From assembly GCA_965224245.1 (NCBI GenBank), contig OZ245046.1, positions 576,001-640,000 on the forward strand: a stretch of DNA of 64,000 nucleotides, written 5' to 3'. This DNA is from Candidatus Eiseniibacteriota bacterium (GTDB taxonomy: Bacteria; Eisenbacteria; RBG-16-71-46; CAZAMP01). The translations under genes were made by a program, and so were the position numbers. The notes under the pieces were generated by a model. The model worked only from the letters and a program-made list of their open reading frames with translations. It did no database searches and was not told the origin of the DNA. Shown here one piece after another: positions 1-64,000 of this stretch (within the stretch, counting starts at the first letter, position 1; each line of letters starts with the position of its first letter).

Positions 1-101
1 TCGCGATCGTCGATCGATCCGATCGTGAGGACGGCGAGCCCGCATACGAGCGGTGGCGAGCCGGGGTGAGGTCGCGCCTGGAAGCGAGTGCGAGAGTATG
101 A
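1..101 (+). CDS. C-terminal fragment of a DUF1702-family enediyne biosynthesis protein (E3/UnbL-like), truncated by the window edge
   Basis: The frame starting at nt 3 reads AIVDRSDREDGEPAYERWRAGVRSRLEASARV* with TGA at 99-101. 'PAYE.WR..I/V' resembles the C-terminus of DUF1702 proteins. The stop overlaps the PKS ATG at 98 (ATGA). Not in the ORF track. Confidence 0.7.
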   Translation, partial: AIVDRSDREDGEPAYERWRAGVRSRLEASARV

Positions 102-3100
102 GCCGGTCCTCGACGAGACCGCTCCAGCCCCGGGGCTCGACACCGGGCGGGGCGGCCATCGCGGTCGTGGGCATGGCCTGCCGTTACCCGGATGCGGACT
201 CTCCTCAGGCGCTCTGGGAGAACGTCCTCGCCCAGCGCCAGTCGTTCCGGCGCATGCCGCGCGAGCGCCTGGACCTCGACGACCACTACTCCGACGACCG
301 CGGGGCGCCCGACCGCACCTACGCCACCATGGCCGCCGTGCTGGAGGGCTATGCGTTCGATCGCGTCGCGCATCGCGTCGCCGGCTCGACCTATCGCTCG
401 GCCGACCTGGCACACTGGCTCGCCCTGGACGTGGCGACCGATGCGCTCGCGGACGCGGGCCTGCCCGCCGGGGACGGGCTTCCGCGCGATACCACCGGCG
501 TTCTGATCGGCAACTCCCTGACCGGCGAGTTCTCCCGCGCTGCGACGCTCCGGGTGCGGTGGCCGTACGTGAAGCGCGTGGTCGGCGCGGCACTCGCCGG
601 CGGCGGCTGGTCGGACGAGGACGTCTCGTCGTTCCTCCGCCGGCTGGAGGTGTCGTACAAGGCTCCGTTCGCCCCCGTCGGGGACGAGACGCTCGCCGGC
701 GGGCTCTCCAACACGATCGCCGGACGCATCTGCAACGCGTTCGACTTCAAGGGCGGTGGCTACACGGTCGACGGCGCCTGCAGCTCGTCGCTCCTGGCCA
801 TCGCCAACGCGTGCTCGGCGCTGACGGTGGGCGACCTCGACGCGGCGATCGTGGGGGGCGTGGACCTGAGCCTGGATCCGTTCGAGATCGTCGGGTTCGC
901 GAAGGTGGGCGCGCTCGCACCGGATCGGATGCGCGTCTACGATGCACGCTCCGCCGGATTCTGGCCGGGCGAGGGATCGGGCATGCTGGTCCTGATGCGG
1001 CTGGCGGACGCGATCGCGACCGGGCGGCGTGTCCTGGGCATCATCCGTGGCTGGGGCATCTCGTCCGACGGCACCGGCGGCATCACCCGGCCCGAGGTGG
1101 CCGGGCAGCGCCTGGCCATCGCGCGCGCCTACGCCCGTGCGGGCTACGGAATCGACACGCTCGGCTACGTCGAGGGGCACGGAACCGGAACCACGGTCGG
1201 CGACGCCACCGAGATCGACGTCCTCGGCGGCGCGCTGCGAGAGGCGGGGGCAGGGCGTCGCGTGGCCCTCGGCTCGATCAAGGCCAACATCGGGCACACG
1301 AAGGCGGCCGCCGGCGCCGCGGGCTTCCTGCGCGCGCTCCTGGCCGTGGGACACGGCATCGTGCCGCCGCACGCCGGCACACGTACGCCCCATCCGTCGC
1401 TCGAGGCCGGCGACGCGCCGCTCCGTCTTCCGAGAGAGCCGGAGGGTTGGGACGCCGCCTCGCGCCGCGCCGGCGTCAGCTCGATGGGCTTCGGCGGCAT
1501 CAACGTGCACATCACGCTGGAGGCAGACGGAAGCGACGCTCCGCGCGGGCGTCGCCTCGCGCCGCGTACCGCGCGACTCGCACGCACGCCGCAGGACGTC
1601 GAGCTGTTCGGGATCACCGCCCCGACCCGGGAGGCGCTCGGACGTCGGCTCGAGTCGCTGCGCTCGCAGTGCGAGACGCTCGCATTCTCCGAGCTACCCG
1701 ACCTTGCGGCCACGCTGGCGCGGGAAGCCGCACGGGGGCCGCACCGCGTCGCGTTGATCGCCGACTCGCCGGCCGAGCTCGCCCGCCGCATCGACGACTC
1801 GCTGGCACGGCTCTCGATGGACGGCCCGGTGGTGGACGGATCGGGTGGGCTCTTCATCGGGTCCGGACCCGCACCGCGCATCGGCTTTCTCTTTCCGGGA
1901 CAGGGCTCGCCGTCCCGGCCCGACGGCGGCTCGGTGCGCCGGCGCTTCGAGCGCGCGGCGGCCCTCTACGAGCGCGTGGGCAGAGACGGGCTGTTCCCCG
2001 CCGTCGAGGATCCCACCGACACCGCCCTGGCACAGCCGGCCATCCTCGCGGCGACGCTGGTCACGCTCGAGGTGCTGGATGCGGTCGGGGTGCGGGCACG
2101 CGCCGCGCTCGGGCACAGCCTGGGCGAGATCGCGGCGCTGGCGTGGGGGGGCGCGCTGTCGCACGAGGGTGCGCTCCGACTGTCGGCGGCGCGCGGGCGC
2201 GCAATGGCGAGCGTGCCCGGACCCGCCGGCGCGATGGCGTCGATCGCCGCGTCTCCGGAGGACGTCGCCGCGTGGCTCGCGGAGCTCGATCTCGCGGCCG
2301 GCGCCACCGGCGACGCCACGGCACCCGGAGCGGTGCCGGATCGGGGAGGCGCCGTAGGTCACGGGGTCGTCATTGCCGGCTACAATGGTCCCGCGCGAAC
2401 CGTCGTGTCCGGTCCGAGCGAGGCGGTGGACGCGTTCGTCGAGCGGGTGACCGCACGCGGCGCCACCGCCACGCGGCTTCGCGTCTCGCACGCGTTTCAT
2501 TCCGGGCTGATGGCGCCCGCGAGCACCGGCCTCGCGGCGGCCATCGCCGCCGAGTCGTGGCGGCCGTGCTCGCGCGTGGTCGTGTCCACGGTCACCGGCG
2601 ACCGCGTTCCCGAGCGTGCGGACGTCGGCGACCTGCTGCGTCGCCAGCTCACCGAGCCGGTTCGGTTCTCCGATGCCCTTTCCGTGCTCGCGCGCGACGT
2701 GGATCTCCTGATCGAGGTCGGACCCGGGACGTCGCTCGCGACCCTGGCCGCAGCGCAGGTCTCGACACCGGTGGTGGCCACCGACGGATGTGGGGATTCG
2801 CTGCGCGGACTTCTGGGCGCGATCGGTGCGGCGTGGGCGCTCGGGGCATCCGTGGATCTCGAGTCGCTCTTCGGCGACCGCGCCGTGCGGCCGTTCGATG
2901 GGCATCGTCCCCACGCGTTTCTGGCGAACCCGTGTGAGTCCGCGCCCCGACCCGGTGCGCCGGACGGGTCGCCGGTCACGCCTTCCCACGCCGGGACGCT
3001 GCCCGCGCCCGCGATTCCGGCGGCGGCGAGTCCGCCGGGACACACCGGCGGGGGGGGCGCGACGCTCGACGAACGAGTCGATGATGCCCGCGATGAAGGG

Positions 3101-6100
3101 CTGCCGGACGAGAGCGGCACGGGTCCCGCTTCGGCCCTCGACGTGGTGCGCACGCTGGTCGCCACTCGCGCCGAGCTGCCGCTCGAGTCCATCGGCGAGG
3201 ACGATCACGTGCTCGACGACCTCCGGCTCAACTCCATCGTCGTGGGTGAGATCGTCACCAACGCCGCGCGCCGCCTCGGACTCGACGCCCCGACGGCGCC
3301 GGCCGAGTTCGCCGACTCGACCGTCGGCGAGATCGCGGCCGCCCTGGCGGCGCTTCTGGAAGACGGTCCGCGCGGACGCGATCGATCGCTCGGGCTCGCG
3401 CCGGACGACGAGATCCCCGAGGGCGTCTCGACGTGGTTTCGGACCTTCGCCACCGAGTGGGTCGAGGCGCCGGCGCCCGCGAGCGCCCCGCTACCGGACG
3501 TCCGGTGGGAGGTGCTGGGGGACCCGACCGATGGGCTGGTGGCCGAGCTCACCGCGCGTCTCGGAGAGGCCGGCTCCGGCGATGCCGAGGCACCCGGTGG
3601 AACGCTCGTCGTCCTTCCGGCACGGGTGTCCGACGACGACGTCGTCGCCGCCGTGGATGCGGCCGGCGCGCACCTCGGACGCGGAGGAACGCACTTCGTT
3701 CTGGTCCAGCGCGCGGACACGCTGGCGAGCCTCGCCCGGACGCTCCACCTCGAGGACCGGCGGGTCACGACCCGCATCGTCACCGTGCCCGACGGCTCGC
3801 CCCGCTCCGCCCGCGCGATCCTGGCGGAGATCGCCGGAGACGGGCAAATCGTCGAGGCGCGCTACGAGTCCGATGGGCGCCGGGTCGTTCCCGTTCTCGG
3901 GCACGTTCCGATCGGGCGCGATGGAGCGAGCGCCGATGGGTCCGGCACGGTCGAGCCGGCCGCCGGGCTCGGTGCCGACGACGTCCTGCTCGTGACCGGC
4001 GGAGGCAAAGGCATCGCCGCCGAGTGCGCGCTCGCGATCGCCGCCAAGACCCGGACCGCGCTGCTGCTGATCGGACGCTCGGATCCGGCACACGACCCCG
4101 TGCTCGCGGGAAACCTGGCGCGGATCGCCGGCGCCGGGTGTCGCGCACACTACGCGCGCGCCGACGTCACCGACCCGGCGGCGGTCGCGAACGCGGTGGC
4201 CGAGGGAGCCCGCGTGCTCGGCCCGATCACGGGCGTCCTTCACGGGGCGGGGCGAAACGAGCCGTCGCGGATTCGCATGCTCGATCGAGACCGGGTGCTC
4301 GCGACGCTCGCCCCGAAGACGCGGGGCCTCGAGCACGTGCTCGCGTCCGTGGACCCCTCGTCGCTTCGGCTGCTGGTGACGTTCGGATCGATCATCGCCA
4401 CCGCCGGTCTGGCCGGAGAGGCCGACTATGCGATCGCCAACGAGCGCCTGGCGGCGATGACCGCGGCGTTCGGGCACGCCAATCCGACGTGTCGCTGCGT
4501 GTGTCTGGGATGGTCCATCTGGTCGGGAACCGGAATGGGAGAGCGTCTGGGCCGCGTCGAGACGCTCGCGCGTCAGGGGGTCGTTGCGATCACGCCCGAC
4601 GCCGGAGTCGACGTCCTCGGGCGTATCCTGCGAGCACCGGCGCTTCCCACGCACCTCGTGGTGACCGGCCGGTTCGGAGACCCGCCGACCGTTCGAACCG
4701 AGCCCGGCGAGCTGCCGCTCCGGCGTTTCCTGGAGCGGCCGCGTGTGCACGTCCCCGGCGTCGAGCTCGTCGCCGACGCGACCGTCGATCCCGCGCACGA
4801 TCCGTATCTGGACGACCACGTTCTCGACGGGGTCCGGGTGTTCCCCGCCGTGATGGGCCTCGAGGCGATGGCCCAGGTCGCGATGGCGCTGGCGAGGCGC
4901 GACGACCCGCCGGCCTTCCACGACGTCCGGTTCGATCGTGCCGTGACGATTCCCGAGACGGGTGCGACGTTGCGGATCGCCGCACTCGCGGACGTCGACG
5001 GCGCACACCCGGGCGCGGGTGTGATTCGTGTCGTCGTCAGGTCCTCCGAGACGTCGTACGCCGTCGATCACTTCACCGCACGCTGCCGGTTCACCGACGC
5101 GCCGCCGCCCGACGTGGATCCGATCGCGAACGGACGCCCGGCCCGGTTCGATCTCGGGGATCGTCTGTACCGCGAGATCCTGTTCCAGCGCGGTCGCTTC
5201 GCCCGCGCCGGAGGGTACGACGACGTGCAGGCGCGACGTTGCGTCGGCCGGCTCACGGCCGCGCCGCCGGTCGGCTGGTTCGGTGCGTTTCTGCCCCAGG
5301 CGCTCGTGCTGGGCGATCCCGGCCGTCGCGATGCCATGCTCCACGGGATCCAGGTCAGCGTTCCGCACCGCCGGCTGCTTCCGGTGTCGGCGACCGAGAT
5401 CGTGTTCCGGCCGTGCGGCGGCGCCGCGGAGCCCGGCGCGCCTCGGAGCGCATCGGACGCGGCGGTGTTCCGGGCGGTCGAGACCGCGCACCGGGGGGCC
5501 GACTACACCTACGACGTCGACGCCGGCGAGGAGCGCGGAGTCGTCGTCGAGTGCTGGCGCGGACTCGTCTTCCGGGCCGTGGGCCCGATACCCCTGCCCG
5601 AGACGTGGCCCCGCCCCTTGCTCGGCTCGTATCTCGAGCGGCGGATCGCCGAGACGTGGCCCGACCGCGTCTCGCACGTCGCGGTGGATCGATCCGGGAC
5701 GTCGACCGAGGACATCCTGCGCGCCGCGATCGCGGCGTCGACACACGTGCACCGGCGGCCCGACGGGAAGCCCGTGCTGTCGAACGGGACGCCGGTGGCG
5801 ATCTCGACGCACGGTCCGCTCGCGCTCGCGGTCGTCGCGGCCGATCCGGCACCGGTCGGGTGTGACGTCGAGGCGGTCGTCCCGCGTGACCGAGACGCCT
5901 GGCGGGCGCTCGTCGGGGATCGCGGCTGCGAGGTCGCGGAGCTCGTGTCCATGCGTGTCCCGGAGCCGTTCGACGCGGCGGCGACGCGCGTGTGGTGCAT
6001 CAAGGAGTCCGTGCGCAAGGCGGGGGGAACCTGGAATGAGGTGCTGAGCGTGACGTCGGTCGACGATGCCGCCTGGGTTCGCTTCAGGGCCGGATCGTTC

Positions 6101-6235
6101 CAGGTGGCGACGCTGCGCGTCGTGCTGGAGCCGGACCCGGATCTCGATGCGGGCGGCACAGGGTGCGGCGGTCCGATGATCGTCGCGGTGCTCGTCGAAG
6201 AACGCGGCTCGGAGGCGGCGCGTGAAGGCGTATGA
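98..6235 (+). CDS. pksE: Enediyne iterative type I polyketide synthase (KS-AT-ACP-KR-DH-PPTase)
   Basis: KS: GGGYTVDGACSSS, EGHGTGT, GHTKAAAG. AT: GHSLG and HAFHS (malonyl-type). Central ACP: DDLRLNSIVVGEIV. KR: TGGGKGI...DYAIAN. DH: YLDDHVLDGVRVFPAVMGLEAMAQ. C-terminal PPTase: GCDVE...WCIKESVRK. This domain order is diagnostic of PksE. Start moved from 53 to ATG 98 because of the ATGA coupling. Confidence 0.95.
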   Translation: MSRSSTRPLQPRGSTPGGAAIAVVGMACRYPDADSPQALWENVLAQRQSFRRMPRERLDLDDHYSDDRGAPDRTYATMAAVLEGYAFDRVAHRVAGSTYRSADLAHWLALDVATDALADAGLPAGDGLPRDTTGVLIGNSLTGEFSRAATLRVRWPYVKRVVGAALAGGGWSDEDVSSFLRRLEVSYKAPFAPVGDETLAGGLSNTIAGRICNAFDFKGGGYTVDGACSSSLLAIANACSALTVGDLDAAIVGGVDLSLDPFEIVGFAKVGALAPDRMRVYDARSAGFWPGEGSGMLVLMRLADAIATGRRVLGIIRGWGISSDGTGGITRPEVAGQRLAIARAYARAGYGIDTLGYVEGHGTGTTVGDATEIDVLGGALREAGAGRRVALGSIKANIGHTKAAAGAAGFLRALLAVGHGIVPPHAGTRTPHPSLEAGDAPLRLPREPEGWDAASRRAGVSSMGFGGINVHITLEADGSDAPRGRRLAPRTARLARTPQDVELFGITAPTREALGRRLESLRSQCETLAFSELPDLAATLAREAARGPHRVALIADSPAELARRIDDSLARLSMDGPVVDGSGGLFIGSGPAPRIGFLFPGQGSPSRPDGGSVRRRFERAAALYERVGRDGLFPAVEDPTDTALAQPAILAATLVTLEVLDAVGVRARAALGHSLGEIAALAWGGALSHEGALRLSAARGRAMASVPGPAGAMASIAASPEDVAAWLAELDLAAGATGDATAPGAVPDRGGAVGHGVVIAGYNGPARTVVSGPSEAVDAFVERVTARGATATRLRVSHAFHSGLMAPASTGLAAAIAAESWRPCSRVVVSTVTGDRVPERADVGDLLRRQLTEPVRFSDALSVLARDVDLLIEVGPGTSLATLAAAQVSTPVVATDGCGDSLRGLLGAIGAAWALGASVDLESLFGDRAVRPFDGHRPHAFLANPCESAPRPGAPDGSPVTPSHAGTLPAPAIPAAASPPGHTGGGGATLDERVDDARDEGLPDESGTGPASALDVVRTLVATRAELPLESIGEDDHVLDDLRLNSIVVGEIVTNAARRLGLDAPTAPAEFADSTVGEIAAALAALLEDGPRGRDRSLGLAPDDEIPEGVSTWFRTFATEWVEAPAPASAPLPDVRWEVLGDPTDGLVAELTARLGEAGSGDAEAPGGTLVVLPARVSDDDVVAAVDAAGAHLGRGGTHFVLVQRADTLASLARTLHLEDRRVTTRIVTVPDGSPRSARAILAEIAGDGQIVEARYESDGRRVVPVLGHVPIGRDGASADGSGTVEPAAGLGADDVLLVTGGGKGIAAECALAIAAKTRTALLLIGRSDPAHDPVLAGNLARIAGAGCRAHYARADVTDPAAVANAVAEGARVLGPITGVLHGAGRNEPSRIRMLDRDRVLATLAPKTRGLEHVLASVDPSSLRLLVTFGSIIATAGLAGEADYAIANERLAAMTAAFGHANPTCRCVCLGWSIWSGTGMGERLGRVETLARQGVVAITPDAGVDVLGRILRAPALPTHLVVTGRFGDPPTVRTEPGELPLRRFLERPRVHVPGVELVADATVDPAHDPYLDDHVLDGVRVFPAVMGLEAMAQVAMALARRDDPPAFHDVRFDRAVTIPETGATLRIAALADVDGAHPGAGVIRVVVRSSETSYAVDHFTARCRFTDAPPPDVDPIANGRPARFDLGDRLYREILFQRGRFARAGGYDDVQARRCVGRLTAAPPVGWFGAFLPQALVLGDPGRRDAMLHGIQVSVPHRRLLPVSATEIVFRPCGGAAEPGAPRSASDAAVFRAVETAHRGADYTYDVDAGEERGVVVECWRGLVFRAVGPIPLPETWPRPLLGSYLERRIAETWPDRVSHVAVDRSGTSTEDILRAAIAASTHVHRRPDGKPVLSNGTPVAISTHGPLALAVVAADPAPVGCDVEAVVPRDRDAWRALVGDRGCEVAELVSMRVPEPFDAAATRVWCIKESVRKAGGTWNEVLSVTSVDDAAWVRFRAGSFQVATLRVVLEPDPDLDAGGTGCGGPMIVAVLVEERGSEAAREGV

Positions 6236-6647
6236 GTACCGGCACCTCGTCGGCTTCGCGGAGACGAACGTCGTGGGGAACGTCTACTTCTCCCACCACG
6301 TCGCCTGGCAGGGGCGCTGTCGCGAGGCGTTCCTCCGCGAGCACTGTCCGTCGTTGCTCGACGAGCTCACGTCGGGGCTCGCGCTGGTCACGCTCAGCTG
6401 CCGTTGCGAGTACGTGTCCGAGGTGCTCGCGCTCGAAGAGGTGATCGTGCGCATGACCCTCGCGGAGTCGTCGCAGAACCGCGTCGCGATGCGGTTCGAC
6501 TACGTGGTCGTGCGGGATGGCACCGAGCGGATCGTGGCCCGCGGCGGGCAGGAGATCGCGTGCATGCGCCGGACCGCCGGCGGCCTCGAGGCCACGAGCG
6601 TTCCCGTCGAGCTGTCCCGGGCGCTGGAGCCGTACCGCTCGCGCTGA
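6222..6647 (+). CDS. Enediyne hot-dog-fold thioesterase (E10; SgcE10/CalE7/DynE7-like)
   Basis: YEYRHLVGFAETNVVGNVYF...WQGRCRE.FL motif; overlaps the 3' end of pksE, as in enediyne cassettes. Confidence 0.93.
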   Translation: MKAYEYRHLVGFAETNVVGNVYFSHHVAWQGRCREAFLREHCPSLLDELTSGLALVTLSCRCEYVSEVLALEEVIVRMTLAESSQNRVAMRFDYVVVRDGTERIVARGGQEIACMRRTAGGLEATSVPVELSRALEPYRSR

Positions 6648-6671
6648 CGAGCCGAGCTCCGCCGAACGACG

Positions 6672-7652
6672 TCAGTCCACCGGTGCGCCGGCGACGATGA
6701 GTCGGTCCACGGCCGACGTCACGTCGCGGAGCGCGACCGCGCCCGCCCCTCGGCCATCCGGCGCCACGATCGCGAGCGTCCCCGTTCGACGATGAAACCA
6801 CTCACCGACGCGCCCTGCTGCCCGTCCGTCCCAGTTGCCGAAGATCACGACGGTCGGACGATCCGACATCTGGGCCACGTGTCCGGGGGCGCAGTCGTTC
6901 GTGACCACGACGTCGCTGGCGCGGACGACCGCGGCGATCGTCGACAGCGGGGCCGAGCACACCGTCGATGAGATGCTCCCGAGCTCGGACGCGGCGATCT
7001 GGCCGGCCATGTGCGCCTCTCGAGGTCCGAGCACGAACACGAAGCGGATCCCGGGCTCCGTCGCCCGCCGATCCGCGCCGTACGCGAGGAACCGCTCGAG
7101 TCCCCAGTGCTTGCGGTCCTCGGAGCCGCACGGCATCAGGCAGTGGAGCGGACCCGCCGTGGGCGACGTCCACGAGCTCCTGCGGGCCAGCGCATCCACC
7201 GAGACCGGGATGCCGGCCCGGGGCACCGGGACCCCGAGGGGCTCGAGGACGTCCAGGAACGCGAGCGCCCGGTAGCGACTCTTGTCGAGCGGAACGGTGT
7301 GCGTGAAGAACAGGGCGTTGACTCGATGTGCGAACGCGACCCGCACGCGCGCACCGGTGAGGGCGAGCGGAATGTGGGTGCGCAGCGACTTGCGCCGGAA
7401 CGAGACCACCGCGTCTGGACGGCCGGCGACGAGTCGTCGCGTGAGCGCGATCGGGTCTCTCGTGTACACGTGATGCTCGTGGGCCACGCCGGCCTCCACG
7501 AGCGCCGCGCCGACCGTCGTCGTGGAGTGAAGCGTCACGTGGCACTCGGGATGGCGTTCGCGCAGGGCGTGGAGCATCGGCAGGTGCATGGACACCGCCC
7601 CCAGAAAGGGGCGGTTCTGCAGGACGACGGCGACGCGTCGGAGCCGCGTCAT
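6672..7652 (-). CDS. Glycosyltransferase family 9 (ADP-heptose:LPS heptosyltransferase-like)
   Basis: N-terminal 'LGAVSMHLPMLHALRERHP', 'KHWGLERF' and 'VVTNDCAPGHVA' match GT9 motifs. GAGGAG precedes ATG 7652. Confidence 0.8.
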   Translation of the reverse strand: MTRLRRVAVVLQNRPFLGAVSMHLPMLHALRERHPECHVTLHSTTTVGAALVEAGVAHEHHVYTRDPIALTRRLVAGRPDAVVSFRRKSLRTHIPLALTGARVRVAFAHRVNALFFTHTVPLDKSRYRALAFLDVLEPLGVPVPRAGIPVSVDALARRSSWTSPTAGPLHCLMPCGSEDRKHWGLERFLAYGADRRATEPGIRFVFVLGPREAHMAGQIAASELGSISSTVCSAPLSTIAAVVRASDVVVTNDCAPGHVAQMSDRPTVVIFGNWDGRAAGRVGEWFHRRTGTLAIVAPDGRGAGAVALRDVTSAVDRLIVAGAPVD

Positions 7653-7783
7653 GGCACTCCTCGATGATCCCGCCGGGCCGCGGGACGGTCGATGTGACGA
7701 TGTGATCGGAGCAAGCCGCCCGATGGTGGCATCTGCCGGTCGTCCCGGCAATCGCCCTGTCTCCGTGGCGCCGTCATCCGGGC

Positions 7784-7817
7784 AAACGAAGAGCCCCGGC
7801 GCGGTGGGCGCCGGGGC
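7784..7817 (-). terminator. Intrinsic terminator of the 7858-8574 gene
   Basis: Perfect 10-bp stem GCCCCGGCGC/GCGCCGGGGC (7793-7817), followed on the minus strand by TCTTCGTTT. Confidence 0.6.
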
Positions 7818-7857
7818 CGGCATCAGCGCTCTCCGAACCGGGGAGAGCCCGGACGGA

Positions 7858-8574
7858 TCAGTGGTCGTAGAGCGCCTTGATCGAGCCCCACGACGACTCG
7901 ATCGTGGGCGTGCCGATGACGCGGTTGCCGATGAACACCTTGGCGACGTCGCCTTCGATGAGGTCCACCGAGATGCACTCGCCCGTGGTCGACTCCCAGC
8001 CGTCCATCAACGTCTCGCAGACCTCGTAGACGCCGGGATCGATGAAGAACCAGCAGGCCACGCCGTCGGCGTCGGTGAGCTTGCACTCGAGGTCCTCGGG
8101 ACCGGTGCCGCACATCTCCCAGCCCGGAAGGAGCTCCTCGTCGCCCTTGTCGTACACGCCGTCGCCGTCCTCGTCGTGGATCTTGAACACACAAAGGCCA
8201 CCGGCCGCGACGAGATACCCGATCGCGCGCTCGGCGGACAGGACGGCACCGGTGCGGTAGTACTCGGCACGGTAGCGATAGACGCCCCACTCCGCGTCCG
8301 TCGGAATCCCCCACGTCATGTCGTGCGACATCTCGGTGGTCGATTCCCACGAGTAGACCGTCTCACCGGACGGGCTCATCACCCAGATTCGCAGCAGCTC
8401 GGGAGAGGTCCCATCGGGGTGGACGACGGCGCTGGCCTCGATCACGCCACCGGGGGCGAGATCGGCCGGGATGTGGCCGCTCGTGTCGACCTCGATCCAC
8501 GGCCGGGCAGTGGCCGCCGTCGCCGCTACGGAGAGTATCGAGAACGCGAGACCCAGGTTCCGATGCAAGCCCAT
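7858..8574 (-). CDS. Secreted protein with an SdrD-B/Cna-like Ig domain and a C-terminal SWGxIKxLY motif
   Basis: Signal peptide; 'KIHDEDGDGVYDKGDEELLPGW...TDADG...PGVYEVCE' is SdrD_B-like; ends TIESSWGSIKALYDH; GGGGAGG RBS. Confidence 0.75.
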   Translation of the reverse strand: MGLHRNLGLAFSILSVAATAATARPWIEVDTSGHIPADLAPGGVIEASAVVHPDGTSPELLRIWVMSPSGETVYSWESTTEMSHDMTWGIPTDAEWGVYRYRAEYYRTGAVLSAERAIGYLVAAGGLCVFKIHDEDGDGVYDKGDEELLPGWEMCGTGPEDLECKLTDADGVACWFFIDPGVYEVCETLMDGWESTTGECISVDLIEGDVAKVFIGNRVIGTPTIESSWGSIKALYDH

Positions 8575-8736
8575 CGCAGCCTCCCCAGATGAATGCCGGC
8601 GGACCGACGAACGATCCGCGCCGACCGGCCGTGAAACCGCCGACCATGCACTCCGTCTCGTGCACGGCGAAGATCCGACGCCTGCATCATGGATTCTAGT
8701 CCCGGGCCTGCGATCCTCGTAATGGTTTCTTCACAA

Positions 8737-8895
8737 ACGTCGGCGAACGCGGGTGAGATATGGACTTTTGAATGTACTCACGTGGCGGCCATCTCGGCCA
8801 GTCGTTTCGATTGTCGGCTCCGGTGGCGTGAGCCGGGTCCGACAACGCGCTGACCGAATGGCCGTCCATGGATTGTGGTTCATCGAGACCGACGT
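8737..8895 (-). ncRNA. Candidate structured RNA (long nested rod with a central AT-rich bubble); family not identified
   Basis: Nested pairings on the minus strand: ACGTCGGT/GCCGACGT, GAAC/GTTC, CGGCCAT/ATGGCCG, TCGGTCAG/CTGGCCGA, TTGTCGG/CCGACAA, CCGG/CCGG. Two G-U pairs favour the minus strand. Confidence 0.35.
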
Positions 8896-8924
8896 GGATG
8901 TCGGTGGCAAGCCTCGCGCCGGCG

Positions 8925-9344
8925 CTACCACCGACCGAGAGGCACCCGGATGCGACCCGGCCCGGTCAGGAGCAGCGCGACGTAGACCCCCAGAAGCTCG
9001 AGCGCGTGCGAGGCCCCCTTCCACCCGGCCCCTGACGCGTCCTCGGGCAGACTCAGGTGCCGGATGACGGCCACGAGCATCGTGAACGCGAGCATCGCCG
9101 CCGACGGTCGGAACAGAACGCCGAGCACCAGGAGGGCCGAGCAGACCACCTCGGCGAACATGGCCATGAAGCCCCAGAAGACCGGTGCGAACCGGATGCC
9201 GAGGTTCGCCATCTGGCCGCCCAGTCCTTCCCACCGCTCGGGACCTCCCTGGAGCTTGCCCCAGCCGTGAAAGACGAGCATCGACAGACCGATCACCAGC
9301 CTCAACACGAACAGACCGATGTCGCGGCGCCGGGCGTTCTCCAT
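8925..9344 (-). CDS. DoxX family membrane protein
   Basis: 'LRLVIGLSMLVFHGWGKL...AEVVCSALLVLG..R...LLTGPGR' pattern; GGAGG RBS before ATG 9344. Confidence 0.88.
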   Translation of the reverse strand: MENARRRDIGLFVLRLVIGLSMLVFHGWGKLQGGPERWEGLGGQMANLGIRFAPVFWGFMAMFAEVVCSALLVLGVLFRPSAAMLAFTMLVAVIRHLSLPEDASGAGWKGASHALELLGVYVALLLTGPGRIRVPLGRW

Positions 9345-9545
9345 GTGGTGTCCTCCAGGGGGCGTCGGGCCGGCGAGTGGACGCCGGCAATCGAATCGCG
9401 GACGGCGCCGGCCCGTTCGCGTCCGGACCGACCACCGAGTTCGGCGGAGTCTAGTCGGCACGGGTCACGGTGGCAAACGACGCCGCGCGAGACGGGTGTT
9501 GCGCGCGCTCGTACTTGCTTGTGTTCGACCGCGGTCCCGCGCACC

Positions 9546-10607
9546 ATGGCGGCCATGGAGCTTCTGGTACCGATGGCGATCGCCGCGATCGCGCTCGCGC
9601 TCGTCTTCGACTTCACGAACGGGTACAACGACTCCGGCAGCCTCGTGGCCACGATGGTGGCATCGAGGGCGCTGTCGGCTCGGCGGGCCGTCGTCCTGGC
9701 GGGCGTGTTCGAGTTCCTGGGGCCGATGCTGGGTGGAACGGCGGTCGCGAACACGGTCGGGAAGATCCTGATCCTGGACGCGACAGGCACGCTGGTCCCG
9801 GTCGTCCTGGCCGGGGTGTCCGCCGCGATCTTCTGGAACGTCATCACCTGGTACGTCGGCATCCCGTCCAGCTCATCGCACGCGATCTTCGGAGGGCTCG
9901 TCGGCGCGGCGCTCGTGGCCACCGGAGACGCCAGCGCCGTGGACTGGGGGATCGAAGGCTTCGACGCACGACATCCGCGTGGAGTCGCGGGTGTCGCGAT
10001 GACGCTGTTCGTGTCGCCGTTCGTGGGGTTCGCGATCGGGTTCGTGTTCCAGAAGGTCACCTCGCGGCTGCTGCGCGGCGCCACGCCACGCGCGAACCGG
10101 GTACTTCGCCGGCTGCAGCTCGTGACGGCATCGGCGCTGGCGTTCAGCCACGGCACCAACGACGCGCAGAAGACGATGGGCATCATCACGGTCGTGCTCG
10201 TGTCCGCGGGGTGGGCGACGGCCTTCGAGGTTCCGACCTGGGTCAAGCTGGGGGCGGCCACGATGATCGCGGCCGGTGCGATGACCGGTGGATGGCGGAT
10301 CATGAAGACCGTGGGATCGGGGATCTTCCGCGTGCGGCCGATTCACGGGTTCAGCTCCCAGGGGGCCTCGGCGGCCATCATCCTGTCCAGCGCGCTGCTC
10401 GGCGGTCCGGTGTCGACCGCGCACGTCGTGTCGTCGTCGGTGATGGGCGTCGGCAGCGCCGCCCGTCGGCGAGCCGTCCGCTGGGGCCGCGTCCGGGAGA
10501 TTCTCGTCACGTGGGCGATCACGATCCCGGCGAGCGCGGCGCTCGCCGGCCTCCTGTCGTGGTGGCTGAGGCTGGTGCTCGGAACACGAGGAGGCGCGGG
10601 TGTCTGA
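9546..10607 (+). CDS. pit: Inorganic phosphate transporter, PiT family
   Basis: FDFTNGYND, GIPSSSSHA, FSHGTNDAQKTMGII and PVSTAHV motifs. Start is 9546 or 9555. Confidence 0.92.
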   Translation: MAAMELLVPMAIAAIALALVFDFTNGYNDSGSLVATMVASRALSARRAVVLAGVFEFLGPMLGGTAVANTVGKILILDATGTLVPVVLAGVSAAIFWNVITWYVGIPSSSSHAIFGGLVGAALVATGDASAVDWGIEGFDARHPRGVAGVAMTLFVSPFVGFAIGFVFQKVTSRLLRGATPRANRVLRRLQLVTASALAFSHGTNDAQKTMGIITVVLVSAGWATAFEVPTWVKLGAATMIAAGAMTGGWRIMKTVGSGIFRVRPIHGFSSQGASAAIILSSALLGGPVSTAHVVSSSVMGVGSAARRRAVRWGRVREILVTWAITIPASAALAGLLSWWLRLVLGTRGGAGV

Positions 10608-11223
10608 GACGAGGTGGTGGCGGCGGCTGATCTCGTCGGAGCCGGACTTCTTCGCGCTGCTGTCGAAGCACGCATCCGTGGTGGATGAAGGCGTGAAGGC
10701 ACTCCATCGATACCTGAGCCAGCGAGACGAGCGCGACGCGATCCGCGTGCGCCAGCTCGAGAAGGATGCGGACGACCTCCGCCGCGAGCTGCGAGGCGAG
10801 ATCTTCGACGCGTTCTCGACCCCGATCGACCGGGAGGACCTGTTCTACCTGAGTCGGCGTCTGGACGAGGTCATCAACTACGCCAAGCACACGCTGAGAG
10901 ACGTGCAGATTCTCGACACGCCCACCACGAGCCTCACCCGGGAGATGTCCGCGGCGCTGGTCGAGGGCTCGGGGCACCTGCTGGAGGCGATCCGGCACCT
11001 CCCGGCCGCCGACGCCACCTGTCACCACCACGCCCGGGCGGCCAAGAACTGCGAGAACGACGTGACGAAGCTCTATCCGCGGGCGCTCAAGGCCCTCTTC
11101 GAGGGAGAGGACGTCAAGGAGATCCTCAAGCAGTGGGAGCTCCTTCGCAATCTGGACATGACGGCCGATCGCATCGACGAGGTCGCCGACGTGATCATGC
11201 ACATCGTCATCAAGGAGGCGTAG
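10600..11223 (+). CDS. DUF47 / PhoU-like Pit accessory protein
   Basis: 'LEKDADDLRR...FSTPIDREDL..LSRRLDEV'; overlaps the pit stop. Confidence 0.9.
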   Translation: MSETRWWRRLISSEPDFFALLSKHASVVDEGVKALHRYLSQRDERDAIRVRQLEKDADDLRRELRGEIFDAFSTPIDREDLFYLSRRLDEVINYAKHTLRDVQILDTPTTSLTREMSAALVEGSGHLLEAIRHLPAADATCHHHARAAKNCENDVTKLYPRALKALFEGEDVKEILKQWELLRNLDMTADRIDEVADVIMHIVIKEA

Positions 11224-11226
11224 CCG

Positions 11227-12912
11227 ATGGACGCGCTCGTCATGTCGTTGCAGATCGTCGGCGCCCTCGGGGTCTTTCTCTACGGTCTGACCGTGATGAG
11301 CGACGGACTCCAGAAGGCCGCCGGCGACGAGCTCCGAGCCATCCTGCGGAAGGCGACCGAGAACCGGTTCCTGGCCACGCTGTCGGGGTTTCTCGTGACC
11401 TGCGCCGTTCAGTCGTCCAGCGTGACCACCGTGATGGTGGTCGCGCTGTGCAGCGCCCAGCTCCTGACCTTGAGCCAGAGTCTCGGGGTGATCTTCGGCG
11501 CCAACATCGGCACGACGACGACGGCCTGGCTGGTCAGCCTCCTCGGCTTCAAGGTGAAGATCTCGGCGTTCGCGGTGCCGATGGTGGGGATCGGGTTCTT
11601 CTCGCGGTTCATCAAGCGATGGAGCCTGCCCCACAAGGTCGGGCAATCGATGGTCGGCTTCGGGTTGCTCTTCCTGGGCCTTCAGCTGCTGAAGGACGGG
11701 ATTCCCGACGTCAAGGACTCACCGGCCGTGATGGAGTGGATCGCCAGGATCGAGCCGAGCGGCTTCCTGGGGATCGTGAGCGCGATCCTGTTCGGCACCG
11801 TGATCACGCTGATCGTCCAGTCCTCGAGCGCCGCGATGGCCATCACGCTGACCGCCGCCGCCAAGGGATACATCGACTTTCCGACGGCGTGTGCGATCAC
11901 GCTGGGCGAGAACATCGGGACCACGATCACGGCCGCCCTGGCCTCGATCGGGGCGCCGCCGCTGGCCCGCCGGGCCGCTCTGGGGCACTTCCTGTTCAAC
12001 TTCCTGGGCGTCATCTGGCCGGTCGCGTTCTTCGGCGCCGTCGTCGGGGTCGTCGATCGCCTGGTGCCGGGCGACCCGTTCGGGACGAGCGAGTCCGCGA
12101 TGCTGCTGGCGATTCCCACCCACATCGCCGCGTTTCACACGTCGTTCAACGTGGTCAACACGGCGCTCTTTCTCCCGCTGGTCAAGCAGCTGGAGCGGCT
12201 GATCTGTCGGCTCCTGCCCGAGCGCGGCGATGCGGTGGTGGACGACCACGAGCTGGTCTATCTCACGACGCCGTTTGGTGCGACTCCGGAGCTGGCCATC
12301 CCGAGCGCCCGCCAGGAGGTCGATCGGATGGCCGGCATCACGCTGAAGATCATGGCACGCATCCGGCAGGCGCTGGTCGCGTCGGGTGCCGAGCGAACCC
12401 GGTTGCTCCAGAAGATCCAGGCTCACGAACGAGCGACCGACGTGCTGGAGCACAAGATCACCCATTATCTGGCGGCTCTCGTCCATGGTCAGCTCTCGTC
12501 GTCCGCCACGCGTTCGGCGCTCTCCCTGTTGAGCATGATCAACGATCTGGAGCGCATCGGTGATCACGGCGAGAAGTTCGCGCTCGTGCTGGAGCGACAG
12601 AACGGATCGATCACGTTTTCGGAGGAGGTCCTCGAGGAGCTTCAGGAGATGGCCGAGCTCACGGCGCTGAATCTCCAGGCGATGCGCCGGTCGATCCTCC
12701 ATCCGGAGGGGGACCCGCTCATCGCCGCGCGCGAGCGTGAGAACGCGCTCAACGACATGCGAAATCGGCTGCGCCGCGCCCATCTTCGCCGCATGGAGCA
12801 GGGCCGGGTCGATCCCGTCTCGGGGATCGCCTTCATGGACATCGTCACGGGCTTCGAGAAGATGGGTGATCACTCGTACAACGTGATCGAGGCCACGGTC
12901 GGACTCAAGTGA
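11227..12912 (+). CDS. Na+/Pi cotransporter (NptA/YjbB family) with C-terminal PhoU repeats
   Basis: Two QSSS...G(A/E)NIGTT repeats; PhoU-like 'DLERIGDH' and 'FEKMGDH'. Confidence 0.92.
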   Translation: MDALVMSLQIVGALGVFLYGLTVMSDGLQKAAGDELRAILRKATENRFLATLSGFLVTCAVQSSSVTTVMVVALCSAQLLTLSQSLGVIFGANIGTTTTAWLVSLLGFKVKISAFAVPMVGIGFFSRFIKRWSLPHKVGQSMVGFGLLFLGLQLLKDGIPDVKDSPAVMEWIARIEPSGFLGIVSAILFGTVITLIVQSSSAAMAITLTAAAKGYIDFPTACAITLGENIGTTITAALASIGAPPLARRAALGHFLFNFLGVIWPVAFFGAVVGVVDRLVPGDPFGTSESAMLLAIPTHIAAFHTSFNVVNTALFLPLVKQLERLICRLLPERGDAVVDDHELVYLTTPFGATPELAIPSARQEVDRMAGITLKIMARIRQALVASGAERTRLLQKIQAHERATDVLEHKITHYLAALVHGQLSSSATRSALSLLSMINDLERIGDHGEKFALVLERQNGSITFSEEVLEELQEMAELTALNLQAMRRSILHPEGDPLIAARERENALNDMRNRLRRAHLRRMEQGRVDPVSGIAFMDIVTGFEKMGDHSYNVIEATVGLK

Positions 12913-12933
12913 CCGCACCCCGTCGGCGGCCGT

Positions 12934-13671
12934 TCACCGGCCTCCGGCGCTCGATCCGTCCTCGCCGACGTGGAGGAGCGTGCGCCAGCCGCCGAAGCCG
13001 TCCTCCTCGCGCGCCTCGACGAGCGGGTCGGGGATCCATCGCTCTCCGTCGATCACGATCTGGTACGCGTGGTCGCCGGGCTCGAGTCGGATCGTCACCT
13101 CCCACAGGCCGTCTCCGTCGGGGTCGGACATCACGTGCGTCGCCGCGTTCCAGCCGTCGAAGGTGCCCGCGACGGACACCGCGTTCACGTGCGGGCCGCG
13201 GGGCCGGTACCGAAAGACGACGTCGACGCCCGGCGGAGGCTCGTCGGCGCCGGGGCCGGCGCCGGCGTCGCCGACCGTGATCGGCTCCTCGCCGATCTCC
13301 ACCACCGAGTTCCGGCCGCCGAAGCCATCGTCGGTGAAGGCCGCCGCGGACTCGTCGGTGAACCAGTCCGTGCCGCCGACCACGAACTTGTACTGATGGG
13401 TGCCCGGCGAGATCCGGAGCGTGACCTCCCAGATGCCGTCCCCGTCCGGATCGGCCATCGGGCTGGCCCCGGGATTCCAGTCGTTGAACGTGCCCGCCAC
13501 GGTCACCGGGCCAGCGTCACCCGGCGGGCGGAAGCGAAAGCGGACGGACGTGAGCGCGTCATCGCCCCGGGCGGGTGTTCCCGCTGTCAGCAGAAGCGCC
13601 ACGAGCCCGGGAGCGACCCCGGCGCGCGCGAGCGCCCAGGCCGTCCGCGGGAGATCGAGTGCTCCGATCAT
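12934..13671 (-). CDS. Secreted protein with two tandem CBM48/AMPK-type glycogen-binding domains
   Basis: Two repeats of 'V.VAGTF..WN.....M.DPDGDG.WEVT.R..PG.H.Y..V..G..W..D......DGFGG'; signal-like N-terminus; GGAG before ATG 13671. Confidence 0.85.
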   Translation of the reverse strand: MIGALDLPRTAWALARAGVAPGLVALLLTAGTPARGDDALTSVRFRFRPPGDAGPVTVAGTFNDWNPGASPMADPDGDGIWEVTLRISPGTHQYKFVVGGTDWFTDESAAAFTDDGFGGRNSVVEIGEEPITVGDAGAGPGADEPPPGVDVVFRYRPRGPHVNAVSVAGTFDGWNAATHVMSDPDGDGLWEVTIRLEPGDHAYQIVIDGERWIPDPLVEAREEDGFGGWRTLLHVGEDGSSAGGR

Positions 13672-13812
13672 GGCTCGGCTCCAACCGGGGTGTGACGGGT
13701 CGCGGCCTCCGCGCTCGGGGGCGGAGCTGCCGCGTCCGACGAGGCCGCGGACGATTGCGATCGCGTCGGACTCCCTGCTAGCGTACGGCACCCACGACGA
13801 GGAGCCAACCGC

Positions 13813-15966
13813 GTGACGACCCGATCCCGACACGATCGAGCCCGACACCGACCGGACCGATCCCTCGCGCGGGACCGGTCGTCGAGCCGGCAGGGGAACC
13901 GGAGACGGCGCGGACGCCGGACCACCATCGCCGGCCTGGCACTGCTGACCGTCGTTGCGCATGCCGCAGGGGCGGATACCTCACGGACGGTGCGTTCACC
14001 CCACGATCGGATCGCGTTCACGCTGGAGCTCGACGCGGGGGGTCGACCGCACTACCGGATCACCCACGACGACGTCGTGATCGTCGATCGGTCGCGCCTC
14101 GGGTTCACGTTCCGGTCGATGACGCCGCTCGACCGCGGCCTCGAGATCGCGCGGGCCGACACGAGAGCGTCCGTGGAGACGTACGCACTGCCCTGGGGCG
14201 AGCGCCGGGACGTCGCCGCGCCGTTCACGGAGCTCACGCTGGAGCTCCGCGAGTCGGCACCTCCGGCCCGACGGATGACGATGACGGTGCGCGTGTTCGA
14301 CGACGGCGTGGGGTTCCGGTTCGCGTGGCCGCGTCAGGCAGGCATGGACGCGTTCGTGATCACCGACGAGCTCACCGAGTTCGTCCTGCCCGGGGATCCA
14401 CGCGCGTGGTGGATCCCGGCCTACGCCGGCAATCGCTACGAGTATCCCTACCGCGGGACGCGGCTGAGCGCGATCGCCGCCGACCGGACCGTCCGTGCGG
14501 TGCACACCCCGATCACGTTCGAGACCGAGGACGGTCGCTACGTCAGCGTTCACGAGGCGGCGCTGACCGACTACGCGGCGATGACGCTTCGCGTCGAGTC
14601 CGGCTCGGTGCTCGCGTGCGATCTCGTGCCGTGGTCGGACGGCTCCAAGGTCGTCGGGGCCACCCCGTTCCGGACGCCCTGGCGCACGATCCAGATCGCG
14701 GCCACGCCCGGGGAGCTGATCGAGTCGACGCTCGTGCTGAACCTGAACGAACCCTCGCGGCTGACCGACGTCGACTGGATCCATCCGGCCAAGTACGTGG
14801 GGATCTGGTGGTCGCTCCACATCGGCAAGGAGAGCTGGAAGACGGGACCCGACCACGGCGCCACCACCGAGAACGCATGTCGCTACATCGACTTCGCCGC
14901 CGAGAACGGCTTTCGCGGGGTTCTCGTCGAGGGCTGGAACGTGGGCTGGGACCAGGGCTGGCTGACCGAGGGCGTGTTCGACTACACGACCCCCACGCCC
15001 GACTACGACCTCGAGGAGGTGGCGCGCTACGCGCGCGAGCGAGGCGTCCACCTGATCGGCCATCTCGAGACCGGTGGCGACGTGCACGGGTTCGAGAGCC
15101 GCATGGACGCCGCGTTCGCGCAGTGTCGCCGGCTCGGCATCGACACGGTGAAGATGGGGTACGTCAGCCACGGGCAGGGGATCCGCCGCTACGACGAGTC
15201 CGGAGACCTGATCGCCAAGGAGTGGCAGCACGGCCAGTACATGGTCCGGCACTACCGGAAGATGGTCGAGCGCGCGGCCGAGTACGGGATCATGGTGAAC
15301 GTCCACGAGCCCATCAAGGACACCGGAATCCGGCGCACGTGGCCCAACCTGCTCACACGCGAGGGGGCCAGGGGACAGGAGTACAATGCCTGGAGCGAGG
15401 GAAACGCCCCCGAGCACACGACCATTCTGCCCTTCACCCGGCTTCTGGGTGCGCCGATGGACTACACGCCCGGCGTCTTCGACGTGATGATCGAGCCCTA
15501 CCGGCCGGACAACCGCGTGCACGCGACGATCGCCAAGCAGCTCGCGCTGTACGTCGTGATCTACAGTCCGCTTCAGATGGTCACCGATCTTCCGGAGCAC
15601 TACCGAGGTCATCCCGGATTCGGGTTCATCCGGGCCGTCCCCGTGGAGTGGGACGAGACGCGCGTGCTCAACGGCGCCATCGGTGACTACGTGACGATCG
15701 TCCGGCGCGAGCGCGGCGGAGACGAGTGGTATCTCGGGAGCATCACCGACGAGCACCCGCGCACCTTCGCCGTTCCGCTCCGATTCCTGGACCCCGGGAT
15801 GACCTACGTCGCGTCCGTTTACGGCGACGGCGACGGCGCGGACTACCGTTCGAACCCCACCCGGATGCGGATCACGCGCGAGTTCGTGACCGCCGACACG
15901 TTGCTCCGGATCGACCTGGCGCCGGGGGGTGGGCAGGCGATCCGCTTCCGACCGCTCGACGAGTGA
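13813..15966 (+). CDS. Glycoside hydrolase family 97 (SusB-like alpha-glucosidase)
   Basis: KYVGIWW, VLVEGWN.GW, HEPIKDTG..RTWPN...REGARGQEYNAW, PMDYTPG; GAGGAG RBS. Confidence 0.93.
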   Translation: MTTRSRHDRARHRPDRSLARDRSSSRQGNRRRRGRRTTIAGLALLTVVAHAAGADTSRTVRSPHDRIAFTLELDAGGRPHYRITHDDVVIVDRSRLGFTFRSMTPLDRGLEIARADTRASVETYALPWGERRDVAAPFTELTLELRESAPPARRMTMTVRVFDDGVGFRFAWPRQAGMDAFVITDELTEFVLPGDPRAWWIPAYAGNRYEYPYRGTRLSAIAADRTVRAVHTPITFETEDGRYVSVHEAALTDYAAMTLRVESGSVLACDLVPWSDGSKVVGATPFRTPWRTIQIAATPGELIESTLVLNLNEPSRLTDVDWIHPAKYVGIWWSLHIGKESWKTGPDHGATTENACRYIDFAAENGFRGVLVEGWNVGWDQGWLTEGVFDYTTPTPDYDLEEVARYARERGVHLIGHLETGGDVHGFESRMDAAFAQCRRLGIDTVKMGYVSHGQGIRRYDESGDLIAKEWQHGQYMVRHYRKMVERAAEYGIMVNVHEPIKDTGIRRTWPNLLTREGARGQEYNAWSEGNAPEHTTILPFTRLLGAPMDYTPGVFDVMIEPYRPDNRVHATIAKQLALYVVIYSPLQMVTDLPEHYRGHPGFGFIRAVPVEWDETRVLNGAIGDYVTIVRRERGGDEWYLGSITDEHPRTFAVPLRFLDPGMTYVASVYGDGDGADYRSNPTRMRITREFVTADTLLRIDLAPGGGQAIRFRPLDE

Positions 15967-16093
15967 TCCGAGCTCGCCGACTCTCGGCGGCGTGCGGTAC
16001 CCTGGACGGGTCCATCGGTCGGCTCGAGAACGCGTGCTTCGCGCGCGGCGCTCGCTCGACCGTCGTCCCCGCCATCCACCAGGAGCCCCCGAC

Positions 16094-17479
16094 GTGACGA
16101 CGACGTCCGCGCAATCGTTGGCCTCGATCAACCCCGCCACCGGCGAGGTCGTGGGGACGGTGTCCGTGACGCCGGCGTCGGAGATTACCCGGATCGTCGC
16201 GAGAGCCCGAGCCGCGCAGGCCGGCTGGGCGGCCACGTCGCTCGAGGCCCGTGGCGCGATGCTGGTGCGTGGTGGGGAGCGTCTCACCGAGAACTGCGAG
16301 GCGCTCGGCCTGCTCCTGACCCGGGAGATGGGCAAGCCGCTGTCGCACGGCATCGGAGAGGTGGCGAGCTGCGGCCGCGGCATGGCGAGCACGGTCGAGG
16401 ACATCGCGCGTGCACTGGCCCCCACGCCCTGCGAGGACGATCGCACGCGCTCGACGATCTACCACGATCCGCTCGGGGTGTGCGCGGCGATCTCGCCCTG
16501 GAACTTCCCGATCTCGATGCCGCACTGGCTCGTCGTGCCGGCGCTGATGGCCGGCAACACGGTCGTGCTGAAGCCGTCCGAGGAGACGCCGCTGATCGCG
16601 CAGGAGTACGTCGACGCGCTGAACGCGTTTCTGCCCGAGGGTGTGCTCCAGATCGTGCACGGCGCCGACGAGCAAGGGAAGGCGCTCGTCGCCGCCGACG
16701 TCGATCTGATCGCGTTCACCGGATCGCGCGAGACCGGGAAGCGGATTCTGAGTGCGGCGGCGCCCGCTCTCAAGCGCGTGATCCTCGAGCTCGGAGGCAA
16801 GGACCCGATGATCGTGCTGGACGACGCCGATCTCGATCGGGCGGCGACGTTCGCGGCGATGAACTCGTTTCGGAACGCGGGGCAGGTATGCGTGTCGACC
16901 GAGCGGATCTACGTGCACGAGCACGTGGCCGACGACTTCGTGGAGAAGCTCGTGCGGGCGGCCGGCGAGCTCGAGGTCGGGGACGGCACCGAGCCCGACG
17001 TCGTGATCGGTCCGATGATCAACGCACGCCAGCGCGACCACGTGCTGACTCAGGTCGCCGATGCGGTGCGGGCCGGCGCGCGGGTGGTGCATGGCGGGGG
17101 CGAGACCCGCGGGAACGTCGTGACCCCCATCGTGCTCGTCGACACCACGCACGAGATGGCCATCATGCGCGACGAGACGTTCGGGCCCGTCGCCTGTGTG
17201 ACGCGGGTCGGATCCGACGACGAGGCCGTGGCCCTGGCCAACGATTCCCCGTTCGGTCTGGGCGCGTGCGTGTTCGGGGGCGACGAGACGCGTGCCCGTG
17301 CGATCGCACGCCGGTTGACGGCCGGCATGATCGGCATCAACAAGGGCTGCGGCGGTGCGGCGGGGACACCGTGGGTGGGCGCCCGCCAGAGCGGCTACGG
17401 CTATCACAGCTCGCCCGAGGGCCATCGGCAGTTCACGCAGGCCCGGGTCGTGAGCGTCTCGCGGCCGGAGGGTGCGTGA
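16094..17479 (+). CDS. Aldehyde dehydrogenase family protein
   Basis: PWNFP, KPSEETP, FTGS, LELGGKDP, NAGQVC, ETFGPV; AGGAG before GTG 16094. Confidence 0.93.
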   Translation: MTTTSAQSLASINPATGEVVGTVSVTPASEITRIVARARAAQAGWAATSLEARGAMLVRGGERLTENCEALGLLLTREMGKPLSHGIGEVASCGRGMASTVEDIARALAPTPCEDDRTRSTIYHDPLGVCAAISPWNFPISMPHWLVVPALMAGNTVVLKPSEETPLIAQEYVDALNAFLPEGVLQIVHGADEQGKALVAADVDLIAFTGSRETGKRILSAAAPALKRVILELGGKDPMIVLDDADLDRAATFAAMNSFRNAGQVCVSTERIYVHEHVADDFVEKLVRAAGELEVGDGTEPDVVIGPMINARQRDHVLTQVADAVRAGARVVHGGGETRGNVVTPIVLVDTTHEMAIMRDETFGPVACVTRVGSDDEAVALANDSPFGLGACVFGGDETRARAIARRLTAGMIGINKGCGGAAGTPWVGARQSGYGYHSSPEGHRQFTQARVVSVSRPEGA

Positions 17480-17554
17480 CGCGTTCCAGGATCGTCGTCG
17501 GGGAGACCGCGGATGCCGCGCGCTGCGACCGGGCCGTCCCCGTGGTGGCCGCGT

Positions 17555-20500
17555 TCAGCGGCGCACGTCGGCCGCCGCACTCGCGGCGCGATCGAGCGTC
17601 TTGCGCAGCACGTCGACCAGCGACGCGAGGCTGAACGGCTTCTCGACGATCGTGACCGTGGAGTCGTCGAGGTACCGCCGCGCGATGTCCCGGCCCACGT
17701 ACCCCGACATGTAGACCACCGCCACTCCCGGTCGCGACACCCGCACCCGTTCGGCCAGCTCGGGCCCGTTCATCTCCGGCATCACGACGTCGGTCAGGAG
17801 CAGGTCGAACGCGACGTCCCCGTCGGCGGCGAGCGCGGCGGCCTCGACCCCGTTCGCCGCCGTGATGACCGCATAGCCGTACGAGCGCAGTCCACGGCTG
17901 ATGAGGGTGCGGACCGGCTCGTCGTCCTCGGCCAGGAGGATCGTCTCGTTGCCCTGAGCGGCGCTCGACGGGACGGGCGGATGCGCGGACGCCTCGCCGG
18001 GCGCCGTCACCTGCGGCAGGTACACCGAGAACGTGGAGCCCGCACCCGCGACGCTTCTGACCTGGATGCGGCCACCGCTCTGCTCGATGATGCCGTGAGC
18101 GGTCGACAGGCCCAGCCCGGTGCCGCTCTCCTTCGTGGTGAAGAACGGATCGAAGACGTGCCGCAGCGTGTCCGGGTCCATGCCGATCCCGTCGTCGTGG
18201 ACCTCGATGACCGCGTACGCTCCGGGCTCGAGTCCGAGCCCGCCGGTGGCTCGCGACCCGAGTACGACGGACGACGTCGTGACCCGGACCTCGCCGCCAT
18301 CCGGCAAGGCGTCCCGGGCGTTGATGACGAGATTGACCACGACCTGCTCGATCTGCCCCGGATCCACCCGGACCCGACCGGCGTCGTGCGCGAGCACGAA
18401 GCTGAGCGCGATGTCGGCGCCGATGAGCCGTCGCAGGAGCGATTCGATTCCCTCGATGACCGCGTTCAGCGGCAGCACGCGCGGCTGCAGGATCTGGCCG
18501 CGACCGAACGCCAGGAGCTGCCGGGTCAGCGCCCCTGCACGCTCCTGGGCTCGGAGGATCTGCTCGGCGCTCTCGCGGACCGACCCGGTCTCGTGGGGGG
18601 CCGACGCGATGAGGTCGGCGTGTCCGCCGATCACGGTCAGGAGGTTGTTGAAGTCGTGCGCGACGCCGCCGGCGAGGAGCCCGATCGCCTCCATCTTCTG
18701 GGACTGCCGGAGCTGGGACTCGAGACGGCGCCGCTCGTCGTCGGCGTGGGACAGCTCGGTCACGTCGAGCGCATGTCCGACGACGGACGGGCCGACCTCG
18801 GGGTCGTCCAGTCGTACGTTCCGGTACTGCCAGATGCGCTCCTGGCCGGTTCGCGTCCGAACCCGAAGCGAGCCCTGGTCGTGCTCCCGGGTTCGGATCC
18901 GTGCCAGGTAGTCCTCCAGCGAGGGGTCCGACCGCGAATCGAGCACGTCACGCAGCGACCGACCGATGATCTCGTCGCTCGCGTAGCCGAGGTGCCGTGC
19001 CGCGGCGGGATTCAGGGCGGTGATCACGCCGTCGAACGTGTGCGCGAACATCAGCCCGGGCGTGTTGTCGGCCAGGCTCCGGTACCGGCGCTCGCTCTCG
19101 TGGAGCTGCCGTCGGTGGCGCCGGGCGCGACGCAGAGTGTACGTGGCACCACCCACCACGGCCGCCAGCCACAGACTGCCTCCGATCAGGAGCCCGGGCC
19201 TCAGATACCAGGGTGGCGCGATGACGACCTGGACCCGGGCGGGCTCGGAGAGGTCGCCGAAGAGGCTCTTCGACTGGACGTCGAGCACGTGGCCCCCGGA
19301 CTCGAGGTCCGCGGCGGACGCCTCGCGCTGGGTGCTCCACGGTGACCACGATCCGCCGTCCCAGCGGTGGCGGGTCTCGATCTCCTCGGCGGGCATCTCG
19401 GCCTCGAACGCCTCGACGCGCCAGCGCGCGAACACGCCCTCGTCCGCCGACCAGGTCTCGGTGATCGTGATGCGTGGGGGCGGGTTGTCGGACTCGGCGA
19501 GGGCCAGCGAGATGAGGCCGTTGCCCAGGCTTCCCGCGTACACCCGATCCGACGCGATCGAAAGCGGCCACAGTCGGCTGGCCGGATTGCCGCTCTGGCG
19601 ATCGAAGGTCGCGAAGCTGCCGTCGCGGTAGCTCGCCAGCCCGGCGGCGGTCGCGATCCAGAGCGTGCGGTCGAGTCCGAACGCGACGTCCCACACCCGG
19701 TTGTCGACGAGACCGTCCGCCACCGTGAAATGGCGCACGCGCCCCTCCGCGTCGATCGTTCCCAGGCCGAACGGCCGGTCGTGGTGGCCGAACCAGGGAC
19801 GGCCCTCGGCGTCGAGCGCGATCTCGTAGATCCCGAGCCCGACTCGGTCGGGGTCGTGCCAGTGTCGCCACTCGCCGTCTCGCCAGCGACTGATTCCCTT
19901 CAAGGTCCCGAACCAGCGAGTACCGTCCGGCGCCTCGGCGAACGCGTAGACCCGATCGTGCAGCAATCCCTCGCGCGTGCTCCAGTGATGAAACGCCCGA
20001 CCGTCGTACATGTACGCGCCCGGCTCGGGTGACTCGCCGAACACCTTTCCGACTCCGAGGAACCAGAGGTTCCCCCCGCGATCGGGCACGATCCTGTGAA
20101 TGCGCTCGGCCCCGAGCCCGTCCTCGGGACCCACATGGGTCCACGTGCCGTCCTGCCATCGGTACGCGCCGTCGAAGTCCGCGCCGCTCGACATCCAGAC
20201 GCCGCCCTCACGATCCTCGGCGAGGCCGGTCACGACGCCGACGTGGACTTCGCCGATCCGGGTCACGCGGTCGATCTCACCCGACGCGCGCAGCATGGCC
20301 ACGCCGTCGCCGGTGGCGAGCCAGATGTCGCCGTTTCCACGGCGCAGGATCGCGTTGACGCAGTTGTCTCGATCCGACGGCCCGACCGACACCTGCGTCC
20401 ATCGTCGGTGCGCGCGATGGGAGAAGACGCCCTGGTTGGTCGACACCCACAGGTCTCCGTCATCCTCCAGGAAGACGAACCGCGCCTCCTCGAGTGGGGC

Positions 20501-21397
20501 GGGAGCCGATGCGAACGTGCTCCACAGGCCCGCCTGGCGGCGTCGAACGAGCCCGTTCTGATGAACGACGATGACGTCTCCCGATGCGTTCATGTCGAGC
20601 GCCACCACGATCGAGCCGGTCTGCCCGGCCAGTCGCTCGGGCGGAGCGGCTCCGGTCCAGGTCCACACGCCGTTCCGTTCCAGCGCGAGGTTCACCGCGA
20701 GGACACCTTCGGAGCCGTTACCCGCGACGTGGGCCACGCCGGATCCGAAGCGCTCCTGCCACCGGTTGCCCGTCCACTCGTAGACGCCGTCTCGAGTGAC
20801 GAACCACGGTGCGCCCGCGTCCGCGACCAGGCGTCCCGCGGGCGTTCGCCGGAGACCCATCGGCCACGGAAGCGGCTCGACGCGTCCGTTCTGGAGCCGA
20901 TGGAGACCGTCGTCGGACTGGAGGAAGACGCTTCCGTCCGACGCGGGGATCGCGATGTGGACGGCGAGCGTATCCCGGTCGACGGTCACGGGCACGTGAC
21001 GGAGACCGGACGCGTCGCCGGCGTAGAGCCGGCCCCCGGAGGTGACCAGGATGCCACGTTCGCCGTACGGCTCCATCCGGTAGCCGGTGTTCGAGTGGGG
21101 TGACCATCGCTCCGCGTGGACCCGGTGCCACGCGTAGCCGTCGAACCGGGCGATGCCCTCTCTGTCCAGCGCCCACGGTGTGCCGTCGTTGGCGACGACG
21201 ACCGCATCCACGGCGTCGCTGGGCAGCCCCGACTCGACCCCGAATCGGGTCCAGCGCCAGGACTCCCGGATCGGATCGGTATGCGCGGAGGCGAGGGACG
21301 CGAGAACCGAGGTCGCGGCGGCGGCATCGCGGATCCGACGTTGCCAGCGGCGGCGCGCATCGGTGGGGCGCGAAGCGGCGTTGGGCCAGTGGCGCAT
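17555..21397 (-). CDS. Hybrid sensor histidine kinase (extracytoplasmic beta-propeller/Y_Y_Y, TM, PAS, HisKA, HATPase, REC)
   Basis: Repeated 'DG.LW.(A/G)T..G' propeller blades, a TM segment, '[10 protein letters not shown]' PAS, '[21 protein letters not shown]', '[15 protein letters not shown]', REC '[13 protein letters not shown]'. Start approximate. Confidence 0.9.
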   Translation of the reverse strand: [1280 protein letters not shown]

Positions 21398-21650
21398 CGT
21401 GCTCTCGAGTTCCGGTTGAAGGGAAGCGCGGGCGAGTCGGCGAGACCGCCGAATACCGGTCGCTCGCGGTCGCACGAAACGTGATCCTACCCGATCGGCG
21501 GTGGTCCACCAAACCCCGCGCCCGGGCTCCACCGGGCCCTCGCTCGCGCGACGGTGCCTTGCGGCGCCGAGGAGGCGGGCGCTATTCTCGCGACCACACT
21601 GATCCAACGCGCAGTGCGCGATGCACTCGATCGAGAGGACGCCGTCGCCC

Positions 21651-24272
21651 GTGCCGACCGACTCGCTCCGCTTTCGACTCAACGGCCGTGACGTCGATGC
21701 GGACGTACGACCGGGGGAGTCGCTCCTGGAGACGCTTCGCGAGCGCTGCGGCGTCGTCTCCACCAAGGACGGCTGCCGCCCGCAGGGACAGTGCGGCTGC
21801 TGCCTGGCACTCGTGGATGGTCAGCCCAAGGTGACCTGTGCGATGCCGGCCACGAAGGCGGCCGGTCGGGACATCCTCACGCTGGAGGGCCTGCCCCGGG
21901 ACGAGCGCGAGCTGATCGCGAACGCATTCGTGGCGGCCGCGGGTCTGCAGTGCGGGTTCTGCATCCCCGGCTTCGCGCTCCGGGCCAGGCATCTCCTGGA
22001 TCGGAATCCATCGCCCACGCGGGCCGAGATCGCCCGCGCGATCGACGTGCACCTGTGCCGCTGTACCGGGTACACGAAGATCCTGGACGCGATCGAGCTC
22101 CTGGCCGCGGCGAAGCGCGGAGAGACCGTCCCCACGCCGGTCGCCGACGGTCGCGTCGGATCGTCGCTCGCGCGCTACGGTGGGATCGAGCTCGCACTCG
22201 GCGACCGTCCCTACGTCGACGACCTCGTCGTGGACGGGATGCTGCACGGAGCGGTCACGCTCTCACCGCACGCTCGGGCCCGTGTGCTCGCGATCGACAC
22301 CCGCCGAGCGCTCGCCCATCCCGGCGTCGTCAGCGTGATCACCGCGGACGACGTTCCCGGCGACCGCTGGGTCGGTCTCATTCGAGCCGACTGGCCGGTC
22401 TTCGTCGCCGTCGGAGAGGAGGTACGCTGCGTCGGTGACGTCGTGGCCGCGATCGCGGCCACGGACGCGGCGTCGGCCCGCGAGGCGGCCGCGCTGGTCG
22501 ACGTCGAGTACGAGCGGCTGACTCCCGTGCTGGACTGCGATGCCGCGATGGCGCCGGACGCTCCGCGCGTGAGCGCCCGCTCCGGAAACGTGCTGTCCAG
22601 GACGACCGTGCGACGGGGATCGGCCGACGAGGCGCTCGCCGCGTGCGCGCACACGGTGACGGGTACCTGGCGAACGCAGCGCATCGAGCACCTGTATCTC
22701 GAGCCCGAGAGCGCGTTCGCCGAGCCGTTGCCCGACGGCCGGCTCCGCCTCTGCACCCAGGGACAGGGTATCTTCGACGACCGGCGGCAGGTGGCGGGCG
22801 TGCTCGGAATCGACGAGAGCCGGATTCACGTCGAGCTCGTGCCCAACGGAGGCGCGTTCGGTGGCAAGGAGGACATGTCGATCCAGGCGCAGACCGCGCT
22901 CCTGGCCACCGTGACCGGACGGCCGGTCAAGCTGACGCTCACGCGCGAGCAGTCGATCCGCCTGCATCCCAAGCGTCATCCCATCGAGATGACGTACACG
23001 GTGGGCTGCGATGCGGGCGGCCACCTCCTCGCGGTGCGGGCGCGAATGGTCGGGGATACCGGCGCGTACGCGTCGGTGGGGGCGAAGGTGCTGGAGCGCG
23101 CGGCCGGACACGCCTGCGGACCCTACCGGGTGCCGAACGTCGACGTGGAATCGGTCGCGGTGCACACGAACAACCCGCCGTGCGGGGCGATGCGCGGGTT
23201 CGGAGCCAACCAGGCTCACTTCGCGATGGAAGCATGCATGGACCTCCTGGCGTGCGAGGCCGGGGTCGACACCTGGGAGATGCGCTACCGGAACGCGCTG
23301 GACGTGGGCGACACGTTCACCACGGGACAGGTGCTCGAGAAGTCGGTGGGCATCAAGAAGACGCTCCTGGCGGTCAAGGACCGGTACGACGCGGCGCGCG
23401 CCTCCGGACGCGCAGTCGGAATCGCGTGCGGCATCAAGAACAGCGGCATCGGCAACGGGGCCAGCGAATGGGGCAAGGCGCGGCTCGTGGTCGAGCCGGA
23501 CGACACGATCTCGCTCTACAACGGCTACACCGAGATGGGCCAGGGGCTGTTGACCGTTCTCACACAGTGCGCGGTGGAGGTGACGGGCTTGGATCCGGCC
23601 GTCTTCCGGCCCAAGGTCGACTCCACGTTCGCGCTGGCGTGTGGTCAGACGACGGGCTCCCGGGCCACGCTGTTCGGGGGGCGGGCGGTCAAGAGCGCCG
23701 CCGAGAAGCTCGCCCGCGACCTGGCGACGAAGCCGCTCCGGGCGCTTCGCGGCAACGTGTACGCGGCCGACGTGCTCGTGGACGACACGACGGCGCCGGG
23801 CGCCGATACGAAGGTGGTGAAGACGCACACCGCCTTCGGCTACGCGACGCAGCTCTGCATCCTGGACGAAGCCGGACGCGTCGAGCACGTCGTGGCCGCT
23901 CACGACGTCGGGCGCGCGGTGAATCCCGCTCTTTGCGAGGGGCAGATCGAGGGATCGATCCACATGGGGCTCGGCTACGCCCTCACCGAGGATCTGCCGT
24001 GCCCCGGCGGCATGCCCGCGACGTTCAAGCTCCGCGACCTCGGGGTCCTCCGCGCGCGCGACATGCCGGGGATCGACGTGGTGCTGGTGGAGGATCCGGA
24101 GCCGGAAGGCCCGTTCGGGGCCAAGGGGGTCGGAGAGATCGGACTCGTGCCGACCGCGGCCGCCGTGGCGGGGGCGCTGGAGGCGTTCGATGGGGTCCGG
24201 CGCTACGCGCTGCCCATGAAGGACTCACCGGCCGCCCGCGCGATGAGCGTCGGGCGCATTCGATCGCGATGA
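21651..24272 (+). CDS. Selenium-dependent-type xanthine dehydrogenase family protein (fused 2Fe-2S and molybdopterin subunit)
   Basis: [61 protein letters not shown] precedes GTG 21651 (alternative ATG 21621). Confidence 0.88.
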
Positions 24273-25420
24273 CGGGCACCCACGCCGAGCGCGGTCGCGT
24301 CAACGCGCACACGCACGTCTACAGCGGCCTCGCGCCGTTCGGCATGCCCACCCCCACGCCCCCGCCGACGCGCTTCCCCGAGATTCTGGAGCGCGTGTGG
24401 TGGCGACTGGATCGCGCGCTGGACGAGGCGTCGCTCCGCGCGAGCGCGCGCTACTACGTGGCCGAGTCGCTCCTCGCCGGGACGTCGACGCTCGTGGATC
24501 ATCACGAGTCGCCGGGCTTCATCGACGGCTCTCTGGACGTGATCGCCGAGGCCTGCCGCGAGCTCGGGATGCGCGCGATCCTGTGCTTCGGCGCCACCGA
24601 GCGCAACGGCGGGCGGGAGGAGGCTCGACGGGGTCTGGCCGAGTGTCGGCGCTTCATCGCCGGCAACACGTGCGCGCTCGTCCGCGGCGTCGTGGGCCTT
24701 CACGCGTCGTTCACGGTGTCCGACGACACCATCGCCGAGGCCGCCGCGCTCTGCCGGGAGCTCGACACCGTCATGCACGTGCACCTCGCCGAGGACGAAT
24801 GCGACGTCACCGACGCGAGGGCGCGGGGGTACGACGGGCCTCTGGAACGCCTCCTGGCATTCGATGCGCTGCCGCCGGGCTCGATCGTCGCGCACGGCGT
24901 GCATCTGGGCGCCGCCGAGGTACGCCGTCTCGCCGAGCGGGAGGTCTGGATCGTGCAGAATCCTCGTTCGAACCGCGGCAACGGGGTCGGCTATCCGCGG
25001 GCGCTCACCGCGAGCGCTCGCGTCGCGCTCGGGACCGACGGCTACCCGTCCGACCTTCATGCGGAGGCCGGCGTCCTCGTCGAACTCGCGTCGGCCGCGG
25101 GCGAGCCCGCGGCGGAGGTGGCGGCCCGCGTGCACGCGGGACACCGGCTGGTCGCCCAGCGGTTCGGCAGCGAGGCCACGGAGGGCGGCACCGGCGCGGA
25201 GGGCGACGACGTCACCACCGTCGCCGACGAGGCGGTCTTCGACGCGCCACCGGATCCGGCCGTCGGGCTGGCGCCCGGGCCCGTGGTGCGTCTCTCGATC
25301 AGCGGACGCGAGGTCGTGGCGGACGGCCGCCTGATCACCGGAAATGCCGACGCGATCCGACGCGACGCGGTCCGCGAGGCGGGCCGCCTGTGGCGCCGCA
25401 TGCGTTCGCTTCAGACCTGA
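24269..25420 (+). CDS. ssnA: SsnA-like amidohydrolase
   Basis: [58 protein letters not shown] overlap with the xdh gene. Confidence 0.82.
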
Positions 25421-25422
25421 GG

Positions 25423-26934
25423 ATGCACACGATGTCCATACCCGAGCTCGACACGTCGATCGCCGATCCCGGCGCATACGCCAACGCCGTCGCCCACCTG
25501 GGGTCGCTCGGCGTTCGCCTGCCCACGTTCTCGGATCTGACGGATCCGTCGCGGATCGACGCGGCGATCACGGCCGCGCTCGGCGGCGTGCACGCGAACG
25601 AGCCCCATCCGCTGAACCTCTTCCGCGTCCACTGGCACAACGACGCCCACGGAGACGCGATCGCGGTACCCGATCACGTCGTGTTGCCGGAAGCGCTGAC
25701 CGGGGTGTCGGCTCCGATCGTCGTCCTTCTCGGGGACCGGTTCCCGATGATCGGCGCGCACAAGGTGCTCGCCGCTTACGGATGTCTCGCCCCGCGACTC
25801 GTGACCGGCCGGTTCGACCCGACCCGCCACCGCGCGGTCTGGCCCTCCACCGGGAACTACTGTCGCGGCGGCGTCGCGATCTCGCGGATCGCCGGGTGCC
25901 GCGGCGTCGCGGTGCTTCCCGAGGGCATGAGTCGCGAGCGCTTCGAGTGGCTCGACGCCTGGGTGAGCGGTCCCGAGGACGTCATCCGGACGCCGGGTAC
26001 CGAGAGCAACGTGAAGGAGATCTACGACGAGTGTCGCCGCCTCGAGCGGGATCCCGACGTCGTCGTCTTCAATCAGTTCCGGGAGCTGGGGAACTACCTC
26101 GTGCACTACCTGGCCACCGGACGAGCCGTGGAGCGTGTGGTGGAGACGCTCGCGGACCGACTTCCGACCCTTCGCTGTCGGGCGTTCGTGTCCGCGACCG
26201 GCTCGGCCGGGACGCTCGGTGCGGGCGACTGGGTGAAGGACCGCCTCGGGGCCGCCATCGTCGCGGTGGAGGCGCTCGAGTGCCCCACGCTGCTCTACAA
26301 CGGGTTCGGCGAGCACAACATCCAGGGCATCGGGGACAAGCACGTTCCGTTCATCCACAACGTCATGAACACCGACGTCGTGATGGCGGTGTCCGAGCGC
26401 GCGACCGACGCCGTCGACGTGCTGTTCAACACCGACGTCGGGCGACGATACCTGTCCTCGCGGCACGGGGTGCCCGACGCCGTGCTCGCGTCGCTGGGAT
26501 CGTTCGGACTCTCGGCGATCTGCAACGTGATCGCGGCGATCAAGACCGCGCGCTACCTCGGCTGCGGTCCCGACGACGCGATCGTCACCGTGGCCACCGA
26601 TGGAGCGTCCCTGTACGAGACCGAGCGCCGGAAGACCACGGCACGGAATTACGGGGGGGAGCTGGACACGACGGCCGCGGCGGAGACGTTCGGGCGCTAC
26701 GTGCTCGGGGCGGCGACCGATCACGTCGCCGAGCTCTCCTCCCGCGATCGGGACCGGATCTTCAACCTCGGCTACTTCACCTGGGTCGAGCAGCAAGGGG
26801 TATCCGTGGAGGACTTCGTCGCGCGCCGCGACCCGGCGTTCTGGCGGGCCCTCCACACGCTCCCGGCTCGGTGGGACGCGATGATCGACGATCTCAACCG
26901 CCGCTCGGGAGCGATCGCGCCGGGGGACCTTTGA
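25423..26934 (+). CDS. Fold-type II PLP-dependent enzyme (cysteine synthase/TrpB superfamily)
   Basis: PLP Lys in 'FPMIGAHKV', [24 protein letters not shown]. Start is 25423 or 25432. Confidence 0.82.
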
Positions 26935-28412
26935 CCGCGAACGTCAGCATGCTCCGTTGCACCGGCTGCGGACACGTGGTCCGCGGGGCCGATGAGCCCT
27001 TTCGCTGCCCGGAGGCCGACCCCGGTGACGACGTCGATCACGTGCTCCGGCGGGAGCTGGATCTCGGGGATGCGTCGCTCGTGACACGCTTGCGGAGCGA
27101 CTTCGACCGGGACGACGAGAGCCCGTTCCGCCGCTACCGGGGGCTTCTGCACACGGCGCGCGGGATCGTGGCGCGCGACGGCGAGCCGTCCTACCACGCT
27201 CTGGTCGACGGGCTCGAGGCCGAGATCGCGCGCACGAGCGGCTCGGGGGATCGCGGCTTCCGGGTGACGCCGTTCGGCGAGCACCCGGCTCTGGCCCGCG
27301 CGGTCGGGCTCGGCACCGGCCACCGCCTCTTCGTCAAGGACGAGACCGGCAACGTGACCGGCACGCACAAGGCGCGGCACCTGATGACGATCCTCCTGCA
27401 CCTGGAGGCGCGCCGCGATCGGCGCGCGTCCGCCGGATCCGCAGACACGAAGGCCGAGCGCCTCGCGATCTCGAGCTGTGGGAATGCCGCGCTGGCGGCA
27501 GCCGTGCTGGCGCGAGCAGCGGGGCGACCACTCGACGTGTTCGTCCCGCCCGATGCCGCCCCGTCCGTCGTCGACCGGCTGCGCTCGCTCGGTGCGCACG
27601 TCTCGGTGCGGGTGCGCACCGAAGGCACGACAGGGGATCCCTGCTACCACGCCTTTCGTGCGGCGGTGGACCACGGCGCGGTGCCGTTCGCCTGCCAGGG
27701 GAACGAGAACGCGCTGAACATCGACGGCGGCAAGACGCTCGGCTGGGAGATCGTGTCCGCGCTACGCGGGGGGAACACGTCGCTCGATCGGCTGTTCGTT
27801 CAGGTCGGAGGCGGTGCGCTGGCCAGCGCCTGTGCGCAGGCGCTCTGCGAGGCACGCGCGCTCGGTGCGCTGTCGCATCTCCCCCGGCTGTACGCGGTGC
27901 AGACCCGCGGCGCGGCGCCGCTGCGTCGGGCGTACGACCGGGTCGTGGCCCTGCTTCGGGAGCGAGGCGACGTACCCCAGGGCGACTCCCCGGCCGGGCG
28001 TCCGACCGAGGACACGATCGCCCTCCAAGACGCCGACACGATCGCGAGCTGGATCGCGGACCACGTTCCGGAGACCGCCGTCGATTCTGCGCTGGCGGAG
28101 GCCGCCTCCCACCGCTCCCGGTTCATGTGGGCCTGGGAGCGCGAGCCCCGAAGCGTCGCGTCGGCAATCCTCGACGACGAGACCTACGACTGGCTCGGGG
28201 TAGTGCGGGGCATGCTCGTGAGCGGCGGCTTCCCGATCGTCGTCGACGATCCCGAGTTGATCGAGGCGCACGCCCTGGCCCGATCCGAGACGTCCATCCC
28301 GGTGTCGGTGTCGGGAGCCGCCGGGCTGGCCGGGCTCCTCGCGACGGTGAGGGCCGGGGGTGTGGACGAGTCCGACGTCGTGGCCGTGCTGTTCACCGGC
28401 GTCCAGCGCTGA
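26931..28412 (+). CDS. Threonine-synthase-like PLP-dependent enzyme
   Basis: N-terminal CxxC zinc ribbon, '[14 protein letters not shown]', 'SSCGNAA', 'DGGKTLGWE', 'QVGGG', 'VLFTG'; TTG 26931 overlaps the upstream TGA. Confidence 0.8.
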
Positions 28413-28427
28413 TCGACGGCGGGTCGA

Positions 28428-29942
28428 TCAGCGCTCCGACACGCGATCGCGATACACCGACGGGAACCGGGCCAGGAACGCGATCACCGGCGCGAGCTCG
28501 CGGGTGTCCACGCACTCGCCGATCTTGTGCGTGTTCTGCTCGATTCCCGGGCCGATCCCGAACATCGCGGGATGCCGGAACGAGCCGGCCTCGACCCACC
28601 GCTTCGATCGTGGCACCTCGAGCGAGCCGGCGATAGGCAGCGGCACGCCGACACCGTCGGTCGAGAACACCCAGCGCGAGACGCGAGGCTCGGTAGAGAG
28701 GCCTCCGGCAGGCGCATCGCCGACGATCGGCGTGATCACGCGCCGGTACGACTCGACCGCGGCCCGGATGGCGGGGTGGTCGTCGGGCGTGACCCACCCC
28801 GGATAGATCTGTTCGTTTCCGGGTGTGTAGCCGCGCCACGTGGATCGGTCGTACGTGGGCACGCGGACGTCCACGATCAGACCCGCGTCGCGCGCACGCG
28901 CGACCGCGGGCAGGGCCTCGACGGCAACCCGCGCGGCCTCGGGATCCTCGCCGGCGGTCAGGCGCCGGTCGAACCGGAACGTGAATCGTTCGGGCACCGC
29001 GCAGTCGCTCGGGGTGTCCAGCGTGGCGAAGCTGGCGGTGCGGGTGCCGGCGCCGAGGAAGTCGTCGTCGCCGAAGGCATCGTCGCGCGCGGCGGCCCCG
29101 GTGGCGTCGGTAAGGATGGCGGCTCCGTGCTCGAGCGGATTGCGGCCCTCGTGCGGCATCGATCCGTGACAGCTCTTGCCGGTCACCACGACCTCGATCT
29201 GCATGCGGCCGCGCTGGCCCCGGTAGATTCCGAGCGCGCCGTCTCTGGAGCAGCCGGTGCCCTCGGTCAGGATGTACACGTCGGGGATGCGGCCCGGGGG
29301 CGCGTCGCGGAGCGCGTGGCGCATGACGTACATCGGACCGCCGCCGTCGTTGTCCTCCTCGGCGACGGTGGCCAGGCTCTCGACGACGATGCCGTCGAGC
29401 GCACCCTCGGACCGGAGCTCACGGAGGATCTTCGTCGCGACGATCTGGCAAACCACGCCGCCGAGCTGGTCGGCCGAGCCACGTCCCCACAGGAGGTGCT
29501 CCCACTGGTCGTCCGGCGGGAGGTAGCCCAGCTCGCGGCGGAGCACCGCCACGTTCACGCGGTCGGGGTCGGTCAGGCCATCGTACGGATCCATGCCGGT
29601 GCCCACGAGCTCGTGCCAGCGTGGCCGGAGCGCCTGCACCGTGTCCGTGTGACCGTCGAGATAGACGACGACCTTCTCGTCGGCCGGGATGCCGTCGGCG
29701 GGATTGGAGACGCTCCACCGGAGGTTCCCGAACGCGTCGAAGCCGACATCGTCCGGGGAGTCCACCGCGCCGACCTCGACGCACGTCCGGCGGAGGTACT
29801 CGAGTCTCGGCCCCTCGTGGTTGGACAGACCGCACTCGGGATCGGTGCTCACGTGGTCGGCGGGGATCCGGATCGCCTCGCGCAGGATCTCGATCGCGAC
29901 GGGCTGGTACGCGCGCGCGAGATCGGAGAATCTCGAGTCCAT
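28428..29942 (-). CDS. ygeY: YgeY-like M20 metallohydrolase
   Basis: DGHTDTV, GRGSADQLGG, VAEEDNDG, IYRGQRGR, G.SCHGS.P, WVFSTDGV; TGATG overlap with ygeW. Confidence 0.8.
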   Translation of the reverse strand: MDSRFSDLARAYQPVAIEILREAIRIPADHVSTDPECGLSNHEGPRLEYLRRTCVEVGAVDSPDDVGFDAFGNLRWSVSNPADGIPADEKVVVYLDGHTDTVQALRPRWHELVGTGMDPYDGLTDPDRVNVAVLRRELGYLPPDDQWEHLLWGRGSADQLGGVVCQIVATKILRELRSEGALDGIVVESLATVAEEDNDGGGPMYVMRHALRDAPPGRIPDVYILTEGTGCSRDGALGIYRGQRGRMQIEVVVTGKSCHGSMPHEGRNPLEHGAAILTDATGAAARDDAFGDDDFLGAGTRTASFATLDTPSDCAVPERFTFRFDRRLTAGEDPEAARVAVEALPAVARARDAGLIVDVRVPTYDRSTWRGYTPGNEQIYPGWVTPDDHPAIRAAVESYRRVITPIVGDAPAGGLSTEPRVSRWVFSTDGVGVPLPIAGSLEVPRSKRWVEAGSFRHPAMFGIGPGIEQNTHKIGECVDTRELAPVIAFLARFPSVYRDRVSER

Positions 29943-31117
29943 CAGCGACGCGACTCCTTTCCAGGGCTCGCGGCATCGAGCGCCGACAACCGCTCGGTCA
30001 GCGCCTCCGCCTTCGTCACCGCGAGGAGCGCCATGATCACGAAGACTTTCGCGTTGGCCTCGCGAGCCAGATCCACCACGAACCGTTCCATCACACCGGG
30101 GCTGACCTCGGCGCCGATGTCGGCGGGCAGGCAGTGCATGTACAGGCCGTCGCCGCCGGCCGTCAGGCCCATCCGGCGCTCGTCGCAGATCCAGTCCCGG
30201 TGCGTGGCGTTGCGCTCGAGGGCGCGTCGCTCGATGTCGCCCAGCGCCGCGCGGTCGCCGCCGCGGTTGGCCTCGACCCGCTCCAGCATCAGGTCGTAGG
30301 GGCCCCAGCTCTTCGGGTACACGACGTCCGCGCCGTCGAACGCGGCATCCATGTCCGGGACCACGGTGAAGCTCCCTCCGGCCTCGGCCGCGAACCGCGT
30401 CGCATCCTCCACGCACTCGGGAACGAGGCGATACCCGTCGGGATGCGCGAGTCGCACGTGCATGCCGAACCGCGTCAGGAGCGTGATCAGACCCTGGGGC
30501 ACCGACAGCGGCTTCGCATAGCTCGGCGAGTACGCCCAGCTCACGCCGATCGTGCGACCGGCCAGCCCGTCCGGGAAGCGCTGCCGCAGCCACGCCAGGT
30601 CCGCGAGCGTCTGCGTGGGGTGATCGACGTCGCACTGGAGGTTGATCGTGGGGACGGCACGATCGCATCCGGTCGCATCCAGGTAGTGGCGGAGCCCGGC
30701 GGCGGCCTCGCGCATGAACCGGTTGCCTTCGCCGAGAATCAGGTCGTGCCGGATGCCGAGCGCGTGCGCGTTCATGCCCAGCATCGTGCCGGTCTCCTGG
30801 GCCGTCTCGCCGTGCGAGACCTGTGTCGAGGATCCGTCCACGATCACCGGGTGTGCGCCGAGCCGGGTCGCGGCGCCCGCCCAGCTGGACTTGGTGCGCG
30901 TCGAGTTGTCGAAGAAGAGCGCGTAGTGAAGCTCGTTCGGAAACAGGGAGGCCACCACCCGGTCACGCTCGAACGACGCGAACAGGGCGGCCAGCGTCGT
31001 GATCGTGTCGAGCTCGGCACGACTCCACTCGCGGGTCAGGAGCATGCTGCGTCCGATCAGCCCGTCGAGCACGGAGGCGTCCAGCGACGCGATCAGGGAG
31101 TCTCGCGGGGTCGACAT
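29942..31117 (-). CDS. ygeW: YgeW-like knotted carbamoyltransferase
   Basis: FFDNSTRT, NLQCDVDHPTQ, SWAYSPSYAKPLSVPQG, YPKSW, YMHCLPAD. Confidence 0.92.
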   Translation of the reverse strand: MSTPRDSLIASLDASVLDGLIGRSMLLTREWSRAELDTITTLAALFASFERDRVVASLFPNELHYALFFDNSTRTKSSWAGAATRLGAHPVIVDGSSTQVSHGETAQETGTMLGMNAHALGIRHDLILGEGNRFMREAAAGLRHYLDATGCDRAVPTINLQCDVDHPTQTLADLAWLRQRFPDGLAGRTIGVSWAYSPSYAKPLSVPQGLITLLTRFGMHVRLAHPDGYRLVPECVEDATRFAAEAGGSFTVVPDMDAAFDGADVVYPKSWGPYDLMLERVEANRGGDRAALGDIERRALERNATHRDWICDERRMGLTAGGDGLYMHCLPADIGAEVSPGVMERFVVDLAREANAKVFVIMALLAVTKAEALTERLSALDAASPGKESRR

Positions 31118-31121
31118 CGGG

Positions 31122-33191
<2,070 letters not shown>

Positions 33192-33244
33192 GACCGCATT
33201 CTCGCAGATGACCCGATGGGGCCGGAAGCGTACAATGCCGCCCC
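33192..33244. promoter_or_regulatory. Back-to-back leaderless-type -10 promoters for ygfK and xdhA
   Basis: Minus strand: TGC-GAGAAT (33206-33198), 6 nt before ATG 33191. Plus strand: TACAAT (33231-33236), 8 nt before ATG 33245. No Shine-Dalgarno on either side. Confidence 0.55.
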
Positions 33245-35479
33245 ATGACGACCGTGGGAACGAATGTGCACCGCGCCGAAGGTCCGGCGAAGATCGCCGG
33301 CACCGCCCGCTACGTCGACGACATCGACGTCCCCGGCTGCCTGCATGGCGTGACGCTCCGAGCTTCCGTCCCGCGCGGCGTCATCGAGGCGATCGATCTG
33401 GACCCGGACTTCCCGTGGGACGAGTACGTGATCGTGCGCGCGTCGGACATCCCCGGCCGCAACGTGGTCGCGCTGATCCGGGATGATCAGCCGATCCTGG
33501 CCGACGGCGTCGTCAACCACGCGATGGAGCCCATCGCGCTCCTGGCCCACCCGGATCGTTCCCGGGCGTACGAGGCGCTCGAACACCTTCACGTGCGCTA
33601 CGCACCGCTCCCTCCGGTGCTGACGATCGACGAGTCGCTCGCCGCGCACGAGGTCATCCACGGCGACGACAACGTGATGACGACGCTCACGATCGAGAAG
33701 GGCGACGTCGCCGGCGGCCTGGCGAGCGCCCACGCGATCGTCGAGAGCGGCTACGCCGTGCCGCACCAGGAGCAGGTCTACATCGAGAACAACGGCATGA
33801 TCGCCCGGGTCGACGACGACGGTCGAATCGTGGTGACGGGGTCGATGCAATGCCCGTTCTACGTCTCGAAGGCGCTGGCCGTCGCCCTCGGCCGGAGCGA
33901 GGACGCCGTGCGCGTCGTGCAGGCGGTCACCGGCGGCGGCTTCGGGGGCAAGGAGGAGTACCCGAGCATCCTCGCGATTCACGCCGCACTCCTCACGCTG
34001 GCCGCGGGGCGACCGGTCAAGATGATCTACGACCGGCACGAGGACATGCTGGCGACCACGAAGCGACATCCGGCACGCGTCCGACATCGAACCGGCGTCG
34101 ATGCCGACGGCCGGCTCCTGGCCCAGGAGATCGACGTCGTCATGGACGCCGGGGCGTACGTGACGCTGTCCCCGGTCGTGCTCTCGCGCGGCATCCTGCA
34201 CGCGACGGGCCCCTATTCCTGTCCGAACGTACGCGTGACCGCACGGGCGGTCGCCACGAACACGCCTCCGAACGGCGCATTCCGGGGCTTCGGTGCTCCC
34301 CAGACCCTGTTCGCGGCCGAGCTCCAGTGGGAGCGGATCGCCGACGCCACCGGCATCGACGCGCTCACGCTCCGCCGGCGCAACCTCGTGCGGCCGGGCT
34401 CGGTGCTGTCCACCGGGCAGGTGCTCACCGAGTCGGTGGGGGCGTCGGAGGTGCTGGAACGCACCGTCGCCCATAGCGACTACGAGCGCCGTCGTCGCGA
34501 GCACGCCCGGTGGAATCGATCGCGCACGAACCCGACGTGGCGGGGCATCGGTCTCGCCGTCGTGCACCACGGATCGGGCTTCACCGGCAGCGGCGAGGTC
34601 ATGCTCGCCAGCCGCGCCGCGGTGACGGTGACCCGCGACGGTCGGGTTCGCGTGGATGCGGCATCCACGGAGATCGGGCAGGGCACGATCAGCCTGTTCC
34701 GGCAGATCGCGGCCGACGCGATGGAGATCCCGATCGAACGCGTGGAGGTCGCACGGCCCGATACGTCGGCCGTGCCCGACAGTGGGCCGACGGTGGCCAG
34801 TCGCACGTGCATGGTCGTGGGCGCGCTCGTCCGCGATGCGGCCCTCAAGGCCCGAGCGGCGCTGACACAGGCGGTCGGTGGCACGTTTCCGGACACTCCG
34901 GCCGCCTTCGCCGCCGCCGCGCGGCAGGTCACCGGCGACGCGCCGGAGCGCGCATTCACCAGCACCTACCAGAAGCCGGACGAGATCACCTGGGACGAGA
35001 CGACCTATCGCGGGGACGCTTACGCCGTCTACGGCTACGCGGCCGCGGCGGTGGATCTCGAGGTGGATCGACGGACGTACGAGGTCACCGTCCGTCACGT
35101 CACGACGGCGCACGACGTGGGGAAGGCCGTCAACCCGCTCTTCGTGGAGGGGCAGATCATCGGGGGCCTGACGCAGGGGCTCGGCTGGGCGCTCCTGGAG
35201 AACGCCGTCTACGAGGACGGCGCGCTCGCGAATGCCCAGCTCACGAACTACATCATCCCCACGGCGCCGGACACCCCGCCGATGACGGTGGACATCGTGG
35301 AGATGCCCTACTCGCGGGGTCCGTTCGGTGCCAAGGGGGTCGGCGAGATTCCGATGGACGTTCCCGCGCCGGCGGTCGCGGCCGCCGTGCGGCAGGCCAC
35401 GGGCGCGCTGTTCACCACGCTGCCCATCCTACCAGAGGTCATCGCGGATCGCCTGAACGGCTCCGGAGGCGTCGGATGA
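33245..35479 (+). CDS. xdhA: Xanthine dehydrogenase family molybdopterin-binding subunit
   Basis: HQEQVYIE, GGGFGGKEE, AFRGFGAPQ, EIGQG, TVASR, GAKGVGE. Confidence 0.9.
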   Translation: MTTVGTNVHRAEGPAKIAGTARYVDDIDVPGCLHGVTLRASVPRGVIEAIDLDPDFPWDEYVIVRASDIPGRNVVALIRDDQPILADGVVNHAMEPIALLAHPDRSRAYEALEHLHVRYAPLPPVLTIDESLAAHEVIHGDDNVMTTLTIEKGDVAGGLASAHAIVESGYAVPHQEQVYIENNGMIARVDDDGRIVVTGSMQCPFYVSKALAVALGRSEDAVRVVQAVTGGGFGGKEEYPSILAIHAALLTLAAGRPVKMIYDRHEDMLATTKRHPARVRHRTGVDADGRLLAQEIDVVMDAGAYVTLSPVVLSRGILHATGPYSCPNVRVTARAVATNTPPNGAFRGFGAPQTLFAAELQWERIADATGIDALTLRRRNLVRPGSVLSTGQVLTESVGASEVLERTVAHSDYERRRREHARWNRSRTNPTWRGIGLAVVHHGSGFTGSGEVMLASRAAVTVTRDGRVRVDAASTEIGQGTISLFRQIAADAMEIPIERVEVARPDTSAVPDSGPTVASRTCMVVGALVRDAALKARAALTQAVGGTFPDTPAAFAAAARQVTGDAPERAFTSTYQKPDEITWDETTYRGDAYAVYGYAAAAVDLEVDRRTYEVTVRHVTTAHDVGKAVNPLFVEGQIIGGLTQGLGWALLENAVYEDGALANAQLTNYIIPTAPDTPPMTVDIVEMPYSRGPFGAKGVGEIPMDVPAPAVAAAVRQATGALFTTLPILPEVIADRLNGSGGVG

Positions 35480-36027
35480 TCGCGTTCACGCTCAACGGCA
35501 CCTCTCGCCGTTTCGACGGTCACCCCTTCACGCGACTCATCGACGTGCTCCGCGAGACGTACGGTCTGACGGGCACCAAGGAGGGCTGCGGCGAAGGCGA
35601 GTGCGGCGCCTGCACGGTGCTCGTGAACGGACGGCCGGTGAACAGCTGTCTGATCCCGATCGGGCAGCTGGACGGCGCACGCATACGCACGATCGAGGGC
35701 ATCGCGAGTGCCTCACGACCCACCGCGCTTCAGAAGGCGTTTCTGGCCGAGGGGGCCGCGCAGTGCGGCATCTGCACGCCCGGGATGATGGTCGCGGCTC
35801 ACGCGTGGGTCGCATCGGGTGGCGGCCCGGATCCGGACGCGATCCGGCGTCAGATCGCCGGCAACCTGTGCCGCTGCACCGGCTACCAGCACATCGTCGA
35901 CGCGATCGCGCGCGCCGCCCGCGAGCGAGACGAGCGGGCACGTCGCCGGGCGAGCGCTCGGCGGAAGAGGGCGCGGACTGCCGCGGCGACGCGCCGCGGG
36001 GCCCGCCGATCGAGGCGGGCGTCGTGA
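35476..36027 (+). CDS. Xanthine dehydrogenase family (2Fe-2S) subunit with an Arg-rich tail
   Basis: GTKEGCGEGECGACTV, QCGICTPG, GNLCRCTGY; ATGA overlap. Confidence 0.92.
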   Translation: MIAFTLNGTSRRFDGHPFTRLIDVLRETYGLTGTKEGCGEGECGACTVLVNGRPVNSCLIPIGQLDGARIRTIEGIASASRPTALQKAFLAEGAAQCGICTPGMMVAAHAWVASGGGPDPDAIRRQIAGNLCRCTGYQHIVDAIARAARERDERARRRASARRKRARTAAATRRGARRSRRAS

Positions 36028-36881
36028 GGGGCATCGCCGAGAGCATGCGGATGGTTCGCGCGACCCGCGCCCGCGACGCGCTCGAGGCGATGGCCGCCGA
36101 GCCGTCGTCGTTGCCGATCGCCGGCGGCACCGATGTGATGGTCGGGTGGAACGCCGGACAGCTCAACGATCGCTCGGTGGTCGACATCTCCGGAGTGTCG
36201 GCGTGGAAGGGCATCCGCGAGACACCCACCGGGCTCGTGGTCGGCGCGCTGGCCACGTTCGCCGACCTCCAGGCGCACGAGACCCTCTCGAGGCGATTCC
36301 CGCTTCTCGTCGAGGCGAGCCGCTGGATTGGAGGCGCGCAGATCCAGAACCGGGGCACCCTGGGCGGGAACGTCGCGAACGCGTCGCCGGCGGGGGACTC
36401 GTTTCCGCCGCTGGCCGTCTACGACGCCCGCGTGCGCGTGCAGTCGGTGTCGGGACGGCGCGAGGTCCCGCTTCTCGACATCTTCGCCGGCGTCAAGCGC
36501 ACCACGCTCGCGCCCGGCGAGCTGATCACCGGGATCGAGCTGCCGTTTCTCCGTGCGCGACCCACGCGCCAGCTCGTGCGCAAGGTGGGCACGCGAGCCG
36601 CGCAGGCCATCTCGAAGACGATCGTCGCCGGTGCGCTCTGGCGCCGCCGCGACGGAGCGATCCGTGAGCTGCGGGTCGCACTCGGCAGCATGGCGCCGAC
36701 GGTCCGGCGGCTCCGTGCGACCGAGGCGTTCGTTCAGGGACGGAGGCCGACGCCGAAGGTCGTCCGTGAGGCGATCGCCCTGATCGAGGAGGACGTGTCA
36801 CCGATCGACGACCTCCGTTCCACGCGCGAGTATCGCCTCGTCGTGGCCCGGAACCTGATCGCGGGGCTCCTCAGGGACTGA
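36024..36881 (+). CDS. xdhB: Xanthine dehydrogenase family FAD-binding subunit
   Basis: IAGGTD, QIQNRGTLGGNVANASPAGD, SPIDDLRST..YR; GTGA overlap. Confidence 0.9.
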   Translation: MRGIAESMRMVRATRARDALEAMAAEPSSLPIAGGTDVMVGWNAGQLNDRSVVDISGVSAWKGIRETPTGLVVGALATFADLQAHETLSRRFPLLVEASRWIGGAQIQNRGTLGGNVANASPAGDSFPPLAVYDARVRVQSVSGRREVPLLDIFAGVKRTTLAPGELITGIELPFLRARPTRQLVRKVGTRAAQAISKTIVAGALWRRRDGAIRELRVALGSMAPTVRRLRATEAFVQGRRPTPKVVREAIALIEEDVSPIDDLRSTREYRLVVARNLIAGLLRD

Positions 36882-37440
36882 GGTTCCAGTTCTCGCCGAC
36901 GATCGGCATGTCGACGTCCACCCGGTACACGCGCCGTTCCCGGAGCCAGTGATCGAGGCGGTCGGCGTCGGGGTCCAGCCCTGCCAGCGCCCCGGCCACG
37001 CGCGGCGAGAGCAGGACCGGGTGACCGCCTCGACCCTCGAACACCGGCACGATCGCGTCGACGTCGCCGGCCGTCTCGCGCGCCTCGAGGAGTCGATCGA
37101 ACGGCGCGTCGTCCCAGAGTGGCATGTCGACGTGGTACACGAAGCTCCACACGTCGAGCGGCACGGCCGCGAGGAGCGCGATGAGCGATGCGAGCGGGGC
37201 CCGGTCCGGATCGACGGCGACCCAGGTGACGCCGGACGGCGACCCGCCGAGCGTCCGACATCGCTCGAGCCAGCCCGGCTGCACGGAGATCGCGGCCCGA
37301 AACGCCGCACGCGACGACAGGAACGTGACGTGGCGCTCGAGGAGCGATCGGCCATCGACCTCACGCCACGCCTTCGGACCGCCCGCGCGGCGGCCGTGCC
37401 CGGCCGCGAGGAGGTACACGCCGATCGGCGCCGCGCTCAC
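36871..37440 (-). CDS. MocA/MobA-like molybdenum cofactor nucleotidyltransferase
   Basis: LLAAGHGRRAGGPKA, VDMP, GHPV; GTG 37440 overlaps the xdhC stop. Confidence 0.82.
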   Translation of the reverse strand: MSAAPIGVYLLAAGHGRRAGGPKAWREVDGRSLLERHVTFLSSRAAFRAAISVQPGWLERCRTLGGSPSGVTWVAVDPDRAPLASLIALLAAVPLDVWSFVYHVDMPLWDDAPFDRLLEARETAGDVDAIVPVFEGRGGHPVLLSPRVAGALAGLDPDADRLDHWLRERRVYRVDVDMPIVGENWNLSP

Positions 37441-38372
37441 CGTCGATCCGATTCGGGGGCGCCGGTGGGTGAGTCGAGCTCGGGCGCCGTCGCGACGCCG
37501 CCGGCGTCCGATTTGCCGTCGGATGTGTGGCGTGCCCCGGCGGGATCCGCACGGACGAGGCCGTCGCGTGACGTCGCACGTGCGACCCGACCGAACGCCC
37601 ACACGTCGAGGAGCTCCGAGGCGATGGCGATCGCGATCGCCTTCGGCGACTTGCTGGGGACGGGACGCCCCATCGGGCAGTGCACGGTCTCGTCCCACGA
37701 ACGCGTGAGACGCTCGGCCATGACGGGGTCGGGGTCGGCGCCCAGCCGCGCCCGGAACACGCGGGCCTTGTGTCGCGATCCGATGACGCCCAGGTATCCG
37801 ACCGGCCGGTCGAGAAAGTGTCGGGCCAGCTCGAGATCGAGATCGTGGCTGTGCGTGAGGATGCAGACCGCGTCGCGCCGGTCCGGGCGAAGCTCGCGCG
37901 CGTACGACATGGGGTCGGCGCCGTGCACGCGGACGCCATTCGGCCACGATCGCTCGGTGGACCAGTTGGGTCGTGCGTCGATGACGTGCGGCTCGAGCGG
38001 CAGCCCGGCCAGCACCTGCATCAGCGCGCCGCCGACATGACCGCCGCCGAAGACGTGGACGCGGGCGGGACGCGGCACGTACTCGAAGAAGACCTCGGCG
38101 CGGCCACCGCAGCACTGCCGCATCTCCCGACACAGCACGTACTCCTCGACGTGGGCCGTCGGCTCGTCGGCCACGAAGAGCTCCAGCGCGTGGGCGAGGA
38201 CGCGCCGCTCGAACTCGCCGCCGCCCAGCGTACCGATCGCGCCGTCGCGGCTGACCCACATTCGCGCCCCGACCTCCTGAGGGTGATGGCCCGAGACGCG
38301 GATGATCGTGCACATGACGCCGGGGCGCGGAAGGTCGCGCCAGAAGTCACCCGCGGTCCTCGAATCCTGCAT
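37437..38372 (-). CDS. xdhC: XdhC/CoxI family xanthine dehydrogenase accessory (Moco insertion) protein
   Basis: GTLGGGEFE, CCGG, FGGGHVG, LTHSHDLD, YLGVIGSRHK, CPMG..KSPKAIAIAIA. Confidence 0.9.
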   Translation of the reverse strand: MQDSRTAGDFWRDLPRPGVMCTIIRVSGHHPQEVGARMWVSRDGAIGTLGGGEFERRVLAHALELFVADEPTAHVEEYVLCREMRQCCGGRAEVFFEYVPRPARVHVFGGGHVGGALMQVLAGLPLEPHVIDARPNWSTERSWPNGVRVHGADPMSYARELRPDRRDAVCILTHSHDLDLELARHFLDRPVGYLGVIGSRHKARVFRARLGADPDPVMAERLTRSWDETVHCPMGRPVPSKSPKAIAIAIASELLDVWAFGRVARATSRDGLVRADPAGARHTSDGKSDAGGVATAPELDSPTGAPESDRR

Positions 38373-38538
38373 GCCCTCGATCCTCCTCCTCGCGGCGACC
38401 CGCCGTGCACGGCGTGACGCGCGACGCCGTGGCGCGCACGATCGATCACGATCCGGCACGCGGCCGATACGCCCGGCGAGTATAACGCGCGACCGCGTGA
38501 TCGGGGACAACTCCTCGATGACCGTGTATAGTCGATCC

Positions 38539-38562
38539 ATGACTCGACGAGCTGCGACATGA
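38539..38562 (+). other. Candidate leaderless 7-codon mini-ORF (MTRRAAT*) coupled to the deaminase
   Basis: TATAGT (38527-38532) lies 6 nt before ATG 38539; the mini-ORF's TGA overlaps the deaminase ATG 38559 (ATGA). Confidence 0.35.
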
Positions 38563-39206
38563 CGCCGCCGTCAGGCGACGAAGGGGGGCGCGAGTCCGTC
38601 CCTGCTTCCGGAGCCGTGTCCTCGCGCTATCCGGGGCTGACGGTCCAGCTTCCCGGCTGGGTGGATGCCGTGGTCCCGGATCTGGACCACGTGTACCCGG
38701 GCGTCGAGGAGCGCATGGGGCTCGTGATCGAGCTCTCCCGCCTGAACGTCGAGCACGGCACCGGTGGTCCGTTCGGTGCCGCGATCTTCGACATGTCCAC
38801 GCGCACGTTGATCGCACCGGGCGTGAACGTCGTCCTGCGCACACACTGGTCGGGCGGACACGCCGAGATGGTCGCGTACGCCATCGCGCAGCAGGTGCTC
38901 GGCTCGCACGACCTCGGGGGGGAGGGGCTGCCGGCGGTCGAGATCGTCAGCAGCACCGAGCCCTGCTCGATGTGTCTGGGCGCCACGCCCTGGTCGGGCG
39001 TGCGCCGGCTGGTGTGCGGCGCGCGCGACGAGGACGCGCGGGCCGTCGGCTTCGACGAGGGACCCAAGCCGGGCGCATGGGTCGCCGAGCTCGAGGTGCG
39101 GGGCATCGAGGTCGTTCGGGACGTGCTCCGCGCTCGCGCCCGCGCGGTTCTGTCCGCGTATGTGTCCGCGGGCGGCCCGATCTACAACGGCCGGCATGGC
39201 GGCTGA
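38559..39206 (+). CDS. Nucleoside/guanine deaminase (cytidine-deaminase-like, Zn-dependent)
   Basis: GGPFGA, HAE, EPCSMC, GFDEG; adjacent to the purine catabolic island. Confidence 0.88.
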   Translation: MTPPSGDEGGRESVPASGAVSSRYPGLTVQLPGWVDAVVPDLDHVYPGVEERMGLVIELSRLNVEHGTGGPFGAAIFDMSTRTLIAPGVNVVLRTHWSGGHAEMVAYAIAQQVLGSHDLGGEGLPAVEIVSSTEPCSMCLGATPWSGVRRLVCGARDEDARAVGFDEGPKPGAWVAELEVRGIEVVRDVLRARARAVLSAYVSAGGPIYNGRHGG

Positions 39207-39278
39207 CGTCGGCGTGCCGGACCCCGGCTCCGGGCCCCACAGGATCACCCCCGGTCACCGGCCGGCGCTCGTCGACGC

Positions 39279-40658
39279 TCAGATCTGGGGCTCGTACCGC
39301 GCGGTGAAGTGCCGGAGGAACGGCGCCTGGTCGACGATCCGGTAGGCCGGCAACCGCTCCCGATCGCGATACACGTCGGTCACCACCTCGACCACGTAGT
39401 CCATGTGGCTCTGCGTGTACACGCGTCTCGGGATGGCCAGGCGCACCAGCTCCTGGGGTCCGGGGTGCTCCTCGCCGGTCTCCGGGTCGTGCCGCCCGAA
39501 CATCGCGGTCCCGATCTCGACCGCACGGAGCCCGCCCCGCACGTACAGCTCCACGCAGATCGAGATGCCCGGGAAGTCGGTCGGCGCCAGATGGGGTGCC
39601 ATGCGCGCCGCGTCGACGTAGATCGCGTGGCCGCCGGGCGGCTGGAGGATCGGGACGTCCTCGCGCGTCAGATGCTCGCCGAGGTAGCCGGTCGACGTGA
39701 TCCGGTAGTGGAGGTAGTCCTCGTGCACGACCTCCTCGAGCCCGATCGCGATCGCGTCCAGGTCGCGTCCAGCCAGTCCGCCGTAGGTCGGGAAGCCCTC
39801 GGTGAGGATCAGGAGATCGCGCTCCTGCTTGGCCACGTCAAGATCGCGCGTGGCCAGGAAGCCGCCGATGTTGGTCATGCCGTCCTTCTTGGCCGACATC
39901 GTGCATCCGTCGGCCAGGGCGCACATCTCGCGCACGATCTCGCTGACGGTTCGCTCCTCCTGACCCGGCTCACGATGCTTGATCAGGTACGCGTTCTCGG
40001 CGATGCGGCACGCATCGAGGTACAGCGGCCGTCCGTACTCCTTGCAGATCGCCGACACCTCGCGGAGGTTCGCGAGCGAGACCGGCTGCCCGCCGCCCGA
40101 GTTGTTGGTGACGGTCATCATCACCAGCGGGATGCGCTCGCGCCCGTGCTCCTCGAGCGTCCGGCGGAGCGCGGCGGTGTCCATGTTGCCCTTGAACGGC
40201 GCCGGCGTGGCCAGGTCGCGCGACTCCGCGCAGGGGAGATCCAGAGCAACGGCGCCGGTGTACTCGACGTTCGCGCGCGTGGTGTCGAAGTGCGTGTTGT
40301 TGGGGACGACGTCGCCCGGCTTGCACACCACCGAGAACAGGATGCGTTCGGCGGCCCGCCCCTGGTGCGTGGGTATGACGTACGGGAAGCCGGTGAAGTC
40401 GTGCACGGCCTTCTCGAAGCGGTAGAACGACGGGCTTCCCGCGTACGACTCGTCGCCGCGCATGATGGCGCTCCACTGGCCGGTGCTCATGGCGCCGGTC
40501 CCGCTGTCGGTCAGGAGATCGATCAGCACATCGTCCGAGTGAAGGCGAAACACGTTGAACCCGGCGGCGGCGATCTTCTCGCGGCGCTCAGCCGGGGTCG
40601 TCATCGTGAGCGGCTCCACCGTCTTGATGCGGAACGGCTCGATGATCGTCTTGTACAT
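39279..40658 (-). CDS. tnaA: Tryptophanase (beta-eliminating lyase)
   Basis: EPFRIK, DLLTDSGT, GDESYAG, THQGR, HFDTTR. MSAKKDG and LRHFTAR are tryptophanase-type; TPL has SGKKD and LRFF. Confidence 0.88.
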   Translation of the reverse strand: MYKTIIEPFRIKTVEPLTMTTPAERREKIAAAGFNVFRLHSDDVLIDLLTDSGTGAMSTGQWSAIMRGDESYAGSPSFYRFEKAVHDFTGFPYVIPTHQGRAAERILFSVVCKPGDVVPNNTHFDTTRANVEYTGAVALDLPCAESRDLATPAPFKGNMDTAALRRTLEEHGRERIPLVMMTVTNNSGGGQPVSLANLREVSAICKEYGRPLYLDACRIAENAYLIKHREPGQEERTVSEIVREMCALADGCTMSAKKDGMTNIGGFLATRDLDVAKQERDLLILTEGFPTYGGLAGRDLDAIAIGLEEVVHEDYLHYRITSTGYLGEHLTREDVPILQPPGGHAIYVDAARMAPHLAPTDFPGISICVELYVRGGLRAVEIGTAMFGRHDPETGEEHPGPQELVRLAIPRRVYTQSHMDYVVEVVTDVYRDRERLPAYRIVDQAPFLRHFTARYEPQI

Positions 40659-40973
40659 GGTCTTCCCCAGTTCGGTGGTCTCGGGGGCTACTGTCGGTTC
40701 ACGGCGGATGATCCTAACGCCGTCGGCCGGTGCACGGCATACGTGGAAGCCCCTACATGACGGAGGGACGACTCACGTGGTTCGTGATAGGATTCCGTTC
40801 GGTAGCCGCTCGAACTCGAGATCCTGTCCGCGCCCGTGAGGGCGCCGGAGCCACCGGAGGGTCGAGGACGGCCCGGCCGACGGCACGACCGCTGTCTGCG
40901 GCGATCAGCGCACGGTCCCGATCCGCGAGACGACTCGGGGCACGATCAAGTCGCTCTACACCGGCTGGGGTGA

Positions 40974-41507
40974 ATGGGGAATCAGCTGCGGGCGGTTCTG
41001 ACGTTCATCGTCCTGCTCTGGGTGATCGAGATCGTCGACCAGCTCACGGGCCGGTCGCTCGACGCGTGGGGGATCCGGCCTCGCACGCTCGAGGGTCTCC
41101 GGGGCATTCCGCTCGCTCCGTTCTTGCACGGCGGGTTCGGGCACCTCGTGGCGAACACGGGTCCGCTTCTCGTGCTCGGGCTCTTCGTCATCATGGCGGG
41201 CGTCGGCGAGTTCGTAGAGGCGACGGTGCTGATCGTGCTCCTGGGTGGGCTCGGCACGTGGCTCATCGGGCGCGGCGACGCCGTGCACATCGGGGCCAGC
41301 GGAGTCGTGTTCGGGTACGTCAGCTACCTCATCGTGCGGGGTATCCTCGTGCGGAGCTTCGCCGGCTTCACCATCGCGGTGATCGTGGCGGTGGTGTACG
41401 GCGGCCTCCTGTGGGGCGTTCTGCCCAGCCACCGCGGCGTCTCGTGGGAGGCGCACCTGTCCGGGCTCGTTGCCGGCGTGCTGGTCGCGTGGTTGAGACT
41501 GCGCTGA
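40974..41507 (+). CDS. Rhomboid family intramembrane serine protease
   Basis: PFLHGGFGHL..N, HIGASG (catalytic Ser), SWEAHL.G (catalytic His). Confidence 0.92.
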   Translation: MGNQLRAVLTFIVLLWVIEIVDQLTGRSLDAWGIRPRTLEGLRGIPLAPFLHGGFGHLVANTGPLLVLGLFVIMAGVGEFVEATVLIVLLGGLGTWLIGRGDAVHIGASGVVFGYVSYLIVRGILVRSFAGFTIAVIVAVVYGGLLWGVLPSHRGVSWEAHLSGLVAGVLVAWLRLR

Positions 41508-41539
41508 GCGAACACCGAGACCGAGAAGGGGGAATCGAG

Positions 41540-42172
41540 ATGCGTGCTTGGACTCTCGCCTTTGGCCTGGTCGTCCCCGTGGCCGCAACGGCACAGCTCT
41601 ACGACGGCGACGCGAATCTCAACGTCTTCCTGACCGTGCCGAGCTACGCCGGCTGCAGTGAGCCCGAGTTCGAGGCTATCGACGCCGGCTCGTGTGCCGA
41701 CCTCGTGAGCGAGCCGACCGGAGGCCCGGGCTTCCTGTGGTGCGTCGCCAGCCGTGAGGGTGGCTTTCCAGACGGCATCGGCGGCATCCAGTTCGGCGTC
41801 GAGCACGATCTCGGGGCCGGATTGCCGTGGTCGCTCTGCACCGGGGGCTCGGAGATTCCCGAGCCGGGCTGGCCGGATTCGGGCACGGGCAACGCGATCA
41901 CGTGGAGCGCGGGGTGCTATCACCCGATCGGATTCGCCGCACGCATCGGGTACCTGAGCCCCGAGCCGGACGACGTGGGCATCATCGAGCTGACTCCCGA
42001 TCCGCGCATCGCGCTCGCCGTCTATGCCGACTGCTCGGCCGTCCTCTACGAGATGTGCGAGGCGAACCTGGGCAGCGCGGAGCTCGCGGACGGCACGACG
42101 CCGGTGTGCGGGGAGAACTGCGAGATCCCGATCCGGGAGACGAGCTGGGGCGCGATCAAATCTCTCTTCTGA
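41540..42172 (+). CDS. Secreted Cys-rich protein with a C-terminal SWGxIKxLF motif
   Basis: Signal peptide MRAWTLAFGLVVPVAATA; ends PIRETSWGAIKSLF; AAGGGGG RBS. Confidence 0.75.
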   Translation: MRAWTLAFGLVVPVAATAQLYDGDANLNVFLTVPSYAGCSEPEFEAIDAGSCADLVSEPTGGPGFLWCVASREGGFPDGIGGIQFGVEHDLGAGLPWSLCTGGSEIPEPGWPDSGTGNAITWSAGCYHPIGFAARIGYLSPEPDDVGIIELTPDPRIALAVYADCSAVLYEMCEANLGSAELADGTTPVCGENCEIPIRETSWGAIKSLF

Positions 42173-42203
42173 CGTCCGGCGACCCATTTGGGGTTTCCGG
42201 GAC

Positions 42204-42232
42204 TTGACGCGCCGCCGGCGGCCGACTAGGTT
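42204..42232 (+). promoter_or_regulatory. Sigma70-type promoter of the micro-protein/lgt operon
   Basis: TTGACG-N17-TAGGTT. Confidence 0.6.
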
Positions 42233-42308
42233 CGCGAGCGTCCGAGCGAATTCGAACGGCAGTAGGCTCGTCCCGGCACGGACGCCGGGCCAGAACTCGG
42301 AGGCTTCG

Positions 42309-42560
42309 ATGCGACGTCGCATGGCGATCAGCTCGATGATTGGCGCGCTCATCGTGGGTATGGCCTCGATCGCGAGCGCGGACACGGCGCAGTCCTCGAG
42401 CTCGAGCTCGAGCAACAGCGCGGTGAAGAGTCAGGCGACCAGCCGGACCGCAGGAGAGTCCTGCTGCCGGACGTCGGGGTCGGACAAGCTCGCGGCGCTG
42501 AGCCTCCTGCCCATCGTCGTCGCCGGAGCCGCGCGCCGGCGGATGCGCGGCCGCGACTAG
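42309..42560 (+). CDS. 83-aa exported micro-protein: signal peptide, Ser-rich linker, Cys-Cys, hydrophobic helix, Arg cluster (CTERM-like)
   Basis: GGAGG RBS 5 nt upstream. MRRRMAISSMIGALIVGMASIASA|DTAQSSSSSSSNSAVKSQATSRTAGESCCRTSGSDKLAALSLLPIVVAGAARRRMRGRD. Confidence 0.7.
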   Translation: MRRRMAISSMIGALIVGMASIASADTAQSSSSSSSNSAVKSQATSRTAGESCCRTSGSDKLAALSLLPIVVAGAARRRMRGRD

Positions 42561-42569
42561 TCACCCACC

Positions 42570-43457
42570 GTGCGCCCCGCGCTCGTCGATGCACTGGCCG
42601 GGGCGCTCGGCACCGACGCCTTCGGGTGGCTGGTGCCCACCGCGTTCATCTTCTATCCGCTCGCGATGTGCGCCGTCGCGTTTCTCTTCGTGCGGCGCAC
42701 GCGCGTGTCGGGGCTGTTCCGCTATCACGCTCTCGGTGCCGTGGTCTGGACGGGGCTCGGCGGGCTTCTCGGGTCCCGCCTTCTCTATCTCCTCCTGCAC
42801 GTCGACCAGCTTCTCGCCGAGCCCCGGATCCTCCTCGACGTGGGAGGCGCCAGCATGTCGTTCGGCGCGTACCTGGGGAGCATCGCGGGGTTCGTCGGCT
42901 ACTTCGCGCGCGAGCGCATCCCGGTGTGGCCGTACGGAGACGTGATGGCGTCCGCCATCGGCATCGGTCCGGCGATCGGACGGCTCTCGTGCTTCATGGC
43001 CGGTGACGACTTCGGAACGATCACGACCGTGCCGTGGGCGGTGACCTATCCACCGGGCAGCGACGCGTTCCACAGTCACGTCGCCCGCGGACTCCTGGAT
43101 CCCTCGAGCACCGCGTCGCTGCCGGTGCATCCGGTGCAGCTCTACCTGGCCGCGAACGGGCTCGTGCTGCTCGCCGTGTTCACGTGGCTCTGGCGGCGAG
43201 GGCGCTACCGGCCCGGCGAGCTGCTGATCGGGTACTGGGCCGCCTACGGGGCCACGCGCTTCTGCTGGGAGTTCTTCCGCGGCGATCAGGCCCGGCGTTT
43301 CGTGATGGGGCTTCCGGACGCGCAGATCATCGCGGCGGCGATCTGCCTCGCGTCGGTCGCGATCCTGATCGTGAGGCGTCGCCGCGCCGGCGGTCAGTCG
43401 CCTCCCGTCTCCGAATCGCCGTCCGCGGCCGCACCCGGCTCGGCCATCCGAACGTAG
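42570..43457 (+). CDS. lgt: Prolipoprotein diacylglyceryl transferase (Lgt) family paralog
   Basis: GSRLLY, IGRLSCFMAGDDFG, VHPVQLY, RFCWEFFRGD; starts 9 nt after the micro-protein stop. Confidence 0.85.
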   Translation: MRPALVDALAGALGTDAFGWLVPTAFIFYPLAMCAVAFLFVRRTRVSGLFRYHALGAVVWTGLGGLLGSRLLYLLLHVDQLLAEPRILLDVGGASMSFGAYLGSIAGFVGYFARERIPVWPYGDVMASAIGIGPAIGRLSCFMAGDDFGTITTVPWAVTYPPGSDAFHSHVARGLLDPSSTASLPVHPVQLYLAANGLVLLAVFTWLWRRGRYRPGELLIGYWAAYGATRFCWEFFRGDQARRFVMGLPDAQIIAAAICLASVAILIVRRRRAGGQSPPVSESPSAAAPGSAIRT

Positions 43458-44368
43458 GTGCCGTCGAACCACACGTACCAGGTGGCGCCATCGTCCCTGG
43501 ACTGCTCGATGAACTGGCGAACGCTTCCGTCGTCGTTCGGGGTGAACGTCATCCGGAAGCGTTCGCTGGAGCCGTCTCGGGCGACGTTGGCGCCCTCGAA
43601 GTGCATTGCCCCGTCCACCAGACCACCCTGGCAGCTGATGTTGCCTCCGGCCTGATCGGTCCAGATCTGGCGCCATCGGTCGATCGCCGGATCGAAGAAG
43701 TTGATCGACTTGCCGGCGCTGCCGCTGGCCGACGTCCAGCTCTCGGTGATCACGCAGTCGCGGAGGTCCTTTCGGATCTCGTTCGTGCCGACCAGCTGAC
43801 CCGACGGGTCGTAGACGTTCCAGCGTCCCACCCAGAAGTCGAACTCGCGATAGCGCTCGTCGTACGCGCACGGCTGTGCATTCATCCGCGCGGCGTCGAG
43901 GATCCCGGGAAAGCGCTCGTGGTCGCGGATCGTGACGAGGTCGGGATCGGTCTCCAGGCGCTCGGGGTCCTGATAGCCGGCATTCACGGCGTCGACGAGC
44001 CAGACGATCGCGAGCGAGCCCATGTCCTGACGCGCGAATGCACGCGCCAGGTTGAAGCGCGTGAACGGGGGCGCGATTCCGAGCTCGTTGGCCTTCGCGA
44101 GTGCGGTGGCGGCCGACTCGTTCTCTCGGAGCTCGAGCCGCGACAGGCCGAGGCGGAGCCAGGCCAGCGCGTTCCCGGGATCCTCGTCGACGACGCGCTG
44201 GTAGGCCGCGGCGGCGTTTCGCCACTCGGCGGCCCTGAAGTGGGCGTGGGCGTCGTCGATGGGAGCCGCCTCGGGTGGGGCCGTCGTCGGTGCGAACGGA
44301 TCGACCACGGTGGCAGCGAGCGTGACGAGCAACGCCAGGAAGACGGTGCGGGCACGAAGACGGATCAC
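43394..44368 (-). CDS. Exported TPR-repeat protein with an uncharacterised C-terminal beta domain
   Basis: Signal peptide; TPR-like 'AWLRLG...FNLARAFA...DPDL..IRDHERF'; then 'FDFWVGRWNV...WRQIWTD...S.D.GATW...F...Y.R'. Confidence 0.75.
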   Translation of the reverse strand: MIRLRARTVFLALLVTLAATVVDPFAPTTAPPEAAPIDDAHAHFRAAEWRNAAAAYQRVVDEDPGNALAWLRLGLSRLELRENESAATALAKANELGIAPPFTRFNLARAFARQDMGSLAIVWLVDAVNAGYQDPERLETDPDLVTIRDHERFPGILDAARMNAQPCAYDERYREFDFWVGRWNVYDPSGQLVGTNEIRKDLRDCVITESWTSASGSAGKSINFFDPAIDRWRQIWTDQAGGNISCQGGLVDGAMHFEGANVARDGSSERFRMTFTPNDDGSVRQFIEQSRDDGATWYVWFDGTYVRMAEPGAAADGDSETGGD

Positions 44369-44587
44369 GGCGGCCTCTGGGCTCGGGGTGTTGGCGAGCG
44401 CATCGCTGGCTTCGGGTGCGCTGCCACTCGGAACACCACGGGAGTATCGCAGCCGATGGCGGAGGCGTCCAACGCGCGCGAACCGATTGATGCGGGTCTC
44501 GCGGAGGCTCTGTAGACTGTGTGCCGTACAGTCACGTGCCGGTCGTGAGCCCGGCGAACATCACGTGGGGACGGGAGAGCACCACGC

Positions 44588-45592
44588 ATGGCCATTCTGG
44601 TCACGAGACGGCTCCGGTTGCGACGTCTGACCCTCGATGACCTGGACGACCTCCACGCCGTACTCTCCGATCCGGTCGCCATGGCCCACTACCCGACGCC
44701 GTTCGGCCGGGACATGACGCGGGGCTGGATCGAGTGGAATCTCCGCAGCTACGCCGAGCACGGCTTCGGGCTGTGGGCCGTCGTACACGCGGCCGACGCG
44801 CGACTGATCGGGGACTGCGGGCTGACGATCCAGCAGGTGGACGGCGTGGCCGAGCTCGAGATCGGCTATCACGTTCTGCCCGCGTACTGGGGCCGGGGGC
44901 TGGCCACCGAGGCGGCGATCGCCTGCCGAGATCTCGCGTTCGATCGGCTCGGGCGCTCCCGGGTCATCTCGAAGATGCGCGAGGACAACGCCGCATCTCG
45001 ACGCGTGGCCGAGAAGGTCGGGATGCGACCCGAGAAGACGACGCAGGACGACGCAGGAACGACGTCGATCGTCTACGCGATGTCGCCAGCCGATCGGCGG
45101 GAGGACCGAGCGACCGAGCCGCCTCGAGGCGCGCTCGCGGTACGTCGCGTCGAGGACTTGCCCGGAGATCTCGAGAGGCTCGTGGACGCCGGTCTCGACG
45201 AGGGGTTCGGCTTCGTGGCACGCCTGCGAGACGACTGGCGAGCAGGCGGGAACCGGTTCGATGGGCCCGGCGAGGCGTTGTTCGAGGCCCGCATCGAGGA
45301 CGAGCTGGTGGGAGTGTGTGGCCTGAACCGCGATCCGTTCGCGACCGAGACCGGGGTGGGGCGTGTCCGCCGGCTGTACGTTCGACCGCAGTTTCGTCGT
45401 CTGGGCGTCGGCAGACGACTCGTGGAGTCGGTCTTGACGATCGCGACGGGTGAGTTCGAGAAGGTCCGACTCCGGACGGACTCCGAGTCGGCGAGCCGGT
45501 TCTACGGCTCGCTCGGCTTCACGCGCACGCACGGCGATCCGGATGCCACGCACGAGCGGATCCTGACCGGGCGCGTGCCGGAGTCCCGCTGA
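44588..45592 (+). CDS. Tandem GNAT acetyltransferase (RimJ/L-type plus GNAT)
   Basis: 'EIGY...YWGRGLATEAA...N.ASRRVAEKVG' followed by 'RVRRLYVRPQFRRLGVGRRL...FYGSLGF'. Confidence 0.85.
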   Translation: MAILVTRRLRLRRLTLDDLDDLHAVLSDPVAMAHYPTPFGRDMTRGWIEWNLRSYAEHGFGLWAVVHAADARLIGDCGLTIQQVDGVAELEIGYHVLPAYWGRGLATEAAIACRDLAFDRLGRSRVISKMREDNAASRRVAEKVGMRPEKTTQDDAGTTSIVYAMSPADRREDRATEPPRGALAVRRVEDLPGDLERLVDAGLDEGFGFVARLRDDWRAGGNRFDGPGEALFEARIEDELVGVCGLNRDPFATETGVGRVRRLYVRPQFRRLGVGRRLVESVLTIATGEFEKVRLRTDSESASRFYGSLGFTRTHGDPDATHERILTGRVPESR

Positions 45593-45746
45593 TCGGCAGG
45601 TACACTCGAAGGGCCAGCGCGCGCCCGTCGCACGGGACGCCAGCGGGTCGCCGTCGCGACACGGAGGGTCGAGAATGGCAGAAGGTGATCCTCTTCGGCC
45701 ACGCACGAGGCCTGACGTGTCGGCTGCCGGGCTCCGAGGTGCGCAC

Positions 45747-46610
45747 GTGACGCGGATCGAGGCACGCGGGACGACGTTCGAGACCCGGGAGAGTGGGGCG
45801 GGCGACCCGCTCGTGCTCGTGCACGGATCCGTCAGCGATCTCCGGACCTGGGAGCACCTGCGGCCGATCTTCGATGCGCACTTCCGGACGATCTCGTACA
45901 GCCGGCGCCACCACTGGCCCAACGCTCCGATTCCCGAGGGCCGGGACTACTCGATGGAGGAGCAGGCCGAGGATCTCAGGGCGGTCCTGGATGCCGCCGC
46001 CGGCGCGCCCGCCCACGTCGTGGGGCATTCATACGGCGCGTATCTGGCCCTTCTCGTGGCAATCCGGGCACCGGAGCTCGTCCGGAGCCTGGTCCTGGCC
46101 GAGCCTCCCGTGATCCGGCTCTTCGTCAGCGATCCTCCGACACCGGCCGAGCTCCTGCGAACGCTGGTTCGCCGCCCCCGGACCGCACTGGCGATCATGC
46201 GCTTCGGCGCGCTCGGCGTGGCCCCGGCCACGAAGGCACTCGAGCGGGGCGACCCCGAGGCCGCCCTCCGGGCCTTCGGTCCGGCGGTGCTGGGACGGGC
46301 CGCGTTCGAGGCGCTCTCGTCCGTGAGGCGGGAGCAGGTCCGGGCGAACCTGATCCCGGCCGAGTTCCTGGGCTCGGGCTTTGCGCCCCTGGACGAGACC
46401 GAGATCCGGCACGTCTCGGCGCCGACTCTTCTCGTGACGAGCCGGAGCAGCCCGTCACTCTTCGCATTGCTCGCCGACCGCCTCGAGGAGCTCCTGCCCC
46501 GAGTCGATCGTGTCGTGATCCCCGACGCGTCGCACATCATGCACGAGGACAATCCTGACGCGTACTCCTCGGCGGTCCTGCGATTTCTCCGGGGGCAGCC
46601 GGTGGGCTGA
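45747..46610 (+). CDS. Alpha/beta fold hydrolase
   Basis: LVLVHG, GHSYG nucleophile elbow, ASH catalytic His. Confidence 0.88.
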   Translation: MTRIEARGTTFETRESGAGDPLVLVHGSVSDLRTWEHLRPIFDAHFRTISYSRRHHWPNAPIPEGRDYSMEEQAEDLRAVLDAAAGAPAHVVGHSYGAYLALLVAIRAPELVRSLVLAEPPVIRLFVSDPPTPAELLRTLVRRPRTALAIMRFGALGVAPATKALERGDPEAALRAFGPAVLGRAAFEALSSVRREQVRANLIPAEFLGSGFAPLDETEIRHVSAPTLLVTSRSSPSLFALLADRLEELLPRVDRVVIPDASHIMHEDNPDAYSSAVLRFLRGQPVG

Positions 46611-46753
46611 AGCCGCCGCGATCGACCGCGTCCGAGGACGGTGCCCGGAGCGATTCGCTTGCCCCTCGTGCGCAGGAGACGCATGCTGTGGCCGGCCCCG
46701 ACCCCGGATGACGGTCGTTCGGTTCGGGCACCGGCCACCACCCGGAAGACGTC

Positions 46754-47272
46754 ATGGTAATTCTCGAAACCGACCGGCTGCTCCTGCGTCATCTGGAGCC
46801 GGCGGACCTCGAGCCGTTGTTCGTTCTCTATCGCGATCCCGAGATTCGACGGTACTTCCCCGATGGGACGCGCACGCGCGAGCAAACCCGGGAAGAGCTC
46901 GAGTGGTTCAGAAACGGGCATCCACGACATCCTCGTCTCGGGCTCTGGGCGACGATCGAGCGGGAGACCGGTGCGTTCGTCGGAAGGTGCGGGCTTCTGC
47001 CGTGGACGATCGACGGGCGCGACGAGGTGGAGCTGGCCTTTCTCATCGACAAGACGAGATGGGGCCGGGGATACGCGACCGAAGCCGCGCTCGGGATCCT
47101 CGATCACGCACGGCTCCGGCTCGGTCTGTCGCGTGTGATTTGCCTCATCACACCGGGAAACGAGGCGTCGGTCCGGGTCGCGACGAAGGTGGGAATGACG
47201 CTCGAGCGCGAATACGAGGACGAGCTCGGGCCGTGTCACATCTACGGGCGGTCGTTGAATCGAGCCGGGTGA
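46754..47272 (+). CDS. GNAT (RimJ/RimL-type) N-acetyltransferase
   Basis: ILETDRLLLR, WGRGYATEAA, N.ASVRVATKVGM. Confidence 0.88.
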   Translation: MVILETDRLLLRHLEPADLEPLFVLYRDPEIRRYFPDGTRTREQTREELEWFRNGHPRHPRLGLWATIERETGAFVGRCGLLPWTIDGRDEVELAFLIDKTRWGRGYATEAALGILDHARLRLGLSRVICLITPGNEASVRVATKVGMTLEREYEDELGPCHIYGRSLNRAG

Positions 47273-47376
47273 GCTCGGCACCGATCCGGGTCGGGTACAC
47301 TCTCGCGACGCGAGGGGGTGGCGACGCCGACACACGCCGCCGGCCCCGGGCGCGGACGACATCGATCAGGGGTGAG

Positions 47377-47688
47377 ATGGAGTATCTGTACACGCTGAAG
47401 CCGACCCGTCTGGCGATGCTGACCGACGGGCCGACGTCCGACGAGTCCGAGGTGCTCTCCCGGCACGCCGCCTACCTGGAGCGCCTGGCCGCTCGAGGCG
47501 TCGTCGAGCTGGCGGGACGCACGCAGACCGCGGACGAGTACACGTTCGGCATCGTCGTGTTTCGGGCCGATGGTGACGACGCCGCGCGCCGCATCATGCA
47601 GGAGGATCCCGCCGTGCGCCACGGCGTGATGGCGGCCGCGCTGTTTCCCTATCACATCGCGTTTCGCGCCTCGGGACGCGACGGGTGA
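47377..47688 (+). CDS. YciI family protein
   Basis: 'H.AYLE.L...G.V.LAGRT......GIVVF.A.....A..IM.EDPAV..GVM'. Confidence 0.8.
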   Translation: MEYLYTLKPTRLAMLTDGPTSDESEVLSRHAAYLERLAARGVVELAGRTQTADEYTFGIVVFRADGDDAARRIMQEDPAVRHGVMAAALFPYHIAFRASGRDG

Positions 47689-48434
47689 CGGCATGGGCCC
47701 GGAAGAGAGATCGCGTGACGATCCAGTCCACCGACGTCGAGCGCGTCTCCTGTGCACGGCTGACCGGCGTTCTCTATCTGATCATCATCGTGTGCGCGCT
47801 GTTCGGAGAGGCGTACGCCCGGTCCTCGATCATCGAGCACGGGGATGCGGCCGCGACGGCACGGAACCTCGTGACGTCCGACGGGCTCTTTCGCGCCGGC
47901 ATCATCAGCGACATCGTGGCGTTCTCGAGCGACGTCGTGGTGGCCGTGCTGCTGTACGTTCTCCTGCGGCCGGTAAGCCGCACGGTGGCCCTGATCACGG
48001 CGGCGTTCCGCCTGACCGGAACCGCGATCTACGGCGTCAACCTGCTGAACGGCGTCGCCGCCCTCCTCGCATCGGGCGGCGCCGGGTACCTGGCCGTATT
48101 CGAGCCGGCGCAGCTCGAGGCCCTGGCGCTGCTCTTCCTGAACCTCCACGGCTACGGATATGACCTGGGGCTCGTGTTCTTCGGCCTGCACTGCTTCGGA
48201 CTCGGCGTGCTCCTCATCCGGTCGGAGGAGTTCCCGGGGATCCTCGGTGTTCTGATGGCGCTGGCGGCGCTCGTCTACCTGGTCGGTAGCGTCACCCGCT
48301 TCCTCTCGCCCGGGCACGCGAACACCCTCGTGCCGCTGTACGGCGTTCCGCTGATCGCGGAGCTGTCCCTGTCCCTGTGGCTCATGATCAAGGGTGTCAG
48401 GACTCCAGTACCCGATCGCATCGCCGGCGGGTGA
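47685..48434 (+). CDS. DUF4386-type multi-pass membrane protein
   Basis: ARLTGVLYL...GDAAATARN...LFRAG...LYVLLRPV...AELSLSLWLMIKG. Start may be 47715. Confidence 0.75.
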   Translation: MTAWARKRDRVTIQSTDVERVSCARLTGVLYLIIIVCALFGEAYARSSIIEHGDAAATARNLVTSDGLFRAGIISDIVAFSSDVVVAVLLYVLLRPVSRTVALITAAFRLTGTAIYGVNLLNGVAALLASGGAGYLAVFEPAQLEALALLFLNLHGYGYDLGLVFFGLHCFGLGVLLIRSEEFPGILGVLMALAALVYLVGSVTRFLSPGHANTLVPLYGVPLIAELSLSLWLMIKGVRTPVPDRIAGG

Positions 48435-48582
48435 GACCACCCGCTGGACGTCGTACACTGTCCGGGTCGTGGCCGGCCGACCACGACGGGCGCGTCCGTA
48501 TTGAGCGGGAGGTATGCCATGTTCCGGCGATCTCGTCCTGACCGTCGCGGCGGGCGTAGGATTCGCGACGGAGCGGCGGCGA

Positions 48583-49083
48583 ATGGCTGACTACGTCAGA
48601 GACCTCCGCGCGAAGGTGGGGGGCCAGGATCTGCTTCAGGTGCCATCGGTGTCGGTCGCGCTTCGTGACAGCGACGGTCGCGTGCTCCTGGGACGACACG
48701 CCGAGCACGGGAAGTGGCTTCTGCCCGGCGGCGCCGTCGAGCCCGGCGAGACCCCGGCCGATGCCGCCGTCCGCGAGATGCGGGAGGAGACGGGGCTGAT
48801 CGTACGACTGACGCGTCTCGTGGGCGTGTTCGGGGGTCCAGATTACGTCGTCCAGTACCGGAACGGCGATCGTACCTCCTACGTCATGACGGTCTTCGAG
48901 GCCGTCCCGGAGTCCGACGAGCGGAGCCGGGTCGACGACGAGATCCTCGAGATCAGGTGGGTCGCGAGCGGCGAAGCCGGGGAGCTGCCTCTGGCGCCGT
49001 GGGTGCCGGAGGTCCTGGAGGCGGTGTTCGGCGGGTCGGCGGCTCCCGCCTTTCGCCGTCCGTCGTGGCGGCCTCGCGCCTGA
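48583..49083 (+). CDS. NUDIX hydrolase
   Basis: Nudix box GGAVEPGETPADAAVREMREETG. Confidence 0.9.
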   Translation: MADYVRDLRAKVGGQDLLQVPSVSVALRDSDGRVLLGRHAEHGKWLLPGGAVEPGETPADAAVREMREETGLIVRLTRLVGVFGGPDYVVQYRNGDRTSYVMTVFEAVPESDERSRVDDEILEIRWVASGEAGELPLAPWVPEVLEAVFGGSAAPAFRRPSWRPRA

Positions 49084-49279
49084 GGTCGAAGGCAGCTGCG
49101 CGCTCGCCTCTCGACGATCGTCGCGCTCGCGTTCCGGGCTCACCCGCTCGCGGTATGGACGTTCCGATCGCGCGCTCGGGTTCCGAGGGGGGCGAGACGT
49201 GCACGTGCGTTTCGTTTCCCCGGGAGGGCGCGAGGTAGGATGCCGAGTCGCCCGACGCCACCCGCGCTTCGGAGGTGCC

Positions 49280-49708
49280 ATGGAGCCGATCGTCGACCAC
49301 ATCCAGATCACCGTGAAGGACATGAACATCGCCGTGCCGTTCTACGATCGGCTCATGCCCCTCCTGGGGTTCGATCCTCAGCGCAAGGGCGAAGCCGTCA
49401 TCGACGAGCACGAGTTTCACGTCGTGGAGTACACCCACCCGCGGCTCGCGTTCGCGATCACGTCGCCGAGGTCGGTGTTCGCGGCGGACACGATCAACCG
49501 GCGAAAGCCCGGCGCGCTCCACCACCTCGCGTTCAAGGCCGAGTCCCGCGCCGAGGTCGATCGGCTGCACGTCGCGCTGGAGAGGATCGGGGCCACGATC
49601 GTGAGCCCGCCGCGCGAGTACCCCGAGTACGTGCCGCCGGGGTACTACGCCGTGTTCTTCAAGGACCTCGAGGGCATCAAGTACGAGATCGTGTGCACGA
49701 AGACGTGA
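49280..49708 (+). CDS. VOC / glyoxalase family protein
   Basis: DHIQITV, LHHLAF, YYAVFFKD.EGIKYEI; GGAGG RBS. Confidence 0.88.
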   Translation: MEPIVDHIQITVKDMNIAVPFYDRLMPLLGFDPQRKGEAVIDEHEFHVVEYTHPRLAFAITSPRSVFAADTINRRKPGALHHLAFKAESRAEVDRLHVALERIGATIVSPPREYPEYVPPGYYAVFFKDLEGIKYEIVCTKT

Positions 49709-49720
49709 GGGGAGACACCG

Positions 49721-49998
49721 ATGCGAGTCGCGGTGATTGCCGGCGGGTGTTCGCCAGCAACGCCTGCTGGACCGTCGTCCGAGGAAGCGATCTGGAGGAG
49801 GGCGAGATCCAGGGGCTTCCGGTGTGGAGTCGTCACGTCGGGGATCCCATCGTGAAGAGCAACAAGACCCGACGCGTCGACTTCGCGCTCTTCATGGTCG
49901 AGGCGCTCGTGAACGACGCGCTCGTACACGAGGCGCCGGCCATCGTCGGATGCCGCACACCGTCGGCGCTCGGCCACGCCGCGCGAACGGGTGTGTGA
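49721..49998 (+). pseudogene. Internally deleted NAD(P)H-binding (SDR/NmrA-like) gene remnant
   Basis: RBS plus MRVAVI (Rossmann beta-1) joined out of frame near 49738 to a C-terminal segment CRRVFASNACWTVVRGSDLEEGE...TRRVDFALFMVEAL..D.LVHEAPAI. Confidence 0.65.
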
Positions 49999-50841
49999 AT
50001 GACGCCCGACCCCGAGATCGACATGAGCTCGACGCGCCTGCGCGAGATGCTCAGCGAGCAGTTCCCACACCTCGCGCAGGAGTCGCTCGTCCCCGTCGAC
50101 GAGGGGTGGGACAACTTCATCTACCGCATCGGGGCCGGCCACGCCGCGCGGATTCCGCGCCGCGAGGTGGCCGTCGGTCTGATCCGAAACGAGCAGACGT
50201 GGCTTCCGCGACTCGCCCCCCGCCTGGACGTCGCCATCCCGGTTCCGGTGGGCCTTGGGGTGCCGTCTGGGACGTTTCCGTGGCCGTGGAGCATCGTGCC
50301 CTGGCTCGCCGGCGAGCCTGCCGATCGCCGTCCGCTCGACCCCGATCAGGCGCCCCGGCTGGTCGCGGTGCTCCGCTCTCTGCATCGCCCCGCCCCGGAC
50401 GATGCCCCTCGAAATCCGGTCCGGGGTGTCCCGCTTCACGTTCGGGCCGCGACCGTGGAGGCGCGACTCGACCGGCTCGGCCTGGAGGCGCTTCGCGAGT
50501 CGTGGCGGCGAGCGCTGGATGCCCCGGTGTCCGCCGAGCGCGTGTGGCTGCACGGGGATCTGCACCCCCGCAACGTGCTCGTGGCGAACGGGGCGCTCGT
50601 CGCTCTCATCGACTGGGGCGACCTCACGGCCGGGGACCCGGCGACCGACCTCGCGTGCGCGTGGATGCTGTTCGACCCCGACACCCGTGAACGCTTCCTG
50701 GACGCCTACGGCGCGACGTCGGAGCAGCGGAGCCGGGCCCGTGGCTGGGCGGTACTCTTCGCGTCCGCGCTCGCCGGTGGCGACCCGCGACACGCCGCCG
50801 TCGGGCGAGCACTCGTGAGACGGCTCATCGACGCCGGCTGA
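49999..50841 (+). CDS. Aminoglycoside phosphotransferase (APH/choline kinase) family protein
   Basis: [18 protein letters not shown]...GDPATDLA. Confidence 0.88.
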
Positions 50842-53800
50842 GGTCGGGGTCGGGTCGCCGGTCCGCCGGCGGCGGTGTTCCGTACCCCCCTCCGCCCGGC
50901 GTCTCGACCACCAGGCGATCGCCGACCTCGGCGTCGAATCGTGCGGATCCGCCCAGCTCTTCGACACGCCCGTCTCGTCGAACGACGACGTTGCGGCCGG
51001 GGAGCCCGGGCGCGCCACCGGCCAGGCCGAACGGCGGAACGCGCCGCCGGCCAGAGAGGATGGCGGCCGTCATGGGCGCGCGAAACAGGATCCGCCGGAC
51101 GACACCGTCACCCCCTCGGTGGCGGCCCACCCCGCCGCTCCCGCGTCGGATCGAGAAGTCCTCCACGAGGACGGGGAAGCGGGTCTCCAGCACCTCGGGG
51201 TCGGTGATGCGCGAGTTCGTCATGTGCGTGTGCACGGCGTCGGCGCCGTCGAAGTCGGGACCGGCGCCCGATCCTCCGCAGATGGTCTCGTAGTACTGCC
51301 GGCGCTCGTCGCCGAACGTCACGTTGTTCATCGTGCCCTGCGATGCGCTCATCACGCCGAGCGCGCCCAGGAGCGCATCGGTCACGCACTGGGACGTCTC
51401 GACGTTGCCGGCGACCACGGCCGCCGGTGGCCGGGGGCTGAGCAGGGACGGCGTCGGAATCCGGATGTGAAGCGGCCGGAGGCATCCGGCGTTCAGGGGG
51501 ATGTCGGCGTCCACGAGCAGGCGGAACACGTACAGGACGGCCGCCTTGCACACCGCCGAGGGTGCGTTGACGTTCGTCGGCTGCTGCGCGGACGTTCCGG
51601 AGAAGTCGAGGGTCGCCGAGCGCGTGCGGGCGTCGATGGAGATGCTCACCGCGACCTCGGTGCCGTCGTCCATGGGATAGACGAAGCGCCCGTCGCGGAG
51701 CGACGCGACGGCGCGGCGCACGAGCTCCTCGGCGTTGTCCTGCACGTGTCCCATGTACGCCTGTACGACGTCGCGCCCGAAGTGGCGGGCCAGGGCACGG
51801 AGCTCCCGAGCCCCCGTCTCGTTCGCGGCGATCTGGGCCTTGAGGTCGGCGACGTTCTGGTCCGGGTTGCGTGCCGGATGGGTGCCCGAGCCCAGCAGCG
51901 ACAGGAGCTCGGGCTCGCGAAGACGCCCGTTCGCCACGAGGGTGAAGCACTCGATGCGGATCCCCTCGTCCTCGATCGTGCGGCTGTCCGGTGGCATCGA
52001 CCCCGGCGTCAGGCCACCGACATCGGCGTGATGTCCGCGGGATGCCACGTAGAAGAACGCGTCGCCGGTCTCGTCGTCGATCACCGGCGTGACCACCGTG
52101 ACGTCGGGTAAGTGCGTGCCCCCATCGTAGGGATCGTTCAGCATCACGACGTCCCGGGCCCCGACCTCGGTCCCGCGGCGTCGCCTGACGGCCTGGACGC
52201 TCTCTCCCATCGATCCCAGGTGCACCGGCATGTGGGGGGCGTTGGCGATCAGGTGCCCGCCGGCGTCGAACACCGCGCAGGAGAAATCGAGACGTTCCTT
52301 GATGTTCACCGAGTGTGCGGTGTTCGCCAGCGTGGCTCCCATCTGCTCGGCAATCGACATGAAGAGGGTGTTGAATACCTCCAGCATCACCGGGTCGACC
52401 GACGTTCCCACGGTGGGGCGGGGCCGCGGCCGGGTGCGCTCCATGCGGACCAGGTCGTGATCGGTCACGGTCGCGATCCAGCCCGGCTCGACGACCGTCG
52501 TGCTGTCGGACTCGGCGATGATGGCCGGACCCGCGACGCGATCACCGGGTGCGAGCGCGGCGCGGACGTGAAGCGGGGCGTCGTGCCTCCGTCCGTCCAC
52601 GAACATGCTCACGCGGGCGGCCGGTGGCGGTGCCTCTCGCTCGGGCGCGGTGGCGGTCCCGGACGTTCGCACCGGGTCCTCCGCATCAATCGACCGCCCG
52701 ATCATCTCGACGGACGCGGCCTCGACGACGACGGCCCGATCCGGCGCATGGAAGCCGAAGCGCTGTCTGTGCCGCTCCTCGAACGCCGCGCGGGCCGCGT
52801 CGGCCGACGCGTACGGGATCGGGATCGCCGAGTCGGTGCCCTCGTAGCGCAGATGCAGCCGGCGGATCGGGTCCATGCGATCGACCGGGACTCGCTGCCG
52901 CGACAGCTCGTGGCGACCTTCCGACTCGAGCTCGTGGAGCAGCGCCTCGATCCGGGACGACAGGTCGTCCTCGAGCCTCGCCTCGACCGCGCGCTCGCGA
53001 ACCACACGCACGTCGGCGAGTCCGATGCCGATCGCGGAGAGCACGCCCGCATCGGGGTGGACGAGCACCGTCTCGATACCGAGCGCATCGGCCACCAGGC
53101 ACGCGTGCTGCGGGCCGGCGCCTCCGAACGCGCACAGCGCGTAGGTGGTCACGTCGTGTCCGCGCTGGATGGAGACCTTCTTGATCGCGTTGGCCATGTT
53201 CTCGACCGCAATGGTGAGGCAGCCCCGGGCGACCTCCTCCGGGGTCGTGGCGCGGCCGGTCGCGGTGCGAACCTCGTCCGCGAGACGCCCGAACTTCTCG
53301 TGGACGACGTCCTCGTCGAGCGGCAGATCGGCGTTCGGACCGAAGACCGTGGGGAAGAACCCGGCGTGCATCCGGCCCAGCATCACGTTGCAGTCGGTGA
53401 CGGTCAGTGGGCCTCCGCGCCGGTAACACGCGGGACCGGGGTCGGCTCCGGCGGAGTCCGGTCCGACGCCGTGCCGCATCCCGTCGAAGTGCAGGATCGA
53501 GCCCCCTCCGGCGGCCACCGTCTGGATCCGGAGCATCGGCACGCGCAGCCGCACGCCGGCCAGCTCGGTCTCGCCGCTCCGTTCCAGCTCACCGGCGTAG
53601 TGGAACACGTCGGTGGACGTGCCGCCCATGTCGAAGCCGACGACGCGGTCGACCCCGGAGCGCCGGGCGTTCGCCACGACGGCGACCACACCGCCGGCCG
53701 GCCCCGAGAGGATGGCGTCCTTGCCGCGGAACCGATCGGCGTCGGCGAGCCCACCGTTCGACTGCATGAACATGAGACGCGTCCGCCCGACGTCCTCGCG

Positions 53801-54478
53801 GACGCGGTCCACGTACCGCCCGACCGCGGGTGAGAGGTACGCGTCGACGACGGTGGTGTCGCCGCGTCCGATCAGCTTCATCAACGGACTGACCTCGTGT
53901 GACGTCGAGACCTGGGTGAAGCCCACCGAACGCGCGACGTCGGCGGCGAGCGTCTCGTGATCCGGATACCGGTAGCCGTGCACGAACACGATCGCCACCG
54001 ACCGGAGGCCGGACGCGTGAGCGCCCCGGAGATCGTCTCGAAGGGCGTCCGCATCGAGCGGCGACAGCACGGCGCCCCCGGCGTCGATGCGCTCGCCGGC
54101 TTCCACGACGCGCGCGTACAGGGGCGACGGCAGGACGATGCGCCGGTCGAAGAGACGGGGCCGGTTCTGATACCCGATCCGGAGCGCGTCGGCGAACCCC
54201 CGCGTGATCACGAGCAGCGTGGGCTCGCCGCGCCGCTCCAGGAGCGCGTTGGTCGCGACCGTCGTGCCCATCTTGACCGCGTCGATCGCGTCGGTGGGAA
54301 GCGGATCGCGCGAACCGAGCCCGAGCAGTCGACGGATGCCCTCGAGCGCCGCGTCGGTGTAGCGGTCCGGGTTCTCGGACAGGAGCTTCATCGTGTGGAG
54401 CGACCCGTGCGGATCCCGGCCCACCACGTCGGTGAACGTGCCGCCGCGATCGATCCAGAACTGCCATCGGGGCTCCAT
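50825..54478 (-). CDS. ATP-dependent 5-oxoprolinase / hydantoinase A-B fusion
   Basis: [68 protein letters not shown]. Confidence 0.93.
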
Positions 54479-54540
54479 CGTTCTCGTCGCTCCGGTCTCG
54501 CGTGGGCCCTGACGCTATCACGGAGCCCGATCCGTTTCTC

Positions 54541-54575
54541 CGTGAACTCGTGATGAAATCGTGAGGCGTCCGTGA
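54541..54575. promoter_or_regulatory. CGTGA direct repeats, three at 11-bp spacing (OmpR/PhoB-type operator candidate)
   Basis: CGTGA at 54541, 54549, 54560 and 54571, upstream of TACAGT (54598-54603). Confidence 0.35.
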
Positions 54576-54662
54576 CGGAAGAACGCCGTGCCGTCCCTAC
54601 AGTTCATTCGGGTCGCCGGAAACGACTCCGGCGACGAACCCCTTCGAACGAGGAGATCCAGC

Positions 54663-55043
54663 ATGCGGAAGTCCATCATCCTGGCCGCCGTGGTCGCGAT
54701 CCTGGGCATGTTTGCCACGGCCGACGCAACCCCTCCCATGGGCCAGCTCTATTTCGAGGGCACGATCGTGCGGACGCTGGTGCCCCCGGCGGCCATGACC
54801 CAGCCGGGCACCGATCCCCTGTACGTGATCATGGGCGGTGCCTCCGGTCAGCTCCCGGTGGTCGGCACCGCTCCGGGCGACCCGGACTACCGCGGCGGGC
54901 AGTGGGCCTTTCACTCGGTCACGTGGAACGTCGAGCCGTATCTGCTCGTGTCCGAGGAAGCCGTCCATGACGCGGCGGGTGCGGGAGACGTGACGATCGT
55001 CCGGGTGTACGAGAACGACTTCAAGTGCCCGGTTCAGCCATAG
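54663..55043 (+). CDS. Small secreted protein of unknown function
   Basis: GAGGAG RBS; signal peptide; 'PGDPDYRGGQW' and C-terminal 'FKCPVQP'. Confidence 0.75.
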   Translation: MRKSIILAAVVAILGMFATADATPPMGQLYFEGTIVRTLVPPAAMTQPGTDPLYVIMGGASGQLPVVGTAPGDPDYRGGQWAFHSVTWNVEPYLLVSEEAVHDAAGAGDVTIVRVYENDFKCPVQP

Positions 55044-55126
55044 GCCCGAGATTCGAGACGTGACCGAGCGTGTCTCGGCCCGACGGTCGAGACGCCTCGG
55101 TCGATCCCCACGCCCGTACGGCAGGC

Positions 55127-57250
55127 TCAGCGTACGACCAGGATCGACGCCGTCCGGCTCTCGCGACCCGCGTCGAGCTGAAGGTAGTAGCGCCCCGATC
55201 CGAGCGGCTTGCCCGCCGCATCCGTGCCGTCCCATGAGATCGCGTGGGCGCGAGCCAGCTGGCGCTCGCCATCCACGAGCGTGCGCACGACGCGTCCGAA
55301 GACGTCGTACACGCGAAGCGTGACCCGGGCGTCCTCGAACAGCGAGTAGCGCACGCGCGACTCGGTGCGAAGGGGGTTGGGCAGCGCCTCGGCGAACGCG
55401 ACCACGGAGGTCACCGGGCTGTACGGCGAGATCGGGATGTACCGGAGGATGTTGCGCGTGGGGTCGAAGCGAACCTCGGTCGCCTCGCGGTCGGTGAGAC
55501 CCGTCGCGAGCACCTGGCGCGCGTTCGTGTCGACGACGATGCGGGTCGTGTCGCTGGCCGTGTCCACGATGTCGATCTGTACCGGCACGTCGAAGACCGA
55601 TCGCTGGGGCTGCTTCTGCTGAATCCGGATCGTGTAGCGGTACTGGGGGCCCTCGGGAGCCGACGTCCACGTCATCGCGAAGTCGGGACGGCCGACGGTG
55701 TAGAGCCACTGCTCGACGAAGTCGCGCAGCTCCACACCGGAGACGCCCTCGGCCAGATCGATGAACTCGTCGGTGGACGTGTTTCCCGCCACGCGAGAAC
55801 GCGCATGCTCGGACAGGACGTCGAAGAACGCAACCGTTCCGTCCGTCTCACCGAGGCTCGCGCGGAGCTTCCAGCGCAGCATGTGGAGCACCCAGGCGCC
55901 CTTTCGGTACGGCGTGGATCCGTACAGGGGATCGGGATCCCATATCGTGCCGAGGAAGCCGGAGTTGCGCGGCGGTGCGAACGCGTCGAACTCGCGCATC
56001 GTCTCCGCGTACGCGGAGTAGCCCCCGAGATGCTCCGCCCACAGCGCCTCGCAGTACGTGGCGAAGCCCTCGTTGAGCCACATGTCCCGCAGGTCGCGAA
56101 GCCCCACGGAGTCACCGAACCACTGGTGCGCGAGCTCGTGCACGAACACGTCCTCGCCCGGCGGATCGGACCCGTCGTCCGAGCCCTGCACGAAGCCGCC
56201 GCCCAGCGACACGCAGGTCTGGTGCTCCATCCCGCCCGACCAGGGGATCATGGCCATCGCGTACTTCTCGTCGCGAAACGGATAGGGTCCGAACAGCGAC
56301 GAGTAGTAGGTGATCGCCTCGGGGATCCGCCGGAAGTCGGACTCGGCGGCGGCCCGCTTCTCGGGGTACACGAAGTACGTGAGCGGGATCGTGACCGGGC
56401 CCTCGCCGGGAACGTCCAGGATCATCGTCTCCTCGAAGACGTCGTAGTCGGAGATGGCCAGGCAGACGAGGTAGGGCACGATGGGATGTCCGTGCGACCA
56501 GCGATACGTCGTGCGGGCGCCGGCCAGGGGCTCGGTGGCCACGAGCACGCCGTTGGAGGCCACGACCAGTGGATCGTCCACCGTGATCGCCAGATCGATC
56601 GTGGCCTTGTCCTCCAGCTGCTCCTTGCAGGGCCACCACGCGCCCGATCGGTCGGGCACGCTCAGCGTGAAGATGACCGGACCCAGCGTGCCATCCTCCT
56701 GGACGCCGTGCGTGGACCAGTTGAAGGGCGGGGTCGCGACCGAGCCCCCGATGATGGGCGGGGTGCCGAGGTAGTCCACGGTGACGGAGAACACCTCCCC
56801 GGCCGCGACCGGGGTCTCCAGCGTGATCGCGAGCGCGTCGTCACGATGATCGTGGCCCGCGACGCCGTGCGAGCCGCTGGTGACGGCCTCGAGTATGTAG
56901 GCGTCGGCCAGATCGAGGACGACCTCGGAGAAGTCGTCCTCGAGCGCCCGTGCCGTGATCGTGACCGCACCGTCGATGTCGGTGGTGCCCACGTCGAGGG
57001 TGAGGTCGTAGTGCTGGACGTCGTAGCCGCGATCGTCCGCCGGATCGGGTGCGCGGTACGCGCCGCCGAGGAGCCGCTTGGCGCGCGCGCAGGTCTCGGC
57101 GCCGGAGACCCGGAACGGTGAGTCCGACGACACGTCGGGCGCCCACGCACCGGCGGACGCGATCGCGAGGGCCGTCGCGAGGCCCAGCGGCCTGAAGGCG
57201 CGCGAGCCGGGACTCGACCGCGGTCGCGTCTCTGACGCAGGAATGCGCAT
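55127..57250 (-). CDS. M1 family aminopeptidase with a C-terminal FlgD-Ig domain
   Basis: YDVQHYDL, GGMEH, HELAHQWFG...WLNEGFATY, YRKGAWVLHMLR; C-terminus PNP...VYDVFGRVVRTL...WDGTD..G..L.SG.Y. Confidence 0.9.
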   Translation of the reverse strand: MRIPASETRPRSSPGSRAFRPLGLATALAIASAGAWAPDVSSDSPFRVSGAETCARAKRLLGGAYRAPDPADDRGYDVQHYDLTLDVGTTDIDGAVTITARALEDDFSEVVLDLADAYILEAVTSGSHGVAGHDHRDDALAITLETPVAAGEVFSVTVDYLGTPPIIGGSVATPPFNWSTHGVQEDGTLGPVIFTLSVPDRSGAWWPCKEQLEDKATIDLAITVDDPLVVASNGVLVATEPLAGARTTYRWSHGHPIVPYLVCLAISDYDVFEETMILDVPGEGPVTIPLTYFVYPEKRAAAESDFRRIPEAITYYSSLFGPYPFRDEKYAMAMIPWSGGMEHQTCVSLGGGFVQGSDDGSDPPGEDVFVHELAHQWFGDSVGLRDLRDMWLNEGFATYCEALWAEHLGGYSAYAETMREFDAFAPPRNSGFLGTIWDPDPLYGSTPYRKGAWVLHMLRWKLRASLGETDGTVAFFDVLSEHARSRVAGNTSTDEFIDLAEGVSGVELRDFVEQWLYTVGRPDFAMTWTSAPEGPQYRYTIRIQQKQPQRSVFDVPVQIDIVDTASDTTRIVVDTNARQVLATGLTDREATEVRFDPTRNILRYIPISPYSPVTSVVAFAEALPNPLRTESRVRYSLFEDARVTLRVYDVFGRVVRTLVDGERQLARAHAISWDGTDAAGKPLGSGRYYLQLDAGRESRTASILVVR

Positions 57251-57415
57251 GTGATCCTCTCGGCGTGGAGGTCGGCTCGGGGCCACGGGCATCGGACGTC
57301 CCTCGGATGCGCGCCACCGGGCCAGCGTCGTGCGCGCGTCGACGGATCGAGTCTACGCGCGTGCGCGAGCGGAGGTCAAACCACCGAGTCGTCCGGCTGG
57401 CCGGGAGGAGGCCGG

Positions 57416-58708
57416 CTAGCGTCGGAGCGAGGTCGCGATCGATGCGCCGACGGCCTGACGGGCGGGCACCACCGCGGCCAGCGCGCTCGCGAGCGGGGTC
57501 AGCGCGAGCGCGGCGCCGATCAACCAGAACGGGATTTGAAAGGACGGCGCGGTGCCGAGGATCGGCGTGAGCGGACCCGCCAGGAGCAAGGCACCGAGCC
57601 AGAGCACGATCGCGCCGATCGCGAGGGCGAACACCGCGCTGAGGAGCCCGGACAGCGAGGCCTCGGCGACCAGGATCCCGGCGAGCACGCCCTCGGACAT
57701 CCCCACCGCGCGAACGACGCCGAGCTCGTACTGCCGCTCGCGTACGACGAGATGCATCGTGTTCGCCATGTTCATCAGCGAGAGCGCGACCACGGCGATG
57801 CCCACCGCGGTCAGCATCAGGATGACGACGGTCACCGCCTGGCCGACCTGGCGTCCCAGGTACGCGTCCGGCGCCAGCTCCAGGCCCAGATCCGACGCCG
57901 CGGTCTCGATGGCCGTGAGGTCGCCGGGCTCGCGAGCCTCGATGATCGCCGCGTCGTAGCCACCTCCCAGATCCTCGTCGTCGGATTCGAAGCGCTCGGC
58001 GTAGTGACGCACGACGCCGAGCGGAACCCCGAGCGCGAGGGCATCGACCTTGTCGGAGAAGCCGCAGATGACGGCGGGGCGAATCTCGCGTCCGCTCTCG
58101 GTACCCCCGAGAAACGACGACCCCAGATCCAGCGAGAGCGTCTGGCCGATGATCGCGCCCTCGGTGAGCTGGGGCAGGCCGTTCGCGCGGGCGAAGCCGA
58201 CGTTGTACGCCTGGAGCACCTTTCGCGAGAGGAGAATCGGCACCGCGCCGGTGTCGCGCGCGGCGAACGTGTACGCGGGATCGGCCTCCCTGGCGACCCA
58301 GGCCGGGTCGACCCCCTGGAGCGGCGCGTCGGTGCCGTAGGTCGAGCCCAGGAGCTCGCCCTCGATCGAGACCGGAAAGTGTGCGTAGGCGATCGGATAA
58401 ACGGCCTCGACCTCGGGCATGTCCGCCAGGCGGTCCAGCGCCGCGGGGTCGAGCGCGCCGCCGCCCATCGCCGCGGACCGCCCGAGGCGGAGCACGCCCA
58501 CCTCCATCACGCGGGGCTGCACCTTGAGCTGGGTGATGGGTAGCGTACCCAGGAGGTCGGTCAGGAGGGTGTCGCGCAGTCCGAGCCCCGCCGCCACAAA
58601 GAGGACCACCAGGAGCACGCCCAGGCTCAGCCCGACGTTGGCCGCAATCAGACGGCGCCGCGTGCCGCGGTTCAGGAGCGCGAACAGCGTGACCAGGTTA
58701 CGACGCAT
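57416..58708 (-). CDS. FtsX/MacB-like ABC transporter permease
   Basis: N-terminal TM, periplasmic domain, 'V.ER..ELGV.RAVG', three C-terminal TMs ending PARQA. Confidence 0.85.
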   Translation of the reverse strand: MRRNLVTLFALLNRGTRRRLIAANVGLSLGVLLVVLFVAAGLGLRDTLLTDLLGTLPITQLKVQPRVMEVGVLRLGRSAAMGGGALDPAALDRLADMPEVEAVYPIAYAHFPVSIEGELLGSTYGTDAPLQGVDPAWVAREADPAYTFAARDTGAVPILLSRKVLQAYNVGFARANGLPQLTEGAIIGQTLSLDLGSSFLGGTESGREIRPAVICGFSDKVDALALGVPLGVVRHYAERFESDDEDLGGGYDAAIIEAREPGDLTAIETAASDLGLELAPDAYLGRQVGQAVTVVILMLTAVGIAVVALSLMNMANTMHLVVRERQYELGVVRAVGMSEGVLAGILVAEASLSGLLSAVFALAIGAIVLWLGALLLAGPLTPILGTAPSFQIPFWLIGAALALTPLASALAAVVPARQAVGASIATSLRR

Positions 58709-59381
58709 GCGCGATCCGTCCGTCCTCGAGCGTGAGCTGCCGGGCGGCGCGCGTGATCACGCGGCTGTCGTGCGTGGCGATCATCAGCGTGGCGCCGTCC
58801 GCTGCGCAGTAGGCCAGCAGCATGTCCGTGATGCGCCGGGCGTTCTCGTCGTCCAGGTTGCCGGTGGGCTCGTCCACGAGCACGAGGCCGGGCTTTCCCA
58901 CGAGCGATCGCGCCGTGGCGACCCGCTGGCGCTCGCCGCCGGAGAGTCGCTCCACGCGGGTGTCGGCCTTGTGGGCGAGCCCCATGGCATCGAGCAGCTC
59001 GGCCGCCCGGCCGCGTCTCGCGGCGGCCGGGACGTCGGACCGGAGGAGCAGCGGGATCATCACGTTCTCGCCGGCGGTGAGCCCGTGGATGAGGTTCGCG
59101 TCCTGAAACACGAAGCCGATGCTGTCGTTGCGAACACGCGCGCGCTCGGCCGGCGAACGGCTCCATACGGGCTCACCGTCGAGGAGCACACGACCGCGAA
59201 ACGCCGGCTCGAGCCCGCCGACGACGTTCAGGAGCGTCGTCTTCCCCGACCCGGAAGGGCCGACCAGCGCCACGAGCTCGCCTGCCCCGATGGAGGCCGA
59301 AACGCCACGGAGCACGTCCACCGTGCCGTCGGCGGTGGCCACGCTCACGGCCAGGTCGCTGACGTCGACGCGAACGCCCAT
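58698..59381 (-). CDS. LolD/MacB-like ABC transporter ATP-binding protein
   Basis: GPSGSGKTT, IGFVFQ, LSGGERQR, DEPTGNLD, ATHD. Confidence 0.92.
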   Translation of the reverse strand: MGVRVDVSDLAVSVATADGTVDVLRGVSASIGAGELVALVGPSGSGKTTLLNVVGGLEPAFRGRVLLDGEPVWSRSPAERARVRNDSIGFVFQDANLIHGLTAGENVMIPLLLRSDVPAAARRGRAAELLDAMGLAHKADTRVERLSGGERQRVATARSLVGKPGLVLVDEPTGNLDDENARRITDMLLAYCAADGATLMIATHDSRVITRAARQLTLEDGRIAHAS

Positions 59382-59392
59382 GGCACCGGTCC

Positions 59393-61054
59393 TCACGACT
59401 GGATGCCCGAGGCCGTGACGGCGTCGATCACCCGACCCCAGAAGTCGGGCGTGTCCGCGGCGAGACGCACGTGACCCTCGAAGCCCAGATCGGAGATCCG
59501 AGCCGTGATCGCGATCTCGTCGACGAGATCCGACGCCTCCTCGAGCGTGTCCCCGAGGGGCATCCCCTCGAGAAGGCCGGAGAGCGGGCCCACGATCGCG
59601 CCCAGGCGCGCCGTCGCCGAGAGGAGCGCGCCCGTCTCGATCGCCTGGCGCACGTGGGGATCGGTCACCGCGGGCACGAAGCTGGATCCGCCACGCACGA
59701 TGGAGGCAAAGCGATCCGCCGTCGTGGTCAGGATCGCCCGGTCGTCGAACACGCCGGTGCACAGCTGGATGAACGGCGGCAGCCCGAACGCATGGCACGG
59801 GATCCCCTCGATCTGGATCTCGTCGATGCCGGCGGTCGAGCCGAGGATCGGCAGGATGATCGGGTCGTCCCGGAGCGAGGTCACGAACGTGTCGAGCCGC
59901 TGCCGGAACGCGTCGGACTCGGCCACCTCGGCGAAGACGACGATGTCGGTCCCGGTCAGGCTCAGCTTGTTCACGAGGACGCCCGACCGGCCGTTCACGT
60001 CCCCCAGGAAGCCCTCGAAGGCCGTCCACAGGCGGACGCCGAGCTCCTCGTTCGCGGGATCGGCCGGCGTGTTCTCGGAGCCTCCGTCGAGCCAGGTGCG
60101 GATCGCGTCGCCGTTCGCGTTGGCCACGAACACGGCGATCGGGCGACCCGGGATGTCGGCGGTGATCGGCGGGGTGCTCCGGGGAGCGGCCACGATCGTC
60201 CGGACCGGATGGTCGGCCGGAAGCCGCGACCGGCCGTCGATCGCGATTCCGGTGGGGCTCGCGGTGAGCGCGATCACCACCCCCTCGTGCCGGCCCAGGG
60301 GGCCGGTCACGAACGGCAGCACCTCGGTGATCGTGTGGGGGAGCGCGTCGATGAGGGGCAGCGATCGAGCGCCGTCTCCCGAGCCCGGTGCGAACACGAC
60401 GACGTCGGGGGATCCCCCGAGCGCACCCCGGAGCTCGGCCAGGGCCACCGATCCCCCGGCGCTGGCGTCGGGTGTCCCGGTGATCAGTCGCTTGCAGAGC
60501 CCGAGCCGCACGTCACGCCGCGAGACGCCGGACACGACGACGAGGTGCCCCGCGTAGCTCAGGGTGGACGTCTGCGCGCGATCGGCGTCGTGGACCGGGA
60601 CGCCACGAACGACCTCGCCGGCGGTCAGCGTGGCCCCGCGGCGCGCCAGCCGGGCGCCGGTGGCCTCGCGCAGGGCCGTCACGTCGCCGGGCAGGACGAG
60701 TGCGGTGGCGCCCCTGGGCTCGCTCAGGAAGCCGACCACGATCGGCGCGTCGACGTCGAGCCCGGCGGCGCGCGCCGCGGCCAGATCGGACGGATCGAAT
60801 CCCAGCTGATCGGCGAACCCGCCGGTGAGCGGTGTCATGACCGCGCGATGATGGGCACGAAGGGAGTCCAGGTCGAGGTGGGTGTGAAGGGTCGCGAGGC
60901 TCTCGATCGAGACGATCGCATCGCAATCGGCGGGCAGCAGCTCGGATCCGTGCTCGACCGGACGATCCACCAGTGACGGGGCGCAGCCCGCCAGCGCGAC
61001 GGCGACCGTGCCGGCGAGGAGGCGAGCGATCGCCGGGGACGCGTGTGTTCTCAT
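59393..61054 (-). CDS. Large lipoprotein of unknown function (DUF3352-like)
   Basis: Lipobox VALAGC after a hydrophobic stretch; AGGAGG RBS; heads the ABC operon. Confidence 0.65.
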   Translation of the reverse strand: MRTHASPAIARLLAGTVAVALAGCAPSLVDRPVEHGSELLPADCDAIVSIESLATLHTHLDLDSLRAHHRAVMTPLTGGFADQLGFDPSDLAAARAAGLDVDAPIVVGFLSEPRGATALVLPGDVTALREATGARLARRGATLTAGEVVRGVPVHDADRAQTSTLSYAGHLVVVSGVSRRDVRLGLCKRLITGTPDASAGGSVALAELRGALGGSPDVVVFAPGSGDGARSLPLIDALPHTITEVLPFVTGPLGRHEGVVIALTASPTGIAIDGRSRLPADHPVRTIVAAPRSTPPITADIPGRPIAVFVANANGDAIRTWLDGGSENTPADPANEELGVRLWTAFEGFLGDVNGRSGVLVNKLSLTGTDIVVFAEVAESDAFRQRLDTFVTSLRDDPIILPILGSTAGIDEIQIEGIPCHAFGLPPFIQLCTGVFDDRAILTTTADRFASIVRGGSSFVPAVTDPHVRQAIETGALLSATARLGAIVGPLSGLLEGMPLGDTLEEASDLVDEIAITARISDLGFEGHVRLAADTPDFWGRVIDAVTASGIQS

Positions 61055-61280
61055 CGGGCCTCCTGAACGGGACGGGACGAGTCAGCGCACGCTCGCGCGC
61101 CGTGCGTGCAGGCGGCGCGCGCGCTCTCTCGCGGCCGGCATTCTATCAGCGCCCGTGCCCGCGGCAACCCGCCGAGTCGCCAAACCGGAGGGCGCACGTC
61201 GATCGTCCACCGAGAGACGTGCGGGCGCATCATTTTGTTACGCCGACCGGGCGACCCTGCGCCGGACGCGCCGTCGACCG

Positions 61281-61331
61281 CCACGTCCGAAAACGACGGT
61301 TGAGCGCCGAACGCTCTGCTATAACCGGGAC
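61281..61331 (+). promoter_or_regulatory. Extended -10 leaderless promoter and candidate Ada-binding site
   Basis: TGC-TATAAC (61317-61325), 6 nt before ATG 61332; upstream GTCCGAAAACGACG element. Confidence 0.5.
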
Positions 61332-62897
61332 ATGACGAACGCACGCCACACGACGACCCCGCGCACGTCCCGACCGCCGGATCCGGCGGAGCTGGACGCG
61401 GATCGCTGCTACGCGGCCCTCGCGAGCCGCGATTCGCGCTTCGACGGTCGGTTCGTGGTGGGGGTCCGGACCACCGGTGTGTATTGCCGGCCGATCTGTC
61501 CGGCGCGAACGCCGGCGCCCGAGAACGTGCGGTTCCTGCCGAGCGCGGCCGCCGCCGAGGCGGCCGGTTTCCGGCCGTGTCGCCGGTGTCGACCCGAGAC
61601 GAGCCCCGGCAGCCCCGCGTGGCGGGGAACCGACGCCACGGTGCGACGGGCGAGCGCCCTCATCGCCGACGGCTTCCTCGACTCCGGTCGCGTGACGGAT
61701 CTGGCCGATCGCCTCGGCATCGGCGAGCGCCACCTGCGGCGGCTCTTCGAGCAGCACGTGGGAGCCTCGCCGGGTGCACTGGCACGCAGCCAGCGGGCCC
61801 ATCTCGCGCGGTGCCTCCTCGACGACGCATCCCGCTCGGTGGCCGACGTGGCCGCGCTGGCCGGGTATCCCAGCCCTGCGCGACTGACCGCCGACATGAA
61901 GCGGGTGTTCGGGACCACGCCGTCGCACATGCGACGCGCCGGCCCCCTGCGCGAGCCGGGCGAGGGGCTCTCGGTACGGCTGCCGGTCCGGACTCCGTTC
62001 GACTGGAACGCGATGCTGGCCTACTGGCGCCCGCGCGCGATCGCCGGCGTCGAGCACGTGGACGGCGACACCTATCGCCGCGTCGTGGGAGTCGACGGCC
62101 GGCGAATCCCGATCTCGGTCACGGTCGTGCCCGCGGGCGAGCCCCGGGGGGCGGCCGGGCGCTCGTCGCTCGAGCTCCGTGTGCCGTCGGACGTGGGCGC
62201 ATCGCTGGCCCGGGTGATCGAGCGCGTCCGCGTGGCGTTCGACACCCGCGCCAACCCGGTGGCGATCGAGGATCATCTCGGTGGCTGCGCGTTCCTGGGG
62301 CCCCTGGTCGCACGCGCCCGAGGCATGCGCGTGCCGGGAGCGTTCGACGGCTTCGAGCTCGCGGTCCGTGCGGTGCTGGGACAGCAGGTGTCCGTGGCCG
62401 GGGCGACGACCCTGGCCGGGCGTCTGGTGTCGGAGCTGGGCGCGCGGCTGGGAGAACCCGATGCGGCGGGCGCGATCACGCACGCGTTTCCGTCTCCGGA
62501 GGTCGTGGCCGGCGCCGACCTCGCCCGGCTCGGGATGCCCGGCCGGCGGGCCGAGGCGATCCGGGCGCTGGCGCGCGGGGTGTGTGAGGGGCGCCTGCGC
62601 CTGGAGTGGGGCGCCGATCCGGAGGCCCTGACCGCGGCGCTGATCGACATCCCGGGGATCGGTCCCTGGACGGCCGGCTACGTCACGATGCGCGTGGCGG
62701 GCGACCCGGACGCGTTTCTTCCGGGAGACCTGGGCGTGCGCAAGGCCGTGCGCCGGCGCTCGGTCGAGCTCGATGCCGGTGGCCCCCCCGCGCCCGATGG
62801 ACTTCCCCGGCCGAGCGAGATCCTCTCGCTCGCCAGCCGATGGCGACCGTGGCGCGCGTACGCGGTCATGATTCTCTGGCACAGTCTGGGAGACTGA
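61332..62897 (+). CDS. alkA: Ada(Zn)-AraC-AlkA fusion, DNA-3-methyladenine glycosylase II
   Basis: TTGVYCRPICP...GFRPCRRCRP, AraC HTH, AlkA_N, RAVLGQQVS, IPGIGPWTA, DLG, WRPWRAYA. Confidence 0.93.
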   Translation: MTNARHTTTPRTSRPPDPAELDADRCYAALASRDSRFDGRFVVGVRTTGVYCRPICPARTPAPENVRFLPSAAAAEAAGFRPCRRCRPETSPGSPAWRGTDATVRRASALIADGFLDSGRVTDLADRLGIGERHLRRLFEQHVGASPGALARSQRAHLARCLLDDASRSVADVAALAGYPSPARLTADMKRVFGTTPSHMRRAGPLREPGEGLSVRLPVRTPFDWNAMLAYWRPRAIAGVEHVDGDTYRRVVGVDGRRIPISVTVVPAGEPRGAAGRSSLELRVPSDVGASLARVIERVRVAFDTRANPVAIEDHLGGCAFLGPLVARARGMRVPGAFDGFELAVRAVLGQQVSVAGATTLAGRLVSELGARLGEPDAAGAITHAFPSPEVVAGADLARLGMPGRRAEAIRALARGVCEGRLRLEWGADPEALTAALIDIPGIGPWTAGYVTMRVAGDPDAFLPGDLGVRKAVRRRSVELDAGGPPAPDGLPRPSEILSLASRWRPWRAYAVMILWHSLGD

Positions 62898-62900
62898 CGC

Positions 62901-63428
62901 ATGACGACGACGATCCACCATCACGAGCTCACGGCGCCGCCCGGAACGATCGGCGTGGCCGTGCGAGACGACGTTCTGCTCGCGATCGAGTTCGGCGCCG
63001 ACAGAGCCGCCATGCAGGCCGCGCTGGAACGGCGACTGGGGCCCTGCCGGCTCGTCCCCGGCCCCGACGACTCCCCCGTGGTCCGCGCGATCGCGCGCTA
63101 CCTGGAGGGCGATCTGAGTGCGATCGAAGGCCTCGCGTGCGACGCCGGCGGCACGCCGTTCCAGACGCGCGTGTGGGCCGCGCTTCGCGACATCCCCGCC
63201 GGCGAGACGCGCAGCTACGGCGAGCTGGCCGCGATCCTGGGACGTCCCGGTGCCTCTCGCGCCGTCGGTCGCGCCAACGGGCAGAACCCGATCCCGATCG
63301 TGGTGCCGTGTCACCGCGTGATCGGCGCGGACGGAACACTGACCGGGTTCGGCGGCGGGCTCGCCTGGAAGAAGTGGCTGCTCGAGCACGAGGGGCTCGT
63401 CGTGGCCGAGCAGATGCGTCTGGTGTAG
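62901..63428 (+). CDS. ogt: Methylated-DNA-[protein]-cysteine S-methyltransferase
   Basis: GTPFQ..VW..L..IP.G.T.SY, RAVG.ANG.NP, PCHRV. Confidence 0.95.
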   Translation: MTTTIHHHELTAPPGTIGVAVRDDVLLAIEFGADRAAMQAALERRLGPCRLVPGPDDSPVVRAIARYLEGDLSAIEGLACDAGGTPFQTRVWAALRDIPAGETRSYGELAAILGRPGASRAVGRANGQNPIPIVVPCHRVIGADGTLTGFGGGLAWKKWLLEHEGLVVAEQMRLV

Positions 63429-63502
63429 ACGGCGGTCTCCTCGACTCCGGGCCACGCGTGCCCGTCGCGCGAGACGCCGCTGCACGCTTCACCCGCGGGG
63501 CG

Positions 63503-64000
63503 CTAGCGAGTCTCGTACGTGAGGTGCTGGTACACCTCGGAGAAGCGCGTGCCGGGTCGGTTCAGCTCGGCGAACCGTCCGATCCCGGCCACCCGCCCGC
63601 GATCGACGAACACGATCTGATCGGCACGCTCCAGCGTCGCGCGGCGGTGGGTGACCACGATGGTCGTGCATCGCGGCAGGTCCGCGAACACCGACGACCA
63701 CACGCGCGCCTCGGTCTCCGCATCCAGGCTCGACGTGCAGTCGTCGAGGAGCAGCACGTCCGGGCGAGCGACCAGCGCGCGCGCGAGGGCGACCCGCTGC
63801 TTCTGCCCGCCCGACAACCGGAGTCCCCGGGCACCGACCGGTGTTTCCACGCCGCGCGGCCAGGCCGTCAGGTCGGGTCGTAGCCCCGCGGCGTCGAGCG
63901 CGTGCTCCACGTCGTCGTCACCGATCCACTCGCGTCCGAAGTGCACGTTCTCGCGGACGGTCGTCGAGAACAGGAGCGGCTCCTGCGGGACCCATCCGAG
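63503..64000 (-). CDS. ABC exporter ATP-binding domain (C-terminal part; gene continues beyond the window)
   Basis: VPQEPLLFSTTVRENV, LSGGQKQR, LLDDCTSSLD, VTHR. Confidence 0.88.
   Translation of the reverse strand, partial: LGWVPQEPLLFSTTVRENVHFGREWIGDDDVEHALDAAGLRPDLTAWPRGVETPVGARGLRLSGGQKQRVALARALVARPDVLLLDDCTSSLDAETEARVWSSVFADLPRCTTIVVTHRRATLERADQIVFVDRGRVAGIGRFAELNRPGTRFSEVYQHLTYETR

Follow-up and report, generated by a model that had tools for sequence, protein, structure and literature searches.

A probable non-canonical enediyne-type polyketide synthase operon in a genome of Candidatus Eisenbacteria

The closest well-described relatives of the locus analysed here are the minimal PKSE cassettes of actinomycetes, exemplified by SgcE/SgcE10 with E3-E5 and by CalE8/CalE7. 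In the available part of PMC9992847, which gives DynE8/DynE7 as an example, this cassette comprises a PKSE, a thioesterase and three conserved genes of unknown function, and no role has been established for E3, E4 or E5 in any system. According to the same text, the PKSE/thioesterase pairs of four actinomycete clusters yield 1,3,5,7,9,11,13-pentadecaheptaene. Enediyne-type KS or PKS genes outside Actinobacteria are already recorded in the available portions of PMC10308959 and PMC4902038; in those of PMC10308959, no product is reported for any non-actinobacterial cassette. Our literature search found no characterised product of a non-actinomycete PKSE, and no link to MMPL proteins. Eisenbacteria do not appear among the phyla named for such cassettes in the text available from PMC10308959, PMC4902038 and PMC7298704, and the word 'enediyne' is absent from that of PMC7298704, the paper found when searching for Eisenbacteria with biosynthetic clusters.

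We analysed a 64,000-nucleotide stretch of a Candidatus Eiseniibacteriota genome (GCA_965224245.1, OZ245046.1:576001-640000, referred to as the window), together with its flanks. The genes and domains are given below in window coordinates, negative positions lying upstream of the window.

-8519..-5937, plus strand: E4-like FG-GAP/UnbV_ASPIC protein with a TPR tail
-5562..-3997, minus strand: fam772, a divergently transcribed secreted protein
-3712..-1022, plus strand: HAE3/MMPL transporter, in the same direction as E3, PksE and E10
-867..101, plus strand: E3 (DUF1702/UnbL-type, 322 aa); last 33 codons and stop inside the window (1..101)
98..6235, plus strand: pksE, iterative type I enediyne-type polyketide synthase, 2045 aa
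155..1378, plus strand: KS, aa 20-427; Cys228, His361, His400; PF00109 E 1.9e-52, PF02801 E 3e-29
1886..2779, plus strand: AT, aa ~597-894; GHSLGE Ser674, HAFH 798-801; PF00698
3143..3346, plus strand: central ACP, aa 1016-1083; Ser1046; PF00550 E 2.3e-5, 25 bits against a cut-off of 20.8
3986..4525, plus strand: KR, aa 1297-1476; TGGGKGIA, Ser1431, Tyr1444; PF08659 E 6.2e-26
4760..5584, plus strand: DH, aa 1555-1829; His1574 in HxxxGxxxxP, Asp1745/His1749; PF21089, PF14765
5852..6103, plus strand: C-terminal phosphopantetheinyl transferase (PPTase), aa 1919-2002; GCDVE, WxxKESxxK
6222..6647, plus strand: E10, hot-dog fold thioesterase of the DynE7/CalE7/SgcE10 type, 141 aa, GTG start
6672..7823, minus strand: GT9-like glycosyltransferase, convergent, the downstream boundary; PF01075 E 4.4e-10
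9057-12912: phosphate transporter genes following the GT9-like gene; PHO4, PhoU_div and Na_Pi_cotrans matches

The E3 gene starts at G000:C1:575133, 867 bases 5' of the window, and its label therefore rests on sequence outside the window. The TGA of E3 (99-101) overlaps the ATG of pksE (98-100) in an ATGA at positions 98-101, and the end of pksE shares 14 bases with the GTG start of E10. A scan for promoters and terminators found a single site resembling each, a yield no higher than that from shuffled sequence. The GT9-like gene was rejected as a tailoring gene, being convergent and having no counterpart in 45 related loci.

Pfam analysis placed KS, AT, ACP, KR, DH and PPTase domains in that order on a single polypeptide encoded by one open frame. 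The catalytic residues were checked as 14 motifs in a 63-row alignment of the window protein with 62 relatives. Every catalytic motif residue matched the family majority, and the KS Cys, both KS His, the AT GHSLGE Ser, the ACP Ser, the KR Tyr, the DH His and the DH Asp were conserved in 62/62. The KS motifs read DGACSSS, EGHGTGT and NIGHTK. The AT region (aa 499-945) matched the DynE8 AT structure 4amn (E 3.4e-53); the domain carries an Ala/Gly-rich insert of 25 aa (731-755) that is missing from the metagenomic PksE P0018. Ser1046 of the ACP sits in LRLNS, the sequence being LHLNS in 61/62 relatives. The ACPS-type PPTase scored 20.8 bits against PF01648 (E 4.1e-4), under the curated cut-off of 25, and also matched AcpT NF007676 (E 1.8e-8); its motif residues are kept in 56-60 of the 62 relatives (Asp in 60, Glu/Lys in 59). 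The initial annotation had described an intact PksE with all catalytic motifs, a central ACP and a C-terminal PPTase, and this description holds in full, with the PPTase recognised by its motifs at 4 bits below the Pfam cut-off.

The labels given earlier to the two neighbouring genes were also correct. E3, the sole DUF1702 match in the genome, aligns end to end with PF08012 (E 2.4e-103, profile positions 3-318 of 319). Over its whole length E10 matched DynE7 (E 1.9e-41), CalE7 (9.5e-41) and the 'ACP-polyene thioesterase' 4i4j (1.1e-37) in a search of PDB sequences, and it matched Pfam PF13279 with E 1.5e-10. In PKSE domain order, catalytic residues, thioesterase type and a translationally coupled DUF1702 E3, the locus thus resembles the actinomycete cassette. 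It differs in having the MMPL and fam772 genes, which occurred within 6 kb of the cassette at 0/80 actinomycete loci, and in showing no tailoring or resistance genes between -20 kb and +13 kb. The window PksE is 42-51% identical to full-length PksEs from many phyla, and 42-47% identical to those of actinomycetes in full-length alignments.

Such cassettes had been placed by the initial annotation mainly in actinomycetes and some cyanobacteria. This was too narrow, as earlier papers and our own search both indicate: full-length PksE cassettes were found in at least eight other phyla, and the 41 PksE loci from one scan came from Cyanobacteriota, Verrucomicrobiota, Planctomycetota, Acidobacteriota, Chloroflexota, Pseudomonadota, Deferrimicrobiota and Actinomycetota. 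When the DH-PPTase part (PksE aa 1480-2045) was used as a query against 5.8 billion proteins, 1632 matched at E <= 1e-30, many of them named 'enediyne polyketide synthase' by JGI. The locus shares with other non-actinomycete cassettes the protein family, the region of the PksE tree, E3, PksE and E10, and an MMPL-type gene, present in 12/46 loci of the non-actinomycete scan. Their usual order is E3-E4-E5-PksE-E10, unlike the MMPL-E3-PksE-E10 order seen here. Examples are the locus of Herpetosiphon aurantiacus DSM 785 (L026), noted in the available part of PMC4902038, and cyanobacterial, verrucomicrobial and acidobacterial loci.

Trees were built with MAFFT (FFT-NS-2) and FastTree with L046 as sole outgroup, first from 64 rows and then from 104 rows in three partitions. 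Partial PksE loci (L016-L018, L025, L027, L030, L035, L041-L045) and three intended outgroups that translated with 22-62 stops (L047, L048, L051) were omitted, and actinomycetes were represented by 30 of 80 loci, hand-picked for spread. In the 104-row trees, the window PksE paired with P0018, its nearest relative at 51% identity, in two of the three partitions, with support of 0.98 and 1.0. In all three it fell within or at the base of the non-actinomycete assemblage (0.84-0.93), and outside the 30-row actinomycete clade that includes the Streptomyces globisporus and Salinispora pacifica loci, the sub-clades of which carry no 9-/10-membered labels. In the earlier 64-row tree it belonged to neither large clade, and its partner was an actinomycete MAG at a weak support of 0.48. 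The placement varies with sampling, and support values from FastTree are unreliable on long branches such as this one (0.70-0.76 substitutions per site). Being a long branch within the non-actinomycete assemblage, the PksE is not assignable to the 9- or the 10-membered type. Besides the window's genome, four Eisenbacteria carry a cassette, and in the 64-row tree their PksEs lay in three separate places.

Further departures from the known cassette concern E4 and E5. Against a profile built from 30 cassette-linked E4 proteins, the E4 copy of the cluster scored 388 bits in one domain, while the other UnbV_ASPIC paralogs of the genome reached at most 68 bits (best domain). Canonical E4s scored 944-1109 bits, and the divergent E4s of L036 and L141 scored 523 and 389. 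Unlike the E4 of actinomycete cassettes, the gene lies 6 kb from E3 with an opposite-strand gene between, and encodes an extra TPR tail. These data suggest that it is a divergent, cassette-specific E4, with a score far below those of canonical E4s. In a survey of the phylum with a canonical-E4 profile (E <= 1e-60, five candidates scored per genome), 4/206 genomes were positive, all four with DUF1702; the divergent E4 of G132 goes unreported at this threshold.

The E5 family (~323 aa) lies directly 5' of PksE in 29/46 loci. At the window's locus no E5 was found from -25 to +15 kb, and no true E5 was found across the genome, which is 97.4% complete; unassembled DNA could still harbour one. The best profile match, at C1:4429995-4430567, scored 98.7 bits; true E5s of phylum mates scored 268-493. 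E5 proteins themselves are distant members of the RnfD family of membrane proteins (PF03116, E 1.4e-3 to 6e-14), and this match is an RnfD-like paralog, ~30% identical to E5s and, across 290 aa, 31% identical to the divergent L036 E5. It adjoins a DUF2330 gene and an ECF sigma gene, 3.85 Mb from the cassette, and matches of 80-105 bits to the E5 profile also occur in eight DUF1702-negative relatives. The paralog is a background gene, present in cassette-less relatives as well. The initial annotation took a genome free of E4 and E5 homologs as evidence against its proposal. On E4 the proposal stands, a probable divergent copy being present; on E5 it does not, a bona fide copy being absent. Without E5 the cassette departs from the canonical set of five core genes, and production of an enediyne should not be taken for granted.

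Even so, the locus might belong to a genuine enediyne producer, making a 9- or 10-membered or a new core, with fam772 as a stabilising apoprotein. That core formation needs E5 is deduced solely from the conservation of E5 in the 'minimal PKSE cassette', as given in the available text of PMC9992847. The core might form without E5, or the RnfD-like paralog at 4.43 Mb might supply its function, and the cluster has intact copies of E3, PksE, E10 and a relative of E4. Against this stand the distance and gene neighbours of the paralog and its equally scoring counterparts in relatives without a cassette. Moreover, a scan of the genes between -20 kb and +13 kb turned up no oxygenase, no halogenase, and no self-resistance or further tailoring family, and the PksE lies outside the actinomycete clade, into which all 11 MIBiG enediyne KS domains fall according to the available part of PMC10308959. 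On balance we regard true enediyne production as unlikely.

The missing E5 and the divergent, displaced E4 would also fit a decaying remnant, in which E5 and perhaps tailoring genes were lost after transfer and no useful product is now made. The long PksE branch agrees with such a history, as does the occurrence of DUF1702 above its cut-off in only 5/206 genomes of the phylum. The coding sequence argues the other way. The frame of 2045 codons is open with all catalytic residues kept, the start/stop overlaps are preserved, and third-position GC in the cassette (0.87-0.95) is like that of adjacent genes. E3-PksE-E10 layouts without E5 were also found at L023, L143 and L144, though the genome of L143 has an E4-like/E5 pair on a different contig. 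Decay is a distinctly doubtful explanation.

It is very improbable that the protein is instead a PUFA-type or other iterative PKS, mislabelled through domain similarity. The best whole-protein NCBIfam matches were generic PKS and PfaA models, all under their cut-offs; this search cannot discriminate, as no enediyne-specific model was returned. Modular PKS KS-AT structures also scored above DynE8 in the PDB list, but the only solved part of DynE8 is an AT fragment. Three features mark a PKSE cassette, namely the KS-AT-ACP-KR-DH-PPTase order, a thioesterase of the DynE7/CalE7 type and the ATGA fusion to a DUF1702 gene present in single copy, and the relatives found with the DH-PPTase part point the same way. 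An artefact of assembly or binning, joining an actinomycete fragment to an Eisenbacteria genome, is scarcely credible. The GC of positions 1-6000 (0.73-0.75), slightly higher than the window mean (~0.70), would fit it, but the locus sits within a 6.45-Mb contig, between FlgD_ig/T9SS-tailed genes typical of the genome on either side, its closest PksE relatives are not actinomycete, its MMPL and fam772 genes are missing from 80/80 actinomycete loci, and Logan contigs (runs X1 and X2, possibly derived from the source sample) bridge both borders, spanning the fam772, MMPL, E3, PksE, E10, GT9 and phosphate transporter genes with 0-1 differences.

The identity of the host was examined with RpoB (aa 300-800). 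Among 120 matches listed, 14 were named, comprising 13 Eisenbacteria/Eiseniibacteriota and one Latescibacteria at 68-72% identity. Identity to records of named organisms did not exceed 62%, the highest values coming from Ignavibacteria, Zixibacteria and Calditrichales. A SprA homolog in the genome scored 540 bits summed against a cut-off of 200; PorV-like matches were below cut-off. The earlier inference of a non-actinomycete, diderm host from an FCB-group candidate phylum is borne out by the RpoB relatives, closest to Candidatus Eisenbacteria among the named proteins in the matches listed, and by the SprA-type type IX translocon. The contig is not actinomycete and very probably not chimeric; either finding would have spoken against the original proposal.

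HAE3/HpnN-type RND transporters move hydrophobic lipids out of the inner membrane. The transporter upstream of E3 resembles them in its MMPL, Patched and sterol-sensing domain matches and its two-lobed RND topology. It scored 72.8 bits against Pfam MMPL (cut-off 20.5), with scores far under the curated cut-offs for HAE3 (TIGR00921, E 1.1e-44, 152.6 bits against 351.9) and HpnN (TIGR03480, E 1.9e-19, 69.2 bits against 751.9). By sequence, it is a relative of HAE3/HpnN outside those named subfamilies, and an MMPL protein at the superfamily level.

The fam772 protein has a signal peptide, two predicted eight-stranded beta-barrels of ~200 aa and a type IX sorting tail, and is one of only two copies in the genome. 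Its tail scored over the cut-off for the TIGR04183 T9SS sorting domain (24.9 against 23) and aligned with the C-terminal domains of PorU and PorZ (Z 10.6 and 8.3). The type A sorting domain, with a T9SS in the genome, suggests that fam772 is type IX secretion cargo. In the AlphaFold model (mean pLDDT 89.6), each repeat resembled known eight-stranded barrels, namely PagL (Z 10.6, 133 residues, rmsd 3.2), NspA (Z 10.0, 140 residues), OmpW (Z 8.8) and avidins (Z 8.3-8.4). These barrel matches surfaced only in a wide structure alignment of the whole model (VIA-align); in a Foldseek search of the PDB with the whole model, nothing but the Ig-like tail at the C-terminus (FlgD) gave a match. The structures that the repeats resemble are membrane barrels and do not point to a function. 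A terminator-like hairpin lies directly 3' of the fam772 stop.

Five of the 46 loci carry fam772: the window's locus, L141 and L142 from the same phylum, and L006 and L023 from Verrucomicrobiota. There it always adjoins E3 or MMPL, in differing gene orders. Most family members are not tied to a PKSE, since the family has 599 representatives at E <= 1e-30 and 27 of the 31 carrier genomes among 206 of the phylum lack DUF1702 (a count that includes the unpublished G072). Among cassette genomes, G160 has no fam772 at threshold and G161 has it on another contig.

CagA, NcsA and the like are the apoproteins of chromoprotein enediynes. The likeness of fam772 to them is one of role only, that of a secreted beta-rich protein beside an enediyne-type PKS that could shelter a labile, hydrophobic chromophore; it differs in its tandem barrels, its T9SS tail and a family mostly found away from PKSEs. 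A speculative extension is that diderms (Eisenbacteria, Verrucomicrobiota) hold an E5-independent enediyne-PKS branch, in which an HAE3/MMPL pump would hand a polyene- or enediyne-derived product to a type IX-secreted tandem beta-barrel, to be carried or displayed at the cell surface. This would be a Gram-negative counterpart of the chromoprotein enediynes, made of unrelated parts. We consider it improbable in this full form.

The reading we favour, as reasonably probable, is that of a real, intact, non-canonical enediyne-type PKS operon in an Eisenbacteria genome, with the following mechanism and origin. From its domain set and intact motifs, and from the biochemistry of characterised PKSEs, PksE would prime its own ACP with the C-terminal PPTase and build a conjugated polyene thioester iteratively from malonyl units. 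E10 would release the chain, by homology as 1,3,5,7,9,11,13-pentadecaheptaene, on which E3 and the divergent E4 would then act. As the canonical membrane partner E5 is absent, the product is expected to be hydrophobic and polyene-derived, and not a 9- or 10-membered enediyne core of the canonical type. The HAE3/MMPL pump would carry this product out of the inner membrane, in the direction of the outer membrane or the medium, and, in the most speculative step, the secreted tandem-barrel protein may bind it. The cassette would have been acquired horizontally, and not in an event shared with the four other Eisenbacteria genomes that carry one. The product is most likely a PksE/E10 polyene, modified by E3/E4 and exported; of the 'new enediyne or polyene chemotype' first suggested, a polyene-derived compound is more likely than a true enediyne.

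The locus represents a variant form of a gene set whose wide distribution beyond actinomycetes is already established, and is not a first. It adds Eisenbacteria to the phyla carrying enediyne-type PKS chemistry. It is compact and intact, and it naturally has no E5 but retains E3 along with a divergent E4, an exporter and a putative binding protein, which makes it a small test case. Its six genes could reveal how E3 and E4 alter the heptaene when E5 is missing, and whether pump and barrel protein act on the product.

Genes in and around the window were called by third-position GC and scanned with Pfam and NCBIfam. The window (C1:576001-640000, C1 being its contig) has a GC content of about 70%, with 73-75% in the first 6 kb, and the cassette locus is internal to a 6.45-Mb contig of a 6.94-Mb assembly (27 contigs, 97.4% complete). 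The relevant genes, in window positions unless marked C1, are listed here.

Upstream, minus strand: secreted protein, 998 aa, with a beta-helix, LVIVD repeats and a FlgD_ig tail
Upstream, plus strand: E4-like gene, 860 aa, FG-GAP/UnbV_ASPIC with a TPR tail
C1:570438-572003 (L003:14338-15903, L003 being the window's own region), minus strand: fam772, 521 aa, between the E4-like and MMPL genes; signal peptide, two tandem repeats of ~200 aa, T9SS tail
Ending 154 bases 5′ of E3, plus strand: MMPL/RND transporter, 896 aa
From 867 bases upstream of the window to 101: E3, 322 aa, full-length DUF1702 (E 2.4e-103)
98-6235: PksE, a single open frame of 2045 codons
6222-6647: E10, 141-aa hot-dog thioesterase with solved-structure matches

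Pfam gave the PksE domain order KS, AT, ACP, KR, DH and C-terminal ACPS-type PPTase, while NCBIfam returned generic PKS and PfaA models only, every one below cut-off. Among solved structures, the AT part matched DynE8 (E 3.4e-53), which was outscored by modular PKS KS-AT chains because DynE8 is solved as a fragment only. When the protein was aligned in a set of 63 PksE rows, every catalytic residue agreed with the family majority; the one unusual motif was LRLNS around the ACP serine, which reads LHLNS in 61 of 62 relatives. The AT domain also carries a 25-residue Ala/Gly-rich insert (aa 731-755, window 2288-2362), which the nearest relative, the metagenomic PksE P0018, does not have. Over its full length E10 matched DynE7 (1.9e-41), CalE7 (9.5e-41) and 4i4j, an 'ACP-polyene thioesterase' (1.1e-37), and it retained the stretch WQGRCRE with the arginine that is catalytic in CalE7. 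E3 is the sole DUF1702 gene in the genome. Its stop codon and the start codon of PksE overlap in the sequence ATGA, and PksE and E10 overlap by 14 bases. The enediyne-type E3-PksE-E10 cassette of the initial annotation was therefore confirmed in its domains, catalytic residues, DynE7/CalE7-type thioesterase and full-length DUF1702, and the genes are intact and coupled.

The best RpoB records of named organisms were from Ignavibacteria (62%), Zixibacteria (58%) and Calditrichales (57%). In a large protein set, unnamed proteins reached 80-86% identity; among the 120 matches listed, the 14 with an organism name were 68-72% identical, 13 of them coming from Candidatus Eisenbacteria/Eiseniibacteriota and the last from Latescibacteria. 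A type IX translocon of the SprA type is encoded; matches to PorV-like barrels were below cut-off. The initial proposal of a diderm FCB-group candidate-phylum host was correct. Logan contigs from two runs of one sample covered the cluster in full and crossed both of its borders, with 0-1 differences, and a third run (another sample of the same study) held short identical pieces of the locus. As the first two runs may represent the source sample, this bridging argues weakly against a chimera.

The non-actinomycete setting proved neither rare nor unreported. One scan of species-representative genomes gave 41 PksE loci in Cyanobacteriota, Verrucomicrobiota, Planctomycetota, Acidobacteriota, Chloroflexota, Pseudomonadota, Deferrimicrobiota and Actinomycetota. 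Among 8000 candidates scored, the PksE-specific DH-PPTase part had 1632 relatives at E ≤ 1e-30, many of them named 'enediyne polyketide synthase' by JGI. One study ties 160 metagenomic enediyne KS domains to phyla other than actinobacteria, knows of no compound from any of them, and assigns all 11 enediyne KS domains of MIBiG to the actinobacterial lineage (PMC10308959). Another mentions the enediyne PKS of Herpetosiphon and cites 87 clusters, of which few lie outside actinobacteria (PMC4902038). A PksE cassette outside actinomycetes is thus not unusual. Of 206 species genomes of the window's own phylum, 5 have DUF1702 above cut-off, the window's genome among them.

The window PksE shared 42-48% identity with full-length PksEs from each phylum, those of actinomycetes among them, and 51% with P0018, the nearest relative found. 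In a 64-row FastTree (1869 columns) it lay on a 0.76 branch outside the actinomycete (support 1.0) and non-actinomycete (0.94) clades, weakly paired (0.48) with an actinomycete MAG. Trees were enlarged with the 40 best metagenomic matches. The protein then paired with P0018 in the full-length (0.98) and KS-AT (1.0) partitions, and fell in, or basal to, the non-actinomycete assemblage (full-length 0.85, KS-AT 0.93, C-terminal 0.84). It stood apart from the 30 actinomycete rows, which included loci of Streptomyces globisporus and Salinispora pacifica, makers of 9-membered enediynes, the rows themselves being unlabelled as to 9- or 10-membered type. With one distant outgroup and long branches, this deep placement is soft. 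The PksEs of four phylum mates fell in three places of the 64-row tree, which points to separate acquisitions of the cassette within the phylum. The PksE of L159, from a record titled Candidatus Melainabacteria MAG, was deep in the actinomycete clade as sister to the Actinomycetota MAG L164 (support 1.0), which suggests a mis-binned contig or a recent transfer.

Downstream, E10 is followed by a convergently oriented GT9-like gene, beyond which lie phosphate transporter genes. Neither had a counterpart beside cassettes at 45 related loci, and the cluster end was therefore set at 6647. No oxygenase, halogenase or resistance-type family occurred among the genes scanned from about -20 kb to +13 kb. 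Less than 12 kb upstream of the operon (window -15307 to -3997, L003:4593-15903) are genes for three distinct secreted proteins, one BNR/sortilin-like, one with a beta-helix plus LVIVD, and fam772, all with tails of the FlgD_ig/T9SS type; BLAST with the fam772 tail found dozens of similar tails across the genome.

All ORFs of the 45 related loci and the window's own region were clustered (n = 46). PksE was present in 46 loci, E10 in 37, E3 in 34, E5 in 29, E4 in 28, MMPL-type transporters in 12 and fam772 in 5, counts that are lower bounds because contig ends cut many loci. The usual order was E3-E4-E5-PksE-E10, and E5, a membrane protein of ~323 aa distantly related to the RnfD family, lay directly 5′ of PksE in 29 of 46. 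No E5 was found from -25 to +15 kb around the window cassette. Genome-wide, tblastn and a 30-sequence profile gave a single relative (C1:4429698-4430768, ~30% identity, 91 bits), adjoining DUF2330 and ECF sigma genes. Against a 13-row E5 profile the genome's best score was 98.7 bits, compared with 493, 325 and 268 bits for true E5s of the phylum mates G046, G132 (itself a row of that profile) and G160 (on another contig). Further matches of 76-94 bits occurred in G161, G160 and G132, and of 80-105 bits in 8 of 25 DUF1702-negative relatives searched. Equal scores in cassette-less relatives, far below true E5s, indicate that the 98.7-bit gene is a background paralog. The initial annotation had left E4 and E5 homologs to be sought; judged by profile scores, there is no bona fide E5 in this genome.

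Three further observations concern E5. The RnfD-like protein (C1:4429797-4432053, L145:7797-10053; PF03116, E 8.7e-17), the nearest relative of E5 in the genome, forms a conserved pair with the DUF2330 protein, whose gene it overlaps next to the ECF sigma factor gene. Herpetosiphon aurantiacus DSM 785 (L026) and a Candidatus Deferrimicrobium MAG (L034) have two E4-E5 pairs per single PksE, so E4 and E5 are duplicated together, as one module. In G160, an E4-like gene and E5 lie together at C26:11707-15426 and E3-PksE-E10 on C16:10001-30000 (L143); either the cassette can be divided over two sites or the assembly has a break at this point.

Of 22 UnbV_ASPIC matches in the genome, the cluster copy scored 388 bits in one domain against a profile of 30 cassette-linked E4s, whereas all other paralogs scored at most 68 bits in their best domain and canonical E4s 944-1109 bits. 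Two other divergent E4s were seen, in L036 (Ktedonobacteraceae, 523 bits) and L141 (same phylum, 389 bits). With five candidates scored per genome, a canonical-E4 profile (E ≤ 1e-60) detected only G046, G161, G160 and the window's genome among 206, all four with DUF1702; the G132 copy was not reported at this threshold. These scores and the restriction to DUF1702 carriers identify the upstream gene, at the level of sequence, as a probable E4, divergent yet specific to cassettes.

The transporter is an HAE3/HpnN-like RND protein, under NCBIfam cut-offs and above that of Pfam MMPL. Its orthologs, 36-41% identical, are cassette neighbours in L141, L142, L006, L033 and L045, and fam772 relatives adjoin E3 or MMPL, in varying gene orders, in L141 and L142 (same phylum) and L006 and L023 (Verrucomicrobiota). 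This linkage is recurrent; neither gene occurred within 6 kb of PksE in any of 80 actinomycete loci. The genome has only one further fam772 copy, at C1:315219-316943. The ~200-aa repeats matched no Pfam family, and the tail was above cut-off for the T9SS type A sorting domain. At E ≤ 1e-30 the repeat family had 599 cluster representatives, in proteins that carry as many as seven repeats, and it occurred in 31 of 206 genomes of the phylum (including the unpublished G072) and 4 of 5 DUF1702 carriers; given this spread, most members are not PKSE-linked. With an AlphaFold model (mean pLDDT 89.6, 35 sequences in), Foldseek matched the tail alone. VIA-align against 48,161 chains matched repeat 1 to PagL (Z 10.6, 133 residues, rmsd 3.2) and repeat 2 to NspA (Z 10.0, 140 residues), followed by OmpW, the OprF barrel, designed barrels and avidins (Z 8.3-9.5). 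It is predicted with high confidence that each repeat folds as an up-and-down barrel of eight strands, a fold match that gives no function, and fam772 looks like an undescribed secreted barrel-repeat family with a type IX sorting tail.

Taken together, the locus probably encodes a variant pathway that is functional and whose product is derived from a polyene and exported. By analogy with characterised PKSE/TE pairs (PMC9992847), PksE would prime itself and build a polyene iteratively, which E10 would release as pentadecaheptaene. From gene context, E3 and E4 may process the polyene further, the RND pump may export the product and the secreted barrels of fam772 may bind it. A true enediyne seems unlikely, with three core genes and a divergent E4-like gene present and E5 missing. 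It is rather improbable that the cluster is a decaying remnant, a reading to be set beside the same missing gene and the intact, overlapping frames. A mislabelled PKS or an artefact, taken jointly, is very improbable, the generic NCBIfam hits notwithstanding, given the DynE7/CalE7-type thioesterase and the spanned borders.

The probable variant pathway belongs to an already reported non-actinomycete PKSE setting, within which the E5-less layout is a variant. A layout that naturally lacks E5, together with a conserved exporter and a conserved barrel protein, is still a useful, testable lead.

Follow-up and report, generated by a model that had tools for sequence, protein, structure and literature searches.

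A cysteine-bearing C-terminal tail and a neighboring divergent Lgt paralog: a candidate two-gene lipidation cassette in Candidatus Eiseniibacteriota

Organization of the locus

The window analyzed in this paper is a stretch of 64,000 nucleotides of contig OZ245046.1 from a Candidatus Eiseniibacteriota bacterium. It encompasses a small gene that consists almost wholly of targeting signals, directly followed by a gene of the Lgt family. The features that are relevant to the analysis are:

40974-41507: rhomboid gene (PF01694, 78.8 bits), approximately 0.8 kb upstream
42204-42209 and 42227-42232, + strand: proposed weak promoter, TTGACG and TAGGTT separated by a 17-nt spacer
42299-42303, + strand: Shine-Dalgarno-like GGAGG, 5 nt ahead of the ATG, read from the sequence
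42309-42560, + strand: gene of an 83-aa pre-protein (P0002), as read from its translation
42309-42380, + strand: N-terminal Sec-type signal peptide, residues 1-24, ending in A-S-A, no Cys; putative cleavage site
42462-42467, + strand: Cys52-Cys53, the sole cysteines of the 83-aa protein; in an alignment of 31 tails, C52 falls on a Cys that is nearly invariant
42489-42533, + strand: hydrophobic 15-residue helix L61-A75; P68 aligns with a nearly invariant Pro
42534-42557, + strand: basic C-terminal end RRRMRGRD, predicted to be cytoplasmic by the positive-inside rule
42570-43457, + strand: divergent Lgt-family gene (P0001), 295 aa, GTG start (PF01790, 114.6 bits)

An earlier note on this DNA described the 83-aa protein as nearly all signals, which agrees with its translation: the signal peptide (MRRRMAISSMIGALIVGMASIASA, devoid of Cys) is followed by a Ser-rich linker, the motif E50-S51-C52-C53, the hydrophobic stretch L61-A75, and the end RRRMRGRD. 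The combination of C52-C53, L61-A75, and R76-R78 represents a tripartite architecture of the MYXO-CTERM type, in which the presumed acceptor Cys is positioned 7 residues ahead of the C-terminal helix, and both the Cys and the Pro are near-invariant in the alignment of 31 tails. No Cys occurs before residue 52, so the protein has no N-terminal lipobox Cys. The third-position G+C content (GC3) of the ORF is 0.90, compared to 0.86-0.93 for the neighboring genes and 0.67 for the same frame upstream. The same note placed a ribosome binding site upstream of the small ORF, which is recognized as the GGAGG listed above, and the Lgt gene 9 nt past it, which is the distance between the stop codon (42558-42560) and the GTG at 42570. 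Its "clean" sigma70 promoter was overstated, because only 8 of the 12 bases match the consensus and a promoter scan of 41400-43800 called zero sites.

The Lgt paralog

The window Lgt is a member of the Lgt family PF01790 (114.6 bits over residues 27-267, gathering score 24.9), and its 77.8 bits on the lgt equivalog model TIGR00544 are below the curated cut-off of 118.9. The AlphaFold2 model of the protein (pLDDT 90.2, pTM 0.84) adopts the seven-helix Lgt fold, and Escherichia coli Lgt (5azb) was the only solved-structure match at E ≤0.001 (TM 0.68/0.70, E 4.7e-8). The N-terminus fits the consensus of its clade, with R2 and P3 nearly invariant. The motifs GR..CF, HP.QLY, and RF..EF.R, which the earlier note had recognized, are present and align with the catalytic and head residues R143, H196-Y201, and R239/E243/R246 of the E. 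coli enzyme. More specifically, R138, R230, E234, and R237 correspond to R143, R239, E243, and R246, at which no mutation is tolerated in E. coli according to the mutant data cited from PMC4728403; R138, R230, and R237 are invariant among the 153 Lgt sequences compared, and E234 is nearly so. The window Lgt has thus retained the catalytic Arg pair together with the network of the head domain, and the equivalent of E. coli Y235 is present in 55 of 70 tail-associated copies.

The replacement of the canonical SFHGG by SMSFGA, which had been put forward as a peculiarity of this paralog, stood in part. Relative to E. coli the His is indeed absent: the arm-2 His (H103 in the HGGL motif, for which no mutant complements in the data cited from PMC4728403) is Phe98 in the window Lgt, and Trp (36), Phe (27), or Tyr (6) in the 70 tail-associated copies. 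However, Tyr is found at this position in 28 of 29 control housekeeping copies and in the housekeeping Lgt of the own genome, so that Lgt in these lineages is not characterized by an arm-2 His, the loss of which was rejected as a mark of the paralog. The Cys of GR..CF was also rejected as a special feature, since it is found in all 153 sequences compared. The tail clade does differ from the housekeeping copies near the arm-2 motif, where Ser97 (58/70) is followed by Trp or Phe98, and its signature motif is G-D-D, versus G-C-C in 25 of 29 controls.

The genome encodes three PF01790 genes. The existence of a separate housekeeping lgt, on which the earlier interpretation depended, was confirmed: the gene at G000:C1:2106881-2107624 scores 196.5 bits against PF01790, and its 144.1 bits against TIGR00544 exceed the cut-off of 118.9, compared to 77.8 for the window copy; the third copy scores 82.3 bits on TIGR00544. 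The other paralog of the own genome, L002, comes after a gene whose product has an N-terminal signal peptide and a Cys. With the window Lgt as query, no orthologue was detected in 40 class-level relatives, and the best match outside the own genome is 37% identical, on the basis of which the cassette can be considered sporadic; this match is at a distance similar to that of the own housekeeping copy, which is 33% identical.

Tails adjacent to Lgt genes in homologous loci

Homologous loci with at least 200 nt of upstream sequence (145 loci, from many phyla) and 31 control Lgt loci were searched for a same-strand ORF close to the Lgt start whose end consists of a Cys, 14 consecutive uncharged residues, and two or more Arg/Lys. 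Such a tail-ending gene is located just ahead of the Lgt gene in 85 of the 145 homologous loci and in none of the 31 controls, and in 60 homologous loci an adjacent tail was not seen. The median distance between tail and Lgt gene in the 85 loci is 0 nt, with 69 pairs within 25 nt and 41 overlapping. The background of the test in the own genome amounts to 2.6% (1825/71385) of the stop-to-stop ORFs of at least 50 aa, and 1.3% (189/14878) of those of at least 200 aa; some of the 85 positives probably arose by chance, and L066 and L081 are unlike the family. When the Cys requirement was omitted, a helix-plus-basic tail was found in 90 of the 145 loci, and 85 of these 90 have a Cys at most 25 residues before the helix, as compared to a background of 90 of 331. 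Two or three Cys are carried by 65 of these 85 tails, and a CxC pattern is seen in many tails with 2-3 Cys.

These multiple cysteines, the orientation of the tail helix, which is opposite to that of a signal peptide, and the Ser97, Trp/Phe98, and G-D-D deviations described above would also fit a paralog that recognizes the tail and does not transfer an S-diacylglyceryl group. It might then act as a receptor or insertase, use another lipid or head group, or function in lipid modification, with the cysteines serving for a disulfide or metal. We consider this unlikely, since the equivalents of E. coli R143, R239, E243, and R246 are kept, as is that of Y235 in 55 of 70 copies, and one tail Cys is nearly invariant, as expected for an acceptor.

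With regard to the small CC-TM-RRR ORFs that the earlier note proposed to look for upstream of Lgt homologues, the tail does recur (85/145 versus 0/31), on carriers that are mostly large. With a median length of approximately 817 aa for complete partners, it is the tail and not the micro-protein that is conserved; no conservation of the 83-aa form is known, and only the window ORF and L076 (at most 145 aa) are convincingly small partners. The bodies of the partners belong to 10 families that are unrelated by BLASTP, to which the window micro-protein adds a further type. Of the 75 partners whose body is 80 aa or longer, 48 are members of a single zinc metalloprotease family (approximately 800 aa), so that the independent associations number closer to 10 than to 85. 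N-terminal lipoboxes on the partners were rejected as the Lgt target, because a lipobox-like match was found in only 2 of the 48 complete partners with a recognizable signal peptide; 15 of these 48 lack any Cys in their first 40 residues.

The contrast between the window protein and its large counterparts raises the question whether the cassette is a decaying remnant here, with the large passenger lost and the 83-aa ORF left as a non-functional or unexpressed relic. The lack of a passenger domain in the window protein, the weak promoter match, and the absence of an orthologue from 40 relatives are in line with decay, whereas the ORF is equipped with an entire signal peptide and a good Shine-Dalgarno sequence, has a gene-like GC3 of 0.90, retains all three tail parts including the conserved Cys and Pro, and is followed by an intact Lgt gene (GC3 0.89). 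Moreover, another small partner exists in L076, and the presence of its own signal peptide speaks against the 83-aa ORF being just the 3' end of a larger gene. Taken together, we judge decay to be improbable.

Phylogeny of Lgt and number of tails per genome

Placed on the Lgt tree, the tail label changes 13 times, versus a mean of 50.8 upon shuffling, and none of 500 shuffles was as low. A single clade of 69 rows comprises 58 Lgt copies with a tail and 5 tail-less ones, the other 6 lacking upstream sequence. The window Lgt belongs to a subclade of 8 rows with full support, 7 of which have a tail and the eighth no upstream sequence; the tails of this subclade likewise bear CC- or CxxC-type motifs. 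The tail-associated copies form their own clades, separate from 28 housekeeping copies of relatives. In a sister clade composed largely of Gemmatimonadota (30 Lgt paralogs), 26 copies have no tail, 3 lack upstream sequence, and 1 is doubtful.

Searches with a tail profile yielded exactly one match, identical to the Lgt neighbor, in 5 of 5 cassette genomes, and zero matches in five genomes from the sister clade without tails. A higher-scoring housekeeping Lgt copy is also present in all five cassette genomes examined. In the own genome, which the earlier note had proposed to scan for other proteins with this tail, the profile matched the 83-aa ORF only (E 1.3e-6, the ORF itself being one of the profile rows). 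The adjacency in 85 of 145 loci, the single tail per genome in 5 of 5, and the absence from 40 relatives together conform to a cassette of one enzyme and one target.

The pairing could nevertheless be read in a more ordinary manner, with the paralog as a regular or back-up Lgt for N-terminal, perhaps atypical lipoboxes, and its position as inherited gene order that has no link to the tail. The enzyme belongs to PF01790 and keeps all catalytic residues checked, the upstream neighbor of L002 has an N-terminal signal peptide as well as a Cys, and with 48 of 75 partners from one family much of the adjacency could derive from one inherited operon. This explanation is nonetheless very unlikely in our view: a Cys is entirely missing from the N-terminal part of the window partner, lipobox-like matches are confined to 2 of 48 complete partners, the pairing tracks the tail across 10 unrelated passenger families, 85 of 90 helix-plus-basic tails have a Cys just before the helix, and the tail-associated copies form clades apart from the 28 housekeeping copies.

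Candidate proteases and predicted complex formation

Within 3 kb of the 85 tail-positive loci no conserved CPBP or myxosortase partner was detected, and no protease partner conserved in the cassette was found. A scan of six of the seven CPBP genes in the own genome gave at most 23.8 bits on Mrt_core (NF040914 cut-off 100), and none of the CPBP genes of this genome lies within 340 kb of the window. Similarly, none of five cassette genomes contained a myxosortase-class protease at the cut-off of 100 bits. The rhomboid gene at 40974-41507 was rejected as a rhombosortase (TIGR03902 28 bits, cut-off 84), and this rhomboid, the secreted protein at 41540-42172, and the TPR protein gave no tblastn match at E ≤1e-3 in 160 related loci.

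Complex prediction for the 83-aa protein and the window Lgt gave a score of 0.43 (runs 0.43, 0.67, and 0.40), versus 0.00 for the best of three controls, which were unrelated soluble proteins and may be an unfair comparison for a membrane helix. The runs agree in at least 60% of the contacts, with a partner pLDDT of at least 55. Among 80 solved complexes, 58 attain the mark applied to this score, as do 2 of 110 mismatched pairs; these counts hold only roughly here, since our own alignments served as input. At scores up to 0.60, however, the mark is attained by only 7 of the 80 solved complexes and by both passing mismatches. The predicted complex is regarded as weak support for the pairing of the two proteins.

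Proposed mechanism and implications

The preferred reading, to which we assign a probability of roughly 0.6, is that of a two-gene cassette in which the tail acts as a MYXO-CTERM-like sorting signal, with its cysteine lipidated by a dedicated transferase of the Lgt type encoded next to this one substrate, without a myxosortase. The 83-aa protein would be exported by Sec and its signal peptide cut after ASA24, and the C-terminal helix would keep the protein in the inner membrane in an N-out/C-in orientation with the Arg cluster in the cytoplasm. The active site of Lgt faces the periplasm, and because of the presumed orientation of the helix Cys52/53 would be located at the periplasmic face, on the same side. 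The paralog would then transfer diacylglyceryl from phosphatidylglycerol to a tail cysteine, mirroring the lipobox reaction with the opposite helix orientation, after which a protease may remove the helix to leave a C-terminally lipid-anchored product. This product would be a surface zinc metalloprotease in most relatives, and a Ser-rich peptide of about 29 residues here. The interpretation of the earlier note that the Lgt paralog may lipidate the C-terminal Cys is supported, with all the computational checks suggested there speaking for it, the lipidation itself being a step that we infer. In a wider form, which we regard as rather doubtful, the Lgt clade would constitute a new class of sorting enzymes that transfer diacylglyceryl to a Cys before an inverted C-terminal helix and would supply, without a myxosortase, the enzyme postulated for Cys-type signals, with the 83-aa protein as sole client in this genome and an approximately 29-residue Ser-rich ribosomal lipopeptide with a function of its own as the product.

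Cys-type C-terminal signals (MYXO-CTERM and relatives) are thought to be lipidated before removal of the helix, and passages of PMC11980579 (2025) call the lipidating enzyme unknown, with Lgt only a candidate. The openly accessible literature searched, at the level of main texts, names Lgt in that capacity only, and no paper on a dedicated Lgt paralog for C-terminal signals was found in it. An Lgt clade that travels with tails across phyla and passengers provides direct comparative evidence for an Lgt-type enzyme in this role, and the tail/Lgt pairing turns the lipidation question into a two-gene experiment. The 83-aa form is an exception among the partners and a convenient minimal substrate, and the window pair is a simple test object, with an 83-residue substrate containing two cysteines, its enzyme 9 nt downstream, and a housekeeping Lgt of the host as built-in control. 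If the preferred reading is true, a substrate helix inserted in the opposite orientation is also accessible to the Lgt fold, and Bacteroidota, Acidobacteriota, Ignavibacteriota, and others would possess a C-terminal lipid-anchoring route for surface proteases.

Comparison with known systems

The tail shares with MYXO-CTERM its tripartite design (Cys motif, TM helix, and Arg-rich end) on Sec-exported proteins, and the Cys of MYXO-CTERM is proposed in passages of PMC11980579 to be lipidated first by an "Lgt-like acyl-transferase", with Lgt as the leading candidate. However, the window tail has no match to TIGR03901 at E up to 10 and does not attain its cut-off of 20 bits, while the best of nine relatives' tails (L037) scores 17.0 bits. 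In contrast to the MYXO-CTERM/MrtX system, there is one substrate per genome here versus dozens there, a dedicated Lgt paralog adjoins the substrate, and a myxosortase-class protease is absent from the genomes examined. A dedicated Lgt is not a general requirement, because MrtX was able to process the Myxococcus MYXO-CTERM tail in E. coli, a host that lacks a dedicated Lgt paralog (PMC11980579). The word "Lgt" is absent from the main text of the Haft preprint, the supplementary tables of which could hold neighborhood data. JDVT-CTERM/MrtJ, described in the same passages of PMC11980579 as a sporadically occurring pair of an enzyme and its only target protein, whose tripartite tail contains a Cys, likewise has a conserved two-gene neighborhood, although its enzyme is a CPBP glutamic protease and the one encoded here is of the Lgt family.

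With canonical E. coli Lgt (5azb/5azc) the window enzyme shares the fold, the equivalents of R143, R239, E243, and R246, and HP.QLY, whereas arm 2 has Phe-His there and Ser-Phe/Trp here. Moreover, the acceptor Cys follows an N-terminal signal peptide in the canonical reaction, and the presumed acceptor here precedes a C-terminal helix of opposite orientation.

GlyGly-CTERM/rhombosortase and PGF-CTERM/archaeosortase A likewise involve tripartite signals at the C-terminus that give way to a lipid anchor. The window tail is not a GlyGly-CTERM, as it lacks Gly-Gly and its conserved residue is a Cys. When the known CTERM models were applied to 10 tails, only that of a close relative, L117, exceeded a cut-off, with 15.9 bits on GlyGly-CTERM versus 15.5, a difference of 0.4 bits.

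Finally, the title of PMC13056109 refers to lipidated peptides made via a co-opted bacterial lipoprotein pathway. Judged at that level, these are ribosomal peptides that are given a lipid by lipoprotein-type machinery, as the 83-aa product would be; the bacterial lipoprotein pathway is co-opted in that case, to go by the title, whereas a C-terminal Cys and a dedicated paralog are involved here.

Gene Pair and Its Start Signals

Reading of the DNA and translation gave the following features (window positions, forward strand).

42309-42560 (+): small ORF, 83 residues
Small ORF, residues 1-24: signal peptide MRRRMAISSMIGALIVGMASIASA, without any cysteine
Small ORF, between signal peptide and Cys pair: Ser-rich linker
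Small ORF, Glu-Ser-Cys52-Cys53 and seven polar residues after it
Small ORF, L61-A75: hydrophobic stretch of 15 residues
Small ORF, C-terminal end: RRRMRGRD
42570-43457 (+): Lgt-family gene, GTG start, 295 residues, 9 nt past the small-ORF stop

The translation bears out the earlier description of the small protein as signal peptide, Ser linker, ESCC, helix, and Arg end; no cysteine precedes residue 52. The proposed ribosome-binding site (GGAGG, 5 nt ahead of the ATG) and the Lgt-family gene 9 nt downstream were also recovered. The sigma70 promoter that the earlier note had called clean did not hold up, as the candidate (TTGACG-17 nt-TAGGTT) matches only 8 of 12 consensus bases and the promoter scan made no call there; with this exception, the overall observation of a small tail protein with an adjoining Lgt was confirmed. 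In this window of 70.5% G+C, the small ORF looks like a real gene, because its third-position G+C (0.90) resembles that of neighbor genes (0.86-0.93), unlike that of the same frame upstream (0.67). The GTG start of the Lgt gene is supported by relatives that open with the same Arg-Pro.

Lgt Copies, Fold, and Active-Site Residues

Three PF01790 genes are present in the 6.9-Mb assembly of the organism.

Table. Lgt-family genes of the genome (C1, its contig), with scores in bits on PF01790 and on the lgt equivalog TIGR00544 (cut-off 118.9)
C1:2106881-2107624: housekeeping Lgt; PF01790 196.5; TIGR00544 144.1
C1:5973524-5974246: second paralog (locus L002); PF01790 125.3; TIGR00544 82.3
Window 42570-43457: window copy; PF01790 114.6; TIGR00544 77.8, under the cut-off

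The objection that the window copy might be the sole lgt of the genome falls, because a housekeeping copy scoring over the cut-off exists elsewhere. Similarly, five of five genomes carrying the tail gene-Lgt cassette also hold a housekeeping Lgt (175-251 bits vs. 126-152 for the paralogs).

The AlphaFold2 model of the window copy (pLDDT 90.2) had E. coli Lgt (5azb) as its sole structure match at E up to 0.001. Residues R138, R230, E234, and R237 align with R143, R239, E243, and R246 of E. coli Lgt, mutants of which never complement according to passages of PMC4728403, and Y226 aligns with Y235. The His of the HGGL motif is likewise indispensable in E. coli. This His is indeed replaced relative to E. 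coli, by Phe in the window copy and by Trp or Phe in its clade, so the altered SFHGG motif of the earlier note stands as an observation; as a mark of the paralog it was rejected, since 28 of 29 housekeeping copies of related genomes carry Tyr there and the absence of His is thus a lineage trait. Tail-associated copies are distinguished from housekeeping copies by Ser at position 97 (58/70 tail-associated copies), Trp/Phe at position 98, and G-D-D at positions 145-147, a site occupied by G-C-C in 25 of 29 controls.

The third own-genome Lgt gene (280 aa) follows a 181-codon ORF after a 12-nt gap (L002 862-2262, G000:C1:5972885-5974285, for the region) and forms a long branch beside the tail-associated group in the tree. 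The ORF matches no known family, has a signal-peptide-like start, and carries Cys in an odd ...VLVHHAC-GGG context; the two may form another dedicated pair of substrate and enzyme, with an N-terminal Cys.

Conservation of the Tail beside the Paralog

No orthologue of the window Lgt was found among 40 class-level relative genomes, the best match being 37% identical to it, a distance comparable to that of the own housekeeping copy (33%). Of the 8000 candidates scored from a 5.8-billion-protein collection, 82 matched at an E value no higher than 1e-5, and roughly 43 of these had 40-57% identity; a 1.84-billion representative library yielded 53 proteins at E 1e-30. The locus sample, drawn by means of a 43-member clade alignment, comprised the best 80 of 380 confirmed relatives in species genomes and the best 80 of 280 on metagenome contigs. 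Of these 160 loci, 145 had at least 200 nt upstream and 15 had no upstream sequence. The adjacency test called for a same-strand ORF ending from 350 nt before to 60 nt after the Lgt start. Within the last 60 residues of this ORF, a 14-residue stretch devoid of charged and amide residues had to be preceded by a Cys at most 25 residues away and followed by two or more Arg/Lys.

The test was passed by 85 of the 145 loci, failed by 60, and passed by none of 31 control loci (relatives' housekeeping copies and the two other own-genome copies); its background rate, taken over all own-genome stop-to-stop ORFs no shorter than 50 aa, was 2.6% (1825/71385). At least two of the positives (L066 and L081) look like chance, and in three of the negatives (L067, L161, and L174) a gene with the tail lies upstream at a slightly greater distance. 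The median gap from tail gene to Lgt start was 0 nt, with 69 of 85 pairs within 25 nt and 41 overlapping; such short gaps and overlaps are the pattern of co-translated genes. When the Cys requirement was dropped, 90 loci had a helix-plus-basic tail, with Cys just before the helix in 85 (three Cys in 36, two in 29), against a background of 90/331 for long own-genome ORFs. When 31 tails were aligned, a single Cys, corresponding to C52, and a helix Pro, corresponding to P68, proved nearly invariant. The conserved upstream partner anticipated earlier therefore exists as a Cys/helix/basic tail; its 83-aa size in the window is atypical among partners, and this protein may serve as a natural substrate of minimal size or as the precursor of a lipopeptide, or it may be a remnant.

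Phylogeny of Tail-Associated Lgt

A FastTree tree of 153 rows was built from about 124 distinct locus sequences, 29 of the 31 control copies, and the window copy, with 29 loci with fragments left out and duplicates merged. All tail-associated copies fell within one 111-row group (support 93), which included none of the 28 relatives' housekeeping copies. This group contains a 69-row clade (58 with tail, 6 without upstream sequence, 5 without tail), two smaller groups (7/7 tail-positive; 3/5 tail-positive, the remaining two with a tail gene one gene away), and a 30-row, mostly Gemmatimonadota sister clade (26 without tail, 3 without upstream sequence, 1 doubtful positive). Members of the sister clade include L069-L075, L085, L153, and L162-L170. 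The tail label required 13 changes on the tree vs. 50.8 in shuffles (0/500 as low), a statistic that shows clustering only, because kin share labels. The window copy sits in a fully supported 8-row subclade of members from metagenome contigs, 51-55% identical to it, whose partners have 383-653 aa, in some cases BNR repeat matches, and tails with a CC-, CCC-, or CxxC-type motif, helix, and WRRR.

Among named records with upstream sequence, the pairing occurred in Acidobacteriota (16/17), Bacteroidota (12/12), Ignavibacteriota (5/6), Calditrichota (4/5), Gemmatimonadota (3/12), and as single cases in six further phyla.

Partner Proteins and Single Clients

After removal of the last 60 residues, BLASTP comparison of the 75 partners with at least 80 residues left gave 10 mutually unrelated families (sizes 48, 9, 4, 4, 2, 2, 2, 2, 1, and 1). 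The largest comprises secreted proteins of about 800 aa with a PepSY match; all 33 complete members that were checked contain the zinc-protease motif HExxH. Further families carry FG-GAP or BNR repeats. By these comparisons, the pairing follows the tail, not the passenger. Most of the 48 complete partners with a recognizable signal peptide end it in Ala-x-Ala-type sites, 2 have a loose lipobox pattern, and 15 lack Cys in the first 40 residues; the partner N-terminus is, on this evidence, apparently not the target.

In five of five cassette genomes, the tail profile matched the Lgt neighbor and nothing else; five genomes of the tail-less sister clade gave no match. The suggested scan of the own genome likewise returned the small ORF only (E 1.3e-6; itself a profile row), the next-best hits being PEP-CTERM-type tails without Cys. 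Such tails (VPEP..., helix, RRR) occur on several ORFs, including C1:3450515-3451288 (-), C1:4595311-4596225 (+), and C1:4180244-4181011 (+), so that the organism appears to have exosortase-type sorting too.

In one Ignavibacteriales record (L034 372-2870 and 3891-6398), copies of the ~800-aa metalloprotease lie on both sides of the Lgt paralog. In 15 of 85 tail-positive loci (e.g., L078 1073-3217), the next gene after the paralog encodes a ~714-aa protein of unknown family, and in 10 this protein is followed by one of ~277 aa.

Proposed Mechanism and Known Sorting Systems

Every comparative test available supports the reading that the Lgt paralog acts on the tail Cys of its neighbor. The small protein would be exported by Sec and its signal peptide cleaved, the C-terminal helix would insert N-out, C-in with the tail Cys at the periplasmic face, and the paralog would transfer diacylglyceryl to this Cys, after which the helix might be removed by some protease. 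Complex prediction for paralog and tail gave weak support (score 0.43; best of three controls 0.00; runs agreeing in at least 60% of contacts, partner pLDDT at least 55), at scores where only 7 of 80 solved complexes passed, as did both mismatches that passed.

The tails share the architecture of MYXO-CTERM but fail its model, and the system differs from MYXO-CTERM/myxosortase in lacking a myxosortase: the myxosortase cut-off was reached by none of six CPBP genes scanned in the own genome and in none of five cassette genomes. Passages of the 2025 myxosortase paper (PMC11980579) have the MYXO-CTERM Cys lipidated "by an unknown enzyme", with Lgt proposed as a candidate, and MrtX processing a MYXO-CTERM tail in E. 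coli. The word Lgt is absent from the main text of the Haft preprint, and the open-access literature searched does not describe an Lgt paralog dedicated to C-terminal signals. The C-terminal Cys sorting signal here seems to have a dedicated partner in an Lgt-family transferase. The partner tail of a close relative (L117 2251-2400; ...NCCNGG, helix, WRRR) scored 15.9 bits on GlyGly-CTERM (cut-off 15.5), which places tails of the CC type, as found in the window's subclade, between Cys-type and GlyGly-type signals.

No protease conserved in cassette loci was found, and none of the seven CPBP genes of the own genome is near the window. About 0.8 kb ahead of the small ORF lies the gene for a possible, window-specific candidate for tail cutting.

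40974-41507 (+): rhomboid-family protease gene, 177 aa, PF01694 78.8 bits

It has no counterpart in the 160 related loci, and its assignment as a rhombosortase was rejected (28 bits vs. a model cut-off of 84). The gene between it and the small ORF (41540-42172, +) encodes a secreted protein of roughly 210 aa, rich in Cys, that begins with the signal peptide MRAWTLAFGLVVPVAATAQ... and ends in ...ETSWGAIKSLF; neither Pfam nor NCBIfam models matched it, and the 160 loci contain no relative.
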